This document shows positions 1 through 64,000 of a stretch of 64,000 nucleotides of DNA, one piece after another. The notes under the pieces are model-generated. The model did not search any database. It had not been told where the DNA came from and was given only the letters and a program-made list of their open reading frames with translations. Each line of letters opens with the position of its first letter. The stretch's first letter is position 1. Both the position numbers and the translations under genes were made by a program. The stretch is from NCBI GenBank assembly GCA_035525285.1, contig DATLFB010000044.1, positions 20,293-84,292 of the forward strand. Direction: 5' to 3'. This stretch comes from Thermoanaerobaculia bacterium. GTDB lineage: Bacteria > Acidobacteriota > Thermoanaerobaculia > Gp7-AA8.

Positions 1-117
1 AGTTCTGAACTCAGGTCTAACTCGCATCAGAGGAAGCAACAAGCTCAGGGCGAGATGCACGGCAAGAGTCAAACCACTCGCAGCGACGGACTCTAAATCG
101 ACCACGGAGACATAACA

Positions 118-1227
118 ATGGCTGATAAATTCAAGATTTTGCACATTACTACCGGTGGGACGATTGTCGGCCACGTCGCAGCCGACCAACACGACGAACA
201 AATGATCCGCGCAGACGAATTCTCCTCCCTCGTTGGACCGACGGTCGGGTACCTAAACCGGAAACGCGGACTCGATATTGAGATCGACACCGTGGCGCTA
301 TGTGCCGTTGATAGCTCGAACATTCTTCCTCAGCATTGGGCGCAGCTGGCGGCGCTGATTAAGGAGAAGTATGATGAATACGAGTCGTTCATTATCAGCC
401 ACGGAACGAATACTCTAGGGTACACGTGCGCTGCGCTCTCGTTCTCGCTCGCGAACCCGAGCAAGCCAATTATCTTGACCGGTTCTCAAGTACCGGCCGG
501 CTTGCCCGGCTCTGACGGGTTGACCAACCTTGAGAATGCGTTACGCGTTGCGGTTTGGAAGCGTGAAAGGAATCCGATCAAAGGAGTGATGGCAGTTTTT
601 GGAAGCCACATTATTACCGGCACCAGAGTGAAGAAGCACACGGAGTTTAACTACGACGCCTTTGAGTCGTTCGGCGCCGGAAGCCTAGGGCGAATCGGCC
701 GAATCATCAAGTTCGACGAGACCAATTTGCAGAAGCACGCCACCTATCTAAGTACGGGCCTTTATCCTGAGGCGCGAAGGGCGGCGGATCTGCGTTGCGA
801 GAATGACTTCGACATGCGAATTGCGTCACTTACTGAGTTTCCAGGAATGTCTTCAGAGTTCTTTGCCAGCCTCGTTGAGAATAACGACGTTAAGGGGTTC
901 ATCCTTAGGTCTTTTGGTGCCGGAGATCCGTGTACGAACCACCGCTCCGCATTCGAATATCTGAAGAGCAGAGAGATTCCGCTGGTCGTTACTACCCAGG
1001 CACCGAATGGCAATAGTAATTTTCAGGTGAATGAGCCGGGGAAAATGTTAAGAGACGAGAAATTGGCCATACCTGCTTTTGACATGAGCATCGAGTCACA
1101 AACGACCAAACTGGCCTGGCTCTTGGCTAAGAGGAACAAAGGCCTACTCAACTACCATCAGATTCATGAGGAAATGGTTCACGACATCCGTGGTGAACTC
1201 AATGTGCTCTGGGAGGTCGGGATCTAG
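118..1227 (+). CDS. L-asparaginase family protein (type I / GatD-like)
   Basis: 369-aa ORF. It has an N-terminal ILHITTGGTI (asparaginase TGGTI catalytic-Thr motif) and ISHGTNTL (HGTDT-like second motif). GGAGA lies 8 nt upstream of the ATG. G+C is clearly lower than everything right of ~1260. Confidence 0.85.
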   Translation: MADKFKILHITTGGTIVGHVAADQHDEQMIRADEFSSLVGPTVGYLNRKRGLDIEIDTVALCAVDSSNILPQHWAQLAALIKEKYDEYESFIISHGTNTLGYTCAALSFSLANPSKPIILTGSQVPAGLPGSDGLTNLENALRVAVWKRERNPIKGVMAVFGSHIITGTRVKKHTEFNYDAFESFGAGSLGRIGRIIKFDETNLQKHATYLSTGLYPEARRAADLRCENDFDMRIASLTEFPGMSSEFFASLVENNDVKGFILRSFGAGDPCTNHRSAFEYLKSREIPLVVTTQAPNGNSNFQVNEPGKMLRDEKLAIPAFDMSIESQTTKLAWLLAKRNKGLLNYHQIHEEMVHDIRGELNVLWEVGI

Positions 1228-1313
1228 CTACTTCTCGGTGCAAAACTCCGGTTTATCTATCTACTCGTGCTGTCAGATCACCGGCCCTCTGCGTACGCTC
1301 TGCGTACGCCCCC

Positions 1314-2004
1314 TCACCCCACCCCCCGCGCCATCTGCAGGTACGTCCAAATGTGCTCGCCGTAGTACTTCCCGCTTTCGTCCCGGTACCCCTGCTTGAA
1401 CTTCTTCGCGAAGTTCACTTTGCCGCGGTTGTACGCGATGGTGACGTAGGCCATCTCCTCCGGCGTCAGCGTCTTCTTCCTGCTGCCGTAGGCGCGTTTG
1501 AGGGCGGCTTTCAGCTCCGAGACGCAGAGCGCGAGGCATGCGTCGAAGCTGGCCCACTGCCGGTCGAGGAAGAAGCGCGGGTTCTTCGGGAAGAACTGGA
1601 TGTCGTACTGGAAGATCCCGAAGCCGTGGCAGAACTTGTTCGGATTCATCCGCGCGACCTCGTCGTAGCGCGAAGAGTGCTGGCCGATGTCTTCGAGCGC
1701 CTTGCGTGCGACGGCGAACATCGCCTCCCCGCCTTTTGATCGCGACCAGGTCCGCCTTGCGCTTCGGGAATGCGGAGCGGTTCGGCGCATCGAGCGTGTC
1801 ACCGGCGCAGAGCGCGAGGACTTCGTCCTTCGACAGCCTCCGGTAGAGGTCACCCCAGAGGTAGAAAGTCTCCTGCATCGCGAGCGCGGTCACCAGGTCG
1901 GGACTGAAGGGGGTTTCCGCGAGAGCGGCCGTGACGTCGTCGCCGAATTCGTGTTTGAACCAGGCAATCGCATCGGTCATTTTCGACATCGGTCTGACCT
2001 CCAT
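1314..2004 (-). pseudogene. SLT/GH23-like lytic transglycosylase (lysozyme superfamily), interrupted by a 1-nt frameshift
   Basis: ORFs 1273..2004 and 1314..1853 each carry half of one protein. The first reads MSKMTDAIAWFKHEF..ALAMQETF..KADLVAIK. One frame over, the second reads GGEAMFAVARKALEDIG..CHGFGIFQYD..VTIAYNRGKV. QET, GIFQ and AYNRG resemble the E-S, GLMQ and AYNxG motifs of SLT domains. The frames meet at the T4 run 1735..1738 (A4 on the coding strand), with one extra base. Confidence 0.6.
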
Positions 2005-2034
2005 GAGAGGGGGACGGCGGCCGGGCCGGCCGCG

Positions 2035-2258
2035 TTACCCTTTCGGCGGGAACGGATCGTGGCCATAGCTGTTGCGCGCGCGGATGCGGCCGTTGCGTCC
2101 GTGGATGAAGTGCTCCGAGCGCGCCTTGCGGGCCATGGCGCGCCCGGCGCGGATCGCGTCGCGCTGGCGGCGGAAGATTTCGCGCGCGCCGTTTTCGAAG
2201 GGGCGCTTGTTCGCCCAGCGGCGGTCCAGGGAACCGTGTGGATGTTTCGAGGATTCAT
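2035..2258 (-). pseudogene. DUF2188-family small protein with an apparent 1-nt deletion
   Basis: AAAGGAG lies 8 nt before the ATG at 2258 and gives MNPRNIHTVP. The sensible reading then continues one frame over as LDRRWANKRPFENGAREIFRRQRDAIRAGRAMARKARSEHFIHGRNGRIRARNSYGHDPFPPKG, with a stop at 2035..2037. HGRxGRI..SYGxDPFPPKG is the DUF2188 C-terminal signature. The switch is at the C3 run (plus 2228..2230). The length of 224 nt is not a multiple of 3. Confidence 0.6.
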
Positions 2259-2409
2259 GACGTTGGCTCCTTTCGTTTTTGGGAGCGACAAGCGAAGTTG
2301 CCTGTCGGCAGGGGGTTCCTCGCCGTCGGAGCCTGCCCTGAGCGCAGTCGAAGGGCGGCTCGGGGGGCGGCAGGGAGTCACACCTCGAGGCGGATGCGCG
2401 TCATCGCCA

Positions 2410-3996
2410 TCACCTCCTCACCAGGTTGCAGCCGAACATCGAGTTCGGGGGAACGTTCTCCCCTTTCCAGCCGAGTGTGAAATAGCCGGCGGGCGCGGCG
2501 TACGTGACGAGCTCGGACGGCGACATGCGCGCGCCTTCGGATCCGAACGCCGGCGCGACCGAGGTGTCCGAGAGCTCCTCCGGCAGATGAACGACGATCT
2601 CCACGCGCGCGATCGGGCGGTCGGCGCGCGAGGCGCGGGTCAGCAGCTCGTCCCGGCCGTCCGCCACCAGACGTAAGGCGCCGGCCACCGCGTCGCGGAC
2701 CCGCAGCGTGACCGGTGCGCGTGGATCTCCCGCAACGATCGGCGCGCGGAAGAACAGCAGGTACTCACGCGCGTCGCCGCTCTGATCGGGGATCGGGACG
2801 AGGTCGAAGGGGATCGCAAGCGAGGATGCGTCGAACACTTCGCACTGCGTCTTCTGCAGGTCCGGCGCGGCGGCCGGCGTCAACTGGATGCGATAGCAAT
2901 GGACCGGCTGATCGCTCGCACGAAAGACGATCTCGTGCCGGATGTCGTCCGGCCCTCGCCTCTCCGGACGCGCCTGCGACGCGCCGGTGATGATCATCCG
3001 CAGCGACAGAATCTCGAAGCCGACGCTCTCGTGCTGCTTCTGGTACATCGTGCGCAGCGCGCCGGTCACGTCGCGCAGACGGCGCTGCGGGAATTGCGCG
3101 CTGACGCCGGGGTCGTTCGTCAGCGGGCTGCGTGCGCGCTCCTCCACCTTCGAGCAGCGCTCGGCGTAGTCGCGAAAGAATCGCTCCGCGAGGAGCCTGG
3201 TCTCGCGATACTCGGCGCCGAGACCCGCGCCGAGGGCGCGAGCGAAATCGAACGAGCCGGCGTCGGTGTGAATCACGAAGTTGTTCGGCCCGAGCTCGAG
3301 CTGCGCGCGCAGCACCGACGACCTCATGGCCGTCTCCACCAGTGCGCGCGCGAAGCCGGCGAAGCTCGTCAGCGGCGAGGCCGCGCGCGAGAGGCCGAAG
3401 GTGATGCCGACCACCTCCCCCGACTCCGCGGCATACGTCAGCTCCTCGGAAGGGAGGTTCTCACAGATGCCGCCGTCGACGACGACGCGGTAGCCCGCAT
3501 GCGCCGCATCGGGCGCGGTGCGGAAGAAAAACGGGATCCCAGCGGAGTCCATGATGCTGCTGATCAGCGGCTCGTTGGGCGCCGCGTAGACACACGGCTG
3601 CATGTTCGTCAGATCGGCCGCGACGACGATCAGCGGGATCTCGAGGTCGCCGAGGGTCTCGCGATGCGCGAGCAGGCGTCGAAGCAGCGCGCGCAGCGGA
3701 GCGGGGCTCCAGAACGGCTGGCGGCGGAACAGCTTCCATAGAGAGCGCAACGGACCGATGGGAGGAAAGGCGTCGAGGAGCGTTTCGCGTTCGGCTTCGA
3801 ATGCGTCGCGCGCGCGGCGCATGTCCACGCCCGCGGCGTAGAGCGCGCCGGTGATCGCGCCCGCCGACGTTCCGGCGATGCGCGTCACGCGCAGCGCGCC
3901 TTCCCGTTCGAGCGTCTGCACCGCTTCGAGCGCGGCGATCAGATAGGTGATCTTCGCGCCGCCGCCCTGCAGTGCCAGTTGGATGGGGATGGTCAT
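2410..3996 (-). CDS. patatin-like phospholipase with an uncharacterised ~270-aa C-terminal domain
   Basis: 528-aa ORF. LALQGGGAK (oxyanion GGGxK), GTSAG (GxSxG nucleophile) and VVVDGGICENLP (DGG Asp) all fall in the first ~250 aa. I recognise no motif in the rest. Confidence 0.85.
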   Translation of the reverse strand: MTIPIQLALQGGGAKITYLIAALEAVQTLEREGALRVTRIAGTSAGAITGALYAAGVDMRRARDAFEAERETLLDAFPPIGPLRSLWKLFRRQPFWSPAPLRALLRRLLAHRETLGDLEIPLIVVAADLTNMQPCVYAAPNEPLISSIMDSAGIPFFFRTAPDAAHAGYRVVVDGGICENLPSEELTYAAESGEVVGITFGLSRAASPLTSFAGFARALVETAMRSSVLRAQLELGPNNFVIHTDAGSFDFARALGAGLGAEYRETRLLAERFFRDYAERCSKVEERARSPLTNDPGVSAQFPQRRLRDVTGALRTMYQKQHESVGFEILSLRMIITGASQARPERRGPDDIRHEIVFRASDQPVHCYRIQLTPAAAPDLQKTQCEVFDASSLAIPFDLVPIPDQSGDAREYLLFFRAPIVAGDPRAPVTLRVRDAVAGALRLVADGRDELLTRASRADRPIARVEIVVHLPEELSDTSVAPAFGSEGARMSPSELVTYAAPAGYFTLGWKGENVPPNSMFGCNLVRR

Positions 3997-4040
3997 GATC
4001 GTTCTCGGCTGGACAGCAGGATTGCCTGTCCTCCACCTCG

Positions 4041-4070
4041 GGAGGGCCGGCGCGCGCGCACCGGCCCTCC
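4041..4070 (-). other. GC-rich hairpin between the small basic ORF and the patatin gene
   Basis: GGAGGGCCGG-N10-CCGGCCCTCC forms a perfect 10-bp stem just after the stop at 4079. There is no U-tract, so attenuator, terminator or RNA-stability roles are all open. Confidence 0.3.
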
Positions 4071-4078
4071 GTCGAACC

Positions 4079-4264
4079 TCAGAGGTCCTTCCCCGCCTTG
4101 AACTGCGCCTTGACGCGGCGCGGTGCGGGTTTTGCCGCAGTGCGGGTGGGACGCTCCCTGGTTTTCGTTTTGCTGGTTTTTGTCTTCGTGGTTTTCGCCT
4201 TCGCTTTCGCGGGCGACTCCTGGGAGGCGGACGCCTCCTGGACTTCCTTGTAGTTCGTGGACAT
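4079..4264 (-). CDS. small Lys/Ala/Thr-rich basic protein (61 aa)
   Basis: AAAGGAGAAGCC precedes the ATG at 4264, directly after the TGA of the upstream ORF. The composition (AKAKAKTTKTKTSKTKT) is like histone-H1 tails. No family assigned. Confidence 0.5.
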   Translation of the reverse strand: MSTNYKEVQEASASQESPAKAKAKTTKTKTSKTKTRERPTRTAAKPAPRRVKAQFKAGKDL

Positions 4265-4278
4265 GGCTTCTCCTTTCT

Positions 4279-4608
4279 TCAGATGAGGTCGAATCCGACG
4301 AGACGATTGACGACCGCGCCGGCGGCACGCGTGGCCGCGTCGATGGTCTGTCGCGCGGTGAGCAGGCCGAGGCCCTGCACGGTGCGCAGGACGGTGAGCG
4401 CGGTGGTCTGCTGCATCCGCACGAGCTCCGTCGCGCGCGACTGATCGATCGTGCCGTCCGACAGAAGCTGGTTCACGTCTTCCAGCGTCTGCGCGAGCTT
4501 GCGCAGCTCGGCCTCGGCGATCGCACGAATGGCGGGCCAGCGGTCGGAGACCGCATTCGCGGCCGCCTCGCGCATGGTGGTGGTGAGCGCATTCACGTCG
4601 ATGTTCAT
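4279..4608 (-). CDS. hypothetical protein (109 aa, predicted all-helical)
   Basis: Non-junk composition. Its ATG overlaps the stop of the upstream lipoprotein gene (ATGA at 4605..4608). Confidence 0.6.
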   Translation of the reverse strand: MNIDVNALTTTMREAAANAVSDRWPAIRAIAEAELRKLAQTLEDVNQLLSDGTIDQSRATELVRMQQTTALTVLRTVQGLGLLTARQTIDAATRAAGAVVNRLVGFDLI

Positions 4609-5042
4609 GGCGCGCTCTCCTTCCGCTTCTTCGCGTTCTCGAGCTGCACGAGCATGCGGAACTGCGTGTCGAACAGCGTCCGCACGACGTCGATCTCCTG
4701 CCGCGAGATTCCGGCGGCGTGCATGCCTTCGAGCCGGCCGACGTTGTCCTCGATGAGGCGGAGGGACTCGATCGTCAGCTCGTTGCCGCGTTGCAGACTG
4801 GCGGCGTTGCGCAGGACGTCGAGATCACCGCGCACGTCTTCGTAGAAGTCCGCGTGCTGCTCGTATGCGCCGGCGCCGGTGCCGGCCGTGGTCTGCAGCT
4901 CGATCAGAAAGGCGTGGACCTTCTGTTGCAGCGCAACCGCACCGCCGTCGATGACCTCGTCGTATCCGGCGATGAAGTACGACGAGCAGCTCAGAGCGAA
5001 GGCTCCGAGGGCCAGGAGGACTGCTTTGAGATGCTTGCGCAT
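4605..5042 (-). CDS. putative lipoprotein (145 aa)
   Basis: Signal peptide MRKHLKAVLLALGAFALSC with an L-S-C lipobox. GAGGAGG lies 5-6 nt upstream of the ATG at 5042. Confidence 0.65.
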   Translation of the reverse strand: MRKHLKAVLLALGAFALSCSSYFIAGYDEVIDGGAVALQQKVHAFLIELQTTAGTGAGAYEQHADFYEDVRGDLDVLRNAASLQRGNELTIESLRLIEDNVGRLEGMHAAGISRQEIDVVRTLFDTQFRMLVQLENAKKRKESAP

Positions 5043-5290
5043 GGCATCCTCCTCACTTCTTCTCGGCCGCGGTCCCGCTCTGCGGCGGCGTGCCGGCCGG
5101 CGCTGCCGGTTGTTCCGGAGCGGCCTTCGTCTTCGAGCGGCTCGCCACGCTTCATGTTGTCGAGATGCGGCATCAGCACCTGCCGTTCGGTTTTGCGCGC
5201 GAACGTCTTCGCGAACTGATAGACCTGCAGGGCGAGCTGCCCGACAGTGGCGCGCTTGACGGCGATCGTGTGGCGAACGGCCCGCTCCAT
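4991..5290 (-). CDS. hypothetical protein; both ends uncertain (possible frame breaks)
   Basis: The core MERAVRHTIAVKRATVGQLALQVYQFAKTFARKTERQVLMPHLDNMKRGEPLEDE looks coding. The 3' third turns Arg-rich and junk-like. A neighbouring frame instead gives AAPEQPAAPAGTPPQSGTAAEKK with a stop at 5054..5056, just before the next gene's RBS. Coding-like sequence also continues upstream of the ATG, up to the TGA at 5381..5383. Confidence 0.35.
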   Translation of the reverse strand: MERAVRHTIAVKRATVGQLALQVYQFAKTFARKTERQVLMPHLDNMKRGEPLEDEGRSGTTGSAGRHAAAERDRGREEVRRMPCASISKQSSWPSEPSL

Positions 5291-5548
5291 GATTCCCAGC
5301 TCGTCGGCGACGGGTGTGAACGCCGTCGCGAAGCTGGCTGCGTCGCGCAGCTCCGCCGGCTCAACGAGCCCGGACTGGTGTCATTGAATTTTCTCTCCTT
5401 GACATTTGGATTCCTGCGCAGTGCGAGCAATCCAGGATCTGTACCCTATAAGAGTCAAGTGATGTTTTAAGATGCACCATAAAATCTTTAGCTCGGCTCC
5501 TGAGATTCCTGGCTCGCGCCCTGAAAATGGAAAGTGGAGGAGGGATCT

Positions 5549-5677
5549 ATGACTGGCGTCCGACGTGAGAGATCCGGCTGCGCTTCAATGACGGTTCGAC
5601 GCGCGATCGAACGGTCTTCAGCTCGAGAGCCAGGAAGCATCAGGTCGAAAGCTGAGGCTCCTTACCTTTCACAGTAA
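5549..5677 (+). CDS. candidate 42-aa small ORF in the low-G+C intergenic region
   Basis: A strong SD (GGAGGAGGG) lies 4 nt upstream of the ATG at 5549. The product is MTGVRRERSGCASMTVRRAIERSSAREPGSIRSKAEAPYLSQ. There is no other support. Confidence 0.2.
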   Translation: MTGVRRERSGCASMTVRRAIERSSAREPGSIRSKAEAPYLSQ

Positions 5678-5797
5678 ACGGTTTAGCATGTCCGCCAAGG
5701 GTGGCTGGCTCGCGCGTCAAGGCTCGTTACCTCACGCGCCAGGAACCGTTAGCTCGACAGCCGAGACCTCCCGGCAAGCACCCTGAGAGTGTTAGTG

Positions 5798-5821
5798 CGC
5801 GAGTCAAGCATCCTTGACTCG
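5798..5821. promoter_or_regulatory. perfect 10-bp inverted repeat (GCGAGTCAAG-catc-CTTGACTCGC) upstream of the XRE gene; candidate operator
   Basis: Read directly from the sequence. It contains two of five GTCAAG/CTTGAC hexamers clustered in 5398..5817. Confidence 0.3.
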
Positions 5822-5918
5822 CACTCCAAGCCCCGCTAGCTCGTGTGCTAACAATGGAATGCGACCCGGTTGGATACACGTGCTTCTTTCAGGATGCATC
5901 CTGTGCTACCCTGCTTTC

Positions 5919-6353
5919 GTGCTTCATGACGAGGTGCGACATGCCCGGATCGCGGCGGGCCTGACTCAGTCGGCACTCGCGCGGCTCGCGGGGATCCCCC
6001 GCAAGCAGGTCCGGGCGCTGGAGAGCGGGGCGAACGTGACGCTGGCAACGCTACGCCAGATCGTGGCTGCGCTCCCGAACCTCAAACGCGTCACCCTCGG
6101 CGGCCTGGAGATCGCGGTGGCGAACGCCGATCTGGAAGAGGCGCGCCGGGCGGCGCTGGACCTCTTCGACGTCGCGAAACGCCTCGTCGCGGCACTCGGC
6201 GCCGCGCCGGCCTCCGAGGAACATCCCCTCAGACGCGACCCTCCCGCGGGGGCGGTGCGGTACGAACCGGGTGCGGAGAGCGAGATGGAAACGGCTCGCA
6301 AGCTCGAGGCGATCGTGGAGAAGCTGCAGCAAGGGCGCCGGGATGATTCGTGA
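5919..6353 (+). CDS. XRE-family helix-turn-helix transcriptional regulator
   Basis: HARIAAGLTQSALARLAGIPRKQVRALESGANVTLATLRQIVAALP is a typical HTH_3 motif. The likely start is the in-frame GTG at 5919. The upstream part of ORF 5814..6353 looks non-coding. Confidence 0.75.
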   Translation: MLHDEVRHARIAAGLTQSALARLAGIPRKQVRALESGANVTLATLRQIVAALPNLKRVTLGGLEIAVANADLEEARRAALDLFDVAKRLVAALGAAPASEEHPLRRDPPAGAVRYEPGAESEMETARKLEAIVEKLQQGRRDDS

Positions 6354-6404
6354 GGGCGCGGGCGCAAAAGTGGTGTTGACGAACGAGAAACGAGCGCGGG
6401 CGGT

Positions 6405-6605
6405 TCACGTGCGGCCGCGATGAACTGTGTCTCGCCGGTCGCCCACCTCTGCGACAGCACCTTGTCGCGCGATGCCAGATCGGGGTTGTACGTGAGCTCG
6501 ACACGAGCCGCGCCGCCGATCGGATCGGTGATGCTCGTCAGGTTCGATCCGATCTCGAGCCTGTCGTTGTAAGTCGTCGCCGGCATGTTGTAGCCGTACG
6601 TCGAC
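6405..6605 (-). pseudogene. orphan RHS/YD-repeat fragment (~67 codons)
   Basis: TYGYNMPATTYNDRLEIGSNLTSITDPIGGAARVELTYNPDLASRDKVLSQRWATGETQF parallels TRYTYSAAPAEFSAQIETATNLETITDPKDVATGGPARVKFGYTADQVTSQQWGSGETASF of the giant RHS gene (~14620..14760). It has no start codon and is truncated at the 19-bp repeat at 6609. Confidence 0.6.
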
Positions 6606-6608
6606 CTC

Positions 6609-6627
6609 AAACCGGCGCCGGTTGCTC
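6609..6627. repeat. 19-bp direct repeat, copy 1 (AAACCGGCGCCGGTTGCTC), containing the perfect 14-bp palindrome AACCGGCGCCGGTT
   Basis: Matches 7622..7640 with one mismatch. It overlaps the stop codon of ORF 6626..7576. Confidence 0.6.
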
Positions 6628-7576
6628 AGACAACGAGGCTCAGGCGATTGCACGCGCGCACCTGCTGCTGCAGAGCGCCAACGATCACGCTCGAAGCGAA
6701 ATCGACGATTTCCGTGTAGTCGAGCGATGCATCGTCGGCACGCGCATCAAGCCCGTCGTCGTACATGGGATGAGCCACCGGCGCGATGCCCACGACCATG
6801 GCGTCGCGATCGTCCAGGAAACGTCGCAGGGAGCCACGGAGAGAGTCCGTGCGGCCGAGGACCGATTCGATGCGCGGCCCGAGGAACGCTCCGCGGGCAT
6901 CGAATACGGACTCGAGCGCAAGCGCCAGCCGGATCACGGACATGAGGTCATCTTCCTCGCTGCGCGCCAGATACAACAAGTGAAACAGCGCGCTGGCCGT
7001 GCCCGTCGTTGCGAGTTGCTGAATGCCGATCCCCAGGTTGTCGTACCAGGCTTTTACGGCGGAGAGAGACAACGGCTCGATGGACGGCCACCCGTTGGCC
7101 ACAGCCCTGACCCATCCCAGTTCGAATACGCGGGCGTCGAAAACGAGCTCCTGGTTCTCGAGCACGCCGCAGGACCACCGCATGCGCCCGCCGAATGATC
7201 CTGGCACGGCCACATTCAGCATCAGGAACGACTCGTGAAGAAAGAGCGGTACGAACGCAGTCACGTCCATGGGGTGTGCGTTCTCGCGCGGATCGATGAG
7301 CTCCGCGAATACATCGACGAGAGGAGCCTCTTCGAGCGCTTCCTCCGCGTCCGGATCGATCTCGGCATTCGCGTCGAGGCGACGCCGTTCGAGAAGCGGC
7401 AACCAGTCGATCCGCATGCGGACGATGCCGCCTTCCATGGCCCAGGCGCGCTCGCTGAGAAGGTCCATCGCCTGCTCGAGAAGTTGTTGGTCGGCATCGT
7501 CGCAATTCCATCGTCGGTTGACGAAACACCGTTCATACGGATGGACTTGCAGGTGGATGGAAGTGATGACAGACAC
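6626..7576 (-). CDS. hypothetical protein (316 aa); C-terminal half resembles a degenerate HEPN-like helical domain
   Basis: Non-junk composition. ALFHLLYLARSEEDDLMSVIRLALALESVF..SLRRFLDDRDAMVVG resembles the HEPN layout ending in RxxxxH, but with Val where the His is expected. The GTG start is uncertain and has no clear SD. Confidence 0.55.
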   Translation of the reverse strand: MSVITSIHLQVHPYERCFVNRRWNCDDADQQLLEQAMDLLSERAWAMEGGIVRMRIDWLPLLERRRLDANAEIDPDAEEALEEAPLVDVFAELIDPRENAHPMDVTAFVPLFLHESFLMLNVAVPGSFGGRMRWSCGVLENQELVFDARVFELGWVRAVANGWPSIEPLSLSAVKAWYDNLGIGIQQLATTGTASALFHLLYLARSEEDDLMSVIRLALALESVFDARGAFLGPRIESVLGRTDSLRGSLRRFLDDRDAMVVGIAPVAHPMYDDGLDARADDASLDYTEIVDFASSVIVGALQQQVRACNRLSLVV

Positions 7577-7590
7577 GTATCAGTGTCTGT
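7569..7590 (-). promoter_or_regulatory. 8-bp perfect hairpin (ACAGACAC-N6-GTGTCTGT) enclosing the putative GTG start of ORF 6626..7576
   Basis: Read directly from the sequence. The start codon (plus 7574..7576) lies inside one arm. Confidence 0.3.
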
Positions 7591-7621
7591 TGTTCCTGAC
7601 CGTTCGTCAATCGCGCGGGTG

Positions 7622-7640
7622 AAACCGGAGCCGGTTGCTC
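7622..7640. repeat. 19-bp direct repeat, copy 2 (AAACCGGAGCCGGTTGCTC)
   Basis: One mismatch to 6609..6627. It lies at the very 5' end of the transposase reading frame. Confidence 0.6.
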
Positions 7641-18600: not shown

Positions 18601-21600
18601 GATAGTTCTTCACGTCGGCGCCGGTGAGCGCCGCGTTCGTCTGCAGACGCGCACCTTGTGCAGCCGGCGCGGCGGAGCTGGTGAACCTGCCGCCTTCGAC
18701 GCGCAGTGTGTCGACGATCATCAGGCGCGGGCCGCGCATCGATTGCCCGAGAAGCGCGAGCAGGTAGGGCCTCACCGGATCGGTGCCGGGCGGAGCGGGG
18801 ATGTCGAGCTGCAAGCGCTGCTTCGCAACGCCAGTAAAGTCGAGTTGCACGCCGGCGGACCAGTTCAGCTCCGTATCCAGACGCGGCACGGCGGCAAGTA
18901 CGCCCTTGGTGGAAAGATGCACGTCGATGCGCGCCGCCTCGTCGAACGCGCCGGCTGGAACCGTGACCACCATTCCGTCGCCGCTGCTGAACGTCGTTGT
19001 CCTGTTCGCCGGCGCGAGGAAGCCTTTCCCGTCCGCGGTGACGAATGGCGTGAGCTCAATGATTGCGACGATCGCTCTCGATACTGGGTCGAGGACCTGC
19101 AGATCGATCGCATCGCTCGTGAAGATGCGATCCCTCGGGTCGAGATGACCGGCGTCGAACGAGAACGAGCCATCGCTGCTCACGGTCGCGCTGTACGACA
19201 CGATGAAGAAGCGGCCGCGACGAACAGCGAGGGCTTGCGCACCGTTCGGGAGGGCGCCTGGTTTGCCACTGATGATCGATTTTCCGCTCTCATCGGGAAT
19301 CGTGATGCGGACCAGTTCCGGATGGATGGCCGTGTTGCCAGGCGGAATGGCGCGCGTCGAGAACTGCGTGGTGACGGTTCTCCCGAACGGCGTGCCGGTG
19401 GTGGTGCGGATCGTCGGGGCGACGGTGATGGAGTAGCGCGACGCGGCGCGCAGCGGCTCGTTGGCCATGAAGCGGACGGTACTCGAGCCGTTGAGGGTGA
19501 TCGTGCCGGCGAGCGCGGTATTCGTCGTAAGGTTTGTGACTCGCAAGCCATTGACTAGCGACGCGGCGTCGATGGCGGCGTTGAAGGTTGCCTGGACGAC
19601 CAGAGGCTGGGTGACATCGACATCGGCATTGTCGGCGGGTGTGAGGCCGGTGAGCTGTGGCGCCTGCGCGGCGAGCGTCAACGCGCCGAAGTTGATGAAG
19701 GTGTCGGGGTCGGGACTCGTCGCGTGCACGGCGGCGGCGCCGTCGCCGGTTGCGAGCGAACGCGCGACGAGCGAGAAGGGCGTCGCGGGTTTCGCGGCGA
19801 CGGGAACGACGAACACGCCGTCGAGGCGGGTGAGATCGCGTACGCCGAGGGGCGAGGTCATCGGGGAGCCGATGCCGGAGGTGACGCGCGCGTTCGCGAT
19901 CGCGGCGGCGCCGGTCTTCACCTGGCCGTAGGCGGAGGCGATCGGGTTGTCGGCGACGAGGACGAGATAGCGGCCGTCGCGCACGATGCCGTCGAGGGGG
20001 AGCTGTGTCGAGACGATGGGGCGCGATACGAAGACGTTCGCGACGGACGGAGATGTCAGTGCGACGAGGCGGAAGAGGATGCCGTGTTGAGTGCTGCTCA
20101 GGATTTCCGCGATCACGATCTGGGGGATTGAGGATTGAGGATTGAGGATTGAGGAAGGGATCGAGACCGTGGCTTTTGCGGGGGCGAACAGCGACGGCGG
20201 GGCGATCTCGACGCCTTCGATGGGCGTGGGCTGGTTCGCGCGCGTGAGCGTGAATGTGAAACCGGCGGCGATGCGGAAGCCGGGGATCGCGCCGAGGGCG
20301 GCGAGGTCCGCGTCGGACATCGAGGAGACCGAGGCGTGCAGCGGCTCGGCGGTCGCGCCGGCGGGGACGTCGAGGAGCACGCTCCCGTCACCGGGAACGC
20401 GTCCGCCTTCGGCGCCGAGGAGCGTGCCGCGGTCGATGCGGCCGGGGTAGTCGACGATGCGGATGTGATCGACGCCGTCGCGCAGGATCACCGACTGCGC
20501 CTGCAGCGTCGGCGAGAGGTGGAAGTCGGCGATGCCGTCGGTGCCGGCGAGATTGCGGTAGATGAGGAGATCGGTTGCGAACGGCGGATCGACGAGGACG
20601 CGGCCGTCGGCGAGATTGAGTTGCTCGTCGATGAACGCCTGCACCGCGGTGCCGCTCGGATACGGCTTCGTGCCGTCGGTGGTCAGCGTCGCGACCGTGC
20701 GGCCGCTCGGAAGCACGGCCTTCGGATCGAGGACGAAGCTCTTGCCGGTGAGGCGGCAGACGTCGGGTGTGGTGACGCACGGATTCGCGATGCCGGTGAG
20801 CGAAGCGCCGGCGCGCGCGACGAGCGTCGAGCCTTTGTCGGCATACACGAGCGCGTAGTTGCCGGTCTCGCTGATGTCGACGACGACACGGCCGTCGCTT
20901 CCGACATTGACGATCGGAACGAGGACGCGCCATTCATCCGCTTCGCTGTCGTACTGCACGAGCGCGAGCGTCTGCGCGGCGGCGGTGACTGCGCTCGCGT
21001 CGATGTGGAAGGTGAGCTTCGCGCCGGGGATCGCTTCGCTCGTTCCGCTCACTTCGGCGGATGCGAGCGGCGACCAGCCGAGGGGGAGGAGGCCGGCGAG
21101 CGACTGGCCGCCGATGGACGTGACGCGAACATCGGCGGTGGATGCGAGCGTGAGCTCGACAGGCTTCGTGATCTTCGTGTCGCCGCCGTGCGTCAGCGCG
21201 GTGCCGCGCCTGGTGAGGCGGATGTCGATCGGCACGACGCCCGCGCCGGCGGGGACGACAACCTGGCGCCAGACGGTGGTGTAGCCGGGCGCGCTCGCTT
21301 CGATCGTGTAGGCGCCTTCGGGGAGGGCGAGGGTGTATCGACCCTTCGGGTTCGAATTGAGGATTGAGGATTGAGGATTGAGGAAGACTCTGGCGCCGGC
21401 GAGCGGGCGGCCGTTCGTCGCGTCGTAGACCGCGCCGGAGACGTAGCCCTTGCCGCGCTCGAGCGCGGGATCGTCGCTGAATTGAAACGTCTGCGTGTAG
21501 TCGGCGACCATCGACGCGCCGCCGGCGTCTTTCACGCTCTTCTTCACGGTGAGGGCGAGGTGCTTTGCGGGAACGCTAGCGAGAGTGATCGTCGCGGTGT

Positions 21601-24600
21601 CGCCGGTTGCATTGAGCGCGACCGTGCCGGTGAGCGCGCTCTCCCCTTCCGGCACGAGGACGATCGTGCCATCGGACGCGGCGACGAGCGTCGTGAGATC
21701 CATCGGCTTCGAGAACTGGATCGTCACCGTCTTCGCGGTGCGGTCGAGCGAGGCGGCGAGGACGTTCGGCACGGTGCAGTTGATGCGGAAGCAGAGCGCG
21801 CGCTCGGCGGAGAGGCTGCCGTCGGCGCCGACTTCGGCGACGCGCACGATGTGGTAGCCGGTCTGACCGGAGAACGCGAAGGTGGCCTTGAACGCGCCGG
21901 TGCCGGCGTCGGAGAGGACGCGCATCTTCACGCCGTCGACTTCGATCTGCACCTGCGCGCCCGGAATGGAGACGCGTCCGGTGAGCGTAGTGCCGCTGAA
22001 GCAGCCGGTGGTGTTCGTGTCGTCGACGATCGGCGCGTTCGCCGGCGCGCTGCCGCCGGTGGTGAAGGCGAAGGAATGCGCAGCGGCGAGCGAGCTGCCG
22101 GCGACGTCCTTCAGCGACGATCCGAGAGTGATCGTGTAGCGCACGCCGCTGCGCAGCGGCTGCGCGGGGGCGAAGGAGATCGCGTCGCGCTCGACGAAGA
22201 GCGCGCAGTCGACGGTCGCACCATCGGCGTCGGTCATGCGAAATGCGCTGGCCGCGGTCGAGCGGTCGAGGGGATGGTTGAAGAGGACGACGATCGCGGC
22301 GCCGCGGTCGATGCTCGTGGCGTCGTTCGCGGGGAAGCTCTCGCGCACGGCGAGGGCGTCGGTGAATCGGACGACGCGCACGGAGTCGCTCGCGTTGCGC
22401 GCGTCGGGAGCGGTCGCGCGCGCGATCAGCTGCGAGATCGCGGCGGACGAAAGCTCGACGTCGGCGGCAAAGGTGGAGCCGGTGATCGTCGCCACCACTC
22501 CGTTCACGGAGACGGTCGTGCCGGCGTCGCCGGTGAACGTGCCGGTGACGCGGAGCGTGGTGCTCTGCGTCGATGGGAAGTACGTGTTGTCGCGCGGCGC
22601 GTCGATCGAGACGGACGGGCCGCCCGCGATGTGTGTGACATCGACGGTCGACGACGCCTGCGCGCCCGCGCCGTTGCGGCCGGTGGCTTCGATCACGTTC
22701 ACCTGCGCCGCGGCGAGCGGCACGGTGGCGGTGAAGGTGCCCGTCGTGTCGGAGTGCTGCGTGCTGAGTGCTGCGTACTGCGTGGTGCCGAGTTTCACGG
22801 TGATCGTGGATGGGTCGATATCCGTGTAGGTGCCGCTGACGTCGATCGACGTTGCGCCGGTGTCCGTGCTGGCGAGCGGCGACGTGATCGCGATCTGAGG
22901 CGTGGAGTTGAGGGCGTGGACGCGCGTGGTGGCGACGCCGATGCGCGACGACTTCGTCTTCGCGCGCGCGGTGATGACGTTCAGTCCCGTTCGGATGGGG
23001 ACATTCGGAACGCTGAACGTGTGCGTCTCGGCGCCGTCATCGGGGACAGTGAAGAAGATGCCGTTCACGTCGCCCGAGACGACGCCCGCACCGACGGTGC
23101 CGGTGACGGTGATGCTCGTCGCGGTGACGGTACTGCCCGCGGCGGGCGAGGCGATCGCGATCGTGGGATCGATGTAGCGATAGAGGATGAGCTTCGACGC
23201 GGGATCGTCGGTCGGCTGTCCCGCCGCGTCGGTGCAGCGGATCGTCACTTCGTTGCGGCCCGGCACGAGCGTGGCGTCGCCGCAGAACGAGCCGTCGGCG
23301 ACGGAGGCCGCGGAGTCGTTGATCTGCACACCGATCGCGCCGCCGGAGCGGCCGGCGATGCGCACGGTCTCGGTGAAGACGGCGGCGCCGTCGATGGGAT
23401 CGAACGCGGAGAGCGCGCAGCCGCCGAACGAGCCGGCCGTGCCGATGAAGAAGACGCGGTCGACGCGGGTCTCGTTGCCCGCGGCATCGCGCGCGATGGC
23501 GGTGAGCGCATGGCCGCCGTCGAGGAGCGTCGTGACGCCGGGCGAGACGAGCTCGCCGTCGATGGTCAGCTTCGTCGTGAGTCCGGCAGGGTTCTCGTCG
23601 GTCGCGTCGAGGGTGATGCTCGGCGAAGTCGCGAAGCGCGCGCCGTCGCCGAGGTCCGCGCTGTTGGCGAGAACCTTCAGGACGGGCGGCGTGAAGTCGG
23701 CGGTGACGGTGACGGAGATGCTGTTCACTTCGCCGCTGCTCGCGTTGACCGACGCGGTGATCGTGTTCGGACCTTCGCTGAGCGCGAAGCCGTTCACGCG
23801 GAACATGCCCGCGGGATCGAGCGAGACCTGCGTACTATTAATGGTTACGCTGCGCGCGTTCGCCGGCGTGAGCACCTGGCCCGCGACGAGCGTGGTCGGA
23901 CGGTTCGTGAGCAGCTTGTCGGGCGGCGCGGCGAGGAGGATGCCGATCTTCCCAGTGTCGCGCGTGACGTCGACCGCATCGCTCGCGCCGTTGCCCGCCG
24001 CATCGACGGCGACGGCGATGAGCGTATTCGGGCCGAGCTCGAGCGGAACCGTCGCGGTGAACGCGCCGTTCGCAATCGCGGCGGCGATCGTGTTGACGGC
24101 GACGCTGCTCGCGTTCGTCGTGCCGCGCACTTCGACGCTTTCGGCGTTGATGACCGCGTCCTGCGCCGGCGACGCTATGTCCACCGCCGGACCGGTGCGA
24201 TCGATCGTGAAGCTCACCGTCGCGGTCGCGGACTCGTGGCCGAAGCTGTCGCGCGCCTTCGCGGTGATCGTGTAGTCGCCGTCGCTCGTGATCTCCGTGC
24301 CGGAGGTGAACGGCGCGTTGTTGAGCGTCGCGGTGATCGTCGCCTTCGCGTCGTCGGAACGAATGATCGGCGTGACCGCGCGGCGGTAGACGTGATTCGC
24401 GGGGAGCGGCAAGCCGTTCTCGACGATCTCGACACTCGGAGCCGTCGTGTGAATCGTGACGGTGTAGACGAAGCGCGACGAGTTGCCGGCTGCGTCGACG
24501 ATCACCAGCACGAACGTGTTCAGCCCTTCCTGCAGCGGCGCGGCGAGCGTGAAGGCGACGCCGCTGACCTGCGCGGCGGCGCCCGTCGCCTCGAGCACGA

Positions 24601-27600
24601 CCGCGGCCGGCTCGCTCAACGTTCCGGTGATCGATGAGGGCTTCTCCCCCACCGTTGCGCCGTTGGCCGGATTGATCGAGGTGATGGCGGGCACGGTGCG
24701 GTCGACGATGAACTGCACGACCTTCTCGTCGGAGACGAGACCCGCGCAGTCCTTCGCCGTCGCGCGAAGCACGTGCGGCGCCGGCGTCTCGCTCGCGATG
24801 ACGGTGCCCGGCGTGTACGGCTGCCCGTCGAGCGTCACCGTGAGCGTCGCATTCGTTTCGTTCGTCGCGCGCACATCGAGCGAGACCGGCCGGTTGATCG
24901 CGGAGGCCGTGAACGGCACGCCGCTCTCGGTCACGGCGATGACCGGCTTCGTGCGATCGACGACGACGGCGATCGCCGCGACGGCGGTGTGGCCGCTCGC
25001 ATCGATGGCCTCGACGCGGATGGTGAACTTTCCTTCGACGGGCGCGGGAATCGTCGCGGTGAACGACCGCCGGTCGGCGGCGATTGTCGCATCGACGGAC
25101 GTCGTTCCCATCGTGACCTTCACCTTCGACAGCGCCGCATCGGACGCGCGTCCGCTGACGGCGATCTCGGTCACGTTGAGGCAGGCGTTCTGCGCGGGTG
25201 CGGTGACGCTGAGCTCCGGCGCGCGCGTGTCGAGCGTGACGGGAATGGCGGTCGTGGTGTTGTTGCCCGCGCGGTCGATGCCGAGGGCGACGATCGTGTT
25301 CTCGCCCTCGAGGAGCTCGATCGCGACCGGCGTGGCGAACTTCTTGTCCGTGATCGTCGCCTCGATGCCGTTGACCTCGACGCTCACCGCGTCGTCGGCT
25401 TCGCCGGTCACGATCACGCGCGCCGTCGTGATCGTGGAGCCGCCGATCGGATGGGTGAACGCGATCGCCGGCGGGGTCTTGTCGATGGTGAAGGTGACCG
25501 GCGGAACGTCGGTCGAGAGTCCGACCTTGTCCGTGACTCTCACCTTCAATGTGTACACGCCCTCGGCCGTCACCGGCGTGCCAAGCTCGTACGGCTGGAC
25601 CGTTCCGTCAGCAAGTGTCAGCGTCGCGGTCGTCGTCGTCTCGGTGGTGTCTTTGACAATCGCGCGCGGCGTGACGTCGCGGTTGAACCACTGGCCGTCG
25701 GTGAGCTCGCTGTCGCCTTCCATCAGCGTGACCACGGGCGCGGTTTTGTCGATGAAGAAGACGATCGCCGGAATGGTCGTCGACCATTCGAGCTCGTCGA
25801 CGACGGTCGCGGTGAGGGAGTACTTCGCCTCTTCGCTCAGCTCCGTGCCGAACGTGTACGGCTGCTCGTTGAGCAGCGCGGTGGTCGTGGTGTTCGTGAT
25901 GTCGGCGATCGTGATCTCCGGCTTCACGTTCCTGTTGAACGCGCTGCCGGTCACGAGCGGCTGCCCGCCCTCGGTCACCGCAACGACCGGCGCGGTCTTG
26001 TCGATCGTGAAGCTGATCGGCGGCACGACGGTCACCCAGTTCAACTCGTCGGTGACCGTGACCTTCAGCGTGTAGTGATCTTCCGAGGAGATCTCCTGGC
26101 CGGAGCTCCAGGGCTTGTCGTTCAGCGTGGCGCTGGTGATCGTTTCGGTCAGATCCTGAATGCGCACGACCGGCGTGAGCGAGCGCTTGAACTTGCCGCC
26201 GGCGAACGGCTCATCGGACTCGAGCACCGCGACGATCGGCGCGGTCTTGTCGACGAGGATCGTGAGCGTCGACTCGGCGGTGTTCCCCGCTTCGTCGACC
26301 GCCTTGACCACGATCGTGTGCTCGTTCTCGTTCGCGATCAGCGTGCCGGCGGTGTAGGACGCAACGTTACTTCCAGTAAGGATGGTCGCGGTGTACGTCG
26401 CGGTGGAGACCGCGTCGGTGACCTTGATGTCGATGGCGACGTCGCGCTGGAACTTCTGCAGCTCGCGCGGATCGAGCTTCGTCGTGCCGTCGTAGAACGA
26501 GATGACGGGCGCGGTGAAGTCGACGAGGATCGTGGCCTGCACGACGCTCTTGTTGCCGACGGTGTCGATCGCCTCGACGACGAGGTAGTGCGTCCCCTGC
26601 TCGGTGATGACGAGGTCGGACTTGCCGTCCATCGTCGCGGTGATCTTCTCGACCTTCGTCCAGGTGTCGGCGGCCTTGATGTCGATCGCCGGAATGCGCC
26701 GGAACGTCGAGAACGGCAGCGGCAGCGGCGTGCCGGACTCGGTGAGCGTGATGACCGGCGGTGACTTGTCGACGAGCACCTGAACGCTGCTCTCGCTCGT
26801 GTTGCCGACGTTGTCTTTCGCGATCGCGTGAATCGTGTGCGGGCCTTCGGCCGCGATCGGGGCGAGCGGCGTGTACGGCTGGCCGCCGGCGGTCGCGGTG
26901 AGGCTGGCGAGGCCGGAGAGGTCGTCTGTCGCGCGGATGTCGACGCGCGCGTCGTGATCGATGGGCGTGATCGTGCCCGGCTGCAGTTGCACGCCGCCTT
27001 CGAAGAATGCGATGACGGGCGGGGTGTGATCGACGGGAGACTTCGCGAAGAGATCGTCGACGTACGCGTCGCCCTTCACCGCGGACCAGATGCCGATGCG
27101 GCCTTCCTTCAAACGAGTGGCCGATGCGTCGGTCGCGTCGATGGTGAAGGTCTTCGGCTCTTCGGTTCCGTCGAGCCAGAAGCGCGCGCGGATGTTCGTC
27201 GCGCCGTCGACGTCATCGACCTGAACGAGGAAGCGGTACCACTTGTTGATCTCGGGCGTGAATTCGCTGTCGGTGTCTTTCGCGATCGTTCCCGCGCCGA
27301 AGCCGAAGAGCTGCATGGTGAGCTTCGTCGTGGCGGGCTGCGTCCAGAGTCCGACGAGGTAGTACGAGTCTTTCTCCGGGTACGAGGAGTGGAAGGTGAA
27401 GCCGATGCGCGTGTCGGCGCTCGTGCGGATGAAGCGGCCGCGATACTCGAAGCGGCCGAAGCTCCTGAAGCTCTTCGTGGTCAGCGTGGAAAACGTGCCG
27501 ATGCGCGGGTTGTTGCCCTCCGGTTTGCCGGACGACTGCTTCGTGCCGTAGACGATGTTCGAGCCCTGGTTGCCCTGCAGCGGATCGGGCCACGTCTTGT

Positions 27601-27775
27601 ACAAACCGTTCGCGATCGGCGTCGACTTGCCGATGGAGTTGTCGACCCAGCCCGCGGGATTGCGCGGCGAGCCGTAGCTCTGGAAGTCATCGTTGTACGT
27701 GACCTCCGCCTGCTGCGCGAAGGCTCCCGCGCAGAGCAGCAGAGTGAGCGAAAGAGCGATGCCGATGCGAGTCAA
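9655..27775 (-). CDS. giant RHS/YD-repeat polymorphic toxin (~6,039 aa if the 1-nt break at 10600 is bridged)
   Basis: The TTG start at 27775 overlaps the TGA of the upstream giant gene (TTGA) and follows AAAGGAA. The product has a signal peptide (TRIGIALSLTLLLCAGAFAQQ), a LamG-like jelly-roll and many Ig-like repeats beginning D[KR]T[AP]P[VA]. It also has SbsA-Ig-like and CarboxypepD_reg-like domains, LVIVD-like blades and a YD-repeat shell. The core end reads YVRERWYQPLSGSWLSPDPKGYVDSSNLYSFAGSNPVDRRDPTG and is followed by the toxin tip. Confidence 0.85.
9658..10464 (-). other. RHS C-terminal toxin tip (~269 aa after DPTG), family unknown
   Basis: It begins right after NPVDRRDPTG. The first ~150 aa are charged and helical. 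The last ~110 aa read GGRLGDAITKQTTANVVRDLQARGFNRIRTEVLF..RYADVVAWNDVTGDIMIVNIGK and are mixed alpha/beta. Confidence 0.6.
10465..15330 (-). other. RHS/YD-repeat shell region of the giant toxin (approximate)
   Basis: YD-type repeats run from about TYRSRTIGLTAFGGGWDSS (~15325) to the DPTG motif, for example FDELGRVSTEADEFYNPL and IRYIYGADGRLAKKIDPVGRETTFTWN. Confidence 0.8.
10598..10600 (-). other. single-base frame break in the RHS gene at an A3 run, exactly before the conserved core-end motif
   Basis: The upstream frame reads ..HAHPYAEPLTGL-K and then about 180 junk codons, ending at the stop at 10052. The toxin frame opens at 10599 with NYVRERWYQPLSG, immediately after its own TGA at 10600..10602. 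Skipping nt 10600 restores TGL-NYVRERWY. Confidence 0.7.
20126..20155. repeat. heptanucleotide tandem repeat (GATTGAG)x4 inside the RHS ORF, site 1
   Basis: Four perfect 7-nt units at 20126..20153 plus a partial unit. It is translated as SSILNPQSSI and is AT-rich in a GC-rich gene. Confidence 0.9.
21355..21382. repeat. heptanucleotide tandem repeat (one AATTGAG + three GATTGAG) inside the RHS ORF, site 2
   Basis: Same unit and orientation as site 1, 1229 nt away. It is translated as LNPQSSILNS. Confidence 0.9.
23500..27030 (-). other. array of >12 Ig-like repeats in the RHS protein (approximate)
   Basis: Repeat starts recur: VDHTPPVIAF, DKSPPVITL, DFTAPVISF, DKTAPIVAV, DKTAPVVAV, DKTAPVVTL, DKTPPAIAF, DTRAPELSV, DRTKPVIAV, DRTVPAITS, DRTGPAVDI. 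Confidence 0.6.
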
Positions 27776-30700
27776 TGGAGTTCCTTTTTGCTGAGCGCCT
27801 CGAGGAGCGCGTCCTGCGACCAGATCTGGACCTCGTTGAGGAAGAGCACCCAGGTGTTGGAGATCTGGACGCGCACGTACCGGCCCGGCCGGTCGATGAC
27901 GAACGGATGCGACGACCGCGGCGGTGAGCCGTAGAAGTACGTCGACACTCCCGGCTGGCTGATGGTCGCGGCCGGATCCGACGACGCGAACGGCCCGTCG
28001 GAGACGAACACGTAGAAGTTCGTGATCTCGTCGCCTGGAGCGACCGGGTTCGGGTCGGTGCTGAAGCGCATGAACACGTCGACGGCCGAGATCGGGAGGA
28101 CGGATCCGAGATCGACGTCCCACCAGGCGTTCGCTTCCAGGTTCGTGTGCGTCGTCGATCCGAGTGAGCCGTAACTGCCGGAGAGGTCGCCGTTGACGGC
28201 GTGTTCCGCGCGAGCGAGCGAGGGGTTGCTGCTCTGCGTACTGGACTGCCTCGCGCTCGTCCGGCCGATCGCGAGATTGACGCGCTTCGCGGACGCCGGT
28301 GCCCACACCTCGACTTCACCGAGCTGCAGCTCCGCGGTTCCGTTGCGATAGAGACGCACGTAGCGGCCGGTGCGGTCGACGCGAAGGCTCATCGGCCGCG
28401 ATGCGGTGCCGATGATCGCGAGACGGGCAACGCCGCTCTGCACTTCGATGCCGGCGCGCGTCGACGCGAACGGCGTGTCGGACACGTAGACGGTGAAGTC
28501 AGACGGCGCACAGCAGTTCGGACGCGGCCAGATCTGGATGTCTTCGATCGATTGCACGGCGCCGAGGTCGACCTGCCACCACGGCTCGGACTCGAAGTTC
28601 GTCGTGCACCAGTTGTCGTTCACGCCGCTGGTATCGCCATCGACGACGCGCGACGCGCCATAGGTGATGCCGTTGTTCGTGACGGTCGAGGACTGGGACG
28701 CGACCTTGCCACGCGCGAGATTGACGCGCGGCATTCTGCCGGCGCGATCGAACCACGCACGCCCGCCGTACGTCGCCAGGGCCATGCCGTCCATCGCGAT
28801 CCCTTCGGCGTTGATCAGCCCCGCCGGGATCTCCAGCCGCACCCACCGCCCCGCCTCGGGCATCACACCGATGCGCGAGGTCTGCGGAATGGTCGCGCCG
28901 GGCAGGATGAGCTTCTCGCCCCAGAAGGCGCCGCGCATCACGTCGCCGCCCTTCGCGAACGTGATGAGGATCTGCCGCGGCGGATTGCACGGATCGAGGA
29001 GGACCCACACGTAGAGGGCGTCGCCGGCAGCGACGTTCAGTTTCTCCGTCGCGCCGCTGAAGCTGTGCTGCTTCCAGCCGGCCTCGAGCAACTCGGTGTG
29101 CGACTTCGTCCCGCTCGCGGCCTGGGTCGTATCCCACAGCCACGGGCGCGCGTTGCCGCCGGACGAGGCCACGGCGCCGGCCGGCAATGCGTCGTCGAAC
29201 CAGACTTCTTCGTCGGAGCGATGCGACGGCGCGGCTGCCGTCGGGAGCACGCAGGACGCGAGACCAACGGCGTCGATCCACGCCTCGCCGCCGTAGACCT
29301 GCACCTCCATCGAGGTGAAGTTCTTCGCAGACGTCAGACCGAGAATCGAGGCGGGAACCTCGAGCCTCACCCACTCTCCGCCGCGCGGCATGGGACCGAT
29401 CCGGACCGGCTTGCCTCTCGGATCGATGAGGCTCTCGCCCCACATCGCATCGAGCGAGGTCGTGCCGTCGCTGAGCGTGATCCAGAGCTCGCGCGCCGGA
29501 TTGCATGGATTCACGAGAACGTGGACGACGAGCTTGTCGTCCGGCGTGACGGCGAGCGGCGCCGCGCCGGTGACGCTCCACGAGCGCGCGCCGCTGGCGG
29601 CGTCGAAGTGGAGGGCCTGCGTTCCGCTCGCGGCCTGCGTGGCATCGAAGGCGGCGCTGCCCGCGGGTGTGCCGCCGCTCGGCGGAGCGTCGTCGAGCCA
29701 GAGCGGCGACGGGACCGTTGCCGGCCTCGCGGCAGTCCCGAGCGTCGTGCACGCGGTGAGGTTCAGGGCGGCGGAGCGCGTCGCGCCGTAGGTTGCGCTG
29801 ATCGACGCAGACGTCGTGGCGGCGACTCTCTTCGTGCCGACGGTGAACGTCTCCGTCGTCACGCCTTCAGGGATGACGATGCTCGACGGGACCGACGCAA
29901 CGGACGAGTAGGAGCTCGCGAGCAGGACGGTCGCGCCGCCCGCGGGCGCGGGTCCGCCGAGGGTGACGGTGCCGTTGAGGCTCGTGCCGCCTTCGACCGT
30001 CGACGCATCGAGCGTGACGGAGGCCAGCGCACCGGCGGACCCGGCGATGTCGAGCGTTGCGGACTTCGACCGCTGATACGTCGCGGTGATCGTCGCCGCG
30101 GCATTCGCGCTCGATGCGAGCGTGGTAATCGCGAACTGCGCGGACGACTCGCCTGCGCTGATGATCACCGCGGATGAAACCGTCGCGGAAGGATGCGAGC
30201 TCGCGAGCGCGACGCTGATTCCGTTGCTCCGCGCGGGCTGCAGCAGCCGCACGGTTCCGATCGTCGACGCGCCCGCGGCGACGGAGGAAGGCTCGATGGC
30301 GATCGAGGCGAGCTGGTTCGCGTCGACGATCGAGCCATTGACGGCGATCGTGGCCGACAGCGGAGTCGCGTGCGAGTCGGTCGCCTGGATCGTGAACGTA
30401 TCGCCGCCCTGCCCGACGACCGGAATGCGGAATGAGCCGTCAGGCAAAGCCGTGCCGTTGAACATCTGGCCCGTGCGCGCGCTGGTCACCCTGAGGTCGA
30501 TCGGCGTATCGGGATCGGTGACCGCGCCCGCGGGGCCGGCGACGAAGTCGCCGCTCGCGTCGGTGCCGGCGGTGATCTGCGCCGCGAGCGGGAACTGCGG
30601 CGCACTCGTGTTGGGATTGACCGGAATCGCATCCTTGATCACGAGGAGACCCTGTTCGTTGGCGACGTAGAGCACGCCGTTGCGGAGCAGGACGTCCCAC

Positions 30701-33700
30701 GCGTTGCCGCTGATCTGCTGGCGTCCGAGGATCACCGGAGCGGCGGGATTGGTGACGTCGAGATAAACGACGCCGAGCATGCCTGCCGCGACGACCGCAC
30801 GATTGCTGCTCGCAGTGACGCCTTTCGCGACGCCCGTCGAAAGGATGGACTTGACCACGGGCGCCGCCGGATTCGTCAGATCGACGATGGCCACCTTGCC
30901 GCCGAATCCGGCGATGTAGAGCAGATTGCCATCGATATGTCCGCGGAAGGACTCGAAGTTCGGGATGTCGATGTCGGCGAGCTTGACGAGGTTGTTGACG
31001 TCCGTGCGATTGAAGACCACGACGTCGTGGACGCTGCGCTCGATGGCGACGAGATGGTTGTCGCCGTACGGGATGGAGTCGTAGAACTCGGTCGAGACCG
31101 TGGTCGACTGATGCCTCAGCAGCGAAGGCGCGTTCGGATTGCTGACGTTGTAGATGCGGATCCGGCCGTCGTTGTTCTGCCAGCCGGTCGTGGCGAACGC
31201 GTACGTTCCGCCGGCGTACGCCATGCCGACCTCGCCCGCATCGCCCGTTCCGACGCAACGGCGCGTCGACGTGGAGCTCCGCAGATCGATCGTGCAGACG
31301 TCCCAGCCGGACGTGTACGCCCAGCCGTTGAAGATGTCGAAGTCGTACGTGTTTCCGTAGACGGCATCGAGACCGTACTTGTAGGTCGTCGAGCCCGGGG
31401 TGCTGATGTCGAAGACGAACATCAGCGTGTTCTGTCCCATCCCCTCGCCCTCGCCGCCCCAGCGCGCGACGCCCAGCAGCGAGCCGTCAGTGCGCACGGT
31501 GCGCGCGCGGTAGTTCGTTCCCGTCGCGAGAAAATTCTCCTCGACGGAGGTTCCGAACGGCACGAGACCGGCGTCGGTCATCGCGCTCTCGCGGCCGGCG
31601 ACATCGATCGCAGTGATGGCGATGCGATCGCCCGACGCGGCGGCGAGCGAGGCGCTGAAGCTGCCGTCCGCGTTCACGGCGAAGCCGGGCGCGGTCGCGC
31701 CGCTGGTGCGGTTCGTGATCATGACGGTGATCGGCGTCGCGCCCGTGACCGAGGTCGCGAGACCGGTGACCGTGACATTCGGCGTCGCGCGCGCGAGCTT
31801 GATGTGCGACGGCGAGACCTGCGGCGCGACCGGCATGCGCGCGTATGCGAGACCGGTGTCGTTCGCGACGTAGACGTAGTTCGAGTAGAAGAGCAGATCG
31901 CGCGCGGAGCCGCCCACGCCGCCGATGTGCTTCACGACGAACGGTGACGCGGGCACGGCGACGTCGATCTGCGCGAGACCGCTCGCACCGGCGGTGGCAT
32001 ACGCTTCCTTGCCGGCGACAAAGACGTTGTCGCTTCCGCCGTTGATCGCCGTACGGCTCACGAGCACCGGAGCCGCGGGATTGCTGACGTCGAACGCGGC
32101 GACCTCGCTGGCGCTCGAGATGTAGAGGATCGAGCCGTCGACATGGCCGCGCACCGCGGTGAAGTTCGGCAGATCGATGTCGGCGACTTTGACGAAGTTG
32201 TTGACGTCGCGGACGTCGAGCATCACCAGGTCGTGACCGACGCCGTTCTCGCTGGTGAAGCTGAGCCCCGCCAGATGGCCGCTGCCGATTGGGATCAGAT
32301 CCCAGAAGAACTTCTGCGAGCCTGTGCCGGGGATGATGTCCTGATCGCGCAGATTCTTCGCCGCGGCGGGATTGGTGACGTCGTAGACCTTGATCTTGTA
32401 GTTGGAGTTCGTGGCGACGAACGCGTACTTGTTCATGACCGCCACGGTGAGTGAGCCGACGGTCCCGTAGCAGATCTTCGACGACGTCGGCGAGGCGAGG
32501 TTGATCGTGCAGAAGTCCCACGACGTGACGTATCCCCATCCGTCGACGATCTCCACGTCGTAGATGGCCGTATTGCCTGCGGACACCTGCCGCACGAATG
32601 ACGGGCTCGCGGGATTGGTGAGATCGAAGATTGCGATGCGGTCGTTGTCGCCCGTTCCCGGTCCGCCGCCCGCGCCGGAGACGACGAGCGTCTTGCCGTG
32701 GCGTTTGATCGTGCGGGCGCGGAACGAGGAGCCGACGCCCCACGAGGACGCGCTCAGTTGCGTGAACGAGATCGTCGTCCGGATCACGATGTCGCCAACG
32801 TTGGTCACGCTGTCGGCGACGGCGGGCGTCGGGGCCGACGTACCGCTGTAGGTCGTGCCGTCGGCGAGCGACTGCGTCGCCGTGCAGGTGATGTTGCCGG
32901 CGGCGGGCATGTCGGAGATGGAGAAGAAGCCGTCCGCGTCGGTCGTGCCCGTGTGCGTCGCGCAAGTGACTGTGAGAGCGGCAACGCCGCGCGCCCGCTC
33001 ATCGACGACGCGTCCGGCCACGGTGGTGACGTAATCGCCGCTGGAGAGAATGGTGAGCGTCGCCGACCGCGCGCCCGCGGCGGTCGATGCGGTGATCGTC
33101 ACCGTGTCCCCTGCCGGCGAGGCCGGGGTGGTGATGCTGAACTGAGCGGACGTCTGTCCGCCTGCAACGGCGATCGTGGCCGGCACGACCGCGGCGGGGC
33201 TCGAGCTCGTGAGCGCGACCACCGTTCCCTCCGCGCGGGCGGGGCGGACCAGTTGCACGGTTCCCGTGGCCACGTTGCCGGCAGCGACCGTGGTCGGAGA
33301 GATGGACAGCGACGTGACGCCATTGGTCTCGACGATCGCGCCGCTGACCGGAAGGTGCGGCGACGAGAGCGGCAACGCATGCGAGTCGGTCGCCTTGACC
33401 GTGAAGGTGTCTCCGGCGAGACCCGCGACCGCGACTTTGAAGGAGCCGTCGGCGTTCGCATTGCCGGTGTACTGCGCGGCCGTGCGGACGTTCGTCGCGG
33501 TCATGCGGATCGGCGTATCGGGATCGCTCACCGTGCCCGCGGGAGCAGCGACGTAATCCTTGTCCGGCGTGCTCTCGACGACGATCTGGGCGAGCTTGTC
33601 CTGCGCGAACAGCGGCGCGCTCGCGTTGCTGGTCAGTGTGGACCCGCTGTCCTTGTCGAGAGTCGCGTAGCGAATCGCGTCGAGGCTCTGTGCCTTCGCG

Positions 33701-36700
33701 TACCGCAGCAGGATCGTGTCGAAGCGATACACGCCGCGCCACAAATCGCCGGCAGCAAGGGCGATCGTCTCGCTCCCGTTCGCGAGCGTGGCGCTCTTGC
33801 CGTTGACCGATGCAATGCGCCAGGTTCCCTTCACCGATCCTGACGCACTCGTGATCTCCACCCAGTGGCCAACGAAATACGTTGGAATGTTCGTCGGCCG
33901 ATCGGTGATCAGTGTTGCGTTGCTCGTCCCCGCCTGTGCTGACCCGTTGCCGAGGGACGGAAGCACCGTCGCCTGTCCCCAGTGGCCGGCGTTGTCGATG
34001 GTCAGATCGCCGTACGTGGAGCCCGGGCGTTTGACGTAGATCGTTCCTGCGCCGCCCGGCCGGTACTGGTCGATCGGAATGCCGGTATGCGCGCGCAGCA
34101 GGGGCAGCGAGCTCGTGGCGTCGCTGTACTCGACCGACACCGCTCCCCCGCCGCCTTCGCCGTAAAAGTTCGGGCCACCGTTCGCTTCGACCGATCCCGT
34201 GCCGCTGATCTTTCCTGTCGTGATCCAGACCGAGCCGCCGCCCCCGCCCGCCTCTCCGCTGTTCGCGCCGTTCGCGCGGATCGTTCCATCCACCGCGATC
34301 GATCCGGCGGTGATGCGCACCACGCCGCCACCGGCTCCGCCTCCACCCTGGTTGTCTCCTCCGCCGCCCGCTTCCATCGGCGTGTAGACGCTTCCGTAGG
34401 TCGACCCGATCGGATTCGAGTACAACCCGCCCTGTCCCATGTGGCTTCCGCCCGTTCCATCCGCGGACGTCGTCTCGCCCGGATACGTGCTGTTCCCGCC
34501 GTATCCGCGGCCGTTCGCGTCGATGGCTGCGCCGCACGCGACGTAGAGCTGCTCGACGTTGACGTGGAGGCGATCGCCGCCGGGATGCGTGACGACGCTG
34601 TTGTTGAGCGCCGCGAGGCGCTTGAACGTGTGCTGCCCGGCGATGGTGACGGTAACGCCGTCCCACACGACGATGTTCTTGTTGTCGTACGAGGTGTCGC
34701 TCGCGCCGATGGTGGTGTTGGTCCTGATCTCGACGCCGCCCTCGAGGACGGTGAATGCGCCGTCGACGAGGGCCGTCGTGCCGGCGGCCGTGGTCGCAAT
34801 GGCGCGCAGCGTGTAGTGCGTGCCGTCCGCAACGTCCGGAATCGTGAAGATGTACTCGTACAGATCGCTGCCGATCGACGCTCCGGTGTAGGTCGTCGAT
34901 GCGCCGCCGGCATCGGTGACGAGGAACTCGATCTTCTGCAGCGGGTTCGTGGCGTTCGGCGCTTTCGCGACGACCTTCAGACGCGCGCCGTAGCCGACCG
35001 GATAGACAGGATTCGCGCTGGTGCAGCTCCAGGAGATCGCCGGCACGCCGCCGTCGACGACCGGCTTGATCTGAACCGACACGGTGGCCGTGCCACTGTT
35101 GTCGTTGCGATCGAGCGCCGTGAAGAGGAGATCCCTCGCGACGTTCTGAGTGCCGTCGACGAACGGCGCCGGGACGTTGCCGGTCCAGACGTTCGCGCCG
35201 AGGGAGGTGTTCTTCGCGAGCTCGGTGTTCTGCCCGTCGATCGTCGCGTAAACGCGCGCGACGCCGGAGTCGTCATCGACGACCGTCACCTGCACCGGAA
35301 TCTTGTTCGACGATCCCTCGGTGAACTCGGCGTTCGCCGCGGGAGCGGTGATGGAGACCGCCGGCGCGATCGTGTCCTTCTCGATCGCGAGGACGGCTGT
35401 CGTGGCGACTCCGCCCCACGTCGCGGAGATGTTGACGGGCGTCGAGCCTTGCGCCGGTGCCGTGGTGATGTTGAACGTCGCCGACGTCTGACCCGACGGG
35501 ATGGTGACGCTGACCGGAACCGTCGCCGCCGTCGTGTTGTCGCTCTGCAGCATGACAATGGCTGCGCTGCTGCTCGCGGCGCTGCGCAGCGTCACGGTGC
35601 CTACGCTCGTCCGGCCGCCGGTGACCGGCGACGGATTGAACGTGATGGCCGCGATGCCGAAGTCGTCCGGAATCGATCCGACCGCCGTCTGCGACTGCAG
35701 CGCGAAGTAGTGGCTGTCGCGCGCGTTGAGGATGACCGCATCGCCTGCCGCGCCGTCGACGCCGATGCTGAACGAGCCGTCGTTCGCAACCGCGGCGCGC
35801 TTCGACACGTTCGAGTCGACGCTGAAGTGAATGCTGTTGATCTCGCCGCCGTCGTAGCGGATGGCGAACTGCGGGTAGAGCACCGAGCCGTCGACCGCGA
35901 GCTCATGCACCTTCGTGCCATTGAGGAACCAGCGCACGAGACCCGGCGTCTTCTCGATGCGGAAGACGCTGCTCGTGCTGTACGTGCCGGTGATCGACGT
36001 CGGACTGTTGTTGATCCAGATCTGCCAGGTGCCGTTGTTGAAGATGCCCCAGGTGTAGAAGCGCGACCAGTCGGCGGCCCGCATGCCGCAGTCGACATGG
36101 TTGTTCGTCTGAGACACCCTGCACGAGAGATAGGCCGAGTGCGCCGCGCCGCGCTTCGACAGCGCGCTCGACCACTCCTGGCCGTTGCTGATCTTGCGGA
36201 TGGAGAGGCCGCCGGTCGTGCCGAATGTGACGGTGGCCGGCGTCAGGTCATCCGAGGTAGACGAGCGCACCCAGACATCGACGGGCTTGTCGGGATCGGT
36301 GAACGCATTCGCGGCGCCGGTGAGCAGCGTTCCATACGCGCCCTTCGCGAAGGTCACGAGCGACGAATTCACGACCGGCGCCGAGTCGTTGCCGGGCCGG
36401 AAGATCGAAGACGCATCGAGCACGGGCGGCTTGCCGAGGAGAACGAGATCCGAGGTCTCGACCCACGCGTTCCTGAGCGTGAGCGAGTCGAAGCGATACG
36501 CGCCGCGCACGCTGTCGCCCGCGTGGACATCGAACGGCTCGGAGCTGCTCTCGAGCACGAGCTGCGACGGCGTTGCGACCGTGGCGATGCGCCAGATTCC
36601 GCGAATGCCGCCGTCGGGCGCGTGCACTCGGAGGTAGTGGCCCGCGAAGTACGGCTGAATTGCCGCAGACGACTGCAGCACGATCGTGCCGGGCGTGGGA

Positions 36701-39700
36701 ACCGATTCGATGATGTGCGTGCCGAGGGCCGGAAGGAGCGCCGGTCTCTCATGCGGGCGGCCGGTGTTGTCGAAGCGGAGATCGCCGAACGTCGACTGCG
36801 GCCCCTTCGTGTAGATCGAGCCGGCGCCGGCGTACGGGTTGTAGTGATTGCCGCTCCACGCCTGTAAGGCCGGCACGATGCTCGCCGGATCGGAGTACTC
36901 GATAGCGATCGCGCCGCCGCCGCCGTTGGTGCTCGAGAATGCAGCGCCGTTGCCGCCGTCGGCTTCGATCCGCCCCGTGCCGCGGATCGATTCACTCTGG
37001 ATCCACACCGATCCGCCGGCCGCGCTACCTTCATGGGCGTTCCCGTTGCTTTGGCCATCGGCGTAAATCACGCCGTCGAGAACGACGCGCGCCGCCGCAA
37101 TGCGCACCACGCCGCCGCCAAACGCGCGGTAGTGCTCACCACCGCCTGCCTCGCGCGGGCGATAAACGCTGCCGTACGACGTGCCCGGAAGGCCGCGCGC
37201 GCCGCCGACGCCGATGTGGCTGCCACCGGAATTCGCGGCAGAGGGAGTTTCGCCGGGATACGTCGTCCTGGGCGCGAAGCCCTGGCCGGTCACGTCGATC
37301 GTCGCGCTGCAGGCGACGAAGAGACGGTCGACGGTGACGAGGCTCGCGTTCGCGTTGTCGGGATGCTTCTGAATGACCTTGCCGCCCTCGAGGACGACGA
37401 GGTTGCGCAGGTGCTGCTCGCCGTTCAGCACGAGGATGCCGCCGCTGCGCACGACGACATGGCGATCCTGATATCCAGGATCGAGCGGAATGACGTTCGA
37501 CTGCGTGCTGAGATCGATCTGTCCGGCGACCGCCGTGACCGTGCCGAGAAGCGTCGACTCGTTCGAGCCGACGCTACGCACGACGACGCGGACGTTGAGC
37601 ACCGTGCCGTCCGCAGTGCCCGCGGGAATCGTGTATTTGAATGCGTAGATGTTCGAGGTGCCTTCGCGCGTCGCGTTGATCGTCGAGGACGCGCCGTCGA
37701 TCGTTGCCACGACGCTGCTCACTCCGTTCGAGCCCGATGACGGGACCGCGGAGAGCCTCATCGTGAACTCGTAGCCGGTCGGGAACATCGCTCCCGGACT
37801 CGCGCAAACCCAGCTCAACGCGGGCGCGTTCGGATCGACGAGCGGCTTGATGAAGATGTGCACGTCACGCGTGGCGAGGTTGTTGTCGTAGTCGCTCGCG
37901 TTGACGGTGATCGTCTTCGCGATCAGCTCCGAGCCCTCGACGCTCGGCACCGCGAAGTTCGCGCGATAGAGCGTCCCGCTGACGAGCGACATCGTCTTGG
38001 TGACGCCTTCGAACGTCGCGGTCACGCTCTTCACCGCGACTTCCGCGTCGGTGACGTTCGCTTCGACGTCGAACGTCGCGCCGGTGCCTTCGAGGATCTC
38101 CTGGTTCGCGGTGGGCTTCGTGACGGTGATGGAAGGCGCGATCTCGTCCTTCAGGAGCTTTACCGTGTGCGTGGCCGTGGTGGGCACGCGACCCGGCACG
38201 TCATCGACGGCGGAGAGCGTCAGCACCACGTCGCTGTTGCTCGGCGCGGTCGCCGGAATCGAGACCGTGAACGAGCGCGCCATCGTCGTCGATGTCGGTT
38301 TCGTCGCGGTGCCCGACGACACGCTGCCGATGGACGACGTGAGCGAGAGCGACTGCACGGCGATGTCGTCCGAGGCGGTCGCGCTCACGGAGATCGTGCG
38401 ATTGGCGTACGTCTCCGTCGCCGGAGTGACGTCGAACGACTCGATGACGACGGGCGCGTTGTTGATGATCGTGAACGAGACCGGCGCCGACTCGGCGACG
38501 CGGCCCGCGCGATCGGTGACCTGGATCTTCAGCGTCGTGGTTCCCGGCGTTGCGCTGCTGGGAACGGCGATCGCGATCGCGTTGTCGCTGAGTAACGGCG
38601 CCCATCGCGGGAAGGTGACGACGTCGTTCGGCTGCACGCTGAGGATCGTGCGGACGCTGCGCAGGCCGACGGTGCTCGCGGCGTCGAATCGCGCGGTGAT
38701 GGTCGTGTTCTGTGCGGTGCTGCCGCCCGCGGCGGGCGTGGTGGAGACGATCGAGACGGTGGGAACGTCCGCGGGTGTCAGCACGGTCGCCGTCGGATCG
38801 ACGGTCGCCGGCGTGACGCCGTCGGTATCGAAGCGCGCGAGCGTGCGCGGTCCGATGGTGATCGCGTCGAACGCGAGCGATCCGCTGAGCGGCGTGGCCG
38901 CGGTGCGATGGGTGGTCGCGGGATGCGCTTCGTCGAACGACGAGACGATCAATTCGCCGAGCGTGGAGCCGGGACGCGCGAGATAGATGGTGCCCGCGCC
39001 GCCATCGACGTACGTCGCTCCCTCCTCGGCATTGTTTCCGTTGCGTCCGCCGCGCGCCTGGATCACCGGCGCGGCCGGATTCATGTCGAGACGCTCGCGC
39101 GCGCGGATGGAGACCCGTCCGCCGCCGCCGCCGCGGTCGAGCTCGTAGGATCCCCACGTATCGCCACCGTTCGCGGTGATGCGCGTGACCGGACCGGTGA
39201 TGATCGCGCGCGCATCGAGCAGCAGGCTTCCGCCCGAGCCCGAGCTCCACCAGGAGTCGCCGTTCGCGCTCACCGGTCCGGCGATGACAAACCGCGCGAG
39301 ACCGGAGCCGCCGCGCAACGCGACGGCTCCGCCGCCGTTGCCGCCCTTGTTGTTGACCGTTTCGGCCGCACCGCCGCTCCCGAGCTCGGTCGGGCTGGTG
39401 ATCGAGCCGTACGTCGCGTTGGTCGCGCCGTAGAACGAGCCGCCGAAACCTGCGTGCGATGCGGAAGCGTAGACGGCGCCTCCGGTGGTCGTACCGCCGG
39501 CCGTTCTTCCGGTGAGAGAACCGTTCGTGAAGCCGCCGTCGTCGCGCGCGCGCCAGCCGCCGAGGTAGCCGCGGCCGTTGACGAAGACACGCGAGTCGCC
39601 GTCGACGAAGAGGTGATCGGTAATGGTCAGGTCGACCTTCGTCTCCTGGGCGCTGCCGAGGCCCGCGCCGTCGAGGAGGATGAGGTCCTTGACGACGAGC

Positions 39701-42700
39701 GGCACGGAGACCCAGAGCCAGGCGACGCGCACGGCGACGCTCTTGTTCGCGTATTGAGCGGCCGTGATCGAGGTGATGTTGATGTCGCCGGTGATCACCG
39801 AGTCGACTTCGACGGGATCGACGGTGATCGGGAGCTCGACGTCGTGCAGCGGATCGGCATCGGTGACGATGGCCTTGATGACGAACGGCAGCTTGTCGGC
39901 CGGGAAGTTGAACGAGGCTTTCGCTTCGTAGATGTCGGTCGTACCTGCCTTCAGCGACGCGTTGAGCGGCGCGGACAGCGCGGTCGATTCGAAGCGCACT
40001 GACATGACCTTCACGTCATCCGTTGCTTTTACGCGCAGCGTGGCCTGCCAGCCGGAAATGTTCGACGGCAACGCGGCGCCGTCGAGCGGAGTGATCCACG
40101 CGGCGGTGGGCAGCGTGGCGTCATCGACGCGCTCGTAGATCACTTCGTGCGTGTCCGTCGTGACGTTGTTGCGCTTGTCGTAAACGCTCGCGGCGATCGC
40201 GATGCGCGTGTCGGCATTGCGCGGCGGCACGGTGATGGTCCTGCGCCACGTGGTGATGCCGGTCGAGCCGTCGAACGTGCTCGTGACGCCGCTCTGCTCG
40301 ACGCCGCCGACGCTGATCACCGCGCGCGAGAGTCCGGTCTCGGCGTCCTTCGCCTTCACTTCGATCGTGTAGCTGCCCGCGGCGGTATTGAATTTGTACC
40401 GGCTCTCCGCCGCCGGCAGGAACGCGACGAGCTGCGGCGCGGTCGTGTCCGCGTGAATCGTGAGCGGCGCTTCCGCCGTGCCGACTTTGTTCACGGAGTC
40501 GGTCACGTTCGCAACGATCTTCGCCGCCCCGTCCCTCAGCTCCTCGGGTAACACATAGTCGAACACTGCATCCGCGAATGCGACGCTCGCCGATGCGCGG
40601 GTGACGTTCTTCGATCCGAGGACCTTCGTGAGCGGCGAGCCGTCGACGTAAGTGCCGCGCAGCTCGAGCGCCACGTTGACGCTCACCCCTTCGTCCTTGA
40701 ACGACACGCGCGTCTGTACCCAATGCGTCGGATATGCGGACGCCGGCGTGTTCGTGACGACGATCTCGCGCGGGGCTTCGTTCGGCGCGACGTTCCATGT
40801 GTGGACGTCCGGCTCCGGACTGCTGTTGCCGGAGAGATCGGTGGCCACCGCCTTCAGCGTGAAGGTCGTGGCGGTGGTCGTCGCGGGCGCGGCGAAGCTG
40901 TACGAGAACGGTTTCGTGCTGGAGCGCGCGATCGCCGATCCGTTCGCGTCGAGCCAGTCGACGTAGGCGATGTCGTTCGACTCGTTCGTCGTTCCTTCGT
41001 CGGTGACCGAGACGGTCGCGCTGTAGAGCAGCGCGGAGACGAGCGTCGTCTCGGACGAGGTGATCTTCGCGACCGGCTTCTTCGTGTCGAACGAGAAGAA
41101 CTCGAAGACGCGCGGCGGAGCCTTCTGCACGTTGGGCGGCGTCTGCGTGTCGCGCGCGCCGCCGACGGTGAGGCGGTAGAACGACGACTCGGCGATGGCG
41201 ACACCCTGCGGAGAAACGATGAGCGTCGACGCATCGGCGGGATCGAGGAACTTCGCGATCGGGATCGTTTCGACGGCGGTACCCTGGTACGCGTCGAGAC
41301 GCTCGAGGAGCACCACGCCGCCGGCGCCTGCATCGAAGGATGTGGGGCTGATGAACTTGTTGAACTTGATGCGGAACGTGGCGCTCGCGGGAATCGGGTC
41401 CTTCTCCAGCGGCTCGATCTTCACGATCGCCGGCTCGGTGTAGTTCACGGTGGTGAAGCTCGAGCCGACGGGCGAGGTCATCGAGTTGCCGGTGGTGTCG
41501 CGGATTCCCTGCGGGAGGTTGATGCGGTAGATGACGTTGCTCTTGAGCGGGAACTTTTGTCCCGCCGGGGGCGGAGGAGGAATGAGCCGCACGATGAACG
41601 TGCCGTCGGGACGCACCGAGGGCTCGATCGCGGAGTTCACGAACGAGCTGTTGTCGGTGGCGATGAGCTGGAACCAGCCGGTGTTGAGATAGCCGGATGC
41701 GATCTGCTCGCTGAAGACGATCGTGATCGCGGTGCTCGGTGAAACGCTCGTGGCGTTCGCCGGCGGATCGATCGACAGCACGCGCGGCGGCGTCGCGTCG
41801 ATGCGCACGCGCGGAATGGTGATCACTCCCGTGGTCCCGTTGGCGACGGGCACGGTGCGCGTGGCGCCGATGGTGGTGTCGTCGGGTCCGTAGAAGGTCA
41901 GCGTGAGCGTCGTGTTGCCGATGGGAATCCCGGTGAAACGATAGTTGCCCGCGCTGTCGGTGAGCGTCTCGAGGCGGATCGCGGACGACAGGCTCGTGGT
42001 GACGTTGAGCAGCACGCGCGTCGCGACCGACGGAGAGCCGTCGCCGATCTCCGCATCGACGCCGCCTTCAACGGTGGCGTTCGAGCCGAGATTCAGCGGA
42101 ATGACGAGCGTCTGCGAGCGGCTCGCGAGCGATCCGCCGCCGGACGCGGAGACGTTGCCCTTCGTCGCCGACGCGCTGACCCAGCCGAACGGAACGCCGG
42201 GCAGCGTGACGCTGCCGCTGGCAGGCGTGTACATCGTGCGCGTGCCGAGGCCGGAGCTGTTGATATTGACCTTCGCGTCCTGCACCGCGACGCCCGCGGC
42301 GTCGACGACGCGCACTTCGACCGTGCCCGAGGTCGGCAGCGTGACGTGGTGCTCTTTCGTCAGTGCGCCGCCGAAGCCGCCGCCGGTGCGCACGACGCGC
42401 TGCTCGCCGCCGAGCTCGCGCACTTCGATGCCGTAGCCCATGCCCGCGAGCATCTTCCGGAAGACGACCGGATTGCCCTGCTGTCCGCGGTAGTACGGAA
42501 CGGGGCCGTAAATGAGATTGCCCTGCCAGACGGTCACTTCGACGAGCGGCGCGAGCTCGCCCGCGCCGCCGGTGTCGTTCGGCAAAAACACTTTCACCGT
42601 GAGCGTGGCGGTTCGCTCGAGCTCGAGTTTGATTCCTGTCCGCTCGGGCACGAGGCGGTCGATGTAGAGATTCGTCGGACCGACCGCGCGGCGATGCGTC

Positions 42701-45700
42701 CCGATCTCGAACGCGCTGAGAGAGAAACTTCCTTCGGGCACGCCGTTGAACTCGAAGAAGCCGTCGATGTCCGTGGAGTCGGCGGCACTGATGCCGGTGG
42801 CCTGCATCTGCACCGGCATCCCCTTCACCGGCAGTCCCGGCGCCGGCTCGCTCTCCGGATCGGTGAGCGTTCCCGAAACGTATCCGCGGAACTCGAGCTG
42901 CACGGTGACGGGCGTGGTGCTGCCATTGAAGACGTCGAAGGCGACGGCGTGGCCCGCGCGGCCCGCCGCTTTCGAATACGCGACGATCGTGTAGCGGCCG
43001 ACGGGCACGCTGTCGAAGAACGCGACGCCGCTGTCGTTCGTGCTGGTGAAGTCGAATCGTTGCGAGCCCTTGAGCAGCGCGACTTCGGCATTCGCCACTT
43101 TCGAGAAGCCGAGCAGCGGATCGACGACGGTGACGCTGACGGCGCCGCTGCCCGCGCCGCCGATGTGCACCTGGATGCTGCGCTGCGTCGCGTCCCCTTC
43201 TTCGCGCAGCACGCCCTGGTAGTCGCCGCGAATTTCCTGATTGTCGGGACTGACCGCGGTGATGCGGAACTCGCCGGTAAAGACGTTGCTGACGATGAAG
43301 CGGCCGTTGATGTCGGCGAAGAGCGGATCCTGCGGCGTGCCGATGGAGCGATACGGCCAGGCGAGCTCGCGCAGCCAGTAACGCGCGAGCGGCACCTTCA
43401 AACCGCTGACGCCGTCGAGGACCTGTCCTTCGACCGTCGACTGCGTGCGCATGACGATGATCAGGTTCGACACCGGGCCGCCGCCCGAGGGACTCTGTCC
43501 GCCGACGATGCCGGTGCGGTACACGCCGTCGCGATCGAGATCGGCGACGACGCTGAACGAGGTCCCGGCGGGGAATCCGGCGAAGCGGAACGTGCCGTCG
43601 GGATTCGTGATCGCGGGCGGATACGTCGCGCGGTTGTTGTAGATGCGCACGGTCGCGCCGGAAATCGGCGTCACGCCGTCGTGCGCGTACACGCGGCCGG
43701 TGACGTCGCCGATGGTCTTGAGGCGCAGCGTGACGTTGCGAACGTCGCCGTCGTACGAGAGGTACGCGCTCGTCGCGGCGTAGCCGAGAGGATTGCGCGC
43801 GGTGGCGACGCCGAGGTTCTGGCGCGCGGGGACTTTGGTGAAGGTGACGAGTCCCGTGTTCGGATCGGGCGTGCCTTCGATGGTCACGCCCCTCATCCCC
43901 TGCTCGGCTTCGTCCCAGACCGCGTAACTCAGCGCGACAGGACCGATCGCCGGCGCGTAGCCGCACGGCGGCGTCGAGCACGACTGCTCGACTTCCACGC
44001 GAACGACGACAGTGCCGGAGCCCGGCAGGCGCAGATCGGTCACGCCGATCTGGCCGTGGAAGTCGACGCGCACATAGCCGGACGCGACCTGTTGCCCGTA
44101 CACCGCATGGCCGGCGCTGCTCGGCGGCACGGCGACGACGTCGATCTGCTGCGGCACGCGCATGTCGGGGAGCTCGTAGACGCCGTTGCCTTTCGCGGCG
44201 AACGCCGTCGGCGGATAGCCGGGCCAGATCACGCGATAGCCGGTGACCGGCTCGCCCTGCGAGCCGTACACGCGCACGCGCATCGTGGCGATGCCGGCGG
44301 GCTGCGTGCTGCGCAGGCGCGGATTGAACTCGTTCGATCCCTCGACGAGCGTCGGCACGCTGAAGTAGCCGCGGCGTCCCGTCACCGGATCGAAGACGGT
44401 GAAGCGGCGGTCGGCGACGTCGAGCGTGAGATCGGTGAACGTGTACCTGCCGTCGGCGTCGGCGGTGACCGCCGGCATGCGGTCGATGGTGACGATCGCG
44501 CCCGGCGCGATCTGATCTTTCGTCGTGTCGCCCGGCGCGGCGGGATCGTCGCGCTTCACGATGCCGGTGAGCGTCGCGTACTTCACGTTCGGCTGCGGGA
44601 TCGACAGCACGAGCGTCTGCTCGAGCGTCTGGTCCGCGCGCAGCTCGACCTCGACTCCCGCGGCTTCGCGGCTGAGACTGAAGTCGGCGGCGAGCACCGA
44701 GACGATTCCCGCGGGAATGTCGCTGAAGGTGAGCGAGCCGTCGGTGCTCGTGTAGCCGTCGCGCAGCGCGTAACCCTGCGCCCACACGCCAACGAGCGCA
44801 CCGGAGACGATCGCGTTCGTGTCGGACCGGCGCACGGTCACGCGCACGTTGCCGAGTCCCGGCGCCTCGCGCCTGACGATGACGAGGTCCTGCGTCACGA
44901 CTTCACCGGCAACGCGAATCTGATTCGCGGCGTAGGTCGGACGTCCGTCTTTGTCGTTGACGGAGAACGTGAGCGGGCCGACGGGAAGATCGCCGATCTC
45001 GTAGTTGCCCGACGCATCAGTCGTTCCGCGGCGCGCCTGATCGAACATCGTGCTGCCGATCGTGACCACGACGTCGGGGATGACTTCGCCGTCGTGATAG
45101 CGCACCTGTCCGCGCGCGACGCCGCGTCCGAGGAACTGAAGGTTGACGGTGTGCACCTCGCCGGGAAGCCGCACCGCTCCCTCGAGCTCCGCCTTCTTCC
45201 CCTCCGCCTCGGCGCTGAGTTTGTAGTTGCCGAACAGACCGCTGTCGATGTCGCGGGGAACGAACTCGTAGAGGAAGCGTCCGTCGCTGCCGGTCGGATC
45301 GATCTGCGTGGTGCCGTTGCTCAGCAGGCGCACGAGCACGTTGGGCACCGCGCTGTTGTCGCCGCGCAGGACGCGGCCGGTGAGAATCCCGCCGGGACGG
45401 TCGTTGTCGATGCGCGGAACGATGTCGCTTTTTGCGAACGGCGGCGCGGCCTCCGTGGTCAGATCGAGAATCGACTCGACCGCGATCTTGTACTCGGCGT
45501 TGCGCGAGAGGGTCTTGTCGAAGCTGATGTTGATGATCTTCGCGTCGGCCTGCAGCGCGGCGCCGGGGATCTGCAGGAGCGCGTTCGGATCGGACGGATT
45601 GTTCTTCCGCGTGACGGTGTAGCTCGCCTTCGGCACATTCATCGTGAGGGCGAAGCGGTCGCGCAGCGCCGCCGCGTCGGCGACTTTGACAGGGCGGTTG

Positions 45701-48195
45701 AACAGCATCGAGACGAGGTGTCCGTGCTCGTCGAGATGAAGGTCCTGCGCCGCACCGATCACTCGCAGCGCGGTCTGAGGAATCGTGTCGACGAGCGGTG
45801 TGGCGGTCGCGTTGTCCACGATCAGCGTCTTCTGGCCGCGGCGGACGACGATCTCGACCGCCCTTCCGGCGGTTGCGTTGATCACGTCGATGTCCGTGCG
45901 CAACAGCGCGCTGCCGTCGGCCTCGGGGTAGATCAAATGGAGCGTGAACCTGTCCGTCGCGGGCAGCACCTTCACGCGGATATCGCCCTGGCGCCACTGC
46001 CCGATCAGCGCGAGCTCGCCGTGATCGCCGCCCGCATTGAGTTGCGTGAGCTCCGAGTACGGAAAGCTGCGCACGCACAGCGGCGCTTCGGTGACCGGCT
46101 CATGCGGCGAGCGGCACGTCTCCGCGATCTCGGCGAGTCTGAGGCTGCCGCTCAGGCTGTCGACGCTGATCGCGTACGGGCGCGCGACGCCGCTGACCGG
46201 CGCGCCGTGCGCGTACGCGAAGAGATATCCGGTGCGATGCGACGTCGCCGCCGCGAACTCATCGACGAATTGTCTCGGCGTTTCTCCCGCGGAGAAGGCC
46301 TGGATCTCGAGCTGCCGCGCCATCGCCGCGCCCGCGCGGCGGCCCGCCTCCTCGGCCTGGCGGAGGTCATCCCATTCGCGCATCTCAGGCGTCGTGTTGC
46401 TCTGATCCATCCGCTCGGTGTTGCCGAGGAGATCGAGAGCGAGATGGAAGAACGGCTCGCGGTTCTCGAGCGGATCGCTCGCGTCGCGGTTTTTACGCGC
46501 GATGAAAATGCGCTGCCCCGCTCGCGCGATCTGCTGCGCGCGCGTGAAGACATCGGTCTTGATCACGCGCGGGAACGCGGCGGTCTGATTGTTGAGCGGC
46601 GCCGTGGAGAGGCTGTAGCCGAGGCCGAGGAGCTGCATGTTCGCGTCGATGAACTCGCTCGGCAGGAAGCGCGCGTAGTACGGCATCACCAGCGTCGCGG
46701 GCGAGAGCGGAATGCCCGACGTGCTGACTCCCATCGTCAGCTTCACCGTCGCGACGATGCCTTCGTCGTTCGCGACGCCCGCGGCCGCGAAGATTTTTCC
46801 GCTGATCTTCGAGTTGAGCTTGTACGGCACGGGAACCATGCCGCCCGGCGGAATCGTCAGCTCCTTCGTCGCCGGCGTGCCTTCGTCGCGGCAGATGTTG
46901 TCCGCCGATGCGCCCGAGGAGCAGAGCGGGATGTAGCTGAGATCGAGCGAGACGGTCTGCTGCTGCGGGCTGAGGTTCGTGACGAACGCGTACGCGGTGT
47001 ACTTCTCGTCCTTGCGCACGGTGTCTGGATGCGAGAAGTTGATCTGGAAGCGCGGATCGCTCACGACCAGCGACGTCGACACGCGTCCGCGCAGCGGGAA
47101 GTCGGCCTGTCCCGGCTTCTGGTACGTCGCGTTCACTTCGACGTTGACGGTGTGCGTTCCCGCCTTCAGCGCCTCGAGCGTCCACTCCGCGTTGCCGCGT
47201 CCGCCCGCGACGAGGAATGTCGCGCCGGTTTTCTCGTCGGTGATCGGAACGGGTTGTCCGATCGAGACGGCGGGGATGACTTTCGAGACCCGCAGCTGCG
47301 TCGGCGCATTGATCGTCGCGGTGACGGAGTCGAGGCGGATGTTGCTGCCTTCCGGCGCGCCGTTGTCGACCTGCAGGATGACCGCGAAGAATTGATGCAG
47401 CACGCCGAAGCCCGTCGGCACGACGAGCGCGGCGGGAATCGACGGGCGTTCGCCTCCCCCGCCGCCGTCCGGCGGTCCGCCGCCTTCGGACGGTCCGCCG
47501 GGACCGAGCTCGAACGGCTCGATGGCCGGTGGCACGAAGCGCGGCGGCTTCTGATTCTGCGGAATCGGGGGAATCGAGTACGGGCTCTCGCGCGGCACCG
47601 GGACGACCTGGTGCGTGCGCTTGTCGATGATGACGGGGTACGGGATCTCGACCGTCGACTGATCGACGCCGAAGACGAAGGTGTATTCGTAGACGTCGTA
47701 GTTGCGCGAGTCGATGACGATGCCGCGCTGCCGCAGCTCCTCGGGCGAGAGCTGCCGCACGCGGACTTCGGTTTTCAGAACGTCGGTGACGTTGATGATC
47801 GCGAACGATGGGACGGCCTGCTGCAGGAACTCGCCATTCGCGCCGACCAGCCGGATGTTCTGCAGCGCGTACTCGCCCTTCTCGTGCAGCGCGGGGAGCG
47901 CGAACAGGCGTCCGGGTGTGGTCGCGAGCGTGATCGGCGTGGTGATGCCGGGTCCGGTGAGCTCGCCGAGCGCGGAGAGGCCGGGCGCGGGCGGCGCGTC
48001 ATCGCCGGTCTTGCCGCCGAAGAGGGTCTGCACGTAGGCGGGGACGTCGACGGCGGTGGTGACGGGATTGCGATCGACTTCGAGTCCGAGGCCGAGGATG
48101 TCGAGGTCGGCCTTCGCCACCTCGCCCGCGGACAGCGGTGCAGCGAGCGCGAGGACCAGCAGGAAGGCACCGATACGTGTCTGACGAAGTCGCAT
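27772..48195 (-). CDS. giant secreted multi-domain surface/adhesin-like protein (6,807 aa)
   Basis: A single uninterrupted ORF whose composition looks genuine throughout. The signal peptide is MRLRQTRIGAFLLVLALAAPLSAGE. Domains include CarboxypepD_reg-like repeats, SbsA-Ig-like domains, three Gly-rich beta-helix-like modules and two LVIVD-repeat propellers. Two tandem domains of unknown family and two C-terminal F5/8-type-C (discoidin) domains follow. Confidence 0.9.
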   Translation of the reverse strand: MRLRQTRIGAFLLVLALAAPLSAGEVAKADLDILGLGLEVDRNPVTTAVDVPAYVQTLFGGKTGDDAPPAPGLSALGELTGPGITTPITLATTPGRLFALPALHEKGEYALQNIRLVGANGEFLQQAVPSFAIINVTDVLKTEVRVRQLSPEELRQRGIVIDSRNYDVYEYTFVFGVDQSTVEIPYPVIIDKRTHQVVPVPRESPYSIPPIPQNQKPPRFVPPAIEPFELGPGGPSEGGGPPDGGGGGERPSIPAALVVPTGFGVLHQFFAVILQVDNGAPEGSNIRLDSVTATINAPTQLRVSKVIPAVSIGQPVPITDEKTGATFLVAGGRGNAEWTLEALKAGTHTVNVEVNATYQKPGQADFPLRGRVSTSLVVSDPRFQINFSHPDTVRKDEKYTAYAFVTNLSPQQQTVSLDLSYIPLCSSGASADNICRDEGTPATKELTIPPGGMVPVPYKLNSKISGKIFAAAGVANDEGIVATVKLTMGVSTSGIPLSPATLVMPYYARFLPSEFIDANMQLLGLGYSLSTAPLNNQTAAFPRVIKTDVFTRAQQIARAGQRIFIARKNRDASDPLENREPFFHLALDLLGNTERMDQSNTTPEMREWDDLRQAEEAGRRAGAAMARQLEIQAFSAGETPRQFVDEFAAATSHRTGYLFAYAHGAPVSGVARPYAISVDSLSGSLRLAEIAETCRSPHEPVTEAPLCVRSFPYSELTQLNAGGDHGELALIGQWRQGDIRVKVLPATDRFTLHLIYPEADGSALLRTDIDVINATAGRAVEIVVRRGQKTLIVDNATATPLVDTIPQTALRVIGAAQDLHLDEHGHLVSMLFNRPVKVADAAALRDRFALTMNVPKASYTVTRKNNPSDPNALLQIPGAALQADAKIINISFDKTLSRNAEYKIAVESILDLTTEAAPPFAKSDIVPRIDNDRPGGILTGRVLRGDNSAVPNVLVRLLSNGTTQIDPTGSDGRFLYEFVPRDIDSGLFGNYKLSAEAEGKKAELEGAVRLPGEVHTVNLQFLGRGVARGQVRYHDGEVIPDVVVTIGSTMFDQARRGTTDASGNYEIGDLPVGPLTFSVNDKDGRPTYAANQIRVAGEVVTQDLVIVRREAPGLGNVRVTVRRSDTNAIVSGALVGVWAQGYALRDGYTSTDGSLTFSDIPAGIVSVLAADFSLSREAAGVEVELRADQTLEQTLVLSIPQPNVKYATLTGIVKRDDPAAPGDTTKDQIAPGAIVTIDRMPAVTADADGRYTFTDLTLDVADRRFTVFDPVTGRRGYFSVPTLVEGSNEFNPRLRSTQPAGIATMRVRVYGSQGEPVTGYRVIWPGYPPTAFAAKGNGVYELPDMRVPQQIDVVAVPPSSAGHAVYGQQVASGYVRVDFHGQIGVTDLRLPGSGTVVVRVEVEQSCSTPPCGYAPAIGPVALSYAVWDEAEQGMRGVTIEGTPDPNTGLVTFTKVPARQNLGVATARNPLGYAATSAYLSYDGDVRNVTLRLKTIGDVTGRVYAHDGVTPISGATVRIYNNRATYPPAITNPDGTFRFAGFPAGTSFSVVADLDRDGVYRTGIVGGQSPSGGGPVSNLIIVMRTQSTVEGQVLDGVSGLKVPLARYWLRELAWPYRSIGTPQDPLFADINGRFIVSNVFTGEFRITAVSPDNQEIRGDYQGVLREEGDATQRSIQVHIGGAGSGAVSVTVVDPLLGFSKVANAEVALLKGSQRFDFTSTNDSGVAFFDSVPVGRYTIVAYSKAAGRAGHAVAFDVFNGSTTPVTVQLEFRGYVSGTLTDPESEPAPGLPVKGMPVQMQATGISAADSTDIDGFFEFNGVPEGSFSLSAFEIGTHRRAVGPTNLYIDRLVPERTGIKLELERTATLTVKVFLPNDTGGAGELAPLVEVTVWQGNLIYGPVPYYRGQQGNPVVFRKMLAGMGYGIEVRELGGEQRVVRTGGGFGGALTKEHHVTLPTSGTVEVRVVDAAGVAVQDAKVNINSSGLGTRTMYTPASGSVTLPGVPFGWVSASATKGNVSASGGGSLASRSQTLVIPLNLGSNATVEGGVDAEIGDGSPSVATRVLLNVTTSLSSAIRLETLTDSAGNYRFTGIPIGNTTLTLTFYGPDDTTIGATRTVPVANGTTGVITIPRVRIDATPPRVLSIDPPANATSVSPSTAITIVFSEQIASGYLNTGWFQLIATDNSSFVNSAIEPSVRPDGTFIVRLIPPPPPAGQKFPLKSNVIYRINLPQGIRDTTGNSMTSPVGSSFTTVNYTEPAIVKIEPLEKDPIPASATFRIKFNKFISPTSFDAGAGGVVLLERLDAYQGTAVETIPIAKFLDPADASTLIVSPQGVAIAESSFYRLTVGGARDTQTPPNVQKAPPRVFEFFSFDTKKPVAKITSSETTLVSALLYSATVSVTDEGTTNESNDIAYVDWLDANGSAIARSSTKPFSYSFAAPATTTATTFTLKAVATDLSGNSSPEPDVHTWNVAPNEAPREIVVTNTPASAYPTHWVQTRVSFKDEGVSVNVALELRGTYVDGSPLTKVLGSKNVTRASASVAFADAVFDYVLPEELRDGAAKIVANVTDSVNKVGTAEAPLTIHADTTAPQLVAFLPAAESRYKFNTAAGSYTIEVKAKDAETGLSRAVISVGGVEQSGVTSTFDGSTGITTWRRTITVPPRNADTRIAIAASVYDKRNNVTTDTHEVIYERVDDATLPTAAWITPLDGAALPSNISGWQATLRVKATDDVKVMSVRFESTALSAPLNASLKAGTTDIYEAKASFNFPADKLPFVIKAIVTDADPLHDVELPITVDPVEVDSVITGDINITSITAAQYANKSVAVRVAWLWVSVPLVVKDLILLDGAGLGSAQETKVDLTITDHLFVDGDSRVFVNGRGYLGGWRARDDGGFTNGSLTGRTAGGTTTGGAVYASASHAGFGGSFYGATNATYGSITSPTELGSGGAAETVNNKGGNGGGAVALRGGSGLARFVIAGPVSANGDSWWSSGSGGSLLLDARAIITGPVTRITANGGDTWGSYELDRGGGGGRVSIRARERLDMNPAAPVIQARGGRNGNNAEEGATYVDGGAGTIYLARPGSTLGELIVSSFDEAHPATTHRTAATPLSGSLAFDAITIGPRTLARFDTDGVTPATVDPTATVLTPADVPTVSIVSTTPAAGGSTAQNTTITARFDAASTVGLRSVRTILSVQPNDVVTFPRWAPLLSDNAIAIAVPSSATPGTTTLKIQVTDRAGRVAESAPVSFTIINNAPVVIESFDVTPATETYANRTISVSATASDDIAVQSLSLTSSIGSVSSGTATKPTSTTMARSFTVSIPATAPSNSDVVLTLSAVDDVPGRVPTTATHTVKLLKDEIAPSITVTKPTANQEILEGTGATFDVEANVTDAEVAVKSVTATFEGVTKTMSLVSGTLYRANFAVPSVEGSELIAKTITVNASDYDNNLATRDVHIFIKPLVDPNAPALSWVCASPGAMFPTGYEFTMRLSAVPSSGSNGVSSVVATIDGASSTINATREGTSNIYAFKYTIPAGTADGTVLNVRVVVRSVGSNESTLLGTVTAVAGQIDLSTQSNVIPLDPGYQDRHVVVRSGGILVLNGEQHLRNLVVLEGGKVIQKHPDNANASLVTVDRLFVACSATIDVTGQGFAPRTTYPGETPSAANSGGSHIGVGGARGLPGTSYGSVYRPREAGGGEHYRAFGGGVVRIAAARVVLDGVIYADGQSNGNAHEGSAAGGSVWIQSESIRGTGRIEADGGNGAAFSSTNGGGGAIAIEYSDPASIVPALQAWSGNHYNPYAGAGSIYTKGPQSTFGDLRFDNTGRPHERPALLPALGTHIIESVPTPGTIVLQSSAAIQPYFAGHYLRVHAPDGGIRGIWRIATVATPSQLVLESSSEPFDVHAGDSVRGAYRFDSLTLRNAWVETSDLVLLGKPPVLDASSIFRPGNDSAPVVNSSLVTFAKGAYGTLLTGAANAFTDPDKPVDVWVRSSTSDDLTPATVTFGTTGGLSIRKISNGQEWSSALSKRGAAHSAYLSCRVSQTNNHVDCGMRAADWSRFYTWGIFNNGTWQIWINNSPTSITGTYSTSSVFRIEKTPGLVRWFLNGTKVHELAVDGSVLYPQFAIRYDGGEINSIHFSVDSNVSKRAAVANDGSFSIGVDGAAGDAVILNARDSHYFALQSQTAVGSIPDDFGIAAITFNPSPVTGGRTSVGTVTLRSAASSSAAIVMLQSDNTTAATVPVSVTIPSGQTSATFNITTAPAQGSTPVNISATWGGVATTAVLAIEKDTIAPAVSITAPAANAEFTEGSSNKIPVQVTVVDDDSGVARVYATIDGQNTELAKNTSLGANVWTGNVPAPFVDGTQNVARDLLFTALDRNDNSGTATVSVQIKPVVDGGVPAISWSCTSANPVYPVGYGARLKVVAKAPNATNPLQKIEFLVTDAGGASTTYTGASIGSDLYEYIFTIPDVADGTHYTLRAIATTAAGTTALVDGAFTVLEGGVEIRTNTTIGASDTSYDNKNIVVWDGVTVTIAGQHTFKRLAALNNSVVTHPGGDRLHVNVEQLYVACGAAIDANGRGYGGNSTYPGETTSADGTGGSHMGQGGLYSNPIGSTYGSVYTPMEAGGGGDNQGGGGAGGGVVRITAGSIAVDGTIRANGANSGEAGGGGGSVWITTGKISGTGSVEANGGPNFYGEGGGGAVSVEYSDATSSLPLLRAHTGIPIDQYRPGGAGTIYVKRPGSTYGDLTIDNAGHWGQATVLPSLGNGSAQAGTSNATLITDRPTNIPTYFVGHWVEITSASGSVKGTWRIASVNGKSATLANGSETIALAAGDLWRGVYRFDTILLRYAKAQSLDAIRYATLDKDSGSTLTSNASAPLFAQDKLAQIVVESTPDKDYVAAPAGTVSDPDTPIRMTATNVRTAAQYTGNANADGSFKVAVAGLAGDTFTVKATDSHALPLSSPHLPVSGAIVETNGVTSLSISPTTVAAGNVATGTVQLVRPARAEGTVVALTSSSPAAVVPATIAVAGGQTSAQFSITTPASPAGDTVTITASTAAGARSATLTILSSGDYVTTVAGRVVDERARGVAALTVTCATHTGTTDADGFFSISDMPAAGNITCTATQSLADGTTYSGTSAPTPAVADSVTNVGDIVIRTTISFTQLSASSWGVGSSFRARTIKRHGKTLVVSGAGGGPGTGDNDRIAIFDLTNPASPSFVRQVSAGNTAIYDVEIVDGWGYVTSWDFCTINLASPTSSKICYGTVGSLTVAVMNKYAFVATNSNYKIKVYDVTNPAAAKNLRDQDIIPGTGSQKFFWDLIPIGSGHLAGLSFTSENGVGHDLVMLDVRDVNNFVKVADIDLPNFTAVRGHVDGSILYISSASEVAAFDVSNPAAPVLVSRTAINGGSDNVFVAGKEAYATAGASGLAQIDVAVPASPFVVKHIGGVGGSARDLLFYSNYVYVANDTGLAYARMPVAPQVSPSHIKLARATPNVTVTGLATSVTGATPITVMITNRTSGATAPGFAVNADGSFSASLAAASGDRIAITAIDVAGRESAMTDAGLVPFGTSVEENFLATGTNYRARTVRTDGSLLGVARWGGEGEGMGQNTLMFVFDISTPGSTTYKYGLDAVYGNTYDFDIFNGWAYTSGWDVCTIDLRSSTSTRRCVGTGDAGEVGMAYAGGTYAFATTGWQNNDGRIRIYNVSNPNAPSLLRHQSTTVSTEFYDSIPYGDNHLVAIERSVHDVVVFNRTDVNNLVKLADIDIPNFESFRGHIDGNLLYIAGFGGKVAIVDLTNPAAPVVKSILSTGVAKGVTASSNRAVVAAGMLGVVYLDVTNPAAPVILGRQQISGNAWDVLLRNGVLYVANEQGLLVIKDAIPVNPNTSAPQFPLAAQITAGTDASGDFVAGPAGAVTDPDTPIDLRVTSARTGQMFNGTALPDGSFRIPVVGQGGDTFTIQATDSHATPLSATIAVNGSIVDANQLASIAIEPSSVAAGASTIGTVRLLQPARSNGISVALASSHPSATVSSAVIISAGESSAQFAITTLASSANAAATITATYQRSKSATLDIAGSAGALASVTLDASTVEGGTSLNGTVTLGGPAPAGGATVLLASSYSSVASVPSSIVIPEGVTTETFTVGTKRVAATTSASISATYGATRSAALNLTACTTLGTAARPATVPSPLWLDDAPPSGGTPAGSAAFDATQAASGTQALHFDAASGARSWSVTGAAPLAVTPDDKLVVHVLVNPCNPARELWITLSDGTTSLDAMWGESLIDPRGKPVRIGPMPRGGEWVRLEVPASILGLTSAKNFTSMEVQVYGGEAWIDAVGLASCVLPTAAAPSHRSDEEVWFDDALPAGAVASSGGNARPWLWDTTQAASGTKSHTELLEAGWKQHSFSGATEKLNVAAGDALYVWVLLDPCNPPRQILITFAKGGDVMRGAFWGEKLILPGATIPQTSRIGVMPEAGRWVRLEIPAGLINAEGIAMDGMALATYGGRAWFDRAGRMPRVNLARGKVASQSSTVTNNGITYGASRVVDGDTSGVNDNWCTTNFESEPWWQVDLGAVQSIEDIQIWPRPNCCAPSDFTVYVSDTPFASTRAGIEVQSGVARLAIIGTASRPMSLRVDRTGRYVRLYRNGTAELQLGEVEVWAPASAKRVNLAIGRTSARQSSTQSSNPSLARAEHAVNGDLSGSYGSLGSTTHTNLEANAWWDVDLGSVLPISAVDVFMRFSTDPNPVAPGDEITNFYVFVSDGPFASSDPAATISQPGVSTYFYGSPPRSSHPFVIDRPGRYVRVQISNTWVLFLNEVQIWSQDALLEALSKKELH
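27820..28728 (-). other. two tandem F5/8 type C (discoidin / fucolectin-like) domains at the C-terminus of the 6,807-aa protein
   Basis: The first reads NLARGKVASQSS..VVDGDTSG..PWWQVDLG..YVRLYRNG..LGEVEVW. The second reads NLAIGRTSARQSS..AVNGDLSG..AWWDVDLG..YVRVQISN..LNEVQIW. Confidence 0.75.
28735..29700 (-). other. tandem pair of ~160-aa domains of unrecognised family
   Basis: Copy 1 reads LWLDDAPPSGG..TQAASGTQ..LVVHVLVNPCNPARELWITL..WGE..GPMPRGGEWVRLEVPAS..GGEAWIDAVG. Copy 2 reads VWFDDALPAGA..TQAASGTK..LYVWVLLDPCNPPRQILITF..WGE..GVMPEAGRWVRLEIPAG..GGRAWFDRAG. Confidence 0.5.
30630..31560 (-). other. LVIVD-repeat beta-propeller, copy 2 (approximate)
   Basis: Blades end in MFVFDISTPG, IRIYNVSNPNAP, VVVFNRTDVNNL, VAIVDLTNPAAP, VVYLDVTNPAAP and LYVANEQGLLVIKD. 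Confidence 0.7.
31820..32790 (-). other. LVIVD-repeat beta-propeller, copy 1 (approximate)
   Basis: Blades end in IAIFDLTNPASP, IKVYDVTNPAAA, LVMLDVRDVNNF, VAAFDVSNPAAP, LAQIDVAVPASP and VYVANDTGLAYARM. Confidence 0.7.
33650..35070 (-). repeat. Gly-rich beta-helix-like module, copy 3 (protein-level paralogue, approximate)
   Basis: AISWSCTS..YVACGAAIDANGRGYGG..GGSHMGQGG..YGSVYTPMEAGGGG..GGGVVRITAG..GGGGSVWITTGKISGTGSVEANGG..GGGGAVSVEY..GGAGTIYVKRPGSTYGDL..WRGVYRFDTILLR. Confidence 0.65.
36420..37850 (-). repeat. Gly-rich beta-helix-like module, copy 2 (approximate)
   Basis: ALSWVCAS..FVACSATIDVTGQGF..GGSHIGVGG..YGSVYRPREAGGGE..GGGVVRIAAA..AAGGSVWIQSESIRGTGRIEADGG..GGGGAIAIEY..GAGSIYTKGPQSTFGDL..VRGAYRFDSLTLR. 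Confidence 0.65.
38800..39830 (-). repeat. Gly-rich beta-helix-like module, copy 1 (more divergent, approximate)
   Basis: FVNGRGYLGG..SHAGFGGS..YGSITSPTELGSGG..GNGGGAVALRG..GSGGSLLLDARAIITG..ANGG..GGGGGRVSIRA..GGAGTIYLARPGSTLGEL. Confidence 0.6.
41830..45400 (-). other. array of CarboxypepD_reg-like (transthyretin-like) beta-sandwich repeats (approximate)
   Basis: The pattern G.V..(x)G.P..gA.V......T.tDasG.Y.f..lP.G.Y recurs. Examples are GRVLRGDNSAVPNVLVRL..GSDGRFLYEFVP, GQVRYHDGEVIPDVVVTI..DASGNYEIGDLPVGPLTF and GRVYAHDGVTPISGATVRI..NPDGTFRFAGFPAG. Confidence 0.6.
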
Positions 48196-48217
48196 TCAGG
48201 ATTGCTCGAAGTAGCGG

Positions 48218-49060
48218 TCAGTGAGGCTGTTGCGGCTGTTGTTGCGACGGAAGCTGATCGAGCTCGCGGAGCTCGCGCGCGAAGCGGGTCGTGGGCGACT
48301 CGACTCTGCGCGCTCCGGGAGGAATCAGCCGCAGCTCGTCGGGCGCGAGCTCGTTGCGGACTTCGAGGACGCTGTTGCGCATCGTGACGCGCGTCCCTTC
48401 GACTTCGACGGTGACGCTCTGTTCGTAGGGAAGCGCGTAGTCGTCTCCCCCGGCCGCATTCGTCTTCGCCGCGCCTCCTCGGGAGATGCCGAGAATCGCG
48501 TCATGCTCATTGCGCCGGGGATTGGGATACGACGCGCCGATGAGGACTTCGAGCGCATTGCGCGACAAACGCGTCGCGCGATCGACGCCGATCTCGATCG
48601 ACATCTTCTCCTCGCCGTCGCGCGTCAGCTCGAACGTGTCGAGCGAGCGTCCGTTGCGCGCGCCCTTCACGCCCTTCGCCGCCGCCTTCCATTCGATCCC
48701 TTTCATCTGCAGGCGCGGCGACGACGCTTGCGCGTTCGCGAGCTCGTCGAAGCGCGTGACGCTGTACGTGCCTGCGGAGCGATCGATCTCGGTCAGCACC
48801 TGGCGGCCGTAGTCGGCGATGGCGATGCGCGAGCCGTTCACGGTCACGATCTGATCGCCGGCGCAGTACTCGTGGATCGTCGCCGCGCTGTTCGCGATCG
48901 GATCTTCGACACGGCGGATGATGTGCAGCGGCCGCGGAAAGAGAACATCCGCGGCAAACGCCGGCACGAACGATGACAAAGCGATCACTGCTCCAACCGC
49001 GGCGCGGCCGAAGAGTCTCCCCCTCCACACCCCCTGAAGAATGGGCGAACGGGAATTCAC
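48218..49060 (-). CDS. secreted hypothetical protein (280 aa), first gene of the giant operon
   Basis: GTG start with GGAGA 7 nt upstream. It has an N-terminal hydrophobic signal (AAVGAVIALSSFVPAFAADV). The stop lies 22 nt before the ATG of the 6,807-aa gene. Confidence 0.65.
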   Translation of the reverse strand: MNSRSPILQGVWRGRLFGRAAVGAVIALSSFVPAFAADVLFPRPLHIIRRVEDPIANSAATIHEYCAGDQIVTVNGSRIAIADYGRQVLTEIDRSAGTYSVTRFDELANAQASSPRLQMKGIEWKAAAKGVKGARNGRSLDTFELTRDGEEKMSIEIGVDRATRLSRNALEVLIGASYPNPRRNEHDAILGISRGGAAKTNAAGGDDYALPYEQSVTVEVEGTRVTMRNSVLEVRNELAPDELRLIPPGARRVESPTTRFARELRELDQLPSQQQPQQPH

Positions 49061-49252
49061 AAATTGTCTCCGAAAAAGCAGAATTGGTTGGGCGGACCCG
49101 GGCGCGCACGGTAGCCGATGAGCGCGTCAGGATGCAAGTAAATTTTTCAGTTTCGACATACCGGCCGGACGGACGGCGGCGCGGAAACGGTCAAAGATGG
49201 AAAGGTAGGGGGATGCGTTTGCGGCGGCACTCCTTCGATGGAGGCCTCACCC

Positions 49253-49638
49253 ATGCGCATCGCAGCGTTCAACGTCGAAAATCTCTTCTCCCGCGTCGCG
49301 CCATGAACCTCGGCGAATGGGACGAGGGGAAAGTCATCCTCAATGAATACTCGCGGCTCAACACGCGACTGCAGAAGCCGGTCTACACGAGCGCCGACAA
49401 GCAGGCCATCATCGCGTCGTTGGAGAAACTCGGGCTGGAGCGTTCCGAGGGCGCGCGCGTTCGTCGCAGCGCCATACGCCAAAAGCGCGGCTTGTCCGCG
49501 CAACGTATGCGCCGATCGAGAGTCTTGCGGCCGAAGCCGAGCGAATTCCGGATTTTCCATTTCCCGATACGCAGCTACAAGCGGTCGGCGAGACGTTGCC
49601 AGCCCACTGTGCACGCCGAACCCTTCGTTTTGAAGTGA
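49253..49638 (+). pseudogene. fragment of an endonuclease/exonuclease/phosphatase (EEP) family gene, frameshifted and truncated
   Basis: GGAGG lies 9 nt before the ATG. MRIAAFNVENLFSR is the typical EEP-family N-terminus. A stop after 17 codons (TGA at 49304) overlaps the ATG of the continuing frame, AMNLGEWDEGKVILNEYSRLNTRLQKPVYTSADKQAIIASLEKLGLERSEG. It ends at ~130 aa, while this family is usually >300 aa. Confidence 0.65.
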
Positions 49639-49667
49639 GTAGCACCGCCTGCCGCCGCTTGCCGCCC

Positions 49668-49691
49668 AACTCCACACAGGAGCCGACGGCG
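49668..49691. repeat. 24-bp direct repeat, copy 1 (AACTCCACACAGGAGCCGACGGCG)
   Basis: One mismatch to 49851..49874, 183 bp downstream. Confidence 0.7.
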
Positions 49692-49850
49692 AGCAAGGGA
49701 GGCGACAGCCTCACGGTCCTGCGCGCGCATTCCTCAAGATCGCAGCGGAAAACCCGAAGGCGGTGGAGAAAGCTCTCGGCCGCCACTGAGTCCGTCTGCA
49801 CCGAATATAACCGAATAGATTTGTACGTCGCGTCGATCGCCGGCTACAGT

Positions 49851-49874
49851 AACTCCACACAGGAGCCGGCGGCG
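49851..49874. repeat. 24-bp direct repeat, copy 2 (AACTCCACACAGGAGCCGGCGGCG)
   Basis: See copy 1. The pair brackets an AT-richer stretch containing CCGAATA twice. Confidence 0.7.
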
Positions 49875-50030
49875 GGCTGGCTGTCCGGCCCGCCGTCCGA
49901 CCCGGCTCGGGAACATCCAAGACGCACGGCGTCACGGCGGCTGCAACCGCGCCCGCCGTCAAAAGCATTCGTGGGCGCGGCAGCCGCCGCGCCGCATCAG
50001 CCCGATGCGCCGTTGTACTATCGTCGCAGT

Positions 50031-50234
50031 ATGGTCGTGCCAGCCGACACAACGATCGATTCCGCCGAGCTTCATCAGCAGGCCGTTCGACAGATTGGGA
50101 TCGATGGGCGACTCAGGATCGCGCTCGAGTTGAGCGATCTCACCCACAGTCTTGCAATCGCGGGCATCCGCCGGCGCCGTCCGGATTGCAGCGACGACGA
50201 AGCCCGGAAGCATCTCGCTATCCTTGAAGCATGA
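50031..50234 (+). CDS. small hypothetical protein (67 aa)
   Basis: MVVPADTTIDSAELHQQAVRQIGIDGRLRIALELSDLTHSLAIAGIRRRRPDCSDDEARKHLAILEA. Its stop overlaps the next ATG (ATGA). The upstream part of ORF 49596..50234 looks non-coding. Confidence 0.4.
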   Translation: MVVPADTTIDSAELHQQAVRQIGIDGRLRIALELSDLTHSLAIAGIRRRRPDCSDDEARKHLAILEA

Positions 50235-50452
50235 GCACAATCATCGAAGCTGAATACATCGCTGGTGAGAACGTTCTCAAGCTTTCCGCGCCGCTCGAGG
50301 GGATCGAGGATCATGCCCGACTGGAAGTAGAGATCAAACAGGCCGCGGGACCCCGCTCCGAGCAGCCGTGAATGAGGCTTTCGGGCTCACTCAGCTCCGA
50401 GGACGGCCGCGCCGTCGCAAAGGCGATCCGAGAGACATTCGGGAGAGCCTGA
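50231..50452 (+). pseudogene. DUF104/AF2212-like antitoxin-type small gene interrupted by an in-frame TGA
   Basis: MSTIIEAEYIAGENVLKLSAPLEGIEDHARLEVEI fits the DUF104 pattern (Y.nGvlkpl.pl.l.eg..v.v.i). An in-frame TGA at 50369..50371 is followed by MRLSGSLSSEDGRAVAKAIRETFGRA. Related antitoxins read W..laGsLs.ed at this point, so TGA may replace TGG. Confidence 0.5.
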
Positions 50453-50477
50453 TCCTCGCGATCATCACGGCGGGGGC

Positions 50478-50835
50478 TGCTCCACGAGCACATTCATTGT
50501 CCTCCAGAGGAGACTCATTTGCTCCGGGAGCACAATCACGTGCTCCACGAGCACAATCACGTGCTCCGCGAGCACGATCACGTGCTCCGCGAGTCCAATC
50601 ACATGCTCCGGGAGCACGATCACATGCTCCGCGAGCAGGATCACATGCTCCGCGAGCACAATCACATGCTCTGGGAGCACAATCACATGCTCCGCGAGCA
50701 CAATCACATGCTCCGCGAGCACGATCACTTGCTCCGGGAGCACAATCACATGCTCCGGGAGCACAATTACATGCTCCGAGAGCACATTCTTACGCTCGGG
50801 GAGCACATTCACATGCTCTGTGACACTGCTATTCG
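50478..50835. repeat. 21-bp tandem repeat array (consensus GCTCCGSGAGCACRATCACRT); 14 well-conserved units at 50521..50814 plus ~3 degenerate flanking units
   Basis: Units were counted directly from the sequence. Each unit contains a GCTC-N3-GAGC palindrome. A 21-nt period equals 7 codons, so three frames stay open. Confidence 0.95.
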
Positions 50836-50851
50836 CCTCGTAAGTTGTTGA
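50519..50851 (+). CDS. candidate His-rich heptad-repeat mini-protein (110 aa; (H-x-L-R-E-H-N)n)
   Basis: GAGGAG lies 6 nt upstream of the TTG at 50519. In this frame the commonest inter-unit difference (CGG/CGC/CGA) is synonymous (Arg in 11 of 14 units). The others are conservative (N/D, V/M/L). The same differences are non-synonymous in the other two open frames. Confidence 0.45.
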   Translation: MLREHNHVLHEHNHVLREHDHVLRESNHMLREHDHMLREQDHMLREHNHMLWEHNHMLREHNHMLREHDHLLREHNHMLREHNYMLREHILTLGEHIHMLCDTAIRLVSC

Positions 50852-50897
50852 AAACACATGGCCCGAGCACGGGCCTGAGGTTCTCGGCGTCTTGACG

Positions 50898-53800
50898 TCA
50901 GCTCGCCGCCACTTCCGCGCCGCGCTGAAGTGCCACCGGCGCCACCCCGATCATCGGCACCACCACCGTAAAGGTGCTCCCCCGCCCGAGGCCGCTCTCC
51001 ACCGTCACGATCCCGCCGTGCAGTTCCACGAACTTCTTCACCAGCGTGAGGCCGAGGCCTGTGCCGGGAGGGCGTTTTTCCATCGGAAGGTGGATCTGGC
51101 GGAACTCGTGGAAGATCACTTCCTGGTGTTCGGGGGCGATGCCGATGCCGTGGTCGATCACGGCGAGCGCGATCGAGTCGCGGCGGAGGGGCGATGAAGA
51201 CGCCGCGACGCGGCGGACGACGATGCGGATCGTCGAGTGATCGGGCGAGAACTTCACCGCGTTCGAGACGAGGTTGTAGACGATCTGCTTGAGCTTGATC
51301 GCGTCAGCGACGATCGTGCCGATGTCGGGGGCGAGATCGAACTCCAGCTCGATGCCGCGCGGGATGGTGATTCCCTTCAGCACGCGCGCGACGCCGTCGA
51401 GCGTCTCGCGCAGCGCGACCGGCTCGAGGTCGAGAGTCATCTGGCTCGCCTCGACCTTGGCGAGATCGAGGATGTCGTTGATCAGCGCGAGCAGATGCTC
51501 GCCGGAAACGGAAACGTTGTGCACGAAGCGGAGCTGGCGGTCGGTGAACGTCTTCTCGCCGTCGCGCAGCAGCACGCCGGCGAAGCCGATGATCGCGTTC
51601 AGCGGCGTGCGCAGCTCGTGGCTCACGTTCGCCAGGAAGATGCTCTTCGCCTGATTCGCGGCCTCGGCCTCGACGAGCGCCTTCGCGAGCTCCTTCTCCT
51701 GCTCCTCGGCCGCGTGCAGCGCCGACTGGATCTCGCCCGTCCGCTCGGCGACGACCTGCACCAGCTCCGCCTCGCGGCGCTTCATCGAACGGACGCGGCG
51801 CTGCTGGAAGAGCCAGACCGCGGAGACGAGCAGCGCGAGGACGAGCAGCCGGAACCAGATCGTCTGCACGAAACGCGGCTCGATCTCGACGCCCGCGCTC
51901 GCGCCGGCGGTGTTCCACACGCCGTCCGCATTCGCGGCGATGACGTGGAAGCGATACGCGCCCGGCGGCACGCCGGTGTAGTACGCGACGCGGCGCGTTC
52001 CGGCCTGCACCCAGTCGCGATCGAAGCCCTCGAGCCGGTAGCGGAACTGCGCCTTCTGCGAATTCGCGTACGTGAGCGCGGCGTAGCGGATCTCGACGTT
52101 CTGCGCGCCCGGCGGAACGACGATGCTCCGCGGCATCGCAGTTGCGCGGCCGTCGACGAGGATCGACTCGATGCGCACGGGCGGCGGACGCTGGTTGCGC
52201 AGCAGCGCGTCGCGCGGCGCGATCGTCGCGACGCCGTCGGTGGTCGCGAACCACAAGCGGCCGTCGCGCGAGCGCATCGCCGAGGGATACACGCTCCCGT
52301 TGCACTCCACGCTGCGCGCGCCGTCGCCGGCGGCGAACACCATCGGCGTCACGCGCGCGCGCTTTCCGTCGCCCTGGTCGTGCAGCTCACGCGCGTCGAC
52401 GCTCCAGATCCCGCGTCCGCCGCCGAACCACAATCGACCGTCCGCGTCTTCGAGAATCTGCAGGACCTTGTCGCTCCAGAGTCCGGCGTCGACGGTGTAT
52501 CTCGTGAACCGCCCGGCCTGCATGCGGATGAGTCCCGCGCTGTCGGTGCCGATCCAGATGGTGCCCGCGCGATCGACGTGCAACGCGAGCACGTGCATGT
52601 CGGGCAATCCCTCTGCATCGGTCCACGCCGTGAACTTCCCATCGCGATACCGCGCGATGCCGCGTCCGTCCGCGCCGATCCACACGCTGCCATCCGGCGC
52701 TTCCGCGAACGCCTGCACGAAGGTCTGTTCCCACTTCGGACCGGGCGACGCGATCTCGAAGCGCTGGCCGTCGAAGCGCGAGAGCCCGCGATCGGTTCCG
52801 ATCCACAGCACGCCGCTGCGATCGAAGAACAGCGCGCGCACCGCGCGGCTCGAGAGTCCATCCTCCTCGGTGTACGTCGTCGCACGCCCGCCCGCAAGGC
52901 GGCTCAGTCCCGTCGGCGTGCCGGCCCAGATCGCGCCGTCGGGCGCTTCGGCGATCGTGAAGACGTAGTCGTTCGCGAGTCCGTCTTTCGTCGTGAAGGT
53001 CTCCGACTCGCGTCCGGTGAATCGCGTGAGGCCGTGCGCGGTGCCGATCCACACGTTGCCCGCGCGATCCTCGAGCACCGTGCGCGCATACGGATCCGCC
53101 AGGCCCTCGTACGTCCCGACGGTGATGAACTTTCCACGCGTCAGGCACTCGACGCCGCCGTTCGTGCCGACCCAGAGGTTCTTCTCCGAGTCCTCGAAGA
53201 GCGAGCGCACGGAGTTGTTGAGCAGTCCCTGCGCGGTGGTGAACTGCGCGAGGTGATCGCCGCCGATGCGAAAGAGTCCGTTGCTGTAGGTGCCGATCCA
53301 GAGCGTGCGATCGGAGTCGCGCAGGATCGCCGTGACCTGCTCGGAGGGAATGCCGAGGACGAACGTAGGGGCGGGCTTCAGCCCGCCCTCCGCCCGGCTG
53401 AAGCCGGGCGCTACGTCATTCGCGGCGATGCGATACAGGCCCTGATTCGTTCCCGCCCACAGCGCGCCGTCGGAGTCGGGCAGCAGCGAGAGCACCGAGG
53501 TCGAGGAGAGCAGCGGGACCGCGGACTCGGCGACGCCGTTGCGAACGATGAGCAGTCCGCCGCCGCGCGTGCCGGCCCACAACGCGCCGTCGGGCGTTTC
53601 GGCAAGCGAGAGCACGGAGATGTTCGTCCCGCGCACGCGCTCGACGCGGCCGTTGCGAAATGCGCAAAGGCCGGCCGACGTGCCGATCCACACCGTGTCG
53701 TCGCGCGCCTGCAGAAGCGCCGCGACGATGTCGCTCGGCAGGCCGTCGGCGGTCGTCAGCACGCGCGTCGTCCCGTTGCGCACGAATCCCGCGCCGCCGC

Positions 53801-54113
53801 CGTTCGTGCCGGCCCACAACGCGCCGTCGCGCGCCTTCATGAACGCCAGCACGGTGTCGCGGCGCAGCGCGGCGAGATTCTTCTTGTCGAAGCGCGTGAA
53901 GGAGTCGCCGTTGAAGCGCGCGAGGCCTTCGTACGTCGCGACCCAGACGTAGCCGTCGTCGGACTGCAGGATGCCGCGCACGACGCTGTTCGGCAGCCCG
54001 TCCTCGAGACGCCACGCGCGGCGCGCGTACTGACTGATGGCGCGGTCCGGCTCCAATGCGATCACGAACGGCGCGATCGCCGCGAACAGTGCAGCAGCAA
54101 TGACTCTGCGCAT
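50898..54113 (-). CDS. sensor histidine kinase with two-component-regulator-propeller (Reg_prop) and Y_Y_Y sensor region
   Basis: 1071 aa with a signal/TM segment. Reg_prop-type repeats are repeated ([42 protein letters not shown]). A TM helix and coiled coil follow, then HisKA ([16 protein letters not shown]) and HATPase_c ([18 protein letters not shown]). Confidence 0.9.
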
Positions 54114-54190
54114 TGCGGACCTGAAGCGGATGCGGCGATTGTAGCCCCGGAACGCCGACTTTCAGCCGGCGCTCCGGGTACAGTAGCGCG

Positions 54191-55096
54191 ATGTTCGCTT
54201 ATCACCGCCAGCTCATCGCCGACTCGCCGCGCTCGCTCGCCTATCGCGATGCGTTGCGGCGCGTCGTGAAATCGGGCGACGCCGTCATCGATCTTGGCAG
54301 CGGCTCGGGGGTGCTGGCGTTCTTCGCGGCCGAGGCGGGGGCGCGCAGGGTGTATGCGATCGAGCGCGGGCACATGGCGGATGCGATCTCGCTGCTCGTG
54401 AGCCACCTCGGCTTCGCCGATCGCATCGAAGTGCGCCACCAGCACTCCCGCGAGGTCGAGCTTCCCGAGCGCGCGTCCGTGCTCGTCAGCGAGACCCTCG
54501 GCTCGTTCGGACTCGAGGAGCAGATCATCTCCCAGACCATCGACGCGCGCGCGCGGCTGCTGACCGAGGACGCGACGATCATTCCGCGGCGCGTCGCGCT
54601 GTGGCTCGTGCCGGTGGAACTGCCCGACCTGCACGAGCGGCACGTTTCGTGGTGGAGCAAGCCTCGCTACGGCTTCGACCTCTCGCCGATTCGCGTGTTC
54701 GCTTCGAACACGCTCGTCACCGGCGACATCACCGCCGCCGCGTATCTCGCGCGGCCGGCGCGCATCATCGACGTCGATCTCACTACGGTCACCGATCCGA
54801 ACGTGAGCGGGCGCGCGTCGTTCGAAGCGGAGCGCGACGGCGTGCTGCATGGATTCGGCGGCTGGTTCGACGCGACGCTGATCGAAGGGATCACGCTCGC
54901 GAACGACGAGCCGCACGCGACCTGCTGGGCGCAGGTGTTTCTGCCGCTCGACGAGCCGGTCGCGCTCACGCGCGGCACGCGCGTGGAGGCCGAGCTCGAG
55001 TCGCACGACGGCACGGCGTGGCGATGGCGCGGGAGGGCGGGAGAGCGCGAATTCGATCAGACGACGTGGCTCTCGGCGCCTCCGTGCATCAAGTAG
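54191..55096 (+). CDS. class I SAM-dependent methyltransferase, protein-arginine-methyltransferase-like
   Basis: VIDLGSGSGVLAFFAAEAGARRVYAIE (SAM motif I plus acidic post-I) and VSETLG (PRMT-type double-E region). The C-terminal beta-barrel-like half matches the PRMT layout. Confidence 0.75.
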   Translation: MFAYHRQLIADSPRSLAYRDALRRVVKSGDAVIDLGSGSGVLAFFAAEAGARRVYAIERGHMADAISLLVSHLGFADRIEVRHQHSREVELPERASVLVSETLGSFGLEEQIISQTIDARARLLTEDATIIPRRVALWLVPVELPDLHERHVSWWSKPRYGFDLSPIRVFASNTLVTGDITAAAYLARPARIIDVDLTTVTDPNVSGRASFEAERDGVLHGFGGWFDATLIEGITLANDEPHATCWAQVFLPLDEPVALTRGTRVEAELESHDGTAWRWRGRAGEREFDQTTWLSAPPCIK

Positions 55097-55120
55097 CGCC
55101 GGCATCCTCATAGGCGGTCC

Positions 55121-55293
55121 GCCGACTTCCAGTCGGCGTGGGGTTGACGCCGATCGGAGATCGGCGGACCGGCCGACTGAAAGTCGGCGTTCCGTTTTCT
55201 GTAGCGCGGCCTTCCAGGCCGCCGTCTCGCTGGCTTCCAGCCAGCGAGTGTCGCCGGCAGGATGCCGGCGTTACGGCGGGCAGGATGCCCGCG
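55121..55293. repeat. cluster of ~7 short REP-like hairpins (7-8-bp GC stems, 3-nt loops)
   Basis: GCCGACT-tcc-AGTCGGC, CCGATC-gga-GATCGG, GCCGACT-gaa-AGTCGGC, GCGGCC-ttcca-GGCCGC, CGCTGGCT-tcc-AGCCAGCG, GCCGGCA-gga-TGCCGGC, GCGGGCA-gga-TGCCCGC. Confidence 0.7.
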
Positions 55294-55331
55294 CTACAAC
55301 GGTTCGCAAGCTGCGCTCCTATAATCCGTCC

Positions 55332-56435
55332 ATGCGCCGCTTTCTGCTGTTCGCTCTGCTCCTCGCTCCCTCGCTCGCATTCGCGCAGTGGGTCGAAGTT
55401 CCCGACAAGGGCTGCGTCGGCGGCTCCGGCTGCGCCGACCGGCGCTTGCGCGTCGCGCTCGAAGACCGTCCGATCATCGGCGTGCGCTTCAACGCGCACG
55501 ACTCCGTCGGATCGAAGGCGGAGGGCGTGTTGCGCGTGAAGATCGACGGCACGACCGTGCGCGGCTACATCGACATCCCGCGCGCCGGCGAGACGTTCAG
55601 CCTCGACGTCGACGAACTGCGCGGACGCTATCTCGTCTTCGAGCCCGTCACGAACGACGAGGTCGTGATCAGCGACATCGCGGTGCTGTACGGCGCCGCC
55701 CCGCGCAACAAGATACGCACGCTGCCTGCGCCGATCGACCGCACCGGAGGATGGCGCTCGTATCCCGATGCGTCGGTGTGCATCGGCGGCGATCAGTGCC
55801 GCAAGAACGGGAAGCGCGTCACCATCGCGCTCGAAGACCGGCCGGTGATCGGCATCCGCTTTCACGCGCACGACAGCATCGGCCAGCGCGCGGACGGACG
55901 GCTGTCCGTGCGCATCGACGACACGAGCATCAGTTCCCGGATCGACGTCCAGCGCGCCGGGCGGCTGCACGACTTCGAAGTCGACAACGTACGCGGCACG
56001 CGTCTCGTGATCGAGACGACGACCGACGACGAGGTCGAGCTCAAGGACGTCGCGGTGCTGTACGGCCGTCTGCGCCGCGCGGATCGCCGGGAAGACCGGC
56101 AGCGCGAGACGCGGCACGAGGGCGGCTGCATCGGCGGCGACGAATGCGGCGGCTCGCGCGCGCGCATCCGCATTCCGCTGTACGGCCGCACGGTGAAGTC
56201 GGTGCGCTTCTACGCGCGAGACGACATCGGCACGCGCGCGGGCGGCGAGCTGCGCATCCGCATCGACGACGAGATCCTGCGCAACTATCTCGACATTCCG
56301 CGCGAGGGAAGAACGTTCACGATCGACGGGCGCGGCGTGGCGGGCGACTATCTCGTCATCGAGACCACCGAGCATGACGAGGTGGAGCTGAAGGACATCC
56401 GGATCGCGTTCGGAGAGGACGAGATCGAGGACTGA
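55332..56435 (+). CDS. secreted protein built from three ~110-aa internal repeats (unknown family)
   Basis: Start at the in-frame ATG at 55332, with signal peptide MRRFLLFALLLAPSLAFAQ. Three copies follow the pattern C.GG..C..(R)..i.LedRPviGiRF.AHDsiG.ra.G.L.vrIDd..i...iDi.raG....f.vd...G.yLViE...dDEVel.DiavlYG. Confidence 0.7.
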   Translation: MRRFLLFALLLAPSLAFAQWVEVPDKGCVGGSGCADRRLRVALEDRPIIGVRFNAHDSVGSKAEGVLRVKIDGTTVRGYIDIPRAGETFSLDVDELRGRYLVFEPVTNDEVVISDIAVLYGAAPRNKIRTLPAPIDRTGGWRSYPDASVCIGGDQCRKNGKRVTIALEDRPVIGIRFHAHDSIGQRADGRLSVRIDDTSISSRIDVQRAGRLHDFEVDNVRGTRLVIETTTDDEVELKDVAVLYGRLRRADRREDRQRETRHEGGCIGGDECGGSRARIRIPLYGRTVKSVRFYARDDIGTRAGGELRIRIDDEILRNYLDIPREGRTFTIDGRGVAGDYLVIETTEHDEVELKDIRIAFGEDEIED

Positions 56436-56795
56436 TTACGCCACCGGCTGCTGCGGCTCGCGCCGCTCGAACATCTCTTCGATGACGCGCGCGTCTTCAT
56501 CGCTGAGGCTCACGAATTCGATGCCGACGTCGCTGTAGCCGTCCTCGAGTACGTGCTCGTACGCGACGCGGCCGAGGGCCTTGATGACGTGCTCGCGGTC
56601 GATGGCGATGAGCAGCTCGACAGGCGAGCCGGCGCCGAGGCGTTCGGCGCTCACGACGCAGCATCCGCCGAGGGCGAGAGTCTTCGTCATCGCGAACTCT
56701 TCCACGTCGCCGTCGAGCTTCGACACGAGCACGGAGTGATTGGACGCAAAGCGCGGAAAGCGGCGACTGGTGGCGTCGGACATCGTGAACCTCAT
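56436..56795 (-). CDS. PilZ-domain protein (c-di-GMP receptor-like)
   Basis: RRFPR (RxxxR) lies near the N-terminus, followed by ..TLALGGC.. at the position of the D/NxSxxG motif. The size (119 aa) is typical of stand-alone PilZ. Its stop codon abuts the stop of the convergent gene 55332..56435. Confidence 0.6.
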   Translation of the reverse strand: MRFTMSDATSRRFPRFASNHSVLVSKLDGDVEEFAMTKTLALGGCCVVSAERLGAGSPVELLIAIDREHVIKALGRVAYEHVLEDGYSDVGIEFVSLSDEDARVIEEMFERREPQQPVA

Positions 56796-56978
56796 CGATT
56801 TCGGACTGGGGGAACCCGCGCGAATTATAGCGCGCGAAACCGGAAGCCCCGTCGTAGCATCGAACGATCCAGATGAGGACTCTGGAGATCGGCACGATCC
56901 GCTACACGAACACGCGCCCCGCGGACTTCCGGGGCGAGCGCGGATACGACTGGTACGCGGGGCATTGAGTCTTTATAT

Positions 56979-57071
56979 GGACTGCGGCAGCGGAGCTGCC
57001 GCTTTTCTTTAGCGGCAGCTCTGCTGCCGCGTTGGAAAGCGGTAGCTGGCGCTACCGCAGTCCAAAAAAAA
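56979..57071. repeat. nested REP-like hairpin cluster followed by an A8 run
   Basis: The outer arms are GGACTGCGG..CCGCAGTCC. They enclose GCGGCAGC-gga-GCTGCCGC, GCGGCAGC-tct-GCTGCCGC and GCGGTAGC-tggc-GCTACCGC. It lies in a divergent promoter region, so it is not a terminator. Confidence 0.7.
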
Positions 57072-57177
57072 TCACACCTCCAGCATCACCGACGTCCAGT
57101 CGTCATTGCGCGCGCCGCGCGTGATTCCTCGGCATGACTAATGGTAAGGTGGACGGAAGCTCCGTCGGGTCCTGGAC

Positions 57178-60075
57178 ATGCGCTCGAGAACAACGGGTCG
57201 TACCGCTTTGCATGCGGTCTTGCCATGGGCGGTCGTGTGCGCGCTCATCTGCGCATTCACTGCGGCCTCGGCCGAGCGCGGGTTTCCGCTGATCACCGTT
57301 TATCACGCGGAAGTGCACAAAGCCGGGCCGCAGACCTTCGAGATCGCGCAGGACCGCAGCGGCGTTCTCTACTTCGGCAATCTCCACGGCCTGCTCACGT
57401 ATGACGGCGCGTGGTGGCGACTGCTGCCGCTGCCGGACGATCAGCTTGCGCTCTCCGTCGCCTCCGACGATCGCGGCCGCGTCATGGCCGGGCTGGTCAA
57501 CGACTTCGGCTACGTCGCGCCCGACGCGCAGGGCACGCCGGCGTATCACTCGCTGCTGCCGAAGGTCGCGAAGGATCAGCGCGAGTTCGGCGACGTCCGC
57601 GCGATCTGTCCGACGCCCGCGGGATTCCTCTTCGTCGCCGAGACCGCGCTCTTTGTGTGGGACGGCAACGCCGTCCGTTTCGCGGGCGCGAACGATCGCG
57701 AGACCGGACCCCGCGAGTGCTACGCCGAAGGCTCCAACATCCTGCTGCACGGCCCGAACGGACTGCAGCGATTCGATCTGCAGACGTTCCGCCTCTCTCC
57801 CTCCATGATCGCCGGACGCGTCGACGCCGTCGTGCGGCGCGGCCAGACATTTCTCGTCGCGGTGCGCGACCAGGGACTCTTCGTTCTCTCGGGCACGCAA
57901 TCGACGCCGTTCGCCCCCGAAGCCGCGGAGTGGCTGCGCGGAAAACTGGTCTACGACTTCGCGCTGCTCGCGGACGGACGCATCGTCATCGCGACACGGC
58001 AGCACGGCATTCTCGTCGTCGACGGCAACGGCGCGGTCGAGCAGACCATCACCGACGAGTCGGGACTCCCCGACTCCGTCATCAACGACATCCACGTCGA
58101 TCGCGAAGGCTCGCTGTGGCTGGCGATGGAAGGCCCGATCGCACGCATCGACGTCGCCTCACGGGTCTCGATCTTCGACGCACGGCGCGAGCTGAAAGGC
58201 TCGATCGGCGACATCACGCGGTTCAACGGCCACCTCTACGTCGCGACGACGCACGGGCTCCACCGAATCGACGAGCGCGGCGCCGTGCAGCGCATCGAAG
58301 GGATCCGCGACGCGTGGCGGGTGATTCCGTTCGACGATCAGCTGATCATCGGCACCGCGCGCGGGCTGTATTCACTCCGCGAAGGCGGCGTGCCCGAGCA
58401 CTTCGTCCAGCGCGAGGGCGAGCTTTACGATCTCACGCGCTCGCGGCGCGATCCGTCGCGCATCTGGATCGCGCAGCGTCATGGCCTCAGCAGCGTGCGC
58501 CGGAGCGGGGACACGTGGGTGTACGAAGAAGCGATCCCGGGCGTGCCGGAGTACGCGGCGTCGGTCATCGAGCACGACGGCGCGGTGTGGCTCGGGACGA
58601 CCTTCGACGGCGTCGTGCGCGTGACCGATCCGCGCGGCCCATCGCAGCGAGTGACGCAGTTCGGGATCGGCGAAACGAATGTCTTCGAAGCGGGCGGGCG
58701 CGTGGTCGCGGTGCACGCAAGCAGCAGCGAAGTGCAGAGCGTCGACCGCAACGACAAGCTCGTCCGCGATCCGCTCCTCGGACACATCAGCGCCCCGCGC
58801 GGATTTTTCGGACTCGTCGAAGACGCGCGCGGCGACATCTGGATCAACTCCACGCCGCCGCGCGTCTTCGCGCGCCGCGCCGGCGGCACGTACGCGCGCG
58901 AAGGAAAGCCGCTCGTCGGCGTGACGGCGGCGGACATCCAGACGCTGCGCGCGCATCCCGACGGCGTGGTGTGGTTCGCCTCGGACAAGGGACTCTTCCG
59001 TTACGAGCCTTCGCAGACCGAGGAGGCGGCGGTCGCGCAGCTCGCGCCGCTGATCCGCCGCGTGCTCGCGGCCGACGATCGTGTTCTCAGCGAGTCGAAG
59101 CCGTTGCGCCACAACTTCGGACGCATGCGGGTCGAGTTCGCTCCGGCATCGTTCCGTCCGGGGGTCGAGTATCAGTATCGCCTCGATCCGATCGACACGG
59201 AATGGAGTCAGTGGACCGCGCAGCCGTTCATCGACTACACGACGCTCGAAGCGAACGACTACACGTTCCGGCTGCGCGCGCGCGGGCCGTCGCTCGTGCC
59301 GAGCTCGGAGACCACCTGGTCGTTCAGCGTGCTTCCGCCGTGGTATCGCACGCGCTGGGCGTATGCGCTGTGGGCGCTGCTCGCGGGCGCCGCGATTCTC
59401 TCCGTGATCCGCGTGCGCACCGCCTCGCTGCGGCGTCAGGCGGAGAAGCTGCGGCAGCGCGTCGAGGAGAAAACGGCGGAACTGCAGGAGACCGTGCAGC
59501 TGCTCGAGCAGGCGAACTCGCGGCTGGAGATCCTCTCGATGGAAGACGATCTCACGGGAATCGCGAATCGCCGCTTCTTCGAGCGCGCGCTGACGGACGA
59601 GTGGAATCGCGCGCGCCGGCGCGAGACGCCGCTGGCGCTGATCCTTCTCGATCTCGATCACTTCAAGGAGCTGAACGACTTCCGCGGGCATCCCGCGGGC
59701 GACGACGCGCTGCGCCGCATCGGCGCGTTTCTCGCCGACACGATCCGCCGCAGCGGCGAAGTCGTCGCGCGTTACGGCGGCGAGGAGTTCGCGATTCTGC
59801 TGCCGGGCGTCGACGGCGACGGCGCGGTCCGCGTGGCGGAGGCGCTGCGCGACGGCATCGAGCGCCTCGCCATCTCGTACGGCAACGGCGGCGGGCGGCG
59901 GATGACCGCAAGCTGCGGCGTCGCCGCGATCACGCCCGCGCCCGAGGCGGCGCCGGAGCATCTCGTCGCCAGCGCCGACCGCGCGCTCTACGCGGCCAAG
60001 CACTCAGGGCGCAACTGCGTGCGCATCGCGGACGAGACGACGACCGGCACATGGCTCCGCGACGCCTCGGCGTAG
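57178..60075 (+). CDS. sensor diguanylate cyclase: Reg_prop/Y_Y_Y sensor region, TM helix, coiled coil, GGDEF domain
   Basis: 965 aa. The signal peptide is followed by propeller-type repeats. The TM segment is WAYALWALLAGAAILSVI. The GGDEF domain has DLDHFKELND and RYGGEEFAILLPG. Confidence 0.9.
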   Translation: MRSRTTGRTALHAVLPWAVVCALICAFTAASAERGFPLITVYHAEVHKAGPQTFEIAQDRSGVLYFGNLHGLLTYDGAWWRLLPLPDDQLALSVASDDRGRVMAGLVNDFGYVAPDAQGTPAYHSLLPKVAKDQREFGDVRAICPTPAGFLFVAETALFVWDGNAVRFAGANDRETGPRECYAEGSNILLHGPNGLQRFDLQTFRLSPSMIAGRVDAVVRRGQTFLVAVRDQGLFVLSGTQSTPFAPEAAEWLRGKLVYDFALLADGRIVIATRQHGILVVDGNGAVEQTITDESGLPDSVINDIHVDREGSLWLAMEGPIARIDVASRVSIFDARRELKGSIGDITRFNGHLYVATTHGLHRIDERGAVQRIEGIRDAWRVIPFDDQLIIGTARGLYSLREGGVPEHFVQREGELYDLTRSRRDPSRIWIAQRHGLSSVRRSGDTWVYEEAIPGVPEYAASVIEHDGAVWLGTTFDGVVRVTDPRGPSQRVTQFGIGETNVFEAGGRVVAVHASSSEVQSVDRNDKLVRDPLLGHISAPRGFFGLVEDARGDIWINSTPPRVFARRAGGTYAREGKPLVGVTAADIQTLRAHPDGVVWFASDKGLFRYEPSQTEEAAVAQLAPLIRRVLAADDRVLSESKPLRHNFGRMRVEFAPASFRPGVEYQYRLDPIDTEWSQWTAQPFIDYTTLEANDYTFRLRARGPSLVPSSETTWSFSVLPPWYRTRWAYALWALLAGAAILSVIRVRTASLRRQAEKLRQRVEEKTAELQETVQLLEQANSRLEILSMEDDLTGIANRRFFERALTDEWNRARRRETPLALILLDLDHFKELNDFRGHPAGDDALRRIGAFLADTIRRSGEVVARYGGEEFAILLPGVDGDGAVRVAEALRDGIERLAISYGNGGGRRMTASCGVAAITPAPEAAPEHLVASADRALYAAKHSGRNCVRIADETTTGTWLRDASA

Positions 60076-60083
60076 CACGCTCA

Positions 60084-64000: not shown

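What the first reader, a model, noticed from the sequence alone, without database searches (positions are those of the whole stretch)
20126..21382. Two copies of an AT-rich heptanucleotide tandem repeat (GATTGAG)4 inside the giant RHS ORF
The same 7-nt unit is repeated four times at 20126..20153 and again at 21355..21382 (first unit AATTGAG). Both copies have the same orientation and sit in an otherwise GC-rich gene. Because 7 is not a multiple of 3, gain or loss of one unit by slipped-strand mispairing would shift the frame, as in a classic contingency locus. The two sites are 1229 nt apart. Recombination between them one unit out of register removes 1236 nt, an in-frame loss of 412 codons. 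That segment runs from a CarboxypepD_reg-like domain to ..KATVSIPSS. The sites could therefore act as an on/off switch or as a module-excision switch.
Basis: seen in the sequence. Interest (0 to 1): 0.65.

Follow-up and report, generated by a model that had tools for sequence, protein, structure and literature searches.

The report
Coding heptamer microsatellites in RHS gene
Two short 7-base tandem repeats inside a giant bacterial toxin/adhesin gene are real and translated, belong to a repeat family scattered about 70 times through the same genome, and sit at two loop positions where related bacteria also carry such repeats, so they are probably mutational hot spots, not a proven genetic switch.

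Summary
An identical 31-nt stretch, ATTGAGG x4 plus AAG, lies at 20127-20157 and 21356-21386, 1229 nt apart. The gene is on the minus strand, so the sense unit is CTCAATC. Both tracts are translated, in different frames, as the cyclic peptide LNPQSSI.

The motif is not private to this gene. Tract words in the source soil metagenome reach about 70 times the genome's depth. In related Thermoanaerobaculia MAGs, (GGATTGA)n mostly forms the two arms of intergenic hairpins.

Only the stop-free orientation occurs inside the gene. All three period-7 arrays of the 64-kb window lie within 2.7 kb of this gene. Orthologues at 45-71% identity carry heptamer arrays (CTCAATC, CTCAATT, GCACTCA) or octamer arrays (CCTCAACW) at exactly the same two loop positions. 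The arrays are therefore long-lived and probably renewed by slippage or conversion.

The on/off reading is arithmetically sound and fits this comparative pattern, but it is untested: each tract has only about 4 units, every orthologous array is in frame, and only k=31 contigs were available. The module-excision reading is unlikely, because in-register deletion is out of frame and one end cuts through a folded domain.

Verdict: a new member of the known dispersed-heptamer-SSR and coding-SSR kinds.

The parts
20125..20157 (-). Heptamer tract, site 1. Sense strand (CCTCAAT)4.4, translated as SSILNPQSSIP. It is modelled as part of a 15-residue surface loop between two beta-strands.
   Evidence: model (residues 468-478 of the 530-aa segment, no secondary structure, pLDDT 65-84). 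Orthologous arrays at the same position in L162, L122, L152 and L139.
21355..21386 (-). Heptamer tract, site 2. Sense strand (CCTCAAT)4.1 with the 3'-most unit CTCAATT, translated as FLNPQSSILNS. It encodes the end of strand B, a turn (NPQ) and strand C (SSIL) of the CarboxypepD_reg domain.
   Evidence: model (strands 56-60 and 64-67, pLDDT about 80). Orthologous tracts with the same boundaries in L127 and L162, also in L152; octamer arrays at this position in L135/136/140/141/143/147. Present in related strains in runs X2, X5 and X7.
22752..22788 (-). Degenerate heptamer array, site 3. (GTGCTGC)5 on the + strand at 82% matches, translated as TQYAALSTQHS.
   Evidence: The homologous position in L076 carries a perfect (GGATTGA)5 encoding NPQSSILNPQS.
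21212..21442 (-). CarboxypepD_reg domain that contains site 2.
   Evidence: Pfam PF13620, E = 9e-14, residues 489-565 of the segment starting at 22906.
10052..27775 (-). Giant secreted Ig-like/RHS gene that hosts the tracts. TTG start at 27775, signal peptide, Glucodextran_B x8, Big_13, Big_5, CarboxypepD_reg, then RHS repeats. The assembled ORF stays open to 10052, but the coding frame changes near 10600.

Best explanation
The two tracts are coding copies of a lineage-wide dispersed heptanucleotide microsatellite, (GGATTGA)n / (TCAATCC)n. In the window's organism, a soil bacterium whose closest homologues are Thermoanaerobaculia (Acidobacteriota), the tract occurs at roughly 70 genome-equivalents. 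In related MAGs it usually forms both arms of intergenic hairpins next to gene ends. The GATTGAG strand has TGA in all three frames. The CTCAATC strand is open in all three frames and always encodes the cyclic peptide LNPQSSI. Only the open orientation is found inside the gene, where it is translated into a beta-turn and strand of a CarboxypepD_reg domain (site 2) and a surface loop (site 1). Both positions vary greatly in length across the protein family, and orthologues carry heptamer or octamer arrays built on the same CTCAA core at exactly these positions. The arrays are therefore old and are kept near-perfect by slippage or conversion (unit turnover), not by single insertions. Each tract acts as a local mutational hot spot. 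A change of 3 units alters the loop by 7 residues in frame. A change of 1 or 2 units shifts the frame and truncates the protein about 2130 or 2540 residues into a protein of about 6000 residues, upstream of the RHS shell and toxin tip. Shown: the tracts exist, are translated, belong to a dispersed family, recur at orthologous positions, and share a unit variant within each genome. Inferred: slippage is ongoing and has the stated consequences. Not shown: any adaptive switching.
For: Tracts and translation. Dispersal: more than 120 loci carry (GATTGAG)3 or longer, including 16 loci from 8 Thermoanaerobaculia MAGs. Tracts range from 3 to 16 units, and about 82% are not inside long ORFs. Hairpin architecture: with L024 folding at -75 kcal/mol, z = -12.7. 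In the source sample the tract words have a summed depth of about 21,100 against about 290 for the genome, and other tract contigs sit at depths 279 and 287. Clustering: all 3 period-7 arrays of the window lie within 2.7 kb. In 47 full homologous loci, 12 of 13 period-7/8 arrays fall in the 1.6-kb segment between the sites, p = 6e-7. Orthologous arrays share position, frame and boundaries (L076; L122). The closest tract-lacking relatives (L124/L125, 71% identity) have unrelated GC-rich sequence there. GC3 of the tract codons is 0.43 against about 0.9 for the gene, so the tracts are not at compositional equilibrium and must be young or renewed. At site 1 the window is exactly 7 aa (3 units) longer than P0003, P0004 and P0013. 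Within one genome the separate tracts share a unit variant: the window and L152 have CTCAATC, L162 and L122 have CTCAATT. Precedents: PMC4679880, PMC4692102, PMC2651432, PMC2670836.
Against: No unit-number polymorphism was seen at either site, although the available data could not have shown it. The tracts are short, at about 4 units, whereas documented phase-variable heptamers have 13-38 units (PMC2651432). Nearly all in-gene arrays, in the window and in the orthologues, are about 4 units long, with one of 5, which is odd for freely slipping repeats and could mean a length constraint or a different generating process. At site 2 the tract replaces a segment of about equal length and does not add 21 nt, so simple expansion from one unit does not explain every case. 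Whether the arrays at orthologous sites are inherited or repeatedly gained is not resolved. The taxon of the window rests only on the names of homologues.
Confidence: 0.55

Rival explanations
1. Adaptive contingency locus. The tracts are maintained because gain or loss of one unit reversibly switches off the C-terminal RHS shell and toxin, or the whole protein, in part of the population.
For: A non-triplet perfect SSR lies inside a secreted toxin/adhesin gene. Near-perfect arrays persist at the same positions across diverged orthologues despite strong GC3 pressure. A mid-ORF heptanucleotide SSR with an associated frameshift is known in hmw1a, and 3 or more units was the survey threshold for heptamers (PMC2651432).
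Against: Each tract has only about 4 units. The tracts lie mid-gene, not near the 5' end. All 10 heptamer and 6 site-2 octamer arrays in orthologues are in frame. No OFF allele or length variant was seen. The motif is a genome-wide element that is mostly intergenic, so its presence here needs no gene-specific selection.
Confidence: 0.25
2. Genome-wide templated or conversion process. The in-gene tracts are written or refreshed from the genome's pool of hairpin elements, by ectopic gene conversion, break repair that copies a tract, or an unknown templated synthesis. This would explain why different sites in one genome share a unit variant and why tracts replace segments of similar length.
For: Unit variants agree between sites within each of 4 genomes but differ between genomes. 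Replacement is length-neutral at site 2 and in L076. The genome holds about 70 copies.
Against: Four concordant genomes are weak statistics (about p = 0.06 under a coin-flip model). No enzyme candidate is present in the window. Shared ancestry plus slippage could give the same pattern. The unit usage of the donor pool in the other genomes was not measured.
Confidence: 0.12
3. Module-excision switch. Recombination between the two direct tracts deletes the 1.2-kb segment in frame.
For: Direct repeats with 31 nt of identity flank 1.2 kb. A register shifted by +1 unit gives 1236 nt, which is 412 codons. Orthologues L122 and L162 also carry pairs of direct tracts.
Against: The in-register product (1229 nt) is out of frame, and in-frame registers have only 24 or 17 nt of identity. 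The spacings in L122 (547) and L162 (1213) are also not multiples of 3. Site 2 lies inside a folded CarboxypepD_reg domain. The deleted segment includes the most conserved block of the family, with the DYPGRIDRG motif. No deletion joint was listed. No recombinase gene is nearby. Caveat: the k=31 contigs and a search seeded inside the segment could not have detected deletion alleles.
Confidence: 0.03
4. Assembly artefact: a chimeric join through a multi-copy repeat.
For: The tract is multi-copy, and Logan contigs break at both tracts.
Against: The reading frame, the domain and the gene order are continuous across both tracts and collinear with orthologues that span each site. X1 contigs cover each flank into the tract with no mismatches. 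Orthologues from independent assemblies have tracts at the same places.
Confidence: 0.01

Closest known systems
Dispersed heptamer repeat families: cyanobacterial STRR, GGGNATC of Xanthomonas/Nostoc (PMC4692102), TAACTGA of Beggiatoaceae/Cyanobacteria/Bacteroidetes (PMC4679880)
   Same: One 7-nt unit repeated in tandem at many loci of a genome. The loci are mostly intergenic and close to ORF ends, and the unit number varies between loci, with four units preferred in the GGGNATC family. STRR can form hairpins (PMC2670836). In TAACTGA one orientation has stops in all three frames, so only the reverse orientation, encoding a 7-aa cyclic peptide, is found inside ORFs. The same logic applies here.
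   Different: The unit (GGATTGA) and the lineage (Thermoanaerobaculia, Acidobacteriota and others) are different. No G-quadruplex is predicted for this unit. In-ORF copies here are not at protein termini but in the middle of a roughly 6000-aa protein, inside folded domains, and they recur at orthologous positions. The paired-arm hairpin is the dominant intergenic form.
SSR contingency loci, in particular the heptanucleotide SSRs of H. influenzae hmw1A/hmw2A (PMC2651432, PMC8262952)
   Same: A non-triplet SSR in or next to a very large surface protein gene. One strain has (AATTTTG)14 lying 3.5 kb inside the 7.3-kb hmw1a ORF, with a frameshift. Slipped-strand mispairing is the mechanism.
   Different: Those tracts have 13-38 units and show documented length variation. 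The tracts here have about 4 units and no observed variation. The unit here is a genome-wide element, not a gene-specific one.
REP/REPIN-type intergenic palindromic repeats (PMC3733652)
   Same: High-copy intergenic hairpin elements near gene ends.
   Different: The arms here are tandem microsatellites with variable unit number, not a fixed 20-40 nt palindrome with a GTAG or CGTC tag. No RAYT-like transposase was seen.

Membership tests
SSR contingency (phase-variable) locus | Perfect tandem repeat whose unit length is not a multiple of 3, inside an ORF or promoter | tested here: met
   two perfect 7-nt arrays, both translated.
SSR contingency (phase-variable) locus | Tract long enough for frequent slippage | tested here: inconclusive
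   4.1-4.4 units. This is above the survey threshold of 3 or more units for heptamers, but far below the 13-38 units of proven cases (PMC2651432).
SSR contingency (phase-variable) locus | Unit number varies at the same locus between strains or within a population | not testable with these tools
   Only Logan k=31 contigs were available, and they break at the tracts. Orthologous arrays are all about 4 units and in frame.
SSR contingency (phase-variable) locus | Reversible ON/OFF expression of the product | not testable with these tools
   This needs a culture or expression data.
Dispersed heptamer repeat family (STRR / GGGNATC / TAACTGA type) | The same heptamer in tandem at many loci of one genome | tested here: met
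   Summed tract depth of about 21,100 against about 290 for the genome, with other tract contigs at the genome's depth. Several loci per MAG, for example 4 each in SMAG_U3271 and U3390.
Dispersed heptamer repeat family (STRR / GGGNATC / TAACTGA type) | Mostly non-coding and close to ORF ends | tested here: met
   111 of 135 tracts are not inside long spanning ORFs. In Thermoanaerobaculia loci they sit right after stop codons or before starts.
Dispersed heptamer repeat family (STRR / GGGNATC / TAACTGA type) | Unit number differs between loci | tested here: met
   3.0-16.3 units.
Dispersed heptamer repeat family (STRR / GGGNATC / TAACTGA type) | Only the stop-free orientation occurs inside ORFs | tested here: met
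   GATTGAG gives TGA in every frame, and CTCAATC gives none (and direct reading). All in-gene arrays in the window, L076, L122, L127, L152 and L162 are in the CTCAAT-sense orientation.
Direct-repeat module-excision switch | The favoured (in-register) recombination product keeps the reading frame | tested here: not met
   1229 mod 3 = 2. In L122, 547 mod 3 = 1. In L162, 1213 mod 3 = 1.
Direct-repeat module-excision switch | The repeats lie at domain boundaries | tested here: not met
   Site 2 is inside the CarboxypepD_reg domain, between strands B and C.
Direct-repeat module-excision switch | A deletion variant exists | tested here: inconclusive
   No joint was listed, but contigs cannot span the tract, and the orthologue search was seeded inside the segment.
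RHS/YD polymorphic toxin (host gene) | RHS repeats, a core-end motif, a variable C-terminal tip and a downstream small ORF | tested here: met
   PF05593. The motif RWYQPLSGSWLSPDP..NPVDRRDPTG, a 314-aa tip and a 181-aa ORF follow. The motif and tip are in the +1 frame relative to the shell.

The most novel reading that the evidence does not exclude
Each genome of this lineage has its own heptamer unit, which a genome-wide homogenising process writes both into intergenic hairpins and into a few tolerant loops of giant surface/toxin proteins. The process could be ectopic conversion or a templated synthesis. Because a 7-nt unit without stops encodes the same peptide in every frame, and one unit shifts the frame by one, such tracts would act as frame-agnostic adaptors. 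They would generate loop hypervariation and could allow in-frame recombination between any two tracts.
Probability: 0.1. Interest if true: 0.8.

Novelty: new member of a known kind. Interest (0 to 1): 0.45.

Why it matters
Heptamer repeats are known to be over-represented in many bacteria but remain poorly understood (PMC4692102). This case extends the phenomenon to uncultured soil Acidobacteriota. It shows a clear intergenic form, the repeat-armed hairpin. It also gives a natural example in which the same element sits inside folded domains of a giant RHS protein at positions shared by diverged orthologues. That makes two questions testable with ordinary read data: whether 4-unit heptamers slip at a measurable rate, and whether the in-gene copies are homogenised with the genome-wide pool. 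For annotation it is a warning as well. These tracts break short-read assemblies, and many homologues are partial proteins from contigs of about 2 kb. Any length error in a tract would mimic a frameshift in an 18-kb gene.

Tried and rejected
- **Domain duplication:** rejected as the source of the two copies, because the flanks are only 26-32% identical.
- **Assembly chimera:** rejected, because the gene is collinear with orthologues across both sites.
- **G-quadruplex:** this would be analogous to GGGNATC, but none is predicted for (GGATTGA)4, whereas the Xanthomonas-type control does form one.
- **Known RNA family:** Rfam finds nothing in the window.
- **Literature on the unit:** whole-word searches for all 14 rotations found nothing relevant.
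- **Mobile-element footprint, target-site duplication or DGR:** no transposase, reverse transcriptase or recombinase is present among the neighbouring genes, which are sensor kinases, a patatin and a PRMT-like protein.
- **Population polymorphism:** the public runs are held only as k=31 contigs. These end inside the tracts and cannot count units or detect the deletion junction.
- **First metagenome scan:** the attempt with alignment A1 failed for lack of a conserved block. It worked with the trimmed alignment A2.
- **Window's genome in the genome scan:** it was not identified.

Full report
**1. Observation**

Both tracts are present as described. TRF reports (GGATTGA)4.4 at 20125-20155 and (ATTGAGG)4.1 at 21356-21384, both perfect (sequence read). 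The identical stretch is 31 nt, at 20127-20157 and 21356-21386, with a start-to-start spacing of 1229.

The flanks are unrelated (26-32% identity). The motif occurs nowhere else in the 64-kb window (6 matches, all at these sites, against 0.34 expected). A scan for period-7 arrays finds only three in the window against 0.1 expected. The third is a degenerate (GTGCTGC)5 at 22752-22788, and all three lie within 2.7 kb.

**2. Host gene and translation**

The host ORF (10052..28306) is on the minus strand, so the sense unit is CTCAATC.

- GC3 of about 0.9 in frame 0 runs through both tracts, so both are coding.
- The likely start is a TTG at 27775, preceded by AAGGAA and overlapping the TGA stop of a second giant gene.
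- The protein has a signal peptide, many Ig-like domains (Glucodextran_B x8, Big_13, Big_5), one CarboxypepD_reg domain, and RHS repeats in the C-terminal half.
- The tracts are read in different frames, as VFLNPQSSILNSN (site 2) and IPSSILNPQSSIPQ (site 1).
- A 7-nt unit gives the same cyclic heptapeptide in all three frames. CTCAATC has no stop codon in any frame, whereas GATTGAG has TGA in all three (and direct reading).
- An AlphaFold model of the 530-aa segment (mean pLDDT 72.5) places the site 2 residues at the end of strand B, a turn, and strand C of the CarboxypepD_reg sandwich (pLDDT about 80). It places the site 1 residues in a 15-residue loop.

**3. The motif is a dispersed family**

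- 16 loci come from 8 Thermoanaerobaculia MAGs, up to 4 loci per MAG. About 31 come from Acidobacteriota as a whole, and many from Gallionellaceae and other Betaproteobacteria.
- Tracts range from 3 to 16 units.
- 111 of 135 tracts are not inside long ORFs.
- In Thermoanaerobaculia the standard form is an intergenic hairpin: (GGATTGA)3-6, a loop of 20-50 nt, then (TCAATCC)3-5, often directly after a stop codon. L024 folds at -75 kcal/mol, z = -12.7.
- Other heptamers form similar hairpins (L108, L072). The window itself has an analogous octamer-armed hairpin at 62693-62872 (-150.8 kcal/mol, z = -11).

In the source soil metagenome (X1) the window's genome sits at about 275-297x. The tract words sum to about 21,100x, and other tract-bearing contigs have depths of 279 and 287. 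This corresponds to roughly 70 copies per genome-equivalent. The same excess is seen in four other soil runs.

**4. Orthologues**

Protein homologues are mostly Thermoanaerobaculia, at 42-66% identity. A metagenome scan added 59 loci with DNA, at 41-72% identity.

- *Site 2.* The window (FLNPQSSILNS), L162 (ILNSQLSILNS) and L127 (ILNSQFPILNS) carry a tract with identical boundaries and frame, and L152 also has one. Another clade has octamer arrays of the CCTCAACW type there. The loop ranges from about 6 to about 70 aa across the family.
- *Site 1.* The window, L162, L152 and L122 carry CTCAAT(C/T) tracts, and L139 carries a GCACTCA array.
- *Site 3.* L076, a 40%-identical homologue, has a perfect (GGATTGA)5 at the position where the window has its degenerate third array.
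- *Localisation.* In 47 full loci, 12 of 13 period-7/8 arrays fall in the 1.6-kb segment bounded by the two sites, p = 6e-7.
- *Relatives without tracts.* The closest such relatives (L124/L125, 71% identity) have unrelated GC-rich sequence at both sites.
- *Unit variants.* Within a genome the separate tracts share a unit variant: CTCAATC in the window and L152, CTCAATT in L162 and L122.
- *Frame.* All arrays are in frame.
- *Composition.* The tract codons have GC3 of 0.43 in a gene with GC3 of about 0.9.
- *Close strains.* Site 2 is conserved in strains from X2, X5 and X7. About 170 nt around site 1 are too diverged to align, and one X2 contig shows non-tract sequence there.

**5. Interpretation**

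The best reading (confidence 0.55) is that these are long-lived coding copies of the lineage's dispersed heptamer microsatellite. They are tolerated only in the stop-free orientation and only at a few loop positions, and slippage or conversion keeps them near-perfect.

The mechanistic consequences follow from arithmetic. A change of 3 units gives a 7-residue change in the loop; site 1 is exactly 7 aa longer than three orthologues. A change of 1 or 2 units gives a frameshift and truncation upstream of the RHS part.

Whether this is used as a switch is open (0.25). The persistence of non-triplet arrays supports it, and a mid-ORF heptamer SSR in hmw1a is a precedent (PMC2651432). Against it, the tracts have only about 4 units, all orthologous arrays are ON, and no length variant could be observed.

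Module excision is unlikely (0.03). The in-register product is out of frame here and in L122 and L162. One end cuts through a folded domain. The deleted segment is the best-conserved part of the family. No recombinase gene is nearby.

**6. Comparison with known systems**

The closest known systems are the dispersed heptamer families:

- STRR, 7-bp repeats able to form hairpins (PMC2670836).
- GGGNATC, genome-wide, mostly non-coding, with four units preferred (PMC4692102).
- TAACTGA, where the forward orientation has stops in all frames and the reverse encodes LSVISYQ inside some ORFs (PMC4679880).

This case passes every defining feature of that kind that I could test. It differs in unit and lineage, in lacking G4 potential, and in having in-ORF copies inside folded domains at orthologous positions. 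It is a new member of a known kind. Membership of the phase-variable class remains untested on its decisive feature, length variation at the locus.

Noticed in passing
window 62693-62872: An intergenic hairpin whose arms are tandem octamers: (TTGCCCGG/TTGCCCAG)x9, a 14-nt loop, then (CCGGGTAA/CCGGGAAA)x11. It lies between the stop of a hybrid sensor kinase gene and the next gene. It folds at -150.8 kcal/mol with z = -11. It has the same architecture as the heptamer-armed hairpins of related MAGs.
   Followed up: partly
window ~10590-10610 (minus strand, CTGAAATTAC): Apparent 1-nt insertion in the giant RHS gene. The RHS core-end motif (RWYQPLSGSWLSPDP...NLYSFAGSNPVDRRDPTG) and a 314-aa C-terminal tip (10599->9658, no Pfam hit) are in the +1 frame. 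The assembled ORF runs on out of frame to 10052. An independent X1 contig at 255x agrees with the window, so this is either a real frameshift (pseudogene) or a recoding site.
   Followed up: partly
window 9109-9654 (-) and 8893-9046: A 181-aa ORF starts immediately after the toxin tip and is a candidate immunity gene (no Pfam hit). Downstream, 8893-9046 repeats 10932-11088 at 95.5% identity over 157 nt. This is the kind of homology that precedes orphan RHS tip cassettes.
   Followed up: partly
window 9044-9092: A perfect tandem duplication of a 25-nt unit (CGGAAGTTCTTTTTGAGCAGGACAG x2) at the edge of the 157-nt repeat.
   Followed up: no
window 50520-50818: A 21-nt unit repeated 14.2 times at 86% matches. 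It is open in all three + frames, and one frame reads as His-rich heptads (HNHMLRE). It lies in a stretch with no clear GC3-supported ORF, between 49060 and 50898.
   Followed up: no
window 27772-48195 (-): A second giant gene (6807 aa; CarboxypepD_reg, Big_5, LVIVD, discoidin domains). Its TGA stop overlaps the TTG start of the RHS gene (TTGA), which suggests translational coupling. It contains no period-7 or period-8 arrays.
   Followed up: partly
window ~19400 downstream to ~10800 (minus strand): GC3 of the giant gene drops from about 0.9 to about 0.8 from roughly 19400 onwards, so the RHS half has a different composition from the Ig-like half.
   Followed up: no
L014, L041, L049, L109, L079, L006, L090; L002, L021, L047, L100, L108: In many unrelated genomes the GATTGAG-strand tract ends within a few nucleotides of an ATG, so the repeat supplies GAGG/AGGA Shine-Dalgarno-like motifs at 7-nt spacing. 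In five Thermoanaerobaculia hairpins the left arm ends in GGATGA. This recalls the TAACTGA repeats that lie upstream of start codons.
   Followed up: partly
L121 1370-1412 (P0012), L108 5130-5320, L072 3190-3300: Other heptamer units behave the same way. There is a G-rich period-7 array (GGGGAGA-like) inside the site 2 insertion of P0012. (GGGCCGA)n and (GAGGTTC)n form hairpin arms in Thermoanaerobaculia MAGs.
   Followed up: partly
P0001-P0016: Most database homologues of this gene are partial proteins from contigs of 1.5-2.6 kb. Short-read assemblies of this gene family fragment heavily, possibly at such repeats.
   Followed up: no
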